Part shown: piece after piece, positions 1-64,000 of the stretch | How positions within the stretch are numbered: the stretch's first letter is position 1 | Layout of the letters: each line of letters begins with the position of its first letter | DNA from: Eledone cirrhosa | Lineage: Eukaryota | Reading direction: 5' to 3' | Length of the DNA: 64,000 nt | Assembly: GCA_964016885.1 (NCBI GenBank) | Contig: OZ024743.1 | Span: forward strand, 204,166,001-204,230,000 | The notes under the pieces: model-generated | Told to the model about the DNA's origin: nothing | Databases searched by the model: none | What the model saw: the letters and a program-made list of their open reading frames with translations, nothing else | Made by a program: the position numbers and the translations under genes

Positions 1-31
1 CTCGGTAGTCATTGCAGATAAAGTTAAATCA

Positions 32-86
<55 letters not shown>

Positions 87-106
87 GAAGGGAATAATAA
101 TAATAA
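32..106. repeat. (TAA)n microsatellite
   Basis: Direct reading; interrupted once by ggaaggg. Confidence 0.95.
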
Positions 107-960
107 GGGAAGAAGACGCACGAGGTGACGGAGGTCATGAAATCGCTCCCGTAAGTTTTGAATTTTTAACATATTTAAATCATTTGTGAAATAACAACTC
201 TTAGTACAAATGCTACGTAAAGCACCCGGCTTGAGCCCCAAAAAATTCGGACCCAAAATATATTGTTATAAGGCTCAAATATTCAAATATTCAACTTTGT
301 ATTGTACACTGTATATCCAAAAAAGAAAATGGCTATAAATGGAAGAAGAACCCCCCCCCCTCCTCTCCTCTGTCTACACTATATAGGACAGCCAAAATCA
401 CCAACACCAGAAACTAGATACACCACCCACCCCATCATCTGTGTACACTAAACACAACAGCCAGATAACGGCATTTTCACCTCACCGCCACCGCTCACTA
501 CGGCCATCATTACCACCACTATCCCATCACCGCCGCCACCACCCCTTGACTCCTTCACTGCTGCCACCGCTACAGCACCATCACTACAGTAATACGGTCA
601 CATCACCGCCACCACTGCCTCGGTATCGACATCACCACCACCACTGTCTCAATATCGCTACCGCCGCCAGTCTCCCACTTCTCCCTGCTGGCTGCTACTT
701 CCACATTATAGAATTCCTACTACTAACAAAGAGGAAGGCATCAAAATATATAGATAGACTCAAAAGAAAAAAAGAAAAAACAAACAACAAAACCAAAGCA
801 GCACAGCAACAACAGCAAAAACGAGAAAAACAAACAGAGAAAAACAAAAACAAAAACAAAAAAAGAAACCCCAAAAACGTAAAGAAAATAAGAATGAAGA
901 GAGAAGCAGGCGGACGGACAGAGAAGAGGGGGGGAAAAGTAAAACTTAAAAAACAAAAAC
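107..960 (+). mobile_element. Probable 5' UTR and decayed ORF1 start of a Tx1-like element
   Basis: Shares ordered motifs with the 5' end of the element ending at 16541 (tgacggagg..gtaag..aatttttaac; aaaaaa..aatggctataaa vs aaaaaacaacatggctacaaa), followed by low-complexity CAC/CAA/AAC tracts. Confidence 0.4.
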
Positions 961-1192
961 TAAGTCAGACATTCGAACACTACATTACAATGAAACTTAT
1001 GCTTATTCATTTTTGGGGCCCTTTCTGCCTGTGTGTTTGTTTGTTTATGTGTGTTCGTATACAGCGTGGTGATAATGCCACACAAGGGCCAAGTGGAATG
1101 GCGGATCCACAGATGGCTATGTAACTATACATTCGCCAATCCTCGATAAGAGTGTTTAAATATCGAACATAAACAGTTCGAATAACGGTGAA

Positions 1193-4100
1193 ATGGAGAC
1201 TAGAACGTCATGTGACAGACTCTCACCCAACAGGTGCCCCCTGGCTCAGCAGCAGGAACCTGACTGTCAACCAAATACTGCTGATGTTGGAGGAGGAAGA
1301 AGAAGGAAAGGGGCCAGAACCAACTGGACGAAAGAATTGAATAGAACTGTTATGCAATGCTACCTGAAAAGTAACCCCAAGGAGAGGGGCTACAGGAGAC
1401 GGATGCATAACATCTGGAACGAGATTGGTTTATTTAAATTAGATGAACAAAAATTGGCCGGGCAAGCTCGGGTAATAAGAACTAATGGGTGGATAAGCGA
1501 GCTGGAACTGGAGGAACTGAGCAGAGAGAATGGCTTGGAGATGGCGGGTGTAGTATGCCAGACAAGCGAGCCAGTGGGAAATGAAGGTGAAGAGGTCCTG
1601 AGAACGGAGGAACCACCCGAAGCAGACAATGATGTGAATACTGAGATAAATAATACCTGGAACAGAGATACGGCCACTGAGGAGATGAATGCTGACGGGC
1701 TAGGACAAGATTCCGTTGACATCCTAAATTTAGTGGTAGATGAATTGAACAATGATAGTGGGAGACCTATGAACCTAAGATTTGTAGACAGGAAAAAGTT
1801 AAAAGAAACAACAGCTAAGGTAAACAAAGTCATCCCATACCTTGAGGCGAGGAGCCTTCACCAGTGCAACAATATCCTCAAAGCAACAGCAAATACGGTG
1901 AGGAAACTACTTGGTATAAAAGCGAGAGGAAACAACAGACAAGAAAGAGCAGAGCCGTGGTGGAAGAAGCGACTGAGTGGGCAAATCGGGGAAATGAGAA
2001 ATGACATAGGAAAGCTTGAGTCACTACTGAATGGGACACTAAAAAACATAGGCACTAAAAATAGACTGGAAATAAAATACAAAACTAGGAGTAAAAAGCT
2101 AAATATTATCATAGAGGAATTGAAGCAACGCATTGTAGCAAAGAGTGCAAAAATCAGGCGATACGAGAACAGAGTCAGTCAGTATAAACAGAACCGCATG
2201 TTCGACAACAACCAGAAGATGCTGTTTGGACAGCTTGAGGGGAAAGAAAGAGGCAACGACTTGATCCCTGGGGCGGAACAAACTAAAACATTCTGGAGAG
2301 GAATATGGGAGCAGGATGTTAGACACAATGCCCAGGCAGGGTGGATTGACACAGTACAGAGGGAGATCGGTGAGCAGGCACAGCAACAGACTGATTTGAG
2401 TATCACAGTTGAAACTCTTAAGGGGCAGGCCAAAAAACTAACCAACTGGAAATCACCAGGCCCAGATGGTGTGCAGGGGTATTGGATTAAACATTTAACA
2501 TCCCTCCACCCGAAGCTGACGGCCATGTTCAATGACTGCTTGGTGTCGGGTGAGGTGCCAGAGTGGTTGACAAAAGGTACCACAGTTCTGATAATGAAAG
2601 ACCGAATCAAGGGTAATGATGTTGCCAACTATAGACCTATCACATGTCTGTCCGTAATGTGGAAACTGTTGACGAGCATTGTGTCTGAGGAAATCTACCA
2701 TCACCTCCACACAAACAACTTGTTACCGGACGAACAGAAAGGATGCCGAAAGAAGTCACGTGGTACAAAGGACCAGTTGCTTATTGATAAGATGGTAATG
2801 GGGAATTGCAGGAGGAGACACACTGATCTTGCCATGGGATGGATAGACTACAGAAAGGCATTTGACATGGTGCCTCATTCCTGGATCACCAAGAGCCTGG
2901 AGATCTTCAGGGTGGCAGATAACATCAGACAGTTGCTAGGCAGGAGTATGGGGTCCTAGGAGACAGAGTTGACATCAACTGGAGTATCCTTGGGAAGCGT
3001 GAAGATCAAGAGAGGTATCTTCCAGGGAGATAGCCTGTCCCCTCTGTTGTTTGTCCTTGCCCTGATGCCCTTGACCATTATGCTGCGAAAAGTGAGAGCA
3101 GGATACAAGTTGGGAAGGGGAGAGCTCACCATCAATCACCTCCTCTTCATGGACGATCTTAAGCTCTTCGGGAAAAGTGAGAAGGAGTTGGATGTGCTTG
3201 TTGACACTGTCCGTATTTTCAGCAATGATATGATATATGTATGCAATTTCGTATTAGTAAGTGTGGAGTCCTTGTGATGAAGAGGGGTAGGTTGAGCAGA
3301 AGTAACGGGATCCAGATACCAACAGGTGAGATGATAAAGGAAATTGACTCTGAGGAAGGATACAAGTATTTGGGCGTTCTGGAGGCTGATGGCATAAAGA
3401 ACAAAAAAATGAAGGAATTGTTAAGAACTGAATACATTCGGAGAGTAAGGAGCGTATTGAAGTCACATCTGAACAGCAGAAATGCCATAAGCGCAGTAAA
3501 TTCCCGAGCTGTGTCTATTATCAGGTACAGTGCGGGAATTCTGAGATGGAATGTTGCTGAACAAAAAGAAATGGATAGGAAGACTAGGAAGCTATTGACT
3601 ATCTACAACATGTTCCACAAGAGGAGTGATGTCGATAGACTCTACCTAAGGAGATCTGAGGGTGGAAGAGGTCTTATCAGCATAGAGGACTGTGTTCAGA
3701 TGGAGAAAAACAACCTGTACAAATACGTGACCTATAGTAAGGAGCCAATGCTCAGAACTGTACTGAAGGAGGGGACAGTAGGCCAGGGGATGTCCAAGGA
3801 GGAAATAACATCAAGGAGGAAGAGTAGCCTTAAGGAAAAATCCCTTCATAGTACCTTCTTTGAGAAAACTGAATTTAGAGATCCACAGACATGGAACTGG
3901 TTGAGAAAAGGAGACCTCAAAAAGGCTACAGAAGGAATGCTAATGGCTGCGCAGGAGCAGGCCCTCAAAACGAAGTGGTTGAAGCACCATATCTACAAGG
4001 AGGAGGCTAGCCCACTGTGCAGGATCTGTGGAGAGAGAGAGGAGACTGTGGCTCACATTGTGTCCGAGTGTAAACACCTAGCCCAGACCCACTATAAGGG

Positions 4101-4665
4101 CTGGAGACACGATGTGATGGGCAGGGTGATCCACTGGCACCTGTGCAAAGTAAACAATTTACCACATTCTGAGAAATGGTATGAGCATAGGCCAGAGGCG
4201 GTGATGGAGAACAATCAGGTGAAGGTGCTGTGGGATTTTAGGATACAGACGGACAAAAAACTGGAACACAATAGACCTGACCTGGTGGTTGTGGACAAAG
4301 AAAAAAGATCGTGCCTGATTGTGGATGTGGCCTGCCCGTTCGACACGAGAGTGCAAGAGAAGGAGAGGGAGAAAATTAACCGATACCAGGACCTAAAGTG
4401 GGAGGTGAAAAGGATTTGGAACTGCCATGAAGTCAAAGTGATCCCGATTGTCATAGGCGCACTGGGGACTATCTCCAAAAGTTTCCAGGGATGGTTAAAG
4501 AAAATCGGCCCCTTCACGCTTTTTGGAACGCTTCAAAAGGCATGCTTGCTTGGAACAGCAAGAACCCTCCGATACGTCCTGAATATCTGAGGCTGCAGGT
4601 AGCGGCTTGATATTCAATCCAACGGACTTTCCAGTTAACCAACATCAATGACTGAGATTCAAGGA
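1193..4665 (+). mobile_element. R4/Dong-clade RLE non-LTR retrotransposon, copy A (near full length, pseudogenised)
   Basis: ORF pieces 1193-2959, 2969-3277 and 3241-4590: RT (KSPGPDG, NYRPITCL, IDYRKAFD, GIFQGDSLSP, FMDD), zinc knuckle CRICGEREETVAHIVSEC, RH, RLE motif RPDLVVVDK..IVDVACP..EK. Premature stop at 2957-2959 and a frameshift near 3230. Ends in (TAA)n. The 5' UTR probably extends upstream. Confidence 0.93.
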
Positions 4666-4676
4666 ATAACAACAAC

Positions 4677-4710
<34 letters not shown>

Positions 4711-7426
4711 TCAACAAGTGACATAGACATGCTGATAGAAATAATCAAGCAAAAAGTGTCGGCCAAAGCTCCTCGTATAAGGCGCTTTGAAAAACGATCT
4801 AGATTCTATAAGGACAATAATATGTTCAAAAACAACCAAAGAAACTTCTACAGAAAAATTGGTAAGTCAACAATAACTGCTAAGTCAATACCACCCAAGG
4901 AGGAAGTGCAAGAATTCTGGGAAAAGATCTGGGCCGAAGAAAAAGTTCATAACATGGATAGACAGACAAATGAAAGATACAGCTCACCTTGAGGAACAAA
5001 TATGGGAAAATATAACAGTTGAACAGTTGCGCTTGGCTCTAAGAAAAACCAGCAAATGGAAATCCCCAGGAAAAGACAAAATACAATTTTTTTGGATAAA
5101 TGCCTTCACAGAGTCTCATGAGCTGTTAGCCCAACTTTACAATGAAATAGTTAAGGAGCCAGAAAAGATACCATCATGGCTAGTTAACGGCATTACATTC
5201 CTGCTTCCGAAGAATGATGAGACAAACAATCCCCAAAATTACAGACCGATAACTTGCTTGACCACAATGTATAAAATTTTAACATCAGTCCTAACTGAAT
5301 ACACATATGACCACCTGATAACAAATGACCTATTTCCCATTGAGCAGAAAGGGTGTAAACGAGGCTCATATGGCTGTAGGGATCAGCTTTTGGTTAACAA
5401 AATGATACTGGAAGATTGTCATAATAGACACAAAAATCTATCGATTGCTTGGATAGATTATAAAAAAGCATTCGATAGTTTGCCACACAGTTGGATTGAA
5501 AAATGTTTAGAGATTTTCAAAATATCCCCCGTTGTCAGGAGGTTTTTGTCATTCAGTATGAAGACATGGAAAACGACACTCCTTTTGAATAGTGAAACAA
5601 AATCACTGGAAGCTGGAGAAGTTAATATTAATTGTGGAATTTTTCAGGGTGACTCTTTATCACCGCTTTTATTCTGCATCGCACTTATACCATTAAGTAA
5701 AATGCTCAATGAAACAAAACATGGAGATAAAGTCTATGACAAAACCATTAATCACTTGTTCTACATGGATGACCTGAAACTATTTGCAAAAAATGATGAA
5801 CAATTGCAAGGGCTATTATCCACTGTGGAGCAGTTCAGTGATGACATTAAAAGCAACGTTCACCAGAGGAAAGCTGCTGAAGTGTTCAGACATTAATCTT
5901 GATCGGGGGAACGTGATAAGAGAACTTGATCAAGAAAAAACTTACAAATATCTAGGTGTTTGTGAAGGAGACGGAATCAAGCACTCGACGATGAGGGAAA
6001 GGATAAGGAAGGAATGTTACCGCAGAGTAAGAGCAATCTTAAGAACGGAATTGAATGCAAGGAATAGGATCGATGCCATAAACACGCTTGCCATACCAGT
6101 AGTAACCTACAGTTACAATGTCATCAACTGGTCAAGCACAGAGATCCGTAGGCTCGATACAAAAATTCGAAAATTCTTAACCATGCACAGAATGCATCAC
6201 CCTAAGGCAGATATAGATAGAATATATCTCCCTAGGAAAGAAGGAGGACGTGGGTTAATCCAGTTAGACATTGCGTTGAAAACTGCAACAATTGGATTAT
6301 CTACATATCTAAGGGAATCACATGATTGGATGATCAAACTCGTTTTGAAACACGAAAGCATCAAAAGATCATATTCCATTACAAAAGATGCACAAAGATA
6401 CAGTAATGGACTACAAATTTCAGAAGTCCCATTTACTGCTGAAATGGAAAACACAGAAAAAGCAAAGCAGGTAAAAGTAACTGCAAAGAAAGAACTGCTA
6501 CAGAAACTGGCTAAGAAGTGGCAAGAAAAGCCTCTGTATGGAAAATACCCAGAACGAGCTAACAATCCTGATGTTGACAAAACTTTAACCCATCAGTGCT
6601 TGGCATCCTCTGGACTGAAATCGGAGACTGAAGGACTGATTATATCAGCACAAGATCAGTGTCTGCCAACAAAAAATTACCAAGCCAACATAATAAAAAA
6701 TGGATGCAGCCCATTATGCCGTGTATGCAAAACACAACCAGAGACCATTGACCATATAATTTCAATGTGCAGTCCTATACCTCCAACCCAATACCTAAAC
6801 AGGCATGACAGAGCTGCACAATACATACATTGGATAATGTGTAAGCATTTTGACCTGCCCCATCAAAATAATTGTTGGGAGCATCAACCACCACCCATAC
6901 TTGAAAAAGATCACATCTCAATCTTGTGGAACTTTAGCATCCAAACAGACCGAAAAATAGATGCAAATAAACCTGATATAATACTGAAGGACTTTAAAAA
7001 GAGGGTATGCCTGCTAATTGATATGTCCGTTCCAATAGACAAGAATGTATCTATAAAAACATTTGAAAAATTGAGCAAGTATAAGGACCTGGAGATAGAA
7101 ATTGGAAAAATGTGAAAATTGAGAACTAAAACAATACCAGTGGTTGTAGGCACTCTGGGAGTGATACCTAAGGGGTCTATTGATTACTTATCGCAAATCC
7201 CAGGAAACTCGCGTATAGGAGAAATACAAAAGATAGTACTAATGGGAACTGCCCATATACTAAGGAAGATTCTGTCAATATAACTACATCACAAGTCTAA
7301 ACACTAAAGATGCATGTGTGAGTATGTATATTCTTTCTTGAACATGGCGGACCTTGTTGTCTCTTGAGGTCACTGGTTGTGACTTGGTGATAACTCGTAT
7401 GAACATAAAGCAAGATAAATGCAACT

Positions 7427-7427
<1 letters not shown>
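4711..7427 (+). mobile_element. R4/Dong-clade element, second subfamily (copy B, 5'-truncated, frameshifted)
   Basis: ORFs 4648-4992, 4970-5896 and 5784-7115 with YMDD RT, CRVC..H..C knuckle and KPDIIL RLE; bounded by (TAA)n on both sides. Confidence 0.92.
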
Positions 7428-7475
<48 letters not shown>

Positions 7476-7476
<1 letters not shown>

Positions 7477-7660
7477 CTACATATCTAAGGGAATCACATG
7501 ATTGGATGATCAAACTCGTTTTGAAACACGAAAGCATCAAAAGATCATATTCCATTACAAAAGATGCACAAAGATACAGTAATGGACTACAAATTTCAGA
7601 AGTCCCATTTACTGCTGAAATGGAAAACACAGAAAAAGCAAAGCAGGTAAATGCAACTGT
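7476..7660 (+). mobile_element. Internally deleted mini-copy of Dong subfamily B
   Basis: 7476-7650 matches ~6300-6475, joined via taaa to the 3' terminus aaatgcaactgt (as at 7417-7428); (TAA)n on both sides. Confidence 0.85.
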
Positions 7661-7679
7661 AATAATAATAATAATAATA

Positions 7680-10600
7680 ATGTCGGTGGAAGAAGAAGAA
7701 GGAAAGGGACCAGAACCAACTGGACGAAAGAATTGAATAGAACTGTTATGCAATGTTACCTGAAGAGTAACCCCAAGGAGAAAGGCTATAGGAAACGGAT
7801 GCATAACATCTGGAACGAGATTGGTCTATTTAAATTAGATGAACAAAAATTGGCCGGGCAGGCTCGGGTAATAAGAACTAATGGGTGGATAAGCGAGCTG
7901 GAACTGGAGGAACTGAGCAGAGAGATTACGTTGGAAATGGAGGGTGGAGTATGCCAGGCAAACGAGCCAGTGGAAAATGAAGGTGAAGAGGTTGAGAGAA
8001 CGGAGGAAGCATCCGAAGCAGACAATGATCTGAATGCTGAAATAAATAATTGTTTCTACTTTAGGAACAAGGCCAGCAATTACCCAGTGCATTACTGGTA
8101 CTTTATTTTATCGACCCCGTAAAGATGAAAGGCAAAGTCAACCTCGGCGGGATGGAACAAAGATACGGCCATTGAGGAGATGAATGCTGACGAGCTAGGA
8201 CAAGATTTGGTTGATATCCTAAACTTAGTGGTAGATGAATTGAACAATGATAGTGGGAAACCTATGAACCTGAGATTTGTAGACAGGAAAAAGTTAAAAG
8301 AAACAACAGCTAAGGTAAACAAAGTCATCCCATACCTTGAGGCAAGGAGCCTTCACCAGTGCAACAATATCCTGAAAGCAACAATGCGGTGAGGAAATTA
8401 CTTGGCATAAAAGCGAGAGGAAACAACAAACAAGAAAAATCAGAACCTTGGTGGAAGAAACAACTGAATGGTCAAATCAAGGAAATGAGAAATGACATTG
8501 GAAAGCTTGAGTCCCTACTGAATGGGACACTAAAAATAGACTGGAAATAAAGTACAAAACTAGGAGGTAAAAGCTAAATATTATCATAGAGGAACTGAAG
8601 CAACGCATTGTAGCAAAGAGTGCAAAAATTAGGCGATACAAGAGCAGAGTCAGTCAGTATAGACAGAACCAACTGGAAATCATCAGGCCCAGATGGTGTG
8701 CAGGGGTATTGGATTAAAAATATAACATCCCTCCACCCCAAACTGACAACCATGTTCAATGACTGCTTGATGTCAGGTGAGGTACCAGAGTGGTTGACAA
8801 AAGGTACTACAGTTCTGGTAATGAAAGACCGAATCAAGGGTAATGATGTTACCAACTATAGATCTATCACATGTCTGTCCGTAATGTGGAAACTTTTGAC
8901 AAGCATTATGTCTGAGGAAATCTACCATCACCTCCACACAAACAACTTGTTACCGGACGAACAGAAAGGATGCCGAAAGAAGTCCCGTGGTACAAAGGAC
9001 CAGTTAGTTATTGATAAGATGGTAATGAGGAATTGCAAGAGGAGACACACTGGTCTTGCCATGGGATGGATAGACTACAAAAAGGCATTTGACATGGTGC
9101 CTCATTCTTGGATCACCAAAAGCCTAGAGATCTTCAAGGTGTCAGATAACATCAGACAGTTGTTGGGCAAAAGTATGAAGTCCTGGAAAACAGAATTAAC
9201 ATCAGCTAAAGAATCCTTGGGAGGCGTGAAGATCAAGAGAGGTATCTTCCAGGGAGATAGTCTGTCCCCACTGTTGTTTGTCCTTGCCCTGATGCCCCTG
9301 ACCATTATACTGCGAAAAGTGAGAGCAGGATACAAGTTGGGAAAGGGAGAGCTTACCATCAATCACCTCCTTTTCATGGACGATCTTAAGCTCTTCGGGA
9401 AGAGTGAGGAGTTGGATGTGCTTGTTGAAACTGTCCGTATTTTCAGCAATGATATGATATATGTATGCAATTTCGTATTAGTAAGTGTGGAGTCCTTGTG
9501 ATGAAGAGGGGGTAAATTGAGCAGAAGCAACGGAATCCAGGTACCAACAGGTGAGATGATAAAGGAAATTGACACTGAAGAAGGATACAAGTATTTGGGT
9601 GTTCTGGAGGCTGATGACATCAAGAACAAAAGAAATGAAGGAATTTATAAGATCTGAATACATTCGGAGAGTAAGGAGCGTATTAAAGTCACATCTGAAC
9701 AGTAGGAATGCCATAAGTGCAGTAAATTCCCGAGCTGTGTCTATTATTAGGTACAGTGCGAGAATTCTGAGATGGAATGTTGCTGAACAAAAAGAAATGG
9801 ATAGGAAGACTAGGAAGCTATTGACTATCTACAACATGTTCCACAAGAGGAGTGATGTCGATAGACTCTACTTAAGGAGATCTGAAGTTGGAAGAGGTCT
9901 TATCAGCATAGAGGACTGTGTTCAGATGGAGAAAAACAACCTACACAAATACGTGACTGATAGTAAGGAGCCAATGCTCAGAATTGTACTGAAGGAGAGG
10001 ACAATAGACCAGGGGATGTCCAAGGAGGAAATAACAACAAGGAGAAAGAGCAGCCTTCATGAAAAATCCCTTCATAGTACATTCTTTGAGAAAACTGAAT
10101 TCAGAGATCCACAGACATGGAACTGGTTGAAAAGAGGAGACCTTAAAAAGGCTACAGAAGGAATGCTAATGGCTGCGCAAGAGCAGGCCCTCAAAACGAA
10201 GTGGTTGAAACACCATATTTACAAGGAGGAGGCTAGCCCACTGTGCAGGATCTGTGGAGAGAGAGAGGAGACTGTGGCTCACATTGTATCCGAGTGTAAA
10301 TACCTAGCCCAGACTCACTATAAGGGCTGGAGACATTATGTGATGGGCAGGGTAATCCACTGGCACCTATGCAAAGTAAACAATTTACCACATTCTGAGA
10401 AGTGGTATGAGCATAAGCCAGAGTCGGTGATAGAAAACGATCAGGTGAAGGTGCTGTGGGATTTTAGGATACAGACGGACAAGAAACTGGAACACAATAG
10501 ACCTGACCTGGTGGTTTTGGACAAGGAAAAAAGATGGTGCCTCATTGTGGATGTGGCCTGCCCATTCGACACGAGAGTGCAAGAGAAGGAGAGGGAAAAA

Positions 10601-10830
10601 ATTAACCGATACCAGGACTTAAAGCACTAGGTACTATCTCAAAAAGTTTCCAGGGATGGTTAAAGAAAATTGGCCCCGCCACGCTTTTTGGAACGCTTCA
10701 AAAGGAATGCTTGCTGGGAACAGCAAGAACCCTCCGATACGTCCTGAATATCTGAGGCTGCAGGTAGTGGCTTGATATTCATTTCAACAAACTTTCCAGT
10801 TAATTAACATCAATGACTGAGACTCAAAGA
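7680..10830 (+). mobile_element. R4/Dong element copy D (subfamily A; truncated, deleted, SINE-interrupted)
   Basis: Colinear with 1283-4665, with deletions near 8535, 8665 and 10625 and a SINE piece at 8047-8152. Same 3' UTR, followed by (TAA)n. Confidence 0.92.
8047..8152 (-). mobile_element. SINE 3' fragment inserted in Dong copy D
   Basis: Reverse complement of cccgccgaggttgactttgcctttcatc...gtaccagtaatgcactgggtaattgctggcc, as in the SINE at 31216. Confidence 0.85.
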
Positions 10831-10891
10831 ACAATAATAATAATAATTGTTTCTACTTTAGACACAAGGTCAGCAATTACCCAGTACATTT

Positions 10892-10938
<47 letters not shown>

Positions 10939-10941
<3 letters not shown>

Positions 10942-13900
10942 TTTCTTTATTAACCACAAGGGTTTACATAAAGTAGACATTAAGGACAGTGCAGGACAAT
11001 ACAGGACGGTACAAATAGGCATTTCTGCGTGTAAAAAACAAAAACAGAGGATGTAAGAAAAAATAACAATGAAAAATTCCCCAATAGGGGGGAGACTTCG
11101 GAGGGACATTTGTGGAGAAAGCCCAGTAAAATGCCATAATGACCCTGACCACCAAGGAAAGTGCCCTCTCCCAGTTTTCCACCTTTAATTTACAGATATA
11201 TACTCACTCGGGCCATTCTTGCTTCTCTCACCCATCTTTCAACAAAATGCTGGGAAGAGAGCACTTCCCTCTCTACCCTGATTTTCCTTTTCAAATGAAA
11301 TTTGAAAAAGTTAATCAGGGCATCACCGAAGAGGTATGTGCACGTCTTCAGCCCTTTCAAACGTGTCCACCATACTATCTCTTTCGCCATGGCCACCAGA
11401 CAGATAAAAACTGCCTGCCCTTCCAGGCTAAAGGAAGAGGGCGGGGCAATCCTCATGATGGACTCAGCTGATAGCTGGATCCGTCCTACACGTGACAGCA
11501 GGTATTCGACATAAACCCACAAGTCAGCAATGCTCGGACACTGGACGAGTGCGTGCAGGACGGTTTCGTCGCCCTGCGCGCATCTCGGACATTCCCGGCT
11601 GACGGCACCTCCATGCCTGTAGAGTTTATCCCGAACTGGCAAAGGTCCTCAGTAGCAGTGCCAGGCCAGGGATTTCTGGAAGTTGTCCATAGGCCCCGGC
11701 CCGAAAGTCCTTCCGAAGAGATTGGCTAGTTGATTTTCGTCGACGCTTAGAGTTTCTCCAAGTGCATCGTCGCTCTTCCCCTCCACTAATCCTCTATAGA
11801 ACGCCAAAGTGGAGTGTCCACCGATCACATTGCCCGATTGGTCGAGGGCTGTGAGCGCCTGAAGACATTCCAGTCTCCAAGCGCTCCCTCTCGGTCTTCG
11901 CTTGACCCAGGACTGCAGCTCCGTCAAGGAGACGAGCTGGGGAAAGACGTGTCTAGCAAACGGCGACCACACCTGATCACCGTCGAGGAACAGGTGGAGA
12001 TGTCGTAGCCTGAGCGCGTGTCTGCGCATCATCATCCACGGCATGCCCAGCCCTCCACGTAGCGGGTGTTTACAGCAGATGGACCGCCTGACCATCGGAG
12101 CGCGTCCCTTCCACAAAAAGCGAAAGAGCAAACGCTCCAGCGCAGTCAGGCGGGGCTTAGGACAAGGTACGACGGTCAGGCGGTAGTAGTTGACTAACGC
12201 GATGTACGCGTTGGCTACCTCCGCTTGACCTTTCAGGGATCGCTTCCTCTCCGCTCATTTCTGGGTGAGAGAAGCCACCCTGCTCGTCACCTCGTCCCAG
12301 TTTTTGTCTGTATGGAGGTCCGGACCGATCCAGACCCCTAGCAATTTAACCGGTCCGTCCGTCCAGCGCCCGACGACGCTGTTGGGCGGCATGGACCTGC
12401 CTCTCCAGGTGCCGAGCTGCAGGCCCACTGACTTTTCCTGGTTGATCATTGCTCCTGTCACCGCTTCGTATTCTCTTAGTGTAGTGCCGATCGCCTCGAT
12501 GTGTTTGGCGTTCGACACCACTACGGTGACATCGCCCGCATATGCTGACACGGATATTCCGCATCCTAGTTCGCGCGGGACACCCCTCAACGTTTCCAGT
12601 TTGTGCAGTAATGGCTCGAGAGTCAATATGTACAAGAGGGACGAGAGGGGACATCCTTGGCGGACCGAGCGCATGATGTTGAACGGTTCCGAAAGGTAAC
12701 CGTTCACTCTCACCACAGAGCAGATGTCGCTGTGTATGGCAGCGATCCAGCCTCTGAAGACGGGCCCAAAGCCAGCCGCCCTCAGGACTGCCGCTAGGTA
12801 ACGATGGTCGACCCTATCGAAAGCTTTCGACTGATCTAAATTGATCAAGGACCCACCCGTGCCAGGTTCCCTAGCTACGCTCTCTACGATGTATCGCAGG
12901 TGGAGGTGGAGGTTGTCGTGGATGGATCTGTCGGGATTGGCGCATGTCTGCGCCTCTTCCACCAGACCACCAACGACAAGCGCCAACCTCTCTGCTAGCA
13001 CCTTGGCCAAAATCTTGAACTCTGTGTTTAGCAGAAATATGGGCCTGAAATTATCTATGTTATCCCCCTTGTTCGGATCATTGCTCTCAGCAGCGTCACA
13101 GCTCCTCGGCTCACAGAGCTGGGAATTCTCCCGTTCTGTTGCCAGTTGCAGTAGACGTCCGCCAAGAGGCCTCCGAACAAGTCTGGCATCTGTACGTAAA
13201 GTTCATAGGGCAGACCATCCAAACCAGGCGATTTACCCCTTGTGCAGCCAGTCATTGCCTCCCGTACTTCAGCGGCTGTTATCGGCTTTTCGCAACACTC
13301 CCCCTCAGTGGCCGAGAGCGGCGGCAGTCCGTCGAGGTAGACACTAAAGTCCATCCCTCGATCCGGCCCGCCGCTGCCCCCGAACAGCTGCGCAAAGTGT
13401 CGATGAAAAGCTTCACACATTTTCCCGGGATCGTGGCTTTGTTGCTACGACGCGCCTCCGCCACTCGGGCCCATTGAACGGCTTTCGTCTCCTCGTGTCT
13501 GAGAGCACGCACCCTAGCTCTGACAACGCAGCCTTCGTGCTTTGCATTGAAGAATTGGCCAAGGGCCAATATCACCGCAAGTACGTCGGTCGCGATGCCT
13601 TTTCTAGTAGCCGGGTCCTCGTCTATGAAGCCTATCTAAGTCAAGCACACAGATCACGAATGTGTGGTCCGTGTAGCTGACTATCTTGAATTGTGGACAG
13701 CCTATGCTAGACCTATCTATTTCCCTACAAAATACTCTATCTAGATATGATCTGGATGACCCTATGCGATTTGTCCAAGTCCACATTGGCACATTCGGGA
13801 AATCCAATCGGTACGTGTCAGACAGTTCAAAACACCTGAGCAGGTTGGTGAGGCTCTTGTACCATCCTCCCCTATCCGCTAATCCCACACAGTCCCAGCG

Positions 13901-15894
13901 TGCATCTAAGATCCCGTTCTAGTCGCCCACTAACACTAAAGAGCGGGACGTTCCAAGAAAGGTCTCCAGACGCCGCAAGAAATCAGGCCGCCCTGCTCCT
14001 GTCGGGGCATAGACGGCCACTATCCTAAAAGCTTGCCCGTCTCCGCTGGTCACGTCTAGCACCACCAACTTACCTCCGTGCGTCGGAGATTCTGGTCTCG
14101 CTGATGACCACTACATCTATGTTTAGTGACCTGAGGTCGTTGAGCAGGTGGCCCTGCTTCCATGACGACCCCAAGCCACGCGCATTTATGCTGCCTATTC
14201 TGAGTGAGATCATGTTGAAATGGAGTGGAAAAGATGGGAAAGACCCTTACCTTACTTCTCGTAGAGGAAGGATGGTTTATCCATCCCTTTTCACTTCATC
14301 GTCTGGTGAAGGGACCGTTGAATCGTCCCTTCGGCTGGTCGTCGGCTCTTTTGTGAGTATATCCGAATATACTCTCCGGTTGAGTGTCCCTCCTAGGTCT
14401 CTGAAATCACCAACTGCGTTGGGGAATTTCGTTTTAATGTTAGAGTATTGTTTCTGTGCTATTCTTACCAGTCTTATGTTCGTTGGTGTTTTGATTGGTG
14501 CTGGTATTATGTAGTCGTGCTGTGAAATGTTTGTGTGTTCAATTATGTAAGTCATTAGTTTCTTGTTGTGTGTGTTTTGTTGTTGTGTTTGCGATGTTGG
14601 TGCTTGTGGTGGTGGTGTTGAAGGTGTTGTTGTTGTTTGCGGTGGTGTTGCCGCCGGCGGTGATGGTGGTGCTAGTGTGGGTGGTGATGGTGTTGATGGT
14701 GTTGCTGCTGTAAGTCTCTTTGCAGTAGCCTTTACCCTTTTTTCATTTCTTTCCTCCCTTTTCGAAGGCGACGATGCGCTGCTTCTGCGTTTGAGCCTTC
14801 TTGCGACCTTTTGCCATTCCTCTCCCACCTCACACTCCATGTCTGATTCTGTGAGGTCGGGGAGGGATACCAGCTCCAATCTTTCACTTGTTGTTGTTGG
14901 TGATGTTTGCAGTGGAGTCTCTGTTGCAGCTGCAGTTGGTATTACTGTTGTTGTTGTTAATACTTCCACTGCTGCTGCTGTTCTTGATTTCCGTGGCGTG
15001 GGTATGGGTGCCACGGACTTATCCTTCTTGGTTGCCGCCTGTCCTGTTGCTGATAGCAGTGGAGCCGGTTTCGTAAGGAGGGGGGTTTCCTCCTTTCTCA
15101 GGGTCGTCTCATTGCAGAAGGACCTGAAGTGAGTCTTCGATCCACAGCGAAAGCATTTCGGGCGTTTGGCCTCAACACTTAAGGGCAGTTGACTGCTGTT
15201 ATCGAAGTCTATCACATCCGGGATAGCTTCGATGCACTCCTGGTTGGTTTGGATTAACATCTCAATGGAGTTGCCAACCCAATCTTCTCGTACTTTTTTC
15301 TGTACTTGCAGTACAGTTGTTTTGTCCTCGATTTCGACGAGGACAGTCGCGGCCAGCCAAGAAGGGGCCATCCCGGGGGTAGTGGGTCAGTTTGACCCTC
15401 ACAATTTTTTGCCCGCACCAACACCAACACCATTTCCTCGTTCCTTGGGGTCACTAAGGATTGAGCCTTTGTCTCCTGAGGTGTGGCAAAAAGCACGTCC
15501 ACGGTAGCATATTTCTTGCCTCGGGTGATATGCGTTTTCCGCTGCCACACAGACCCTGAGGCTTTTTGTATTTGAACCTCTGTGGCTCTTTCCACCCTAC
15601 GGGATTTTCTGCTTACTGTACGGTACGTGACCGTACAGTGCTGTTGGGTTTCGAAAAATGTTTCGGCTGCCTTGCAGATGGCTCGTTGTCCAGTTTTCGT
15701 CACCATCTTCTTTGCTTCCTGTAATTCCTCATTTGTTATAAGGATGGTTTCCAGGTTCTTTGCGATACCTGCAAACGAGATTGGTTTTTCTTTCTTGTTG
15801 TTGTTGTTGCGTCAGAGCTGCTGTTACTTTTGTTGTTGCTGCTGGTACTACGACCGCCGCCGCCGCTGTTGCTGTGGTTGTTGTTGTTGTTTGC

Positions 15895-15942
<48 letters not shown>

Positions 15943-16541
15943 CGTTGTTTATGCTGCTGCTGATGTTGTTGCGGCTGCTACTAGTGTTTTCTTGTCACTG
16001 TTGCTGTTGCTGCTGCTGTTATTACGGCTGCTACTGCTATTCTTCATGATGTCAGACGGATGAAATGGCTTTGCGTATTTACCGCACACATTTTTCGTCG
16101 TTGTCGTCGTCGTGGAGAAATGTTCCACGGTATGCACGTTCTCTTGGTGAAAGCTACCAGAAACTATATTTTTTCTTTTTCTTTAATGGCGTCGCTTGCG
16201 AAAGAGGCGACACCCCATTTAGAGAAGGGAGGGAGAGAGACAATCTTCTCTCTGATGTAATGACGATTGAGGAAGAAGACGGAAAGAGTGGGAGTGACTT
16301 GTGAAAATTTTTTTTTGTAGCCATGTTGTTTTTTACGGTTTAAAAGGAATATTGGACACAAAACCCCAATAAGCAGTTATTTAGCCCCGAAGGGCCAAAT
16401 AAGAGGCAGAAAGACCCCTCTCACGAGGAGAATGGTCTTTTTATCTACAATTTAGTTCAAGTTTTAAACGATTTACAATTGTTATAGCGGTTAAAAATTA
16501 CTATACCTTACAGAGCCGAGCCTCCGTCAACCATGGCATTC
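10939..16541 (-). mobile_element. Tx1-like (L1 superfamily) non-LTR retrotransposon, near full length, decayed
   Basis: ORF1 (~16323-14277) has knuckle CFRCGSKTHFRSFC and a CAG/CAA tract. ORF2 has APE motifs (NARGL, SETR, SYLDR, TDH), RT (KSPGLDG, DQSKAFD, RQGCPLS, AYAGD) and C-terminal CPRC..ETVLHALVQC. AATAAA lies at the 3' end; (TAA)n flanks both sides. Confidence 0.9.
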
Positions 16542-16571
16542 AATAATAATAATAATAATAATAATAATAAT

Positions 16572-16893
16572 TTCTTTATTAGACACACAGGGTTCACATT
16601 AAGGAAACATTAAAGACGGTACAGGACAAGACAGTGCGGATTTTTTAATGTAAAATAAAATTTATAAGAGAGACTAAGAAAATAAACATTTAAAACAAAC
16701 ATAACAAATTCCCCAAATGTGAGAAGACTCCAAGAATCACTCGTGTAGAAATCCCATAAATGCCACGGTCACTCTGTCCGCTAGGTCAAGGTGCCCTCTC
16801 CCAGTTGTTCCCCAATCTACAGGCGTATGCACAAGGCAGGCCCATTCATACGGATCATGCTCGCCATTCTCACCCCCCTTTCAACAAACTCGT
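16572..16893 (-). mobile_element. 3' fragment of a diverged Tx1-like subfamily
   Basis: Homologous to 10939-11250 (tttctttatta..gggtt..cattaa.gac.gt.caggacaa; gtgccctctcccagtt; ctttcaacaaa); flanked by TAA repeats. Confidence 0.8.
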
Positions 16894-17518
16894 TAATAAT
16901 GGAAGAAAAAATTAATTACATTGTTTCTGACTATTCCATCTTCGTTGAAAAATAAGACATCCACATAACAAGGTTGGGATTTACTGTCCAGCGACATTTA
17001 TGCCACTATCATGAAATAACCACAGAAAATGGCTCACTGAATGACAAAATAACATCTTGTATAGAGATTATCTCTTATTCTATGATACTCATTGTAGAAA
17101 TTGTTTATGTGGTATGATAAATATATATATACATATACACCAGATCCAAACACAATGGAACCAAACTTCCACTGTCACTGCTTCCGTCTCTCCCCATATA
17201 ATCTGGAATAGGTTAATATATACAAACAGGGAGATCAAAATTAATTGACCAATATTTTGTCAAAGACAAACAAGATATGAAATGCCTCCTAATCTATGTA
17301 TTAGTCACAACAGTTGATAGTATATCATTCAAGAATATAAAGATCTGGAAATAAATATAAACCAAATGTTGGAGCTGAAATGAGAAACATTTCCAGAGAA
17401 AATAGCAATACTAGAGAAGTGTACCGAAATTACGTAAAGGCCTTCAATATACTGGAATGAAGAACACCAAAATAGAACACTGCATCCACTCAATTCAGAA
17501 AGGGCTGCACTCAGTAAC

Positions 17519-17528
17519 GTAGTAGTAT

Positions 17529-17596
<68 letters not shown>

Positions 17597-17610
17597 ATAG
17601 TAGTAGTAGT
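17519..17610. repeat. (TAG)n microsatellite in the 3' flank of paralog A
   Basis: Direct reading. Confidence 0.95.
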
Positions 17611-17679
17611 TGGTAAGTTACTAATAATAAGCCTAGTTGTATTAAATATTTTAAGTGAGTGCAACTCAAAGTGTTTTCC

Positions 17680-18085
17680 TTAACCTATGGTAAAAAGAAT
17701 GTTTAGAATTAATAAGCAAGAGATGTAGATATTTGAACCTGCTTTTGCACCGTCTGAGTCCGATTTGGGGGTTGTTGAATCTGCTTGATTGATTGTTTCA
17801 CTTTTGATAGTTTTTGTTTCATGGTAGTCATTGTTTGTGACATTCCCCACAGTTGAGCCTGCTTTTACACCCTCTGAGTCCGACATGTGGGTTGTTGAAT
17901 CTGCTTGATTGATTGTTTCACTTTTGATAGTATTTGTTTCATTCTCCACAGATGGTAAATTGGAGGTGATTAATAGACACTTCTTCGGCAACTGTTCATA
18001 GTAATATTCACGAATTACTTTATTAAATTCATCTGAACAGTTCAGTGCCTTGTAAATGAACATGTCAATGAGATATTTCCATAAT
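17680..18085 (-). CDS. Paralog A terminal exon: Cys-patterned domain end, duplicated Ser/Thr stalk, GPI-like hydrophobic tail
   Basis: Acceptor tttacag, phase 2; (P)LWKYLIDMF..LNCSDEFNKVIREYYYEQLPKKC..AGSNIYISCLLILNILFTIG*; homologous to 51740-51935. Confidence 0.85.
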
Positions 18086-18584
18086 CTGTAAAGATAAAAA
18101 TTGAAACAAAACAACTTTCTTAGTTTCAATCGAATTTTCAAGAGAGTAAATTACAGCAAATGAATTACACCAATATACATAGTAGAAATACAACTTGATG
18201 TGAAAAAGGATTGAATATTTAATGTTTAAAACAGAATTGAATATTTACAAGAGGATTAAATACGTTACAATTAATACTCCCGGCTTTTTAAATATGCCTT
18301 AACATTGAATATTGAGACATTTTATGACAAGACCATTAGAACTTACGGAATTATTCTGGAAAAAGAGTATATAGGATTCAAGAGGGCAGTGGATTGGCAG
18401 AGTCATTAGAGCATCGAGAAAATGCGTGATAGCTCGGTACGTAAGCTTTATTCCATCGTTATGTTGTTCTGTTTTTATTTCTGTTAAAATTCTAGATTTC
18501 TGAAGACGTCATAGCTGTTGCATAATGGTTATCACCGAAATATATATAACAGCGACTATGCTTCCAGCAGAAACAAGGGGGACA

Positions 18585-18628
18585 ATAGTCGATGCATTTC
18601 AGACTTAACTGGTCTTCTTCAGGACGAT
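18585..18628 (-). ncRNA. Minimal type I hammerhead ribozyme (PLE-type remnant)
   Basis: GUC-CUGAAGA-AGAC cagttaa GUCU-GAAA-UGCA-UC^GAC; palindromic UGCA in stem III. Confidence 0.75.
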
Positions 18629-18784
18629 GCCTCCCACACTTGCGACTGCTGGAGTTGAAAACAGTCCAGAATATATAGTTTTCTCGTCTGTGTAAATGAG
18701 GGGATTAATCTCATTTGCATATGAAGCTGCATAAGTTGACTCAACTCAAAACAGAATAGAATTAGGATTTAGCTTCAGGCATAT

Positions 18785-19030
<246 letters not shown>

Positions 19031-19625
19031 TGGTGCTACTGGTAACATGTATCCCAGTACAACCTGTATCATGGTCGGGTCGTTGGCGACTAAACTGGCA
19101 ACCCCATCAAGGTTTCTTGGTGAAGAGGGTGACTTTTGACATCCTGCAGGACTAAAAACAAAACCTGTCAAAGGGCAAAGGAGCTCTTAAGAGTCAATGG
19201 CCATCCAAAATCACCGGGAGAGATGACCCCTTAGCCTTTGTCAAGGCAGAATTCTAGGAGAAGGAAAACTCTGATATAACACCTGCAACCCTGATGGTAT
19301 CCAATGATGTTGACTTGTTCTTCTTTTTGGTAAATATCATCTTGGTTAAGAGAGTGAGACTGGCTTTGTGCAGTGCCTTTGCTCACTATAAAAGTTTCAC
19401 GGCACAGGCATTGCTTTATATCTGGAGATCTCTCTGCACTTGTCGTCACATGGTACCATGGGCCCAGCACTATGTGTCAGTAATTGTCACAAGTGTAGTG
19501 TTTGTACCAGAGTTTTCAAGTCGCTGGCTGGACTAAAAAGTCACACTCGTTCAGCGCATCGGTAGGGGTTCTCCTACATGGATATAAAGTAGTGGCTGTA
19601 CTCGAAAACGAGTTGGCAGCCACCA
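19031..19625 (+). mobile_element. Non-autonomous RTE-derived element (5' UTR joined to 3' end)
   Basis: RTE 5' motif ggagaaggaaaactctgatataa, then a decayed C2H2 tail (SVCTRVFKSLAGLKSHTRS); lies in (TA)n. Confidence 0.55.
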
Positions 19626-19754
19626 TATATTATATATATATATATATATATATACATACATATATACATTTACATTTATGTATATATATATATATCTATA
19701 TACATATAAACATACATATATACATTTATATATATATATATATACATACATTAT

Positions 19755-22620
<2,866 letters not shown>

Positions 22621-22931
22621 TTCTTACAAACTTGTGGAGTTACCCCTAACCGTACGTTGAAACCATCCATGAAACTGGCTTTCTTAACCAAGAACTGGAT
22701 CACAATAAGCAATTTTTTGCTTCTCTAACTATATATATATATATATATGTTTATATAGATATATAAATGCATTTGTATATATATATATACAAATAAAAGG
22801 CAGAGCTAATAACTCATACTGATACCCTGTAATTAACAAGCTCAAAGTATAGATACTGAGCATTATAGTACCAGTAATGCACTGGGTAATTGCTGACCTT
22901 GTGCCTAAAGTAGAAACAATTATATAATAAT

Positions 22932-23122
22932 AGGGCGGTGGATTGGCAGAATCGGTCGAGGGTCGGACGCCATGCTTTGCAGCAGAGTTACGTCCCTTTT
23001 AAGGACTGAGTTCAAATCCCGCCGAGGTTAACTTTGCCTTTCATCCTTACGAGGTCGATAAAACAAGTACCAGTAATACACTGTGATAATTGCTGGCCTT
23101 GTGCCAAAAGTAGAAACAATTA
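22932..23122 (+). mobile_element. tRNA-derived SINE
   Basis: A box tggcagaatcgg, B box gagttcaaatcc, core gcctttcatccttacgaggtcgataaaa; many copies in the window. Confidence 0.85.
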
Positions 23123-23207
23123 TATAATAATATATGCAGTAATAGACACACGATTTACTGTGTTTATTGCTACCTATATTATTATGTATATATATATATA
23201 TACATTT

Positions 23208-23701
23208 ATGTATGGTATATTTGGCAATATACCGTATGTTTAATTAAAAACATTTAGAAGACCATACGCTATCAGTTTTAAAGTAGTGACTATGTCACTT
23301 ACTTCTTTTCGCCGAAAGAAGGGAGAAAAGCTCACAGTCTATTTCACGCTGGTTGCCGTTCATTATTTGCCGTTCTGCAAAGATTAGGTATTACGATTGG
23401 TGCGATGTATAAATGAATGTATGTATAGTATATTTGGCAATCTACCGTATGTTTCATCAGAAGACCATACGCTATCAGTTTTTTGGATTGACCGGCATTC
23501 GGTCTGTATAATCAGCTCCTGATTATTACTGGAATTCTATAAAAATCCAGCTTCTATAATTTTCGACGGAAGCAGGGGGTGCGGGGCTCTGATGAACGCC
23601 AACCAGCGTGAAACACACTGTCAGCTTCTTTCCCTGATAGTGTATGGTCTTCCAAATATTTTTAATTAAACATACGGTATATTGCCAAATATACCATACA
23701 T
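23208..23701. mobile_element. Fold-back MITE in (TA)n
   Basis: ~65-bp terminal inverted repeat tatggtatatttggcaatataccgtatgtttaattaaaaa..gaagaccatac, plus an internal third copy near 23425-23480. Confidence 0.75.
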
Positions 23702-24510
<809 letters not shown>

Positions 24511-24683
24511 CTTTCAAAGTAAAGGATGTCATGAATGATACAAAATGAAACATATGTCTTGTTTCCAAAAACATTTCAAGATAGAATTCAGAGAATCAAA
24601 TCGAGCCTTAATCATTATAAGAAAATGATTGAAATATATTCATACACAGATAAGTGTGCACTAAGACATATCAAAACTTGGAG

Positions 24684-25133
24684 CTAGAGACAATCTACAC
24701 TGAAAGTAAGACTACATAGTTCGTTGAGTATCTTATTAAATTTAATAAAAAATTTAAAACAGAACACCTGATAACCATCAAAATATTTCCCTCATATGTA
24801 TTCTCCACAATATACTGACTGCTATTTCTAGTGGTCGAGAACCTTTCATGTCGTTGAGAGTGCTAAAATTCATGTGTTGAGACCATGCACGTTTAGCCAC
24901 TTTCAACACTGGATGGGGTGAGATTAGATGATTTTGAAATTCCCTCACTGATGATCCGTTTCAAATTATCTAATTTCGCCGTAATTTGGTGAAATGTATT
25001 CTGATTTTGTGGAGAATACATATGAGGGAAATATTTTGATGGGTATCAGGTATTCTGTTTTACATTTTTTATTAAATTTAATAAGATACTCGATGAATTA
25101 TGTAATCTTACTTTCAGTGCAGATTGTCTCTAG
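24684..25133. mobile_element. MITE with ~125-bp terminal inverted repeats
   Basis: ctagagacaatct.cactgaaagtaaga...ctccacaa is mirrored at 25008-25133. Confidence 0.8.
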
Positions 25134-25546
25134 TTATATGTTATAGTTGTATATAGTGTATACATAACTATAAATAATATTATATATATATATATATATA
25201 TTTGTGTGCGTGTGTGTGTGTGTATGTATGTATGTATATATATATAATATATATAAATGTATATATATATATATATATATACATATATATAAATGTATAT
25301 ATATATATGGATATATATATATATATACAATTAAGTTAAAGTGTACATCTACATATGTATACGGAAGTATTAGTATGCATATAAATACACACATGTATAC
25401 ATATGTACATGTACTCAGCTTTTCACTAGACACTTTACAGTGAGTGTCAGCTAGTCTGTATGTAACCACACAGGCGGACCGGGTTTTAGAGTCATACGAG
25501 TTTTCAAGGAAACACATTTCCTCTATTCTCCAGAGGGCCAGACAGG

Positions 25547-25591
25547 AATATTGGACTAGTTTCGATGTTATTACATCTCATCAGCAATATT
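25547..25591 (-). ncRNA. Minimal type I hammerhead ribozyme, array copy 1
   Basis: AAUAUUG-CUGAUGA-GAUGU aaua ACAUC-GAAA-CUAG-UC^CAAUAUU. Confidence 0.9.
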
Positions 25592-26015
25592 TACCCATCT
25601 TCCGGCTTCTCTGGAGAATTGTAAAAGCACATATCGTTATATGCTTTTTCTATGAAAATTAGTAGTGGGTAGACCAATTTGCATAGAACGTGAGTCATTG
25701 TACGCACCGGTTCAGCGGAAACGATAAAAACAAATAACGAAACGAAATCAAACTTCGTTTCGCTTCTAACTCACTTTTGTATGACTGACGCTTAAACAAT
25801 TAAGTTAAAGTGTACATCTACATATGTATACGGAAGTATTAGTATGCATATAAATACACACATGTATACATATGTACATGTACTCAGCTTTTCACTAGAC
25901 ACTTTACAGTGAGTGTCAGCTAGTCTGTATGTAACCACACAGGCGGACCGGGTTTTAGAGTCATACGAGTTTTCAAGGAAACACATTTCCTCTATTCTCC
26001 AGAGGGCCAGACAGG

Positions 26016-26060
26016 AATATTGGACTAGTTTCAATGTTATTACATCTCATCAGCAATATT
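26016..26060 (-). ncRNA. Minimal type I hammerhead ribozyme, array copy 2
   Basis: Same motif; the stem II closing pair is G-U rather than G-C. Confidence 0.85.
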
Positions 26061-26093
26061 TACCCATCTTCCGGCTTCTCTGGAAGATGGGTA

Positions 26094-26138
26094 AATATTG
26101 CTGATGAGATGTAATAACATCGAAACTAGTCCAATATT
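26094..26138 (+). ncRNA. Minimal type I hammerhead ribozyme, array copy 3
   Basis: 7-bp stem I, CUGAUGA, 5-bp stem II, GAAA-CUAG-UC; predicted cut after 26131. Confidence 0.92.
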
Positions 26139-26562
26139 CCTGTCTGGCCCTCTGGAGAATAGAGGAAATGTGTTTCCTTGAAAACTCGTATGACTCTAAA
26201 ACCCGGTCCGCCTGTGTGGTTACATACAGACTAGCTGACACTCACTGTAAAGTGTCTAGTGAAAAGCTGAGTACATGTACATATGTATACATGTGTGTAT
26301 TTATATGCATACTAATACTTCCGTATACATATGTAGATGTACACTTTAACTTAATTGTTTAAGCGTCAGTCATACAAAAGTGAGTTAGAAGCGAAACGAA
26401 GTTTGATTTCGTTTCGTTATTTGTTTTTATCGTTTCCGCTGAACCGGTGCGTACAATGACTCACGTTCTATGCAAATTGGTCTACCCACTACTAATTTTC
26501 ATAGAAAAAGCATATAACGATATGTGCTTTTACAATTCTCCAGAGAAGCCGGAAGATGGGTA

Positions 26563-26607
26563 AATATTGCTGATGAGATGTAATAACATCGAAACTAGTC
26601 CAATATT
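26563..26607 (+). ncRNA. Minimal type I hammerhead ribozyme, array copy 4
   Basis: Identical motif; predicted cut after 26600. Confidence 0.92.
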
Positions 26608-27031
26608 CCTGTCTGGCCCTCTGGAGAATAGAGGAAATGAGTTTCCTTGAAAACTCGTATGACTCTAAAACCCGGTCCGCCTGTGTGGTTACATACAGAC
26701 TAGCTGACACTCACTGTAAAGTGTCTAGTGAAAGGCTGAGTACATGTACATATGTATACATGTGTGTATTTATATGCATACTAATACTTCCGTATACATA
26801 TGTAGATGTACACTTTAACTTAATTGTTTAAGCGTCAGTCATACAAAAGTGAGTTAGAAGCGAAACGAAGTTTGATTTCGTTTCGTTATTTGTTTTTATC
26901 GTTTCCGCTGAACCGGTGCGTACAATGACTCACGTTCTATGCAAATTGGTCTACCCACTACTAATTTTCATAGAAAAAGCATATAACGATATGTGCTTTT
27001 ACAATTCTCCAGAGAAGCCGGAAGATGGGTA

Positions 27032-27076
27032 AATATTGCTGATGAGATGTAATAACATCGAAACTAGTCCAATATT
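27032..27076 (+). ncRNA. Minimal type I hammerhead ribozyme, array copy 5
   Basis: Identical motif; predicted cut after 27069. Confidence 0.92.
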
Positions 27077-27539
27077 CCTGTCTGGCCCTCTGGGAATAGA
27101 GGAAATGTGTTTCCTTGAAAACTCGTATGACTCTAAAACCCGGTCCGCCTGTGTGGTTACATACAGACTAGCTGACACTCACTGTAAAGTGTCTAGTGAA
27201 AAGCTGAGTACATGTACATATGTATACATGTGTGTATTTATATGCATACTAATACTTCCGTATACATATGTAGATGTACACTTTAACTTAATTGTTTAAG
27301 CGTCAGTCATACAAAAGTGAGTTAGAAGCGAAACGAAGTTTGATTTCGTTTCGTTATTTGTTTTTATATATATATACATTTATATATATGTATATATATA
27401 TATATATAAATGTATATATATATGTATATATATATAAATGTATATATATATATATATATATATACATACATATAAATGTATATATATGTATATATGTGTA
27501 TATATATATATATATAAATTTTTGTATATATACATATAA

Positions 27540-27638
<99 letters not shown>

Positions 27639-27959
27639 CATATAAATTTATATATATATATTGAAACCCACTTCTGCTTGCCTGAACTCAAAGACCGAGA
27701 TCTTCAGATGTTGTCCTCACCTGAAATCACATCTGATCTGTAACTGGATTGACATTCCTACGATAACTCAACCACTTTGAACTCCTTCTCTGCTCTTTAG
27801 TTCCACTACGGTGTTTTTACCTGCTGAATTCACGTTCTATACTCTCGTATTCTCTTTCTCCCTTATCTCCCCTTATATTTAGACCTTTTCCTATGTCAAT
27901 TCCGCCCCCCCCCTACTTTCTGCCTTACCACTCACACACCCAATTTTTTTTATTTTTAG

Positions 27960-28011
27960 ATATTTATTTTTGTGTGTGTGCGTGTGTGTTGCGTATATGT
28001 GTGTATATATG

Positions 28012-28042
<31 letters not shown>

Positions 28043-28149
28043 ATGTATATATGTGTATGTATATATGTGTGTATGTATGTTTATATTTATCTGTATGTAT
28101 ATGTATATGTATATATAAGTGTATATTATATGCTTCTGTTGTATCTGTG

Positions 28150-28202
<53 letters not shown>

Positions 28203-29528
28203 GTGTGTGTATGTATGTGTGTATATATAGATTTAATGTGTGTGTGTGGGCGTGTGTATATTTGTGCGTGTGTATGTATTTTTTATATAATGGTTTTTTG
28301 TGTATATATATAATAGCCTCAGAAACGGCTTGAGCTCTGCCGTGGGGTCAGACCTTTTCATATGTGTGTGTATATATATACGTATATGTATGTATGTGTG
28401 TGTATGTGTGTGTGTATTTCTGTGGTTGTGTTTGTGTGTGTGTGTGTATGTATATATATGTATATGTATGTATATGTATGTGTGTATGTATATGCATAAT
28501 TACATACAGTGATTTAATGCATATTTTCATTGATAATTTGCTCCAGGAACTTGTTGAGTGCTCTAAATCAGCTATAAATATTTATACCCTTTTCTAATTA
28601 TTTTTTTATTTACTATTTGTCGTATTCCCAACTTTTTATTTTTATATATACAATATTTAGGTTTTTTATATATATGATATTTATGTTTTTTCTTATATAT
28701 ATATATAATTATATGTGTGTGTGCGTGTGTATGTATGTGTGCATGCGTATGTGTATATATATGTGTGTGTGGATATGTATATATATATATATATGTGTAT
28801 ATGTATATATGTGTGTATATATATATATTTTAGAGTTAAACAAGGTTCATATGAATACATCTAAGAATGTGTTTACACACATACATATGTGTGTGTTTGT
28901 ATTTGTATGTATGTGTTTGAGATATGTATGTATATGTATGTGTATGTATGTATGGATATGTATGTATATATATATATATGTATGTGCGTGTATATATGTA
29001 TATGTATGTGTGTGTGTTTGTATATGTGTATGCGTATGTATGTGTATATGTATTTGTATATGTATGTGTATGTGTGAGAGTGTGTGTATGTATTTATTTT
29101 TACGTATGTATGCGTACGTGCAATTGTGTGTATGTATTTATTTTTACGTATGTATGTGTACGTGCAATTGTGTGTATTGCTTACCACGTGTGTTTGTTCA
29201 TTTATTTGTTGCCTGTATCGCTGTCAACACTATAATAATCTTTATATTCATTTTTATTCTCATGTGACGGTATTTTTATTATTATATTTTTTCTTATAAT
29301 TATTTGTGTGTGTGAGTATGTAGGTGTGTGTACATATTTCTATATTTGTGCATGCGTATGTATGCGTGTATATATATGTGTGTATGTATGTGTATGTATG
29401 TACGTGTGTATATGTGCATGATTGTGTGTATGTATGTATGTATGTATATGTATGTGTATATATAGGTATGTATATATGTGTATATATATATGTATGTGTG
29501 TGTATGTATGTATATATATATATATCCA

Positions 29529-29574
<46 letters not shown>

Positions 29575-29770
29575 CATGTTTGTGTAATTGTATGTATGTG
29601 TATGTATGGATATGTTGATAATCATGTGTGTATGTATGTATGTGTATGAGTATGTGTATGTATATATATACACATATATATATGTGTGTGTGTGTGTATA
29701 TGTGTGTGTATGTATGTATATATATGTGTATGTATATAATTGTGTGTGTGTGTGTGTTTGCATGTGTGTT
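27960..29770. repeat. Degenerate (TG)/(TA) low-complexity tract
   Basis: Direct reading; source of many spurious CVCV/YIYI ORFs. Confidence 0.9.
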
Positions 29771-30106
29771 TATTTTTCCTTTCCTTCTTCCTTTTCCAGC
29801 CTCACTTTCATATAGATTATGTTTTTGTTTTTAAAATCCAATGCCTATAAATACACCAGGATGTTTTCATTGTGATGATTGAAAGCAAAATTTGTTTGCT
29901 TTTAAGAAACCACTGGTAAATGCAATAATTGCCTTATGTTGTTAATTACATAACTATTAAGCTCTGTTACCTACATAGAGCACTCTTTTTTCCTGGACTT
30001 TTCCGACGGAATTACTTCATTTATACATATATATATATATATATATATAAATTTATATATATATATATATATATATATAAATTTATATATATATATATAC
30101 ATATAC

Positions 30107-30201
<95 letters not shown>

Positions 30202-30267
30202 CATTTATAAAATATAAAATATAAAATATAAAATATAGAAGTATGAAAGTTATGTTCAAATCATTTA

Positions 30268-30318
30268 AACGCTGACAATTGTTTCTTCCAAACTTTAGTT
30301 TGGAATCATCGGTGCATT
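30268..30318 (-). ncRNA. Minimal hammerhead motif (core CCGAUGA) in the PLE 3' end
   Basis: CCGAUGA-UUCCAAAC uaaa GUUUGGAA-GAAAC AAUU GUC^; the U4C change and an imperfect stem I may inactivate it. Confidence 0.65.
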
Positions 30319-31215
30319 ATCAATGTTTGTACATATAAATAACCTCCTATTCAACTGAAGAATCACATAGATACATATATATTGATGTTGTGAACAACAG
30401 TTTAGTATATACAGGGTCTAATGGATGCGACATATATTATACGAGAATTGTACAATAATTCAAATTAAGATTAAAATTAAAATTAAAATTAAAATTAAAA
30501 GCACAGAGTGGAATACATGCGACAGATAATACAAGAGAATAGTCTAATAAATAAAGAGGCATTGGGGAAGCGTGTAGAGATTGTACATGCGTTAGTCATA
30601 TATATGGAAAGGAAACAGGCAAATGTATTAGGCATATATGAGTACAGTATGGCAAGGTATTACATAAAATACAAGCACTTTAAGCGAATATGTTAGTGTA
30701 TTATGGAGGATGTAATGCGAGGATAGTTTTTGTATAGTTCAAATATGTATGTGTGTAGAATATGAAAGTTACGGATTTCCCATCCATTACATATGTTAAG
30801 TTATATTTTAGTTAATGTTTGTATTGAATGTTTTTAGTTAGTTATAGTAACTTAGTATTATTGTATTCATATTCATGGATTAGAGTTGTTCTACAGCAAG
30901 AGTTTTCAACGGTTTAATATTCGGAAGTGGGTATGGAATTAAGGGGAGCTAATGTGTAAGGGGGGTTACTAGCTCATTATAATATTAAAATTATTTGCTC
31001 TAATAGACATTATATACTGCCACAATTGAAACCCTTATACAAAATGTTATATATTTATATTTAATTTTAAATACAGTCTACTCTCTCATAAGATATTAAA
31101 TGTTTCATAAGATTGCTATCTACCCAATATTAGGCAAGATATGGAATAATGTATAGCTGTTTACATGTTAAATTAGATACAGCCCTTATGTTAATAAATT
31201 AATCCTGTATATACA

Positions 31216-31402
31216 GGGCGGTGGATTGGCAGTATCGGTGGAGGGTTGGACGCCATGCTTTCTAGCATAGTTACGTCCCTTTACGATCTGAGTTCAAATC
31301 CCGCCGAGGTTGACTTTGCCTTTCATCCTTACGGGGTCGATAAAATAAAGTACCAGTAATGCACTGGGTAATTGCTGGCCTTGTGCCTAAAGTAGAAACA
31401 GT
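31216..31402 (+). mobile_element. tRNA-derived SINE, full length
   Basis: Same family as 22932 and 48826. Confidence 0.88.
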
Positions 31403-32753
31403 TATTAATATATACATTTTATTATAAATGTATATATAATTCATTGTCACATATTACATTTAATGTCTATACATATTATATTATATTTCAATTACTGTAT
31501 ATCTTATAAGTAATCTAAAGTATTTATATTATAAGGTGGTGACTAGATGTTTATTTCTAGAGTATAATGTTAGAGATAAATAGGATTTGTGTAGAGGAAA
31601 GAGCAGATCAAAGAGTGTGATGCTGTCGGGGAAGGTTTAAAGCTATCCAATGAGTGTCGGTAGCGTTGTTGGCACGAGGAAAACATCTCTGACTTTTTAT
31701 TTAGGAGGGTTAGTTTCGAAAAGATTGTGTTTTTTGAAAGAATGGATGTGCGAGTTGTATCTCGTCTTGAAGCAGTTCGAAGTAGAGCCAATATATGTTT
31801 TAGAAGAGTTGTTTGTGTTGACCGTGCAGGAGTAAATGATGTCTTTGATTAAGCAATTATTACTTAATGGGCAAGTTCTATTTGATCTACAGTTACATTT
31901 ATTTTGGATGTTATCTTGCCGGTTATTATGTTGTGTAGAAGTCTGGTTGTTATGGATAGCATTAGGGTTGTCGTTCCTATTGTTATTGATTTCATTAGTG
32001 TTATTACTATTATTACTATTGCTACTAGGGTTTGTAGTTATTATGTTGTTCTATAAGTTTACCTCCTGCTGTGTTTTAATTAGTTGGAGATAATTATTAA
32101 TCTTCCTTTTATTACTACTAGCTATATGGTATGCTATGTTAGGTGTGGTAGAGTAAGAGATTTTAATGGTGTTTTTATTTATAAGATTTTGGTATTTGTG
32201 GCCAGATGGGAATTTTTTTTCTAGGATTGAGAAGAAAGCCTTAGTTAAGTTGGTAGAGACGGTTGAAGAATGTATTAGTTCTTCTATTTTTGTTTTTTGT
32301 AATATCTATTGAAGTATTTCTGTTTATAATATTATTGTGGTGTTTACGTTGGTGCGAGTTAAGTTTGATCTTACCCTTCGTATAAGAGTAAGATTGGCTA
32401 GTACTCTTATTATTTTTCCTCATGGCCATATTGTGAGAAATGATGCTGTAACTATGTGATTTTATAGGTAGGAATTCAATCCCATTTTTCTGGCCTGATT
32501 TAGCTAATGTTTGATTATAGTATTGGTAATTATTATTAAATATGGTTTCGTTATATGATAGATTAGAGATTCTATTAGATATTCCTTTAGTGATTGAGTT
32601 TAATATGGATTTAGGGTGGTTAGACTTGGTATCCACATAAATTAGTTTTTCGTTAGGTTTATGAAAGGGTGTATATATTTTAGAGTCTAGGTAAACGGTA
32701 GCATCAAGGAATATACATTTATATATTTATATATATATATATATAATATATAC

Positions 32754-32831
<78 letters not shown>

Positions 32832-32949
32832 TTATTTATATATAAAGTTGTGAAGTTGGACAAAATACTGCATGATTCTCTTGCATTCAAACATAAACAA
32901 TCCCCTATTAAATATTATTATGATATTGAAATATGTTGGCTTTACGTAC

Positions 32950-33097
32950 GGACATTTCTCTTTGAGGAATTCATCACTATCCCCTTCCTTAGATATCACC
33001 AGCTGCCTTATGGAATGCAAACTGCTAGCGAGAGTTTCTAACTGAACATGTACCTTTTTTATATTTTCTGTGTAACATCGGAGACCGGATAATACGA
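32950..33097 (-). CDS. Paralog A internal exon (148 nt, phase 1->2)
   Basis: tttcag|...|gtacgt; VVLSGLRCYTENIKK...EFLKEKCP; same length as the paralog B exon 52986-53133. Confidence 0.85.
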
Positions 33098-33149
33098 CTG
33101 AAATAGAATTATCCAAAATTAAGATCTAAGCAATTATTTTGCAACAATT

Positions 33150-33430
<281 letters not shown>

Positions 33431-33589
33431 CCAGCAGAGATGTTGAATGAATGAGATTATGTCTACAGCTGAGACCCTCATTACTATGTCATAAAGGTAT
33501 GGAATTAATGTATATGTGTCAAAATTGTAAGGATGCTAACGTCTTCTCTATCTACAAAAAGAGAGATAAATCAATTTGTTTTAATACAA

Positions 33590-34290
33590 GGGTACATCAC
33601 TCCTGTCCGCTGCTTTGAAGAATCCGTAGAGGTGATGCTCAAATGATTAATTCATCAACGAGAGAACAACACACCAATCCTAAGGTGTGGCTTTTGCAAA
33701 AAAAACAAAGTAAAAAGAATATGAAATTTAGATCCCCAACCTCTAAATCAGAATGTGTGTGATTCGAGTTACTGGAGAGGAACAAAGGTTTGAGCACTTC
33801 CATCTAGACACAAGAGTCAAGAAACTGCCTCTTGTTCTATTTAATATCACCGTAATCTTTATGATCACACTGTTTACACGGAAGAACAAAAAGGGAGGTG
33901 GAAGTACCATTAACTTTCCGACACCACAAGAGTATTTTCAATACCAAAAGGTTGTAAGTCCTAGCACAAATCGGAACAAATCATTGAACAGCAGTCTGTG
34001 CTCCGATTTCTCACAATCTAAAATGTGTGGGGGACGCAATTTTGACAGTCGTTCCAGATTATAAAAAAATAAGCATGTCGATTAACGTCCAGAAAACTGA
34101 GGTCATCTATCAATGGGGCCGCAATGCACTTTATGTTCAGCACTTCCTCAGTATAACAGAAGCAATGGTTCACACCCTTTACAAATTAGATATATTGGCA
34201 CTATTATTTCTAACAGCTGCACACGATACGCAAAAATTCTAAGCCGCCTAGGAAAGCTCAGAAATAGAGTGTTTCGAAACAAAAGATGAG
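33590..34290 (+). mobile_element. Highly decayed RTE-like RT fragment
   Basis: Residual RT-like pieces (QGCKS, SINVQKTEV, LGKLRNRVF) broken by many frameshifts. Confidence 0.4.
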
Positions 34291-34524
34291 GCTTGTTCGA
34301 TTGGTCTGTCTGTTTAGTGTTAACCTTGATAGGACACCATCTCTTGGTTCCGTGATATGAGACTGCGTTCGTATTGTGATTGAAAAATACATTTGTTCTT
34401 AGGGAAAATCTGGCTTGTCGACGAAAATGAACTAACCACTATTTTCCGGGGGACTTTCGGTCGAGGGCCATGGATACCATCCTGAAATCCCAGGCAGGGC
34501 AGTACTACCGAGACAAACTTTACA

Positions 34525-34920
34525 GGCGGTTGGCAGTATCGGTAGAGGGTCGGACGCCAGGCTTTCCAGCACCTTAGGACTGAGTTCAAGTCCCGCCGAG
34601 GTTAAATTTTCCTTTCATCCTTACGGGGTCGATAAAATAAAGCACCAGTAACGTACTGGGGTCGATTTAAACGACTCCCCCACCCCTCCAAAAACATTAC
34701 TGGCCTTGTGCCTATACTAGAAATCGTTATTAGGGTGGGGAATTGAGAAAAGCGTTTGCACATCGGATAGATGTTTTGGAATATTTAGTTACGGCCCCCT
34801 TCGTTCTGAATTCAAATCCAACCAAAGTCAAATTTGCCTTTCATCCTTTCATTATGGCCTGAAGTCAATGTAATCGACTTTCTCCTCCCCTCAAATTGTT
34901 GACATTGTGCCTAAATTAAT
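34525..34920 (+). mobile_element. Two adjacent SINE copies
   Basis: A/B boxes and the gcctttcatcctt core occur twice. Confidence 0.75.
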
Positions 34921-34989
34921 ATATCAATGTTGTTGATGATGGCTTAATCAAACAGATCTGTAGGACCACACTGAAATCATGAGACGTTA

Positions 34990-35905
34990 AGAGGCACTAT
35001 TTCTTCACCCACTTATTCCTGAGGCAGGGTCCACAAACACTCCTTCCAGTGGGTCTTCTCAGCAGCAACGGTCTCCAACTGATCCAGCTCGATCCCCAAG
35101 CAAGACCATTTACATGTAGAGTGCACTGCGCAGGCTTCCTTGAGAAGACGAGCGTCACAGTTTTCGCAACACTGATTTTCATTCCATCTATGCTGCACTC
35201 GGCATCAAACCTATTAAGTGCAAGTCGGAAATTACCTTCTGTCGAGTTAAGTAACACCATGTCCTCTGCAAATTCCAGTCGACTGATTTTACACCCGATT
35301 TTACACTTCCAAACCAACTGCGCATGTCAATCCTGATCATGTAAATAATGAATAGATGTGACAGTACGCACCCTTGGTGGAGTCAGACTCCCACATTGAA
35401 TGGTTTCGATTTAGCACCATTTATCCGAACACAAATACTTGGGCATTCGCATAGAGACATTAGGCAGCAAGGAGCAGACCATCGCTCCCATATTCCTGCA
35501 GAACAATCCACGGCAGATCCCGAGGGACGCGGTCATATGTCTTTTCAAGGTGACAAAATAAGAATATACCTCTTGGCAATACTCCCACGATTTCTCGAAG
35601 ACCTACTGCAGTGTGAATTTTTGGTCGGCTGTGCTGTGTCCATGGCGAAAACAACAATGTTCATCAGCTAGCTTGGACTCGATAGTCTCTCTGCATCTCT
35701 TTGCCTGACACTCAGCATCGACTTTACCGGGGAGGCTTAACAAGGAGATCCCTCTTAAATTGGAACAATCTCTTGTCTCCCTTTTTAAAAATTGGGAATA
35801 TTACTCGAGATTGCCATTGTTTAGGTGCCTTATCAGAGATCCAGGCCACCCGGCACACACGGGTCAGCCTGAGAATAAATTCTCTATTTCAGGCGTTTAA
35901 CAATT
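34990..35905 (-). mobile_element. RTE (Expander/Rex3-like) RT fragment
   Basis: LEKTYDRVPRD, GV*LHQGCVLS..FIIYM, EFAEDMVLL, GMKISVAKT. Confidence 0.75.
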
Positions 35906-36092
35906 GAATATTTAGAAATCATACGAAACACCAACGATTTCCTCGTTTCTATAACATGTATCTAGCCGAATCAAATTAGCAAAGACTATCTATCGTCAAT
36001 CCACACGAATTCATAGTTTTTAATTTTACATATATTAAATTATGATATCATTCGTTAGCATTTACAGTGATGTTATTCTGAGAGCGTGGGTA

Positions 36093-36380
36093 CAGCATGG
36101 CCGAGTAGTTAAGAAGTTCGGTTCACAATCATTACGTTCCGGGTTCGATCACACGGCGTGCCATCTTGAGCAAGCCTAATTTTCTATAGCCACAAGTTAA
36201 TCCAATCCTTAAGAGTAGAATTGAGAAGGAGAAACCTACTTGGAATCTCGTCAGATGGACTGCATCCGCATTTCAAAGGGCCAGCTTTTTTCGCATTGTC
36301 CCGCGCTAAATCTCCCTAGAATTACGTTAACTTCCCGGACATGCTGTTCCTTTGATCGAGCAGCAAGAACACTCATCGAC
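36093..36380 (+). mobile_element. Second tRNA-derived SINE family
   Basis: tggccgagtagttaag A box, gggttcgatc B box, ttgagcaag core. Confidence 0.6.
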
Positions 36381-36511
36381 GAAATAGACGGAGGTTCATT
36401 CGCTTCCATTTTAAGAGCAGCGCTTATGAGAGTTTACGAACCGCGACAAAATCTTTTCTTAGTAAAATACCCAGCATTTCCCCAGAACAAAAGAAAAATC
36501 TATATGTTTAC

Positions 36512-36663
36512 CTTCCTTGTGTTTACATAGTTCATTGTTAATGTCATCAAATATATTGAGATTTATTCCATTAAGAAATGTCGTCTCAGAAAAATTTGTG
36601 CATGCTTTCATTACATTGCGTTGGCAATCAAGAACCCTTTGTTTGTTGTGAGTTTGGTTGGCA
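36512..36663 (-). CDS. Paralog A internal exon (152 nt, phase 2->1)
   Basis: tttctag|...|gtaaac; SANQTHNKQRVLDCQRNVMKACTNF...GINLN...LCKHKE; homologous to 58886-59028. Confidence 0.85.
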
Positions 36664-36961
36664 CTAGAAACAAAAACAAAGTTAGACAGATATACACATG
36701 GCTTTACATGATTTTGGTTTTAGTATAATTCATACATGATGTATGTTAGTAGCCTATTGTGTAGTGTATAAAGTAAAACACCGAAGGAAACACTAATCAA
36801 ATTGATTGAATATTATGGATATATATATATATATATATATATATCAATAATATTAATAAATGGAAACTATCTTTATAAAACCATATTTATTTTATTATAT
36901 ATATTTCAAGGGTACCAACATTTTTGGTACGCCCTCATCAGATAAAATACAAAAGTTGTTT

Positions 36962-37508
36962 TACAGATAGTGACATATTCAAAACTAGAACTTGGCGTTT
37001 TCAGTTCTGTTTGAATAGTGAAGGAGAACTTCGAATCATAGAATGAATATGCTAATGAGGATAACTTTAAAATTGAAAAAGATCGTTATGTTTAGACGCT
37101 AGGTAAATTTAAATAATTATTAGGATTATTTTTTAAAGGAAGAGGAAATAGAGGTTATTCCCGCCGAGGTTAACTTTGCCTTTCATCCTTATGGGGTTGA
37201 TAAAATAAAGTACCAGTAATGCACTGGGTATTTGCTGGCCTTGTGCCAAAAAGTAGAAACAATTATTAGGGTGGAAGAAATTTAAGGAAAGAATATAAGA
37301 AAAATATATATATTATAGTTAATAATAGACTATTATATGAATATGTTATATACATATATTCATATTAATAGTCTATAATAATAGGCTATTAATATGAAAA
37401 TATGTATATAATATATTCATATTAATAGTCTATTATTAACTATAATATATATTTTTCAAACAGAACTGAAAACGGTAAGTTCTAGTTTTGAATATGTCAC
37501 TATCTGTA
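36962..37508. mobile_element. Fold-back MITE with a nested SINE fragment
   Basis: TIR tacagatagtgacatattcaaaactagaactt..cagttctgtttgaa; SINE at 37157-37265; internal AT palindrome at ~37300-37455. Confidence 0.75.
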
Positions 37509-37981
37509 TATGTCACTATCTAATTTGTATTAACTTTTTTTCATTTCATTTACGTTTACCTACACATATTTGTGTGTTGTATTCGTTTATTGCAATTTTC
37601 CTGTTCCATATCGGTATGCAGATATTTCTTCATGTTTATTTGTCCAACGTCCTTTGTGTTTTCATCCCGAATAGATATCTTCCTTCAGATACTATTGATG
37701 CACTGGTGGTGAATATTCCTGTCTTTGGTATTATTCGAAATCCGAATGATCCGCAGAGCAGGAATCGTTTTCTGTGAATTTCGGTGATTTGAAATTCGAG
37801 AATGTGGGAATCACAAACACGGAAAATACCTCTAGAGGACCAGCCATCACTATGGAGAATCGAGCTCCTTATCTCTCGAGATTTGTCTGCAATTTCTGCA
37901 AAATAACAGTGATATTCTACCATATCTGCCAATTTTCTAGACTTCATAGGTTATAAGTTAGTGGCAAATATATCAGCTTAC

Positions 37982-38117
37982 CTGCAAATGATACCAAGTG
38001 TCTTGGATAAGACGGTAAAATTAGACGAATTTTCAAAGTAAGTGATGCAACCGATATAGTCTTTCTCCGCTTGAATCTCACACCCATAGCTTGTTGGCGT
38101 ACACAGCAATGCAGTAA
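37982..38117 (-). CDS. Paralog A first identified coding exon (136 nt, phase 1->2)
   Basis: ttccag|...|gtaagc; xTALLCTPTSYGCEIQAEKDYIGCITYF...GIICS; same length as 61762-61897. Upstream ATG exon not located. Confidence 0.85.
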
Positions 38118-39299
38118 CTGGAATACAAAAATGTTTAAACAATTACACAAATTATTTATTATATCTCGTATTTCTGTATATACAGGATGTCCCCAAAAAA
38201 TGTATACATGCTTTGATTCTCTGTAGAGTGTATATAATAAGAACAAAGTGGAGGTGTTACATATGAGACTCATTGTTCAACCCGACTACAAATGTTTCTC
38301 AGGCAGCCGGCTCGTAATATAAATATTATATGAAGGCGCTTCGCTGACCGGGCGATGCGTTATGTCCTTGTTGAGCAAGACACTTTATTTCACGTTGTTC
38401 CTTCTGCGTGGAGTTGCGACCGACAAATAGTATTAGCAATTGGAAAGACCAATGGAAACATTGTTTACTCGGTCCGATTTAACGATCTCCACTCCACTCG
38501 TTAAGTGAATGATGATCTTGTCGATCGACTATCGATATATATTATGTATGTTGAGTGGAAGTTCTTTTATAAGGTGGTGTTATAGACACACTAAACATGC
38601 AATTAATAAAGTACCTATACTACCCTGATTGTTCACTTGCTTGCTTTTTCTTACGAACAAGTCATTCTCATACAAAGTAAAGTCTTGAATGCTTCGTGAA
38701 ATAGAACTACATATATTTATTCATGATTAACAGTCTTTTTTGTGTGTGTTTAAACCTTGTGATTTTCCCATAGCTTGTAAAGCATTGAGAAGAAGCTAGA
38801 GGGAAAACGTTTCAGAGAAAAAAGTAACATAAGATAAGGAGAAACATGTTGGGAAAAGAGAGGAGGAAAAAGAAAATAAAGAAAGAAAGAAAAGAAAGAA
38901 TGGTGAGAGAAGATTCGCAGTTAAATGAAGAGAGATACGTGTTTCTTGGGGAAAAGACACAGTGAAATTCATGGCCTAAATAGTTATATCAAAAGGATTT
39001 GGCTTTGAAAATGCTTTTATATGTAGAATCTGGCTGGCATTTAATAAGCGAAAGCGACACATTGAAGGTGACGTGGTAGATACCCAGATAAACATCTGGT
39101 CATTGTTTGATTGAGTTGAATTTAAATGAAAGTAGGTTAAAGTATGGGATTGAATAGGGTTTCGTACAGAACTTCTAGTAACACAAACGACGTTATTATT
39201 AAATTGATAAGTCATTAATTAAAAATTATTATTATACATTACTGTGACACAAACTGTATTACGGTAGTGGTATGAAGGCTAAATCGGCCACTAATTACT

Positions 39300-39870
39300 T
39301 ATGGAGACGTAGTGGCCCCGTTTTCTTGAGTAGTATAGTATTTGAACTCGGATACAGAGGAGCACAATATCTGACGTTCTAACGACTCTGCGAGTTCTCC
39401 GCCTATGGAGTATAAGAATAATTGCTTCTACTTTTGGAGCAAGGCCAGCATTTTGAAGGGAAGGAACACTCCTATTAATTTGTACCCCAGTACGTTACTG
39501 GTACTTTATTTTATCGACCACGTAAGGATGAACGTCAAAGCTAACTTCGACGGGATTCCAACGCAGTACGTAAAGATATGTAACTATATGTTACGAGGCA
39601 TGGTGTCCGATGCTCTGCCAATCCACCGCCCTAGAGAATATAAGAAGAATTGTTTCTACATTTGGCACAAGGCCAACAATTTGTAGGGAAGGGGGAAAGT
39701 GGACTAAATCGACTCCAGTGCGTTACTGGTACTTTATTTTATCGACGCCGTGAGGATGAAAGGCAAAGCTAATCTCGGTGGGATTTTAAGTTAGAACGTA
39801 AAGGGTCATAACTAAATACTGCAAAGCATTTTGTCCGACGCTGTACCGATTCTGCCAATCCTCCGCCCTA
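39300..39870 (-). mobile_element. Cluster of tandem SINE copies
   Basis: Two full and one partial reverse copies ending ctgccaatcc.ccgcccta. Confidence 0.75.
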
Positions 39871-40156
39871 GGAAATGTAAAAATAATAGGAAATGCACTA
39901 ATTTTGGGGGTTGAGAGGTGTAAGAGATAAATACTTGAACACTTAACTTATCTCTACAAGCTGTAATCTGAATGTATATTCATATGAATACTTAGGCATA
40001 CGTAAAAGATGTCTGTCTGCGAAGTCGTGTGGTGTAGTGAATAGATATATTTCTGAAAGGAAATCATAATCAACCCTAGGTGGCCATCTTTATTTTTATT
40101 TTTATAATGACAGGCTGAATGAGTTGGGGTCCAGAACCCAATGAAACCTAAGTACC

Positions 40157-40581
40157 TGTAGCAAGAGTTGCCTCCCTTGTTGTGACGATCACATCACCAA
40201 TAGATATAGGATCTCAAGTCGGAAGTCACAAAAAGGGTTCTGCCACCCCAACGGGAAGTAACTCCAGCTACTTCCCGTCTAGAGAGCGTTAATCTATTGG
40301 TGATGTGATCGTCATAACAAGGGATGCAACTCTTGCTACATTATCCCGTTGGGGTGGCAAAGAGTAGAGACTCGGCGAACGCGCCTGGCCGAAGGCCAGC
40401 AGCCGATAGGGCAAATGAGAGAGAGATCGCTCTGAGTATCCCTTGTATAGGGTCTCAAGACGGTAGTGACAAAAAGGGTTCTGCTACACCAACGGGAAGT
40501 AACTCCAGCTACTTCCTGTCTAGAGAACGTTAATCTATTGGTGATGTGATCGTCACAACAAGGGAGGTAACTCTTGCTACA
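40157..40581. mobile_element. LTR-derived element with inverted termini TGTA...TACA and 4-bp TSD (TACC)
   Basis: ~49-bp inverted ends; internal sequence matches the LTR at 42408-42822; TACC at 40153-40156 and 40582-40585. Confidence 0.7.
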
Positions 40582-40711
40582 TACCTGTTTATGTCACTGT
40601 TGTAATTATTTATACTAAACTCGTCCTATGGACTGAGTGCTCTTACTCTTGGATATTTCTACCAAACTTTTACTGCAGTGTATATATATATATTTATATA
40701 TATACATACAC

Positions 40712-40754
<43 letters not shown>

Positions 40755-40936
40755 CTCCCCCTCCCCCTGACACACACATATAGTGTATGTATGTATACAT
40801 ATATAAATATATATACACTGCAGTAAAAGCATGTGTGTGTGCACCACCCCTCACGCCCTCACATGCACACACACATATAGTGTATGTATATATATATATA
40901 AATATATATATATATACAGTACAGTAAAAGCATATA

Positions 40937-41024
<88 letters not shown>

Positions 41025-41026
<2 letters not shown>

Positions 41027-41480
41027 GAGATAATGGCTGCATCTCGATTTCAAGAATTGCCACCTCACATACATAAGTGGCACGAACATGACACTTTATG
41101 CCTGCCAAGGATTTAAATTCCTTTCTGAATATACTGCAGTGATGTGATGAACATTACTTTCTCTTTGGTTCACTGTTTTGTTTTGGTGAATTTTCAAATG
41201 ACTTTGGGGTCCAGCGGCCGAGGCATATTGTTTTCCACACTTCCGACAGGAAGAAATACCAAAGAGACCATAATCGGCAACATTTTGTACATGGCTTCTA
41301 TGATGACTTCTAAGACCATTTACACTCAAGTCTTCACATCTCGGTCGTCTCTCCTCCTCTCATCCCCTATGTTGTGTTCAACTACCAAGAATCGCACTAA
41401 CCATTCATTACGCTCAGGCCTTCCTCCCCAGAAAGCTGATCCTCTGGAATTCTCACTCTGCAACATGCCTTTCCTGCTAT
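41025..41480 (-). mobile_element. RTE 3' fragment with C2H2 zinc-finger tail
   Basis: NGLRSHHRSH; CRKCGKQYASAAGPQSHLKIH. Confidence 0.6.
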
Positions 41481-41895
41481 AGTCGACCTACACCAATTTA
41501 AACTGAATATCAACATCAGTCAAATCCACATGTCTAATTGAGCCAGCAAATAAAATAAAAACAACATACTAACACACACATGTTCATTTTCGAAATTACT
41601 ACACTGATTCATAGTCCCCTTAACTATCGTTATACTTTTAAACCCAACAAAGCCCCATACATCCCACATGTACCATTCCATTCTAAATACCATCGACTCA
41701 AACAAAGCTTTTAACTCTATTCCTCACTATATATTTACATAGTACTGGACTTCCTTATCAGTTAAATTAGCTAATTTGGGGCCACGCACCGTCGGGAGAC
41801 TCATTATATTTTATCATCAGTTTATATTCTTTAACACTAAATCATAAAAATGTTATATACATATATTATTTATTATTCATTATTAAAATAATCAA

Positions 41896-42160
41896 GGGCG
41901 GTGGATTGGCAGTATCGGTAGAGGGTCGGACGCCATGCTTTCCAGCATAGTCACAAAAGTAGAAACAATTATTAAAATAATTGTTTATACTATTGGCACA
42001 AGGCCAGCAATTACCCAGTACATTACTGGTACTTTATTTTATCGACCCCGTAAGGATGAAAGGCAAAGTTAACCTCGGCGGGATTTGAACTCAGAATGGC
42101 AAGGGCCGTAACTCTATGCCTTCAAAGCATGGCGTCCGACCCTCTACTGATACTGCCAAT
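41896..42160. mobile_element. Two opposed SINE pieces
   Basis: Plus-strand deleted copy at 41896-41970; minus-strand copy at 41980-42160. Confidence 0.75.
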
Positions 42161-42407
42161 TTATAATATAAATGATAATCATGTCTAATTATTTTTAATT
42201 TTTTATCCGAATTGTTTTAGAGAAGGGCCTCAAATTTTATATAGCTTAGGATTTCAGCAGGTGAAAGTCCGGCCCTGTATTTAAACACAAAATACTCAAC
42301 ACCTCCTTAAGAAAGCAACAACACATACCGCTGGCTAACACATTTTATAACAAGTCATCAAGCCTATGTAGTGAAAACAATTAATACATCCAAAACTTGT
42401 TATATTC

Positions 42408-44546
42408 TATAACAAAATACTGGTGTGTATGAATATAACAAATATGCTCAGTTGTGTATATAAAGTTTAATTAACAAGTTGAAGTTATGTAGAATAGTAT
42501 AGTTGACATGCCCTTGAGTAGATGAAAGAATGAAGTAAAGTTATTTGTTACCGTTTTGAAGTTAGCTCGCAAGAGACCATGTTAGGGTTTCCAGACGAAC
42601 GCGCCTGGCCGAAGAGCCAGGCAGGTTAGAAGAGAGTGAAGCATCGGCGAACGCACCGAAAGGGCAAATGAGAGAGAGATCGCTCTGAGTATCCCTCTTA
42701 TAGGGTCCAAGACGGAAGTGACAAAAAGGGTTCTGCCACCCCAACGGGAAGTAACTCCAGCTACTTCCTGTCTAGAGAGCGGTGATGTGATTGTCATAAC
42801 AAGGGAGGCAACTCTTGCTGCATTAACTCCCGCCAGATTTTTTTAATATAAAAATCGAATGAACCATGTATGGAGTAAGATGGCGAGCATGTAATACCAA
42901 AGTCCAGGCATGAAAATTACGAAAAAAATAATGTTTGCAATAAAAGGAAAACAGCAAAATATATGCATGCAAAAATCAATGATAGATATCAAGGTAGCCA
43001 ACCGCTCTTGGCCAGAGAACGACTGGACATCTATCAATCCATCACTCAAAGATACAATGTAATCAAAGTAAAAGAAGAGGTCAAAGTTCAAATGTTCAAA
43101 ATACAATTCACATGTGTGCAATCACATGACAACAGGAAAGAAAGTGTGTCATCCAGAGAATGTATGCAGGTGGTTTGTAGACTGTGGTGCAACGTGAAAA
43201 TCGGTGGGACTTTCTCACAGGAAGAGTGCTGCAAAAATAAGTTCTCTGTTTTGTTCTGCTGGTTTTGGTTGTTGATGTTGTTGTCTGGCGGAGTGAGCGT
43301 ATTCGATGTTGTTTCCGTTCAGTGAAATCTTTCCCAGAAAAGATGAGTTGCGCAAAGTGCTAGTAATAACAGCCACAGTTGATGGTCGATGTTGAGAATG
43401 CGTTGACCTGGAAGGGTCAACAGGCCAGCGACCAAAGAAATAAGTATTCTGAATAAATGCGCAGTTTTCAACGGCAAATTTACGAGGTAAATTTTTAAAC
43501 CGGAAAATAGGAGAATATAGCTTAAGGCTGGAGAATCCTTGGCAAGAAACATTATCTATGGCGTGTGTTATCTCAGTGAGTCGAGATGTGTGCTCCCATT
43601 ACGTGCCGAAACAAGGTTAAAGTCAAGTGGAAAAAAATATATTTCTATTGCGCGAGAAAATGGCGCGAAAATGATAGTACAACAAGTCGTTGGCAGCCAT
43701 TTTGAAAAATGTGTGTGTGAACGTGATAATATGATGAAAAAGAAAGAAAGGCTTCACTTGGTATAACAAATATGGCGAGTTCAACTTTTTTGTGAACGAT
43801 GAAAAATGCTTGGCGGAAGAAATAAGCAATAGTTGAGATTCAGCGAAAATAAATGTTGAAATGTGTAAAAAAAAAAAATCAAATTTCTCTTTTTTTTAAA
43901 GTGTTCGTTGTAAGAAGAAACGAAAAACATATATATACATCCAGTGAAATGCGACACATAGTTGATGTACGACACGTGCGTGAAAGGCAAAATTTTCTGT
44001 TTATTTTGCTTGCTGAGAAATAATTTTTTTTTTTTTTTTTTTTGATGTGTTCGTTATGAGACAGTATATGCGGAGAGAAATCCATGTTTAAGGAGGTCTG
44101 AGAGATTTCTTAGTCCGAATAAAAATAATATCACGTTAGGTGAGAGAAGAAGAGTCTGTCTGAACGAGAATTTCACATGTGCGTGTGTTAGTTTCTGTGT
44201 CTTTGTTAATAAAGTTTGCTGCGTATTCGAAATGTGGTCGACACACTCCAACGAAAATGAGGTACTGTTAATTAATTTTTTTATATATATTCACACAACA
44301 CCAGATCCTATCATTTTTTCTTTTTTCGGGGTCACCACTTATAACAAAATACTGGTGTGTATGAATATAACAGGAGACTCCGTCGTGTGTATAAAGTTTA
44401 ATTAACAAGTTGAAGTTATGTAGAATAGTATAGTTGACATGCCCATGAGTAGATGAAAGAATGAAGTAAAGTTATTTGTTACCGTTTTGAAGTTAGCTCG
44501 CAAGAGACCATGTTAGGGTTGCCAGACGAACGCGCCTGGCCGAAGA
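42408..44546 (-). mobile_element. Internally deleted Gypsy-like LTR retrotransposon
   Basis: Direct repeats 42408-42615 and 44340-44546; PBS TGGTGACCCCGA at 44326-44337; PPT-like tctggcgggagttaa before the 3' LTR (42408-42822); no pol. Confidence 0.75.
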
Positions 44547-44845
44547 CGATACAGCCCATCGGGCCTCTGTAGCATCAGTTCCCCCACCCTTGTAATTTGA
44601 AAATAGAATTGGCCGAATACGTTTTACTAACTACTTATAGCAGACGTGTTAAACCCTTTTAATTTTGTATCAGTTTTGGTACTACTCAATTTCTACAAGT
44701 TGACCGCTCCACTCACTCCCCTATTGTTCTACAGGCAAGTTCAGCCACCCCTACCTCCCACCAAATGCCATGATAGACTTATTTGTGTTTACAACAAATT
44801 TTAACCAATCCTCTTGACAACTACAATCTTCCCATATAAGGAAGT

Positions 44846-44942
44846 ACCCCCTTGACAAGTTCGGGTATTTATTCACCAGGCTAAAAATTCTAATTTAGTC
44901 CAGAAATAGCCGTCGAAACGGCTTGAGCTCTGCCGTCCGGGT
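44846..44942 (+). ncRNA. Hammerhead-like motif with U3-A8 core and full stem III
   Basis: ACCCCC-UUGACAA-stem II (cgg.uauuu..aaauagccg)-GAAA-CGGC uugagcucu GCCG-UC^CGGGU; the 3' half recurs at 28311-28350. Confidence 0.5.
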
Positions 44943-44954
44943 CATATTTTCTCC

Positions 44955-45046
<92 letters not shown>

Positions 45047-45119
45047 GAGAGAGATAATATCATACAGAGAGAGAAAGTGAGAGAGGAGGGTGAGAAAGAG
45101 AGAGAGAGTGAGTGTGATT

Positions 45120-45810
45120 CGGAGTTACCAGTTTAGTGTAGTTTGACCATGTTCAAGAAGGTTTGAAATATATGCGTTTCAGGTTAATGAATTCGAGTCC
45201 GTTTATGATGAAATTTTTATTGAAGAGGTTTGGTAGTTGATAAGGGATGAGTCTAGCCAGTATTTAATCGTTTCCATTACATAATCGTGTGATATGTTAC
45301 TGTATAGGCTCACAACATCCAATGAGACCATGTAAGCAGTTTGGTAGTTGATAAGGGAATGAGTCTGGCCAGTATTTAATCGTTTCCATTACGTAATCGT
45401 GTGGAATGTTACTGTATAGGGTCACAACATCCAATGAGACCATGTAAGTGTTTTGGCTTACATAAACTGGTAGAGGGTTGAGAAAATCTAAATCATCTAA
45501 TATAAAACTTCGAATATGTTTGAGGAGAGGTTTAAATATAAGAAATTGCTTAGACGGTGTGTTTTGCTAATTGAGTCTGCTATAATAGGATTTAAGTCAG
45601 GGGTTGTGAGTATATTAACACAATTGTTTTTCCTCATTTTGCATATCTCCTTAATTAATTAATGTACTTTCGACAAACCATCGAGATTAGTCGTTTTACC
45701 TCTAAAATTAGTGAGATAGTCTAATTCTGTTAACAGTTAGGCAGTTTGATATGGGTATTGTAAATCAGTGAATTGTTTCATCACATTATGGAGTTTGTAG
45801 TCCTTGGCTT
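45120..45810 (-). mobile_element. Penelope-like RT fragment (different PLE lineage) with an internal tandem duplication
   Basis: SFILDDLDFL...MVSLDVVTLYSNIPHD; ~120-bp duplication at 45225-45450. Confidence 0.65.
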
Positions 45811-45819
45811 CCCCACTTT

Positions 45820-48372
45820 TATATAAAAACTTAGAACTTTCCTCAAAGACTATTATAATCTCACTATTACATTTGAAAACACCAGTAAAATAGTCAATTT
45901 CCTAGATATAAGTTTGGACCTATCTACGGGTATCTACCAACCTTACCATAAACCTAACCAAAACTTGCATTACATACACTCACAATCCAATCACCCTAGA
46001 TCTATCCTTAAAAACCTAGCATATAACATCTCACTCAGGATCTCTAACCTTTCATCAAATCAGGATGTATTCGATGAAAACGTGCCCTTTTATAACGAAG
46101 CTTTAGCTAGAAGCGGCCACAAAAACAAATTAGTATACATACCTTGCACCAATAATATTTCAAACATACAACCTAATATTACCAACAAACACCAAATGAA
46201 AATCCCACACCTAAATGCCACTCATATTACACCTAAAAACACCAACCTAAAACTTAATTTCTCTACCTCTTCTCACATAAAATATAATGACTTTCAAAAA
46301 TCCATTTATCCTAATACTCCAACATATGTTAACAACAGTACTAACAAAATTCCTAATAATCAGACTAAAACACCAAAATCAGTTAATCTAACTAAACCTA
46401 TATATAATAAAATCACTAATAGTAACTCTCTTAGTAAACCTCCTGATACATCGTATAAATATAAGAAACAATATCGAAACCGTAATAGACGGGCTACTTG
46501 GTATAATGCTCCATTTAATCTACAAATTAAAGACCATATCCCTAAAAATTTATTTGCTAGCCTAGAGAAAAACTTCCCACCAAACCATAAATACCATCAA
46601 ATTTTAAATAGATCTACAGTCAAATTTTCCTACTCCACTACCAAAAATATACAACAGAATATAAGTGCGTACAACGCATATAAGTGTAAAAAAAAACATA
46701 AATTTACCACCAACACATCAAACCAACCATAATAATACTAAAATAAACCATAACAAACCATCATCTCCTTCACCTATAACAAGTCCTGTACATGCCACAC
46801 CAAATTTGACTAACTCCCGATATAATATTCACGAATGGTTATAACTGTAGAATCAAAAGAAATTGCCCATTAAAGGGTAATTGTCTTATTAATAACATAG
46901 TCTATAAATGTAAAATTAGCACTGAGGACTCCACTTATTCATATATAGGAGCTACGTCTAACCAATTTAAAGTAAGATTTAATACCCACAAACATAGTTT
47001 TTAAAATGCCGCATTAGCTAATACAACATCTTTGGCTGAAACAATTAATAATTATAGAAAGAAGAACATCGATTACAACCTGACCTGGAGCGGGCTCAAA
47101 AGTGCCACCCCTTATCAAAATAGCAGATACGAGTGTAGGTTATGCTCCCAAGAACTTTTTGAAATCATGAAATCTAAGGATATCCTACTAAATAAGCGAC
47201 AGGAATTAATTATATCTTGCAATCATAGAATTAGAAGAACCTTCAAATATTATAAACCTAATTAATATACACCTTACTCTTATATTTTACAAATTATTAT
47301 AATTGTTTTTTTTTTATTTAGTTAACCTATAATTAGTATTTTACTACAGAGAATTTCATATTTTTATTTCCCTCTTACAGCTCTCTTTTCCTAAAATTAT
47401 TTTTAATCACACTACTTCATTTAGTCGCATCCCCTATTTATCACATTTAATACCTATGATTATTAAATATAATTAATATCTTTAATATTATCAATGTCCG
47501 TATAAAAATGTTTATAAAAATTTTTATCTACTTCAGTTTTTCCATATATTTATTTTTTATTTTTTATTGCTTTAATGTCTTACTTCTTTATTTATCACAT
47601 TCATATGAATTAATATAATTTTATCCCTGTAAGTATACCTATAAATTAATTTAATTTCCTGTTATGTATTTAGATTCCCTGTAGTTTAAATAAGATTGGT
47701 ATTTCTCACTAATACCCTTATCCCAAAATTTTATTTTCCTTCGTTTTTAACAACACTCTTTAATAACATCAAGTTTTTATTTATCACATTCATATGAATT
47801 ATTATAATATTATCCCTGTAAGTATACCTATCAGTTAATTTAAGTTCTTGTTATATATCTAGATTCCTTGTGGTTTAAATAAGATAGGTGTTTCTTACTA
47901 ATAGGTTTCGCACCCAAAATTTTATTTTCCTTCGTTTTTAACAATATTGTTTAATAACATCAAATGTTCGAGTACCATTCACTATCTTCTTGACTTGACC
48001 TCATTTCATCTCCATAGTATTCTTTTCATTCAAAGCATAAGTCTGCACTCCTATACCCCTGGATTTAATTTCTACTACTGTCATTCTATCAACTTGACCT
48101 CTAACTCCTTTTCTATTGGTCAATTCAAAATATGTTCCCAAACAGACCCTTTATACTAATTCTTTGTTTTTTTCAATAAACACATCTCATCATTTCTGAG
48201 GACGGCATGTATATGTGAAGGTATTTATATTTCCTCTGATAATTTGTAATATTTTTACATTGATCTATATGATATACATACCAACACACATACATCCCAG
48301 AAACGATCGTAAAATGATGAATTTTTTAATATAAGGAAATTGTTCTTTGTGTTTATTTCATTGTTTTTATTA

Positions 48373-48375
<3 letters not shown>
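45820..48375 (+). mobile_element. Penelope-like element, 3' half (thumb, CxCx5C linker, GIY-YIG, 3' UTR)
   Basis: YHKPNQ..YIHSQSNHPRSI, WYNAPF, YNCRIKRNCPLKGNC..YIGATS, CRLCSQE; ends in (TA)n. Confidence 0.85.
48187..48320 (+). ncRNA. Type I hammerhead with extended stem II at the PLE 3' end
   Basis: Perfect 9-bp stem I UCAUCAUUU/AAAUGAUGA, CUGAGGA, ~95-nt stem II, GAAAC GAUC GUA^. Confidence 0.75.
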
Positions 48376-48419
<44 letters not shown>

Positions 48420-48825
48420 CACACACACACATATAAATGTATATGTATATGTATATATATATATGAATCTGTGCGTGTGTGTATATATATATGTGTGTGT
48501 GTGCGCGCACGTGTAAAGAGATTAACACCGATAAGCGATTTCTCGTATACCTATATAGGGGGTGTGGTTGGGGTTCTCAGCCTTCTTATGGAGGTAGGAA
48601 CATTGTCAGATTCATTGATTTTGTAACCAGTTCTATTGCTAGTTAACTGTTATTTTTACAATCTCTTAGGAGTCATCTGCCTCACGCCAATCGTTTCTTA
48701 AACTGATAAACATTAACATCAAATGCAACACAAACTACTACATTTATGGCACGCAACCATAATAACATGGTTCAGGGGAGACAACTATTTTATTTATAAA
48801 GCAGTCTTTTGCATCCATTGTGAAT

Positions 48826-49003
48826 TGGCAGTATCGGTAGAGGGTTGGACGCCATGCTTTCTAGCATAGTTACGTCCCTTTACAGTCTGAGTTCAAATCC
48901 CGCCGAGGTTAACTTTGCCTTTCATCCTTACGGGGTCGATAAAATAAAGTACCAGTAATATACTGGTTAATTGCTGGCCTTGTGCCTAAAGTAGAAACAA
49001 TTA
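48826..49003 (+). mobile_element. tRNA-derived SINE
   Basis: Nearly identical to 31216-31402. Confidence 0.88.
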
Positions 49004-49179
49004 TTTATAGTAAAGAAGATAAACTACCATTAATACACCCATTACTTTTTTTTATTCTTAACATTAATGAATTTTTTTTTTACTCAACGACACTAAACTG
49101 TAGTGATATTTTATTCAAATTACAAATACAAAAAATATATTATAATATTATAAATAAAAAGAAATAGAAATATAATAAT

Positions 49180-50072
49180 ACAATGCTTACAGGATGAAAG
49201 CAAACACAAATAATATATATAGAAGGGGTGGACAACCGAACCACTACTAGAGCAAAAGATAGCAGTATCGTGAGGAGCACTGGGAAACCTCTCCAATGAT
49301 TTTTTAGGCAAGCCAGCATGCTGGCAGCGTTACCCTGGGTGATGGCCAGGATGATGCGTTGGAAGAACCAAGCGCACTTGTGAGATTCACCAGTTACCTC
49401 TGATAGGCGAGCCACCAGTGAAGATAAGAATCTCGCAGTCAGCAGCCTGACTCCTCCAAATGTCTCGAACACCACAGGCTGGAAAATGTAGTTGACCGAC
49501 ATATCCCAGTATTTTAGGATTTTGCTCCGTTCAGCTGCGGAAGCTGTGGCTCTCGCCCTAACTGCAGCATCCAGGATGAGGGAAGAAGCAAAAGAGTCAC
49601 TAACTGTGACGTCCCAGGCAAGGCACCTGCCTCTCGAGCAGGGGCACAGGGTAAGGTTGTCAGGTCTTTTCCCATCACTCCTGGACAGCCCACAAGGTTC
49701 CAAGATTGAGGGGATGTTCGCCCGGGCCAAAGATCTCTTGAGAATAAGGTTTAGCTCCGTGTGACGTGCGAAGTGACCGGCATTCAGGCAGCAAGAAATA
49801 CTGTGGAGTCGAGCAGTTTTCCACATATACAACTCAAACCTGTACAGACGTCAGCTACCACAGTGAGGGCAATAGAGACACGAAGTTCATCCAAGCTGAG
49901 TAGGCCACCAATGTTAGCCATGGGTAGAGCATCAACCCAGTCACCTGAGTATTTGGTGCGAGCAGATAGTAAGCGACACCTTGTAAACTGACCCAACTGG
50001 ACGAAGAGGGATTCGAAGGTGGCCTTCGAACTTATGATATCCCAAGCTCTCTGACTTCGACTGTCCTCCCCC
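49180..50072 (-). mobile_element. CRE-like RLE non-LTR retrotransposon 3' fragment
   Basis: SGDWVDALP, CICG..HSISC..RH, SRSDGKRPD.LTL.P..RGRCLAWDVTVSD, FQRI.LAI.QGNAAS. Confidence 0.8.
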
Positions 50073-50866
50073 TTCTCAGGAAAAGTCATCTGGAAAACAA
50101 GATGTTTGAACGCATTTGTTCGTTTGAAAAGAAACTGCAACTTTTTCAGACTCAGCTGAGTAGAACAGCACTTATTCATTTTCCCAGTCTAGCTGTCAGA
50201 AAAGCAGAAATGCCAGATTTGGATTGTTCCAAATATGCTGAATGTGTTGGCAAGTTGCATGCTAAATTTATAAGCAGATTTGCTGATTTCAGGAAATGTG
50301 AAACTGAGTTCAAACTGTTTTGTCAGCCATTTGACATGGCACCTGAAGAGACAGTCCTAATTGTTTCCAAATGAAGCTGATAGATTTGCAGTCTGATATG
50401 CACTTGAGAAGAGCATTTGATAACAATGATTTGGTAACTTTCTACAAAAATTATGTATGTGGTAATCATCCAAATTTGGAGCAACATGCTAGGAAAATGA
50501 CAATTTTTTTTGGCAGCACATATTGTTGTGAGCAGTTCTTTTCAAGAATGAAATTTACTAGGAATAGATACCGAAGTCAGCTCACTATTGAATATCTGAC
50601 CAGTCAGCTTCGAGTTGCCACCACATCACATCAGTCAAACCAGACATTGATAAATTGTGGAAAAACACCAAATACCAAGTCTTACATTGATAAAACTAAA
50701 TTATATTTTATTTGTCTTTATTGTTTAAAAATGTATTCACAATGTATTTATGACTCAATTCACTGGTTTTCATTAGATTACATATTTCTGACAGAGACTG
50801 GTCCTAATAGTTGTTCCAATGATCAAAAGTGGCCTGCTAATGGAATATGTTGCACACCTCCGCTTT
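50073..50866 (+). mobile_element. hAT (SPIN/GTF2IRD2-like) transposase 3' fragment
   Basis: FEKKLQLF, HFPSL, F.SRFADF, dimerisation motif FGSTYCCEQFFSRMK..RSQLT; terminal ttgcacacctccg. Confidence 0.85.
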
Positions 50867-51739
50867 ATACTCTCTTTTTTTTATATATATGTATATATCA
50901 TAGGTACGTGTACAATCCAATCCAAGAAGAGAGTGTAGAGATTAGTTTGTGAAAAGGAAATTACAGGAGCAAGGAGGGCAATGTACTCCATGTGTAAAGC
51001 ATGCAAGATAAGTGTTCAGAGAAGGCAAAATAAACTATAAGCCAAACATTAAATATAAAGGCAAAGCGTAAATATCAACATTATAATTAGAGAAATTCCA
51101 CCAAAATTCATGAAGAAGTGTTTATTAATTTACAATTGTTTCGAAGGGGAAGGTCAAAATCCAATCTATCAATATTTCAATCGATCAATATTTCAATTAC
51201 GTGTTATTAAAAGCTAGTACGACCAGATCCTTGTCTTCAGAATATACATCAAGTGTGAAAAACATACCAGTAATTTTACGAAAAGGAAACCATAGTGGGA
51301 ATCAGCCAGAAGGGTCCCAACATATTTTCTGTTCACAAATTTGGGATCAGTATTTCAGTAGCCATTATTATAGAACATTAACGTGACTGAGCATTACGCA
51401 AACTTGTGTACCTTTAAGGCAGTTCTCAAGGGGATTCAGCATGAAACAGAATGTGATAATATTAATAACAAAAACAAAATTTAATCATAATGGGTTTATT
51501 TTATTTGCTAAAAATAGGATGCCATTACAAGGGGATTTTAAAATGAATAAAAAAAGAATGTATGAAAATAAAAATATAAAACTTAAAATGTAAGCATATT
51601 ATATTGATTACTAACATTGGTACAGAGCCTTAAATTGGGGAAGAGAACAATTGATTATATTGATAACGATTATAGTGATTATATTGATATCAGCTTATAT
51701 AATATAAAATATTGAAATATCAGTATAAATTAATGTTTT

Positions 51740-51935
51740 TTAAGCAATAGTAAAAAGAATACTTAGTATGGATAACGCAATGAAGTAAACATTTATGGCT
51801 GGTTTTATACCATCTGAAGTGATATCTTTACACTTCTGAGACATGATATCATGGAAATATTCTTTAAGTACTTTAGTAAACTCCTTTTTGCAATTAAGGT
51901 TAACAACGATTTCATCCATTGTTGATTTCAATATT
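51740..51935 (-). CDS. Paralog B terminal exon with GPI-like tail
   Basis: tttacag acceptor; (P)ILKSTMDEIVVNLNCKKEFTKVLKEYFHDIMSQKC..AINVYFIALSILSILFTIA*. Confidence 0.85.
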
Positions 51936-52329
51936 CTGTAAAAATAAAAGTAACAGATTGAAGATTTTCTTAACTTATGTAGATATTTAAATGAGAAAGT
52001 GAAACCTAAAGAATGGTATATTTAGCTAGTCTATGTTTAAAAAAGTGTGTGCATATGAGTGTATATGCTTGTTATGTGAAGATGCATGCATAACTTAGGG
52101 ATTAGGGCATTTGTATCATGATTGTAAGATTGTATGTTTATTTACCAAGAGCACACTGTTCCTTTGAGCATTCTCTGTGCTGCATTCCACATAACTGGCA
52201 AAACAATTCTTAATTTATAAAGAATTTTCGAAACAGGTAATGATATCTAAAGAATGATTCCCTCAAATAATTTAATACAACTTGATTAAAAAAGTATTGA
52301 ATATTTAATGTTTAAATTAGAATATTATA

Positions 52330-52722
52330 TTTACACCAGACAATCCAGCGAAGGCTGGCAAGAAATGTAGCAAGCATGCTCCAATAGATATGCAATATCA
52401 ATGTGCATGTACAACCAAGCATGGACGAGGTGAGAGTGAAACTGTGTGTAAGAGGGATAAACTGTAGTGTGCGGGAGAGAAGACTGTGTTGGTATGACCA
52501 TGGGATGTGCATGGAAGATTACTGCAAAGAAATCCCGGGGAAAGGAAAACGCAGAAGAAGACCATGAAAAACATGGGCGGCGGTGGTGAGAGCTGACCTC
52601 AGATTGCTGAATCTCACAGAGAAGAAGGCAAAGGACCGTGACGAATGGAGAGATGCTGTGCTGAAGAGGACATGACCCACCCTTGTAAGCAGGGAAAAGC
52701 GGACGTAAAATGATGATGATTA
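52330..52722 (+). mobile_element. RTE 3'-end fragment with (ATG)n tail
   Basis: Decayed W.GH..RM..GR..TW..V.ADL motifs, ending ggacgtaaaatgatgatgat. Related reverse copies lie at ~56520-57060 and ~60197-60720. Confidence 0.65.
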
Positions 52723-52985
52723 TAATGAACCCACTGCTACAACTGGTACACACATCTATCTACAACCAGATGTATATATATCACTGTGAATTTCATGTGA
52801 AACATTTGAAGAGGAGGGTGTACATATTATTGTATATTGCTGTTATATATTATATCAATTAGAGAGATGAGAGTCAACCCTGTTGATATCCAAATGCAGA
52901 ATATTCTGGTTTCTGCCTAATTACTGTAAAATTCTACAGCATATCTGAATCAAGAATTATTTAGAAATAACTTTTCTCTACATAC

Positions 52986-53133
52986 GGACAATATTTTTCG
53001 TAGTATTGCGGTTTTGAGATCTCTTTCATTTGCACTTGCTTCATTAAGGGCATTGATTTGTTGCTATATACCATCATTATAGGTTCAATATTCTTCGAGT
53101 TTTTCATTAAACAAGGTGTTCCTTGAATTATAA
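52986..53133 (-). CDS. Paralog B internal exon (148 nt)
   Basis: tttcag|...|gtatgt; VIIQGTPCLMKNSKNIEP...QYYEKYCP. Confidence 0.85.
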
Positions 53134-56100
53134 CTGAAATAGAAATAAGAAAAATGTGATCAACATAAATATTTTACAAGTTTCTTGAAATCGTGTGTGT
53201 GTGTCAACTCTCCCAGTCCGATGGGGACATCTCCCACCCACTTTAGGGTAGGTGAGAGATCTCTTCTCTTGCAAAAATGGGTATAGCTTTCATTATTTTT
53301 TTTCATGGTACTCCCCGTTTGGATTTTTAGAGGTTGACAGATATGAGTGGGCAATGATGCTTTGCAAATATAGCTCAAGTTTTTCAATTTCAAGGGCTCA
53401 GCAATTGTTGTTATAAAAGTAGAAGAGGCAGAGATGATGCAGAATAGTATTTGTAGATTCAGTATCTGCCAGTCAGTTGGAGAAGAATCTGTAAGTTTTT
53501 TTTTATTAATAAGTAAAGTGCATTCTTGTTTTGTTTTGGTATAAAGAGTGAATAGGTATTAAATATATTGAGACTAGTGCCACATTTCCAGTGGATGACA
53601 TTTTCAAATAGTGTTTGTTGATTAAAATCCTTGTGTATTATCATTTATATGGACAGGGTTAACATGAATTAAATCTTTTGTGTATAGAAAGACTATTCAG
53701 ATATATATAACTGAATTGTATGACAAACCAGAGTTAATAAAATATGGCTCAGATAGATTAGAGCCATCTGGTAAGAAATTTCCAATACATATGTGACATG
53801 AACAACACAAAAAGACAGACATGAATGCAGGTATACACAGAGTCACATGTGGCTTTACTTTACTGCACCTTTGATTGCAGGCATGTGTATTTAATACATT
53901 TTATGCAGTTATTTTTTCTTCACCAGCAGCTCATGTATTCTTGCTGGAATTTTAATCTTAAAACTTGACCATTATACTTACTAGCAGAAAAACGACCCTT
54001 CAGGTGGTTTTCTGCTAGCATGTGTAGTATGCATATGCGAATATACATGCATGTAGATATGATACTTCAAATAAAACAGAAATTGAATAGAGACTGTGTT
54101 ACACTCTCTTCTGTAATCAGTAAAGTAATCCATGATACATTTAAAAAAGACGATATTATATATAAATTGCATTACGGTGAAATTTTATGAAAACAAAAAG
54201 GAGAAAATTAGTGCCAGAAATATAAAACTTATATAACAATGCAAATATATGAACGTTTACATAAGCGATCTAATAAGTGTTATGACATAACAGATGCTAA
54301 GCAGAAGTGTAGACATTTGAAAATTTTAAAAGAAGTGAATCTTAGAATAAACAATCATTATATATAAGAAAATTTATGTTTAATTAACAGCTACGAAATT
54401 TAGTACAAAAATTATGTAATATTCATTCATTATTTATTCAAATTAATCTAAGTTATTTTACTAACAGGATAAAAACATATATTCATGATGCAGTCCCGCA
54501 CTCCTCCCTTTATTATATTATGATACTTCATAAGTCACGTGTTTATGATGTGCATATGCCATTTATATGGTAGTGCTATTGATATAAGTAACCGTTCCAT
54601 GATTAAATGACTATTTAACCATTAAATGTGAAATTTACATGAAAGTCTCAAATACCTGAACTGTGGAGTAAAGAAATATTAATTGAAATTCAAATTGAAA
54701 GAAAGCATTCATGAAATTTAATCAGTAATGAATTTAAAGTTCGAAATAAATTAACATTCAGGTACATCAGCTAAATAAAAGACATGCGATTGTTTTATCT
54801 TATATACAACTGCTTTTATATTGTACTTTGGATTATTTTATTTAGAAATTTATGATTATTTATGTAAAACATTTAGTGTATTTTTGACCATTTTTATTTT
54901 TTTCCCTCTCTCCGAGTGTGAAAACTGACACTTAATTATCTCACATAATATCGAATCTATGAGATTTTGATATTATTTATTTTGAAAACAATATAAATAT
55001 TAGCAACCGGTTACACCCAGTTACAGCCAGTTTGAACAGTAAGAAGTGAGAGAATTCTGGTTGAATACAGCTATTTTGAATGCTAAATAATGAAGTTGTA
55101 TACAATTTGTATACATGTTTAACCTGTTTTTATAGTTTCCATGTAAATCTCAATCTTCATGTTGCAACTTGTGTTTATAATGAATCCTTCATTGAAACCC
55201 AGAGTGGCAAATAAATTAAATCATCTATCTATTTATATACTACTAAAACTCTGTGATTGTTTGCTTGCTTGTCTGTAATGTAATACAGCAAAAAGGGTGC
55301 ATAATGGGAAAATACTTTGAAAGGAAGTTGACCCTCAAATGGGCATACAAATGAAATAAATCAAATTTTGCGTAAATCGGAGGACAAGTTCCTAAGATAT
55401 GGGGTTTTTCCGGGTACCTTCATAAACAGAGAGAGAGAGAAAGAGATAGTAGTTGTGAGAGAGTAAATTGAAAGAGAGACATAGCGAGAGGGAGAGGAGA
55501 CAGGGAAGGAGAATGGAAGAGAAAGAGAGAGCTGTAGTGTTGTTGTATATATATATATATCTATATATATATATATGAGTAAGTTAAACAATTTTTCACT
55601 TCTTATTGTGTTTTTGTTTTGATATGCACTCTTTTTCCTGCTACTAATTTTGTCTTTTAAGTTGTGAATTAGACTGGTTATCTACACACGTGGCTGACAC
55701 ATTTCAGCTCGCTACTATATTGGTATATAATGGATGATCGCATTTAATGTCTGTTAAAGGTTCTTGGCACTACCATTGTTACCATCGCTTTCCTCTAGCC
55801 ATGGGCTTGGAGACATGAATCGAATGTTACCATTCTATTTTATATCAATGTGAACTGCTATTTCTAATAGCCATCTTTTCATCCCTTGATAATTTGTGTG
55901 TGAGACACGTTGGCTGAGGGCTTCTGACAGGAACTAATAGATTGATTCTTTTTAGCTTCCCGTCCCCACGTAAAATTTGTAGATCAGTGGCTAGTTGAGA
56001 GATAGAGTCCTATCGGTTGCCAGTTAATCGCTTTACCATGTCGGTTGTCACAAACAGTCATGACTGGCATGGGCCGGTGTTTTGATTATGTTAATCGATT

Positions 56101-56374
56101 GGTTATTGATTAGGCGATACCCGCTGATGAAGCTGCATAAGCCGATTGTGCATTGTTGCATAATATATGCAGACAGATGGTGCAGTGCACCTTACTGCTG
56201 CATTAGTGCTGCAGAAACTCGAGTCCGGGAACCTTATAGGCACCCGTTTTACGTGTGTTGTGTTGAGGCAAATAACTATGTGTATACTCTCGTAATGTAT
56301 CTTGCATTGCCCATTGAGTGCGCTGAGATACAACTGGTACTGGCATTGATAAATATGCTGGGTCCGTCAACCCT

Positions 56375-56423
<49 letters not shown>

Positions 56424-57687
56424 AGTGTGTGTCTGTATATATATATATGTGTGTGTGTGTGTCTATGACCAGTGTATATAGATCACAGACACCCACATAT
56501 ATATACATACACACATACATTATCATCATCATCATCATTTAACATCCTTCTTCCACGCTATGGGTTGAACTTCTTCCACGCTTTGTCCCACTTGAGGCGA
56601 GATTGGTCAGGAGACCGTGTCTCGCTGGTACAGAACTGTCGCTGGCAGGTTTTCTATGGCAGGATGCCCTTCCTAACACCAACCACATTTACAGTATGGA
56701 CTGGCATCCTTTTTACCGTGTCTCCTACATGACCACTTTACAGTGTGAACTGGGTGCTTCTTGTTGTATCACCTTCACGACCGCTTTACAGTGGATGGAA
56801 ATAGGAGGATGTGGCCTGGGGTGTATATTGGGTTAAGAGGTGCCTACTGACTGTAGGTTTAAGTTTGTATGCAAGTGAAGGGGTGTTTTCTGTATAACTG
56901 CATAGCGTCAAAGATCTCGATCCAGTGATATTGTCTTAGAGAGGTGTAAGTGAGCAAGGTCAGTTTTTATCAACTCGTCCCAAGTTTTTCTTGGTCTAAG
57001 CACTCCGTAACTTCCATCCATTTTGATCGCCCTGCACATTTTTATACAACTGTTGTCCTACACCAGGAGAAAGATAGGAACAGCTGTAAAAATGCATCAT
57101 GATCAACATATATAGAAAGTAGAAAGAGCCACATCTGTTGAAGCATAACAATATCTGTAGAAACATACAAACACCTGTAGAAAGATAGCAGCATATATAA
57201 AAAGTTGTACTTATATTTAACTATAAAGTATCATAGAAAACATTGATTTTTTCACACTAGTAGAGAAGTGATTAGATAGAGCTCAATATTTTACTGGTAA
57301 ATATATTTTATTGACTCAGGAGGGCTAAAAGCCAAATATACACCTATTATGATTTGCAGCACAGAAATATAAAAAGTCATGCCTCAATTAAACACTGTAT
57401 CTAAGATGGGAAATATTGATTCGTTCTGACTAGAGAAAGAGTATAATCAACTAATTTTACTCTGGGATATTACAGGTGAAGGCACATTTAAGCAAGATAC
57501 TTTATTTCATGCTGCTCCTTCTGCCTGGATTTGTGACCAGTAAATAGTATTAGCAATTGGAAAGACCAATAGAAACATTGTTTTCTCAGTCCGATTTGAC
57601 AAGGTTTGCGATCTTGTTGATCGACTGTCGATATTACAGGTATTTATTCTAGTAATACTCAGGAGTAGATGGGTGTGGAGGCAATTA

Positions 57688-57860
57688 CTGTATATACTCG
57701 AATATAAGCCAATTCAAATATATGCTGACCCCTTATTTTATGTCTGAGAAATAGGTGAAAATCCAAACCCTACTTATAAACTGAGGCAGCTAATCAACAC
57801 ATTGTTTAGATGGCGTATATAAGCCAACCTCCCATTTTACCACAGATTTTTTTTTATACA
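57688..57860. mobile_element. Tc1/pogo-like MITE remnant
   Basis: TA-ctgtatatactcgaatataagcc terminus and a repeated tataagcc motif. Confidence 0.4.
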
Positions 57861-58885
57861 TATTCCTCAATTTATATTTGAGTATATATGGTAAATATGA
57901 GCTCAGAATGAAGAAAGATGTAAGTAAATATTTTAATTCTAAGTTTTGGAGAAATGATATATATACTAATTCAAGATGGACTACAAACAATACAAACATG
58001 AAGAACAGTAATGAGATATACCAACAAAGCGATGGCGGTATCAGGAAATCAATGAGATGAACTAATGATAAACTAATCAACTGATTAACAAGACAGAAAC
58101 GTCTGGTGGAGAACTTGTAAATTAAATAAGGAAACTAGCAACAGAATTATACCAGAGTAGACAAAAAGACATTACTGAGAGTGAGAAAAAATTGTCAGAG
58201 CACTATAATAAATTTAATGATATAAGGATATGATATATTGAAATAATGATAACATACAATGATATAACAACAACAACAATAATAATAATGGTTTCTCATT
58301 TAGGCACAAGGCCAATGTGTATACACACACATTTATATATATACATACACACACGTATATATATGGGCCTTCCAGTTTCATTTCACATTATATACATGTC
58401 TGTGTACATTTTAATTATTCAAAAATTAATTTTAAGTGAACATGATTTTTTTTAATAGAACGTGGTCCAACGGGTCACAGCTGGTCTAGTTATTATTATT
58501 ATTTATTTACCAAAGCAATCTGGCTTATTTATAGAAGCTCCACTGAAGATTTCTCTCCCCTATCTCACATCCATAATGAATCTAGGCCACGTAGAGACTG
58601 GTGGAGTCTATGTACATTTCCTCTATTCATACCAGTAAGTTCAGTTAACTACGAAATAGCAAAGCACACAGTTATTCAGCATGTTCTACAATGTTAAGAC
58701 TACTCACAACAGTGATAATTTGCTGCCATACCATACTTACATACAGATAGCTTCAATGTACATTTGAAAGTGAAGTGTTTGGTCAGCGATTGTTTGAAAA
58801 AAACGTCTGTCACACTATCTATGGTAGATATGTGCTGATTAAAACAACAATAACAAGAGCATAAACAAGAAAAGTAAGGTCTTAC

Positions 58886-59028
58886 CATCCCTATTTTTAC
58901 ACAATTTCTCTGTGGAAACCATTAAACTGGGATTGATTCCGTATGATTCCACGTATTCCTTAATTTCATGGCACGCAGTAAAATCTTTTATGCAAGTAGT
59001 CAATGTTTTCTTTTGAATTCCATCCATA
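58886..59028 (-). CDS. Paralog B internal exon (143 nt)
   Basis: tttctag|...|gtaaga; NMDGIQKKTLTTCIKDFTACHEI...GINPS...LCKNRD. Confidence 0.85.
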
Positions 59029-59299
59029 CTAGAAACAGATTTAAAGTTAGACTGAAATGCATGTGACTTGATTTGATTTCTAGTTTCATGTATGCATGAC
59101 CTGTGTTAGCATTAAGAAAAACACCAGAGAGACAAATGATCAACCAAATTATACAATTTGTAATATTTGCCGTGAGAAAAAGTACAGGTAGAAAATATAA
59201 AGCTTCAAGTATTCCCCACTGCAGACAACGTATTTCGAAACATCATTTAGATGTCATTAATTTAAGTATTAGCAACACATTGAAGTCAATTTAATCTAC

Positions 59300-59585
59300 T
59301 AAACGTGTCTTCTACCAAACTTTAACTTCCTAGACATTAATTTAGATCTAACTCCATGCACAAACAGACTATTCGATAAACCCAGTGAAAATCTTAAGTT
59401 CATTCATAAGGACTCTAGTCACCCTGTCCCACTACATCAGCAAGAGGATATCCAACCTCTCTTCTAGCAAAGCCATTTTTAATAGGGCAGCCCTAAGCAA
59501 CAGCGGCTTCTCTGAGAGAATCACTTACTCTCCAGATCACCGCCTTATATCTACCAAGAACAAACCTAGACATAAAGACATCATG
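59300..59585 (+). mobile_element. Small PLE thumb-domain fragment
   Basis: NFLDINLDL..KPSENL..SHP..ISKRISNLSSSKAIF..ALSNSGF. Confidence 0.7.
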
Positions 59586-59603
59586 TATAATATATATATA
59601 TAT

Positions 59604-59940
59604 ATTGGTTTCAGCATCATATGCATCGTTAAATGCGGGTATGCAGAATATTGTTAAGTTGCATATTTGTACAAATAGTGATGAAAATAATAGTAAAAAT
59701 AAAAAGGGGAAGAAAAATAAATTTTCATATACATGTTCATATACTGTCACAACCAAGCTACTAACAGAAATGGATGGACAGAGAAATGAACTCTCTTCTC
59801 TGAATGAACATGTATGTGAAAATAAATTTTCCTTCCCCTTTTATTTTTTATTATTATTTTTATCATTATTTGTACAAATATGCAACTTAACAATATTCTG
59901 CATATCCGCATTTGACAATGCATATGATGCTGAAACCGAT
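59604..59940. mobile_element. Fold-back MITE (~130-bp arms)
   Basis: ggtttcagcatcatatgcat...catgttca is mirrored at 59805-59940. Confidence 0.78.
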
Positions 59941-60028
59941 ATTGTAAATAAGTTAATGTTTTGATATTTCACTGAAAAAATCTCTTCAACATTTTCAACT
60001 GAAAAAATGTTTTTCCTTTCTACTATTT

Positions 60029-60105
<77 letters not shown>

Positions 60106-60860
60106 ATTGAATAAATCCGCTACTGTGTGGAAATTTAGGAGTGGCTCTTCCTGTTGTTGTTTTGCTATATAATAAATGTATATATTATATATATACATCA
60201 TCATCATCACCATTTAACGTCCATTTTCCACGCTAGCATGAGTTAGATGAGTTTTTCCATTAGAGGCAAGTCAGATCAGGTGACTATGTCTTACTCATAT
60301 AGAACTGTTTCTGGCTAGATTTCTATGGCTGGATGTCCTTCCTAACGCCAACCAGATTTACAGTATGTGCTGGATGCTTTGTTGGGGCATGGGAGATGTA
60401 TGGAAGGAGGTATAGTGGTTAAGATTGTATGTATTACTGCATAATGCCAACATTTTGATCCTGTATCATTGTCTTTGATGTCAGCTTTTATCACCTCATA
60501 CCAGGTCTTCCTACTTCATAGCTTCTATCAACTTTGATTGCCCTGCACATTCTTTTACAGATGTCACCCTTCATATGCATCACATCACCATACCAACACA
60601 ATCTATTCTCTAGCTTACTGCATCTGATCCCTCTTAAGCCTAATTTCTCTCTCAGTTCATTTACGTTTTGCCGTTCGTGTATATTACTATCACATATCCA
60701 TCAAAGCATGCAAGCATCATCTGTTAGGGATTGATTAAAATGCAACTTCCATGGTCCACCAACAAACAGATTTTAGCTTTGTTGCCATGTCACACCTCTG
60801 CTACTCAAGCACATTGAACAGCTTTCATTAATAATAAGTGGAGATAAGCTATATATATAA

Positions 60861-61710
60861 CTAGCATTAAAGCCCGGCGTTGCTCGGGGTCAGTAAGTTA
60901 CCAAAGTTAGGTTGCACCACTCATTTTATGGCAGCACTTTTTTGTCTGCCAGGCACTGGGTGAATGAATTGCAGACCTGGACTGCCGAAGCAGGAGCTGC
61001 TCCAGCAGTGACAATTGTAGTTTCGCCTATGGATATTTTCTCTGCGCAAAGAAGTGTTGAAATTTATTGTTTCACAGTACTTGCGTAACACGCGCGTAGA
61101 CGATGCCAGCTGAACAACAGAGCTGTGATGGAGTTGTTCTGCGTGGTTGTCTAATGTGTGTTTTCTAAATTTAAGACAATAGGGAGGGGTGTGGTATGGG
61201 GGAGAGTTAGCTGTTTTTTCTAGCAGGTTTAGTGACCTCATAGAGATTATGTGTTTTCTAAATTTAAGACAGTAGGAAGGGGTGTGGTATGGGGGAGAGT
61301 TAGCTGCTGTTTCTAGCAGGTTTAGTGACCTCATAGAGGATATTATTGTGTATAGTAAATAAACTGATACTTCTTTCTTCCACGTTCGTTGAGAGACGTT
61401 TTAAAACAGATTTATCGCTATTTTTTTTGTTGTTGAATAAATTTATCTGTTGCTTTTGAATAATTGTTGTCATGGAAGTAAATAAATTTTTGACCATTCC
61501 ACACTCAAAAACAAACGTTCTTTCTCTCTCTCCTTCGTTTCTTTCTCTCTTCTTTCTTCGGCGTTCCTAAAGGAAGTTTGTAAGTTTAAGCGTATAAGAG
61601 AAAGTTGCATGTGTGTAGTTTTATCGAATTGTAAGGGAAGTAGAGAGAGGATATCAGATTGTATTAGAGGGTTAAAGCATCATGTATTGAGTTTTAACAT
61701 AAATATAAGA
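60861..61710 (-). mobile_element. Non-autonomous Helitron-like element
   Basis: On the minus strand it starts TC and ends with hairpin cccgagcaacgccggg followed by CTAG|T; internal 93-bp tandem duplication at 61157-61338. Confidence 0.55.
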
Positions 61711-61761
61711 CTTTAAAATTTATAACGTAATGACAAGTGATTAAGTGATTATTCAAATTAC

Positions 61762-61897
61762 TTGCAAAAAATATCGAATTCCTCTTTTGTCGAGTCTGCC
61801 TTCTTTGGCTTAATTAAACCAGCTGTACAACTTTGAAATTCCTCTAATGCTTTCATTACACAACCATTGGTCACTGGAAACCACCAGGAAATAGTAA
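61762..61897 (-). CDS. Paralog B first identified coding exon (136 nt)
   Basis: tttcag|...|gtaatt; xTISWWFPVTNGCVMKALEEFQSCTAG...FDIFCN. Confidence 0.85.
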
Positions 61898-62149
61898 CTG
61901 AAATAAAAGATGGATAAATGATTAAGTATGTATTAATTTTCATATACATGTATATGAGTGTTTGTGTATGCGTGTATTTGTCCATGTGCATATATTTGTG
62001 TGTGTAAATGGTTCTGGGTCTAATTACATTGTGTGCATTTTTCTACAAGTGTCTTCTACTGTATCTTTTGGTTGACCAATAACTTGTGAGTATAATTATG
62101 TAAACAGAACAGTATGGAATTCAGCCATATGTATGTTTATATATATATA

Positions 62150-62180
<31 letters not shown>

Positions 62181-62185
62181 GTGTG

Positions 62186-64000
62186 TGATATCCCAAGCTC
62201 TCTGACTTCGACTGTCCTCCCCCTTCTCAGGAAAAGTCATCTGGAAAACAAGATGTTTGAACACATTTGTTCGTTTGAAAAGGAACTGCAACTTTTTCAG
62301 ACTCAGCTGAGGAGAACAGCACTTATTCATTTTCCCAGTCTAGCTGTCAGAAAAGCAGAAATGCCAGATTTGGATTGTTCCAAATATGCTGAATGTGTTG
62401 GCAAGTTGCATGCTAAATTTATAAGCAGATTTGCTGATTTCAGGAAATGTGAAACTGAGTTCAAACTGTTTTGTCAGCCATTTGACATGGCACCTGAAGA
62501 GACAGTCCTAATTGTTTCCAAATGGAGCTGATATATTTGCAGTCTGATATACACTTGAGAAGAGCATTTGATAACAATGATTTGGTAACTTTCTACAAAA
62601 ATTATGTATGTGGTAATCATCGGAATTTGGAGCAACATGCTAGGAAAATGCCAATTTTTTTTTGGCAGCACATATTGTTGTGAGCAGTTCTTTTCAAGAA
62701 TGAAATTTACTAGGAATAGATACCGAAGTCAGCTCACTATTGAATATCTGACCAGTCAGCTTCGAGTTGCCACCACATCACATCAGTCAAACCAGACATT
62801 GATAAATTGTGGAAAAACACCAAATACCAAGTCTTACGTTGATAAAACTAAATTATATTTTATTTGTTTAAAAATGTTTAAAAATGTATTCACAATGTAT
62901 TTATGACTCAATTCACTGGTTTTCATTAGATTACATATTTCTGACAGAGACTGGTCCTAATAGTTGTTCCAATGATCAAAAGTGGCCTGCTAATGGAATA
63001 TGTTGCACACCTCCGCTTTATACTCTCTTTTTTTTATATATATGTATATATCATAGGTACGTGTACAATCCAATCCAAGAAGAGAGTGTAGAGATTAGTT
63101 TGTGAAAAGGAAATTACAGGAGCAAGGAGGGCAATGTACTCCATGTGTAAAGCATGCAAGATAAGTGTTCAGAGAAGGCAAAATAAACTATAAGCCAAAC
63201 ATTAAATATAAAGGCAAAGCGTAAATATCGACATTATAATTAGAGAAATTCCACCAAAATTCATGAAGAAGTGTTTATTAATTTACAATTGTTTCGAAGG
63301 GGAAGGTCAAAATCCAATCTATCAATATTTCAATCGATCAATATTTCAATTACGTGTTATTAAAAGCTAGTACGACCAGATCCTTGTCTTCAGAATATAC
63401 ATCAAGTGTGAAAAACATACCAGTAATTTTACGAAAAGGAAACCATAGTGGGAATCAGCCAGAAGGGTCCCAACATATTTTCTGTTCACAAATTTGGGAT
63501 CAGTATTTCAGTAGCCATTATTATAGAACATTAACGTGACTGAGCATTACGCAAACTTGTGTACCTTTAAGGCAGTTCTCAAGGGGATTCAGCAAGAAAC
63601 AGAATGTGATAATATTAATAACAAAAACAAAAATTAATCATAATGGGTTTATTTTATTTACTAAAAATAGGATGCCATTACAAGCGGATTTTAAAATGAA
63701 TAAAAAAAGAATGTAATGAAAATAAAAATATAAAACTTAAAATGTAAGCATATTATATTGATTACTAACATTGGTACAGAGCCTTAAATTGGGGAAGAGA
63801 ACAATTGATTATATTGATAACGATTATAGGGATTATATTGATATCAGCTTATATAATATAAAATATTGAAATATATATATAAATTAATGTTTTTTAAGCA
63901 ATAGTAAAAAGAATACTTAGTATGGATAACGCAATGAAGTAAACATTTATACCATCTGAAGTGATATTTTTACACTTCTGAGACATGAGATCATGGAAAT
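62186..64000 (+). repeat. Segmental duplicate of 50035-51858 (offset 12,151 at the left end)
   Basis: Near-identical CRE stub, hAT fragment, 3' flank and terminal exon. Confidence 0.95.
63894..64000 (-). CDS. Paralog C terminal exon (partial, runs off the window)
   Basis: Near-identical to 51740-51858 with an in-frame 12-nt deletion: FHDLMSQKCKNITSDGINVYFIALSILSILFTIA*. Confidence 0.8.
   Translation of the reverse strand, partial: FHDLMSQKCKNITSDGINVYFIALSILSILFTIA

Follow-up and report, generated by a model that had tools for sequence, protein, structure and literature searches.

How is a short repeat that carries a hammerhead ribozyme motif and encodes no protein copied and inserted at new sites of an animal genome? 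We addressed this question with a locus at positions 25327-27365 of the window, by which we mean the whole stretch of 64,000 nucleotides analysed, located on contig C4 in an animal genome of 3.0 Gb. The boundaries named in a preliminary description of this DNA agreed with the sequence, as did a 469-bp period with near-identical units (99.6-100% identity between copies) and the presence of (TA)n on both sides (25150-25326 and 27366-27661). However, the ~4.3 units proposed to lie in tandem turned out to be divided into 1.62 minus-strand and 2.74 plus-strand units that diverge from each other. A simple head-to-tail array was rejected, as the unit occurs on both strands in two divergent arms. Tandem Repeats Finder reported the 469-bp period only across 26082-27367 (2.74 plus-strand units), while 25324-26084 contains a minus-strand copy of ~760 bases (1.62 units). 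The region 25324-26830 forms a 99% inverted repeat with its centre near 26077. The features of the locus are listed below; unit positions are numbered from the base following the predicted cleavage site.

25150 to 25326, no strand: (TA)n target, left flank
25327 to 26084, minus strand: left arm with 1.62 units; 5' truncation at unit position ~408, short 3' end at unit position 227
26082 to 26084, no strand: arm junction, 5'-to-5', with a 3-bp overlap
26082 to 27365, plus strand: right arm with 2.74 units; 5' truncation at unit position ~420, long 3' end at unit position 297
26132 to 26600, plus strand: full 469-nt unit (predicted monomer), 37.5% GC
27296 to 27365, plus strand: 'tail' of ~70 nt, lying between the fixed 3' ends and confined to the right end
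27366 to 27661, no strand: (TA)n target, right flank
25547 to 25591, minus strand: type I hammerhead motif, predicted cleavage after 25554
26016 to 26060, minus strand: type I hammerhead motif, predicted cleavage after 26023; stem II bears a C-to-T change giving a G-U wobble
26094 to 26138, plus strand: type I hammerhead motif, predicted cleavage after 26131
26563 to 26607, plus strand: type I hammerhead motif, predicted cleavage after 26600
27032 to 27076, plus strand: type I hammerhead motif, predicted cleavage after 27069

The last plus-strand unit of the locus exhibited a 1-nt deletion. As had been supposed, the unit is devoid of protein-coding capacity, like a non-LTR retrozyme: its longest ATG-started ORF comprises 64 amino acids, and the start codon is not conserved, the ATG being missing from the sister lineage. 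No tRNA was found in the 416 bases tested, which cover about nine tenths of the unit. Matches of the locus to Rfam microRNAs were discarded as sub-threshold hairpin and low-complexity matches.

All five complete hammerhead motifs of the preliminary description were confirmed, three on the plus and two on the minus strand. Each of them consists of a 7-bp stem I, CUGAUGA, a 5-bp stem II and GAAA-CUAG-UC, and each was matched by Rfam Hammerhead_HH9 (27.6-31.8 bits, E 5e-5 to 1e-3), all at scores lower than the gathering score of 52. The plus-strand sites after 26131, 26600 and 27069 were also correct as predicted cleavage positions. Thus, the locus has the short tandem units of a non-LTR retrozyme, each with a type I hammerhead and at least two of them consecutive. 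The assignment to type I held as well, whereas the motif is not a minimal hammerhead devoid of helix III; it possesses a 1-bp helix III. Such a helix with a palindromic 4-nt loop is usual for metazoan type I hammerheads according to PMC4209133, which covers the ribozyme form and the dimer model.

Folding of the 469-nt unit gave a z-score of -9.2 against 100 shuffles, with stem I lengthened to ~29 bp, while the isolated 58-nt ribozyme folded no better than shuffles (z -1.35). Circular-fold z-scores of units were rough, as they were calculated from 12 shuffles only. Between two ribozyme copies a stem III duplex was predicted at -6.2 kcal/mol. The catalytic core and the palindromic CUAG are invariant across four lineages that are 60-88% identical, and stems I and II are compensated. 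Together with a conserved tail segment described below, the invariant core and the compensated stems suggest that selection acts at the RNA level.

The unit belongs to a large family. The exact 33-nt ribozyme core occurred 1,446 times genome-wide and the reversed control not at all, by which a chance origin of the motif, far exceeded by these numbers, is excluded. The expectation that a genome-wide search would reveal dispersed copies in (TA)n was borne out, nearly all ends lying in such tracts. A search with the whole unit yielded at least 360 matches (37 of 791 candidates were scored), so that the family is dispersed over many loci, as is typical of non-LTR retrozymes. Three non-overlapping patterns of related cores gave 5,358, 14,126 and 10,575 matches (controls 0, 3 and 0), and over all four lineages 31,505 ribozyme cores were counted; places of cores were taken among the first 100 matches listed for each core pattern, including the first 100 of the 1,446. 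The core pattern had no match in viral and metagenome contigs. Representative units of the related lineages have 467, 432 and 466 nt and are 88%, 62% and 60% identical to the window unit and homologous to it over the whole unit. The sister lineage is young, its best matches being 99% identical.

Further hammerhead elements were noticed besides the window lineage. L080:5070-6630, L115:3200-3810 and L171 contain related retrozyme lineages of 432 and 466 nt along with variants of more than 500 nt with internal TA growth; some of them have a CUGACGA core. These related lineages are at least seven times as abundant as the window lineage. At 23210-23700 the window harbors a second small two-armed inverted element, which is older and lies between (TA)n tracts, with hammerhead-like motifs at 23589 on the plus strand (weak Rfam HH9 match, E 0.009) and at 23460 on the minus strand. 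Another recurrent hammerhead-like family with a long stem II and a TA-rich helix III was seen at position 36941 of the window (minus strand) as well as at L040:7233, L052:6255-6414 and L056:5145.

The locus itself is part of a three-copy segmental duplication with ~148-kb spacing on contig C4, at 204.19 (window), 204.33 (L032) and 204.49 Mb (L031). A segmental paralog with 99.7% identical flanks and the same arm junction has a left arm of 11.6 units, compared to 1.6 in the window, and its extra ten units show variant blocks of period 2 and period 3. Hence, in this one paralog set, arm length also changed after insertion. As the paralogs share their junction and yet differ by precisely ten units, the length of an arm is by itself no proof of rolling-circle copying, and the array length previously read as a sign of such copying loses this meaning. 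The ten-unit difference between the C4 paralogs may be a real expansion or an assembly effect. Each two-armed locus is a long, near-perfect inverted repeat, read-through transcripts of which would form dsRNA at many sites.

For the study of insertion ends, we took the 32 best-scoring loci and, following the order of positions, 34 stretches on contig C1 out of the first 100 cores listed. The window paralogs L031 and L032 were left out, as were L096, a duplicate, and L093-L095, three stretches that belong to a single long array. The 61 loci kept, 31 best-scoring ones including the window and 30 in position order on C1, had been chosen for holding a ribozyme or a full unit. By script scoring, 45 of them showed two divergent arms and 16 showed one. 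According to PMC8557442, insertions of Penelope-like elements (PLEs) consist of a partial tandem accompanied by an inverted, 5'-truncated copy and have a tail of 30-40 bp on one side; the combination of a partial tandem and an inverted 5'-truncated copy was also found at the 45 loci.

The arms are joined head to head and their 5' ends are scattered over the unit. Their 3' ends followed a strict rule. All 36 two-arm loci in which both ends could be classed contained one short (222-232) and one long (294-301) end; neither short-short nor long-long pairs occurred among them. In the other nine two-arm loci one end fell outside both classes. Read outside the script scoring, two of these nine loci (L044 and L081) are also short plus long, and so is L086, a locus scored as one-armed. 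The sister lineage, examined at 16 loci (four one-armed, two cut by the locus edge), gave short plus long in every one of the ten two-arm loci whose two ends were both visible. L077 combines two lineages in a composite and has two short outer ends; at L077:2644-5383, window-type and sister-type insertions are joined at an internal palindrome near unit position 285.

Nearly all arm ends run into (TA)n. Where the target is no microsatellite (L092 and L068), flanking duplications of 13-16 nt were read, end microhomology included, and L087 showed an imperfect target duplication. Thus, the family shares with PLEs an AT-rich or (TA)n target that is duplicated where this is readable, the duplications being 13-16 nt long versus the 8-10 bp given for PLE-type insertions in PMC3846280. 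It also shares a tail at one end only, which would be bounded by two start sites of reverse transcription and measures ~70 nt versus 30-40 nt reported. This tail is the most conserved segment between the two closest lineages: 4 of 87 positions of the tail region differ versus 63 of 382 elsewhere (Fisher p 0.003, for a region picked after the ends had been seen). We also compared the two arms of 17 loci. In all 16 testable ones, the arms differed less from each other (0.5%) than from the median of the other loci (2.7%).

Because short and long ends are strictly paired and the arms of a locus are most alike, we infer that both strands would be primed on one RNA, one at each site. Gene conversion between the inverted repeats could partly account for the likeness of the arms. 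The fixed, paired 3' ends and the inverted arms provide the best evidence for a PLE machinery, and judged by these sequence features a PLE-type mobilisation is well supported. This corroborated the earlier assumption of a young, (TA)n-dispersed, ORF-less hammerhead retrozyme mobilised by a PLE, in which, however, neither the division into two inverted arms nor the pair of fixed 3' ends had been noticed.

Which PLE might be the partner? At L111:3564-8480 we found a full-length, hammerhead-bearing PLE with two pseudo-LTRs (pLTRs) and an open frame of 912 codons for reverse transcriptase (RT) and GIY-YIG. Its motifs, read by eye (C-terminal GIY-YIG, DKT, RWR, CxCx5C, CxxC and CxH), correspond to the description of the Hydra clade in PMC8557442, with RWR in place of RWK; according to this source, PLEs of the clade carry hammerheads and insert in (TA)n. 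A first look at RTs of the L111 type yielded 38,416 candidates, 150 of which were scored, and many copies keep frames of ~900 codons. Such RTs are very abundant here, versus the few Hydra families outside cnidarians in PMC8557442. Both anchors were found in five of 18 L111-type loci examined, and all five have ends near +50 and +150, with a tail of ~100 nt that thus differs in length from the ~70 nt of the unit. The candidate protein had no match by sequence to a solved structure.

A physical connection between a PLE and the unit was seen at one of the 61 loci, L040. Its left arm is the inverted 3' end of another hammerhead element, the abundant PLE of which L111 contains a full copy (99% over 102 bp), followed by a 28-nt exact piece of the PLE ORF and then by 2.7 units, all within (TA)n. 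The chimera has two short-type ends and not a short plus a long one, and could have arisen by a later deletion between neighbouring insertions. An expected 10-bp microhomology at the PLE/unit junction of L040 was absent, five PLE copies sharing only ~2 nt with the unit there. L115 may represent a second chimera, consisting of family C and another Hydra-type PLE, in a nested cluster. The Hydra-type PLE of L111 is therefore best regarded as a lead to the exact partner, suggested by sequence comparison.

The window contains PLE remnants too. On the minus strand of 19866-22729 there is a broken PLE with RT and GIY-YIG pieces (20640-22381) and (TA)n flanks, similar to the Hydra-type family of L085, and further fragments reside at 31697-32726 and 45827-46732. 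Pfam searches with four PLE pieces of the window resulted in one sub-threshold RVT_1 match and one unrelated weak match. Several broken ORFs at 1160-10630 and 11190-15811 are presumably of non-LTR retrotransposons, for which we assume an RT with a C-terminal endonuclease-like region on the plus strand and an L1/Tx1-like type on the minus strand. Elsewhere on the contig, a 2.8-kb period at C4:11.82 Mb was considered as a tandem PLE and rejected; it represents a local duplication and lacks a long ORF.

The data are most probably explained by a young ORF-less 469-nt retrozyme whose arms terminate in (TA)n at two fixed sites through PLE priming on both strands, and the unit appears to represent a novel non-LTR retrozyme family. 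A PLE reverse transcriptase/endonuclease, probably of the Hydra clade, would nick both DNA strands and prime cDNA at two sites of one RNA. In PMC11167929, the PLE protein, a predicted dimer, is reported to cut and extend both strands, two internal RNA start sites bounding the tail. Following this work and PMC8557442, the fixed ends would be two start sites of reverse transcription and the 70 nt between them the PLE tail together with a protein-binding site; one arm would be primed per nick, and the two cDNAs would join at their truncation points. The enzyme could be a Hydra-type PLE such as the L111 element, to which one chimeric locus points. Dimeric hammerhead cleavage and host ligation may then produce a 469-nt circle that both enzymes would copy for more than one turn, by analogy with PMC7229834. 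For the circle as template, this analogy inclines us somewhat in favor.

Arm 5' ends near the cleavage site were rare, a single one of 90 being found at a distance of up to 3 nt, where 1.3 would be expected by chance. The site was crossed by 74 of the 90 arms, a share enriched by locus selection, and of the crossings 193 were length-exact and none changed, five being unresolved. Linear monomers released by cleavage are thus disfavoured as the copied template, whether or not template jumps are assumed, since arms do not stop at the cleavage site and the crossings are length-exact. Arms that do not stop there would fit a ligated circle and an uncleaved multimer alike, and variant patterns within loci do not separate them. 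It is conceivable, with a chance approaching but not reaching even, that PLE priming on both strands uses a linear multimer which is transcribed from long master arrays and stays uncleaved, with no circle being copied and the hammerhead acting at another step; only the circle step of the explanation given above is contested thereby. Exact junctions and the absence of a 5'-end pile-up fit equally well, and long arrays exist, one of which extends over more than 27 kb from C1:95620986 onward (L093-L095; a lower bound, as its far end lies beyond the stretches taken). In addition, hammerhead mutants had no effect on the insertion of an anole PLE in vitro, where uncleaved RNA was the main substrate and hammerhead cleavage was not needed (PMC11167929). 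Only one of nine Xenopus retrozyme dimers was cleaved according to bioRxiv 10.64898/2026.07.22.740005. However, the sampled long arrays are heterogeneous (the one of L093-L095 is 94-97%, more exactly 93.8-96.8%, identical to the window unit, and unit-specific variants occur in L032 and L058), whereas both arms are homogeneous in young insertions of several units, for example L046. The ribozyme core has moreover been kept across lineages that are only 60% identical, and circles have been shown for retrozymes of coral, mussel and axolotl (PMC7229834).

The unit might alternatively be the pLTR of an ORF-bearing PLE outside our sample, the loci being 5'-truncated tandem copies of that pLTR. We regard this as unlikely, although 24 of 57 retrozyme families from Xenopus had matches in Repbase, 21 of the 22 elements being PLEs (bioRxiv 10.64898/2026.07.22.740005), and the part of the window family read is small (37 of 791 candidates and the first 100 of 1,446 places). 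In none of the 66 fetched stretches was the unit adjoined by a PLE ORF of the same orientation, nor did these loci present an RT plus GIY-YIG ORF between pLTRs as in an autonomous PLE. Arms extend up to 15 units without entering an ORF, and the homology of the four lineages extends around the entire unit. With the L111 PLE, the unit shares low-complexity sequence only. Similarity to the pLTR of an autonomous partner was likewise not observed for the L111 PLE or for the PLEs in the window and in L031-L128, a small part of the PLE families of the genome. When the tail was compared at weak similarity to the window and L031-L128, only retrozyme lineages were retrieved. Family C, which shares the tail, was considered as an autonomous partner and rejected, as it is another ORF-less retrozyme lineage. 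That the locus is a satellite or foldback DNA element, spread by recombination or another DNA-level mechanism and with incidental ribozyme motifs, is highly improbable: the change of arm length after insertion (11.6 vs 1.6 units in the paralogs), the block-periodic variants in L032 and L058 and the long inverted arms would agree with it, but fixed 3' ends combined with random 5' ends and strict short-long pairing are unexpected from DNA-level spread and largely refute it, and moreover an autonomous PLE obeys the same rule and the ribozyme stems are compensated.

Returning to PLE priming on a circular RNA, we tentatively propose a more specific picture. A dimer of a Hydra-clade PLE protein may grip one 469-nt circle at the 70-nt element and prime both strands, one at each edge, which would amount to a double rolling-circle reverse transcription. 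This route would have served a single viroid-sized lineage for so long that it split into families only 60% identical and left more than 31,000 cores, with no surviving pLTR parent. If true, an enzyme and its RNA would be named for the first time as a pair behind retrozyme mobility, and the tandem, inverted and tail structures of PLEs would be explained directly. The insertion ends themselves carry a PLE signature, and the strict rule of one short and one long end would imply coupled priming on one RNA. With this, the insertion-end evidence for retrozyme mobility seems better here than what we found in print. The genome holds an intact candidate enzyme, a defined substrate of 469 nt and two predicted start sites; substrate and candidate enzyme also bear on the question how PLEs make inverted, tailed insertions.

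A literature search retrieved no description of the window family or of paired fixed ends in retrozymes, and the accessible text of PMC13282606 mentions neither ribozymes nor retrozymes. The family resembles metazoan non-LTR retrozymes (PMC7229834; bioRxiv 10.64898/2026.07.22.740005) in its ORF-less tandem units of a few hundred bases with low GC and a type I hammerhead each, in a strongly self-paired RNA, in thousands of dispersed copies and in the co-occurrence with PLEs. The length of 469 nt, previously thought to be unusually large, is slightly above the ~170-400 nt given for animal retrozymes in PMC7229834, where criteria of 150-450 bp and less than 50% GC are applied and mobilisation by PLEs is proposed. 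With 469 bp and 37.5% GC the unit is 19 bp over that size range and within the 51-972 bp reported for retrozyme families in the preprint, which by its text sampled no molluscs. Inverted second arms, fixed 3' ends and a tail, as seen in the window family, are reported for retrozymes in neither publication; the word 'inverted' does not occur in the text of PMC7229834, and in that of the preprint, supplements aside, it appears once, in a reference title, and 'tail' not at all. For published retrozymes the link to PLEs consists of co-occurrence and pLTR similarity, from which the preprint argues a PLE origin, whereas for the window family it consists of insertion ends and one chimera, with no pLTR similarity among the PLEs compared. 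Circles have been shown for published retrozymes (PMC7229834), while the window family is known from sequence alone.

Chlamys elements such as MRC1 (PMC8557442) are similar to the window family in being putatively non-autonomous, multicopy, head-to-tail insertions of PLE type. They differ in stemming from a green alga, in being generally similar at the 3' end to autonomous partners and in that no canonical hammerheads were found in most of them. With EN+ PLEs of the Hydra clade (PMC8557442; PMC11167929), the family shares (TA)n targets, partial tandems accompanied by an inverted copy that is 5'-truncated, a tail at one end, a hammerhead near the 3' end and, as predicted from its ends, two start sites of reverse transcription, both strands being extended in vitro in the PLE system. 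Unlike these elements, it contains no ORF, the whole element being the repeat, its tail measures ~70 instead of 30-40 nt, and its arms comprise up to 15 units.
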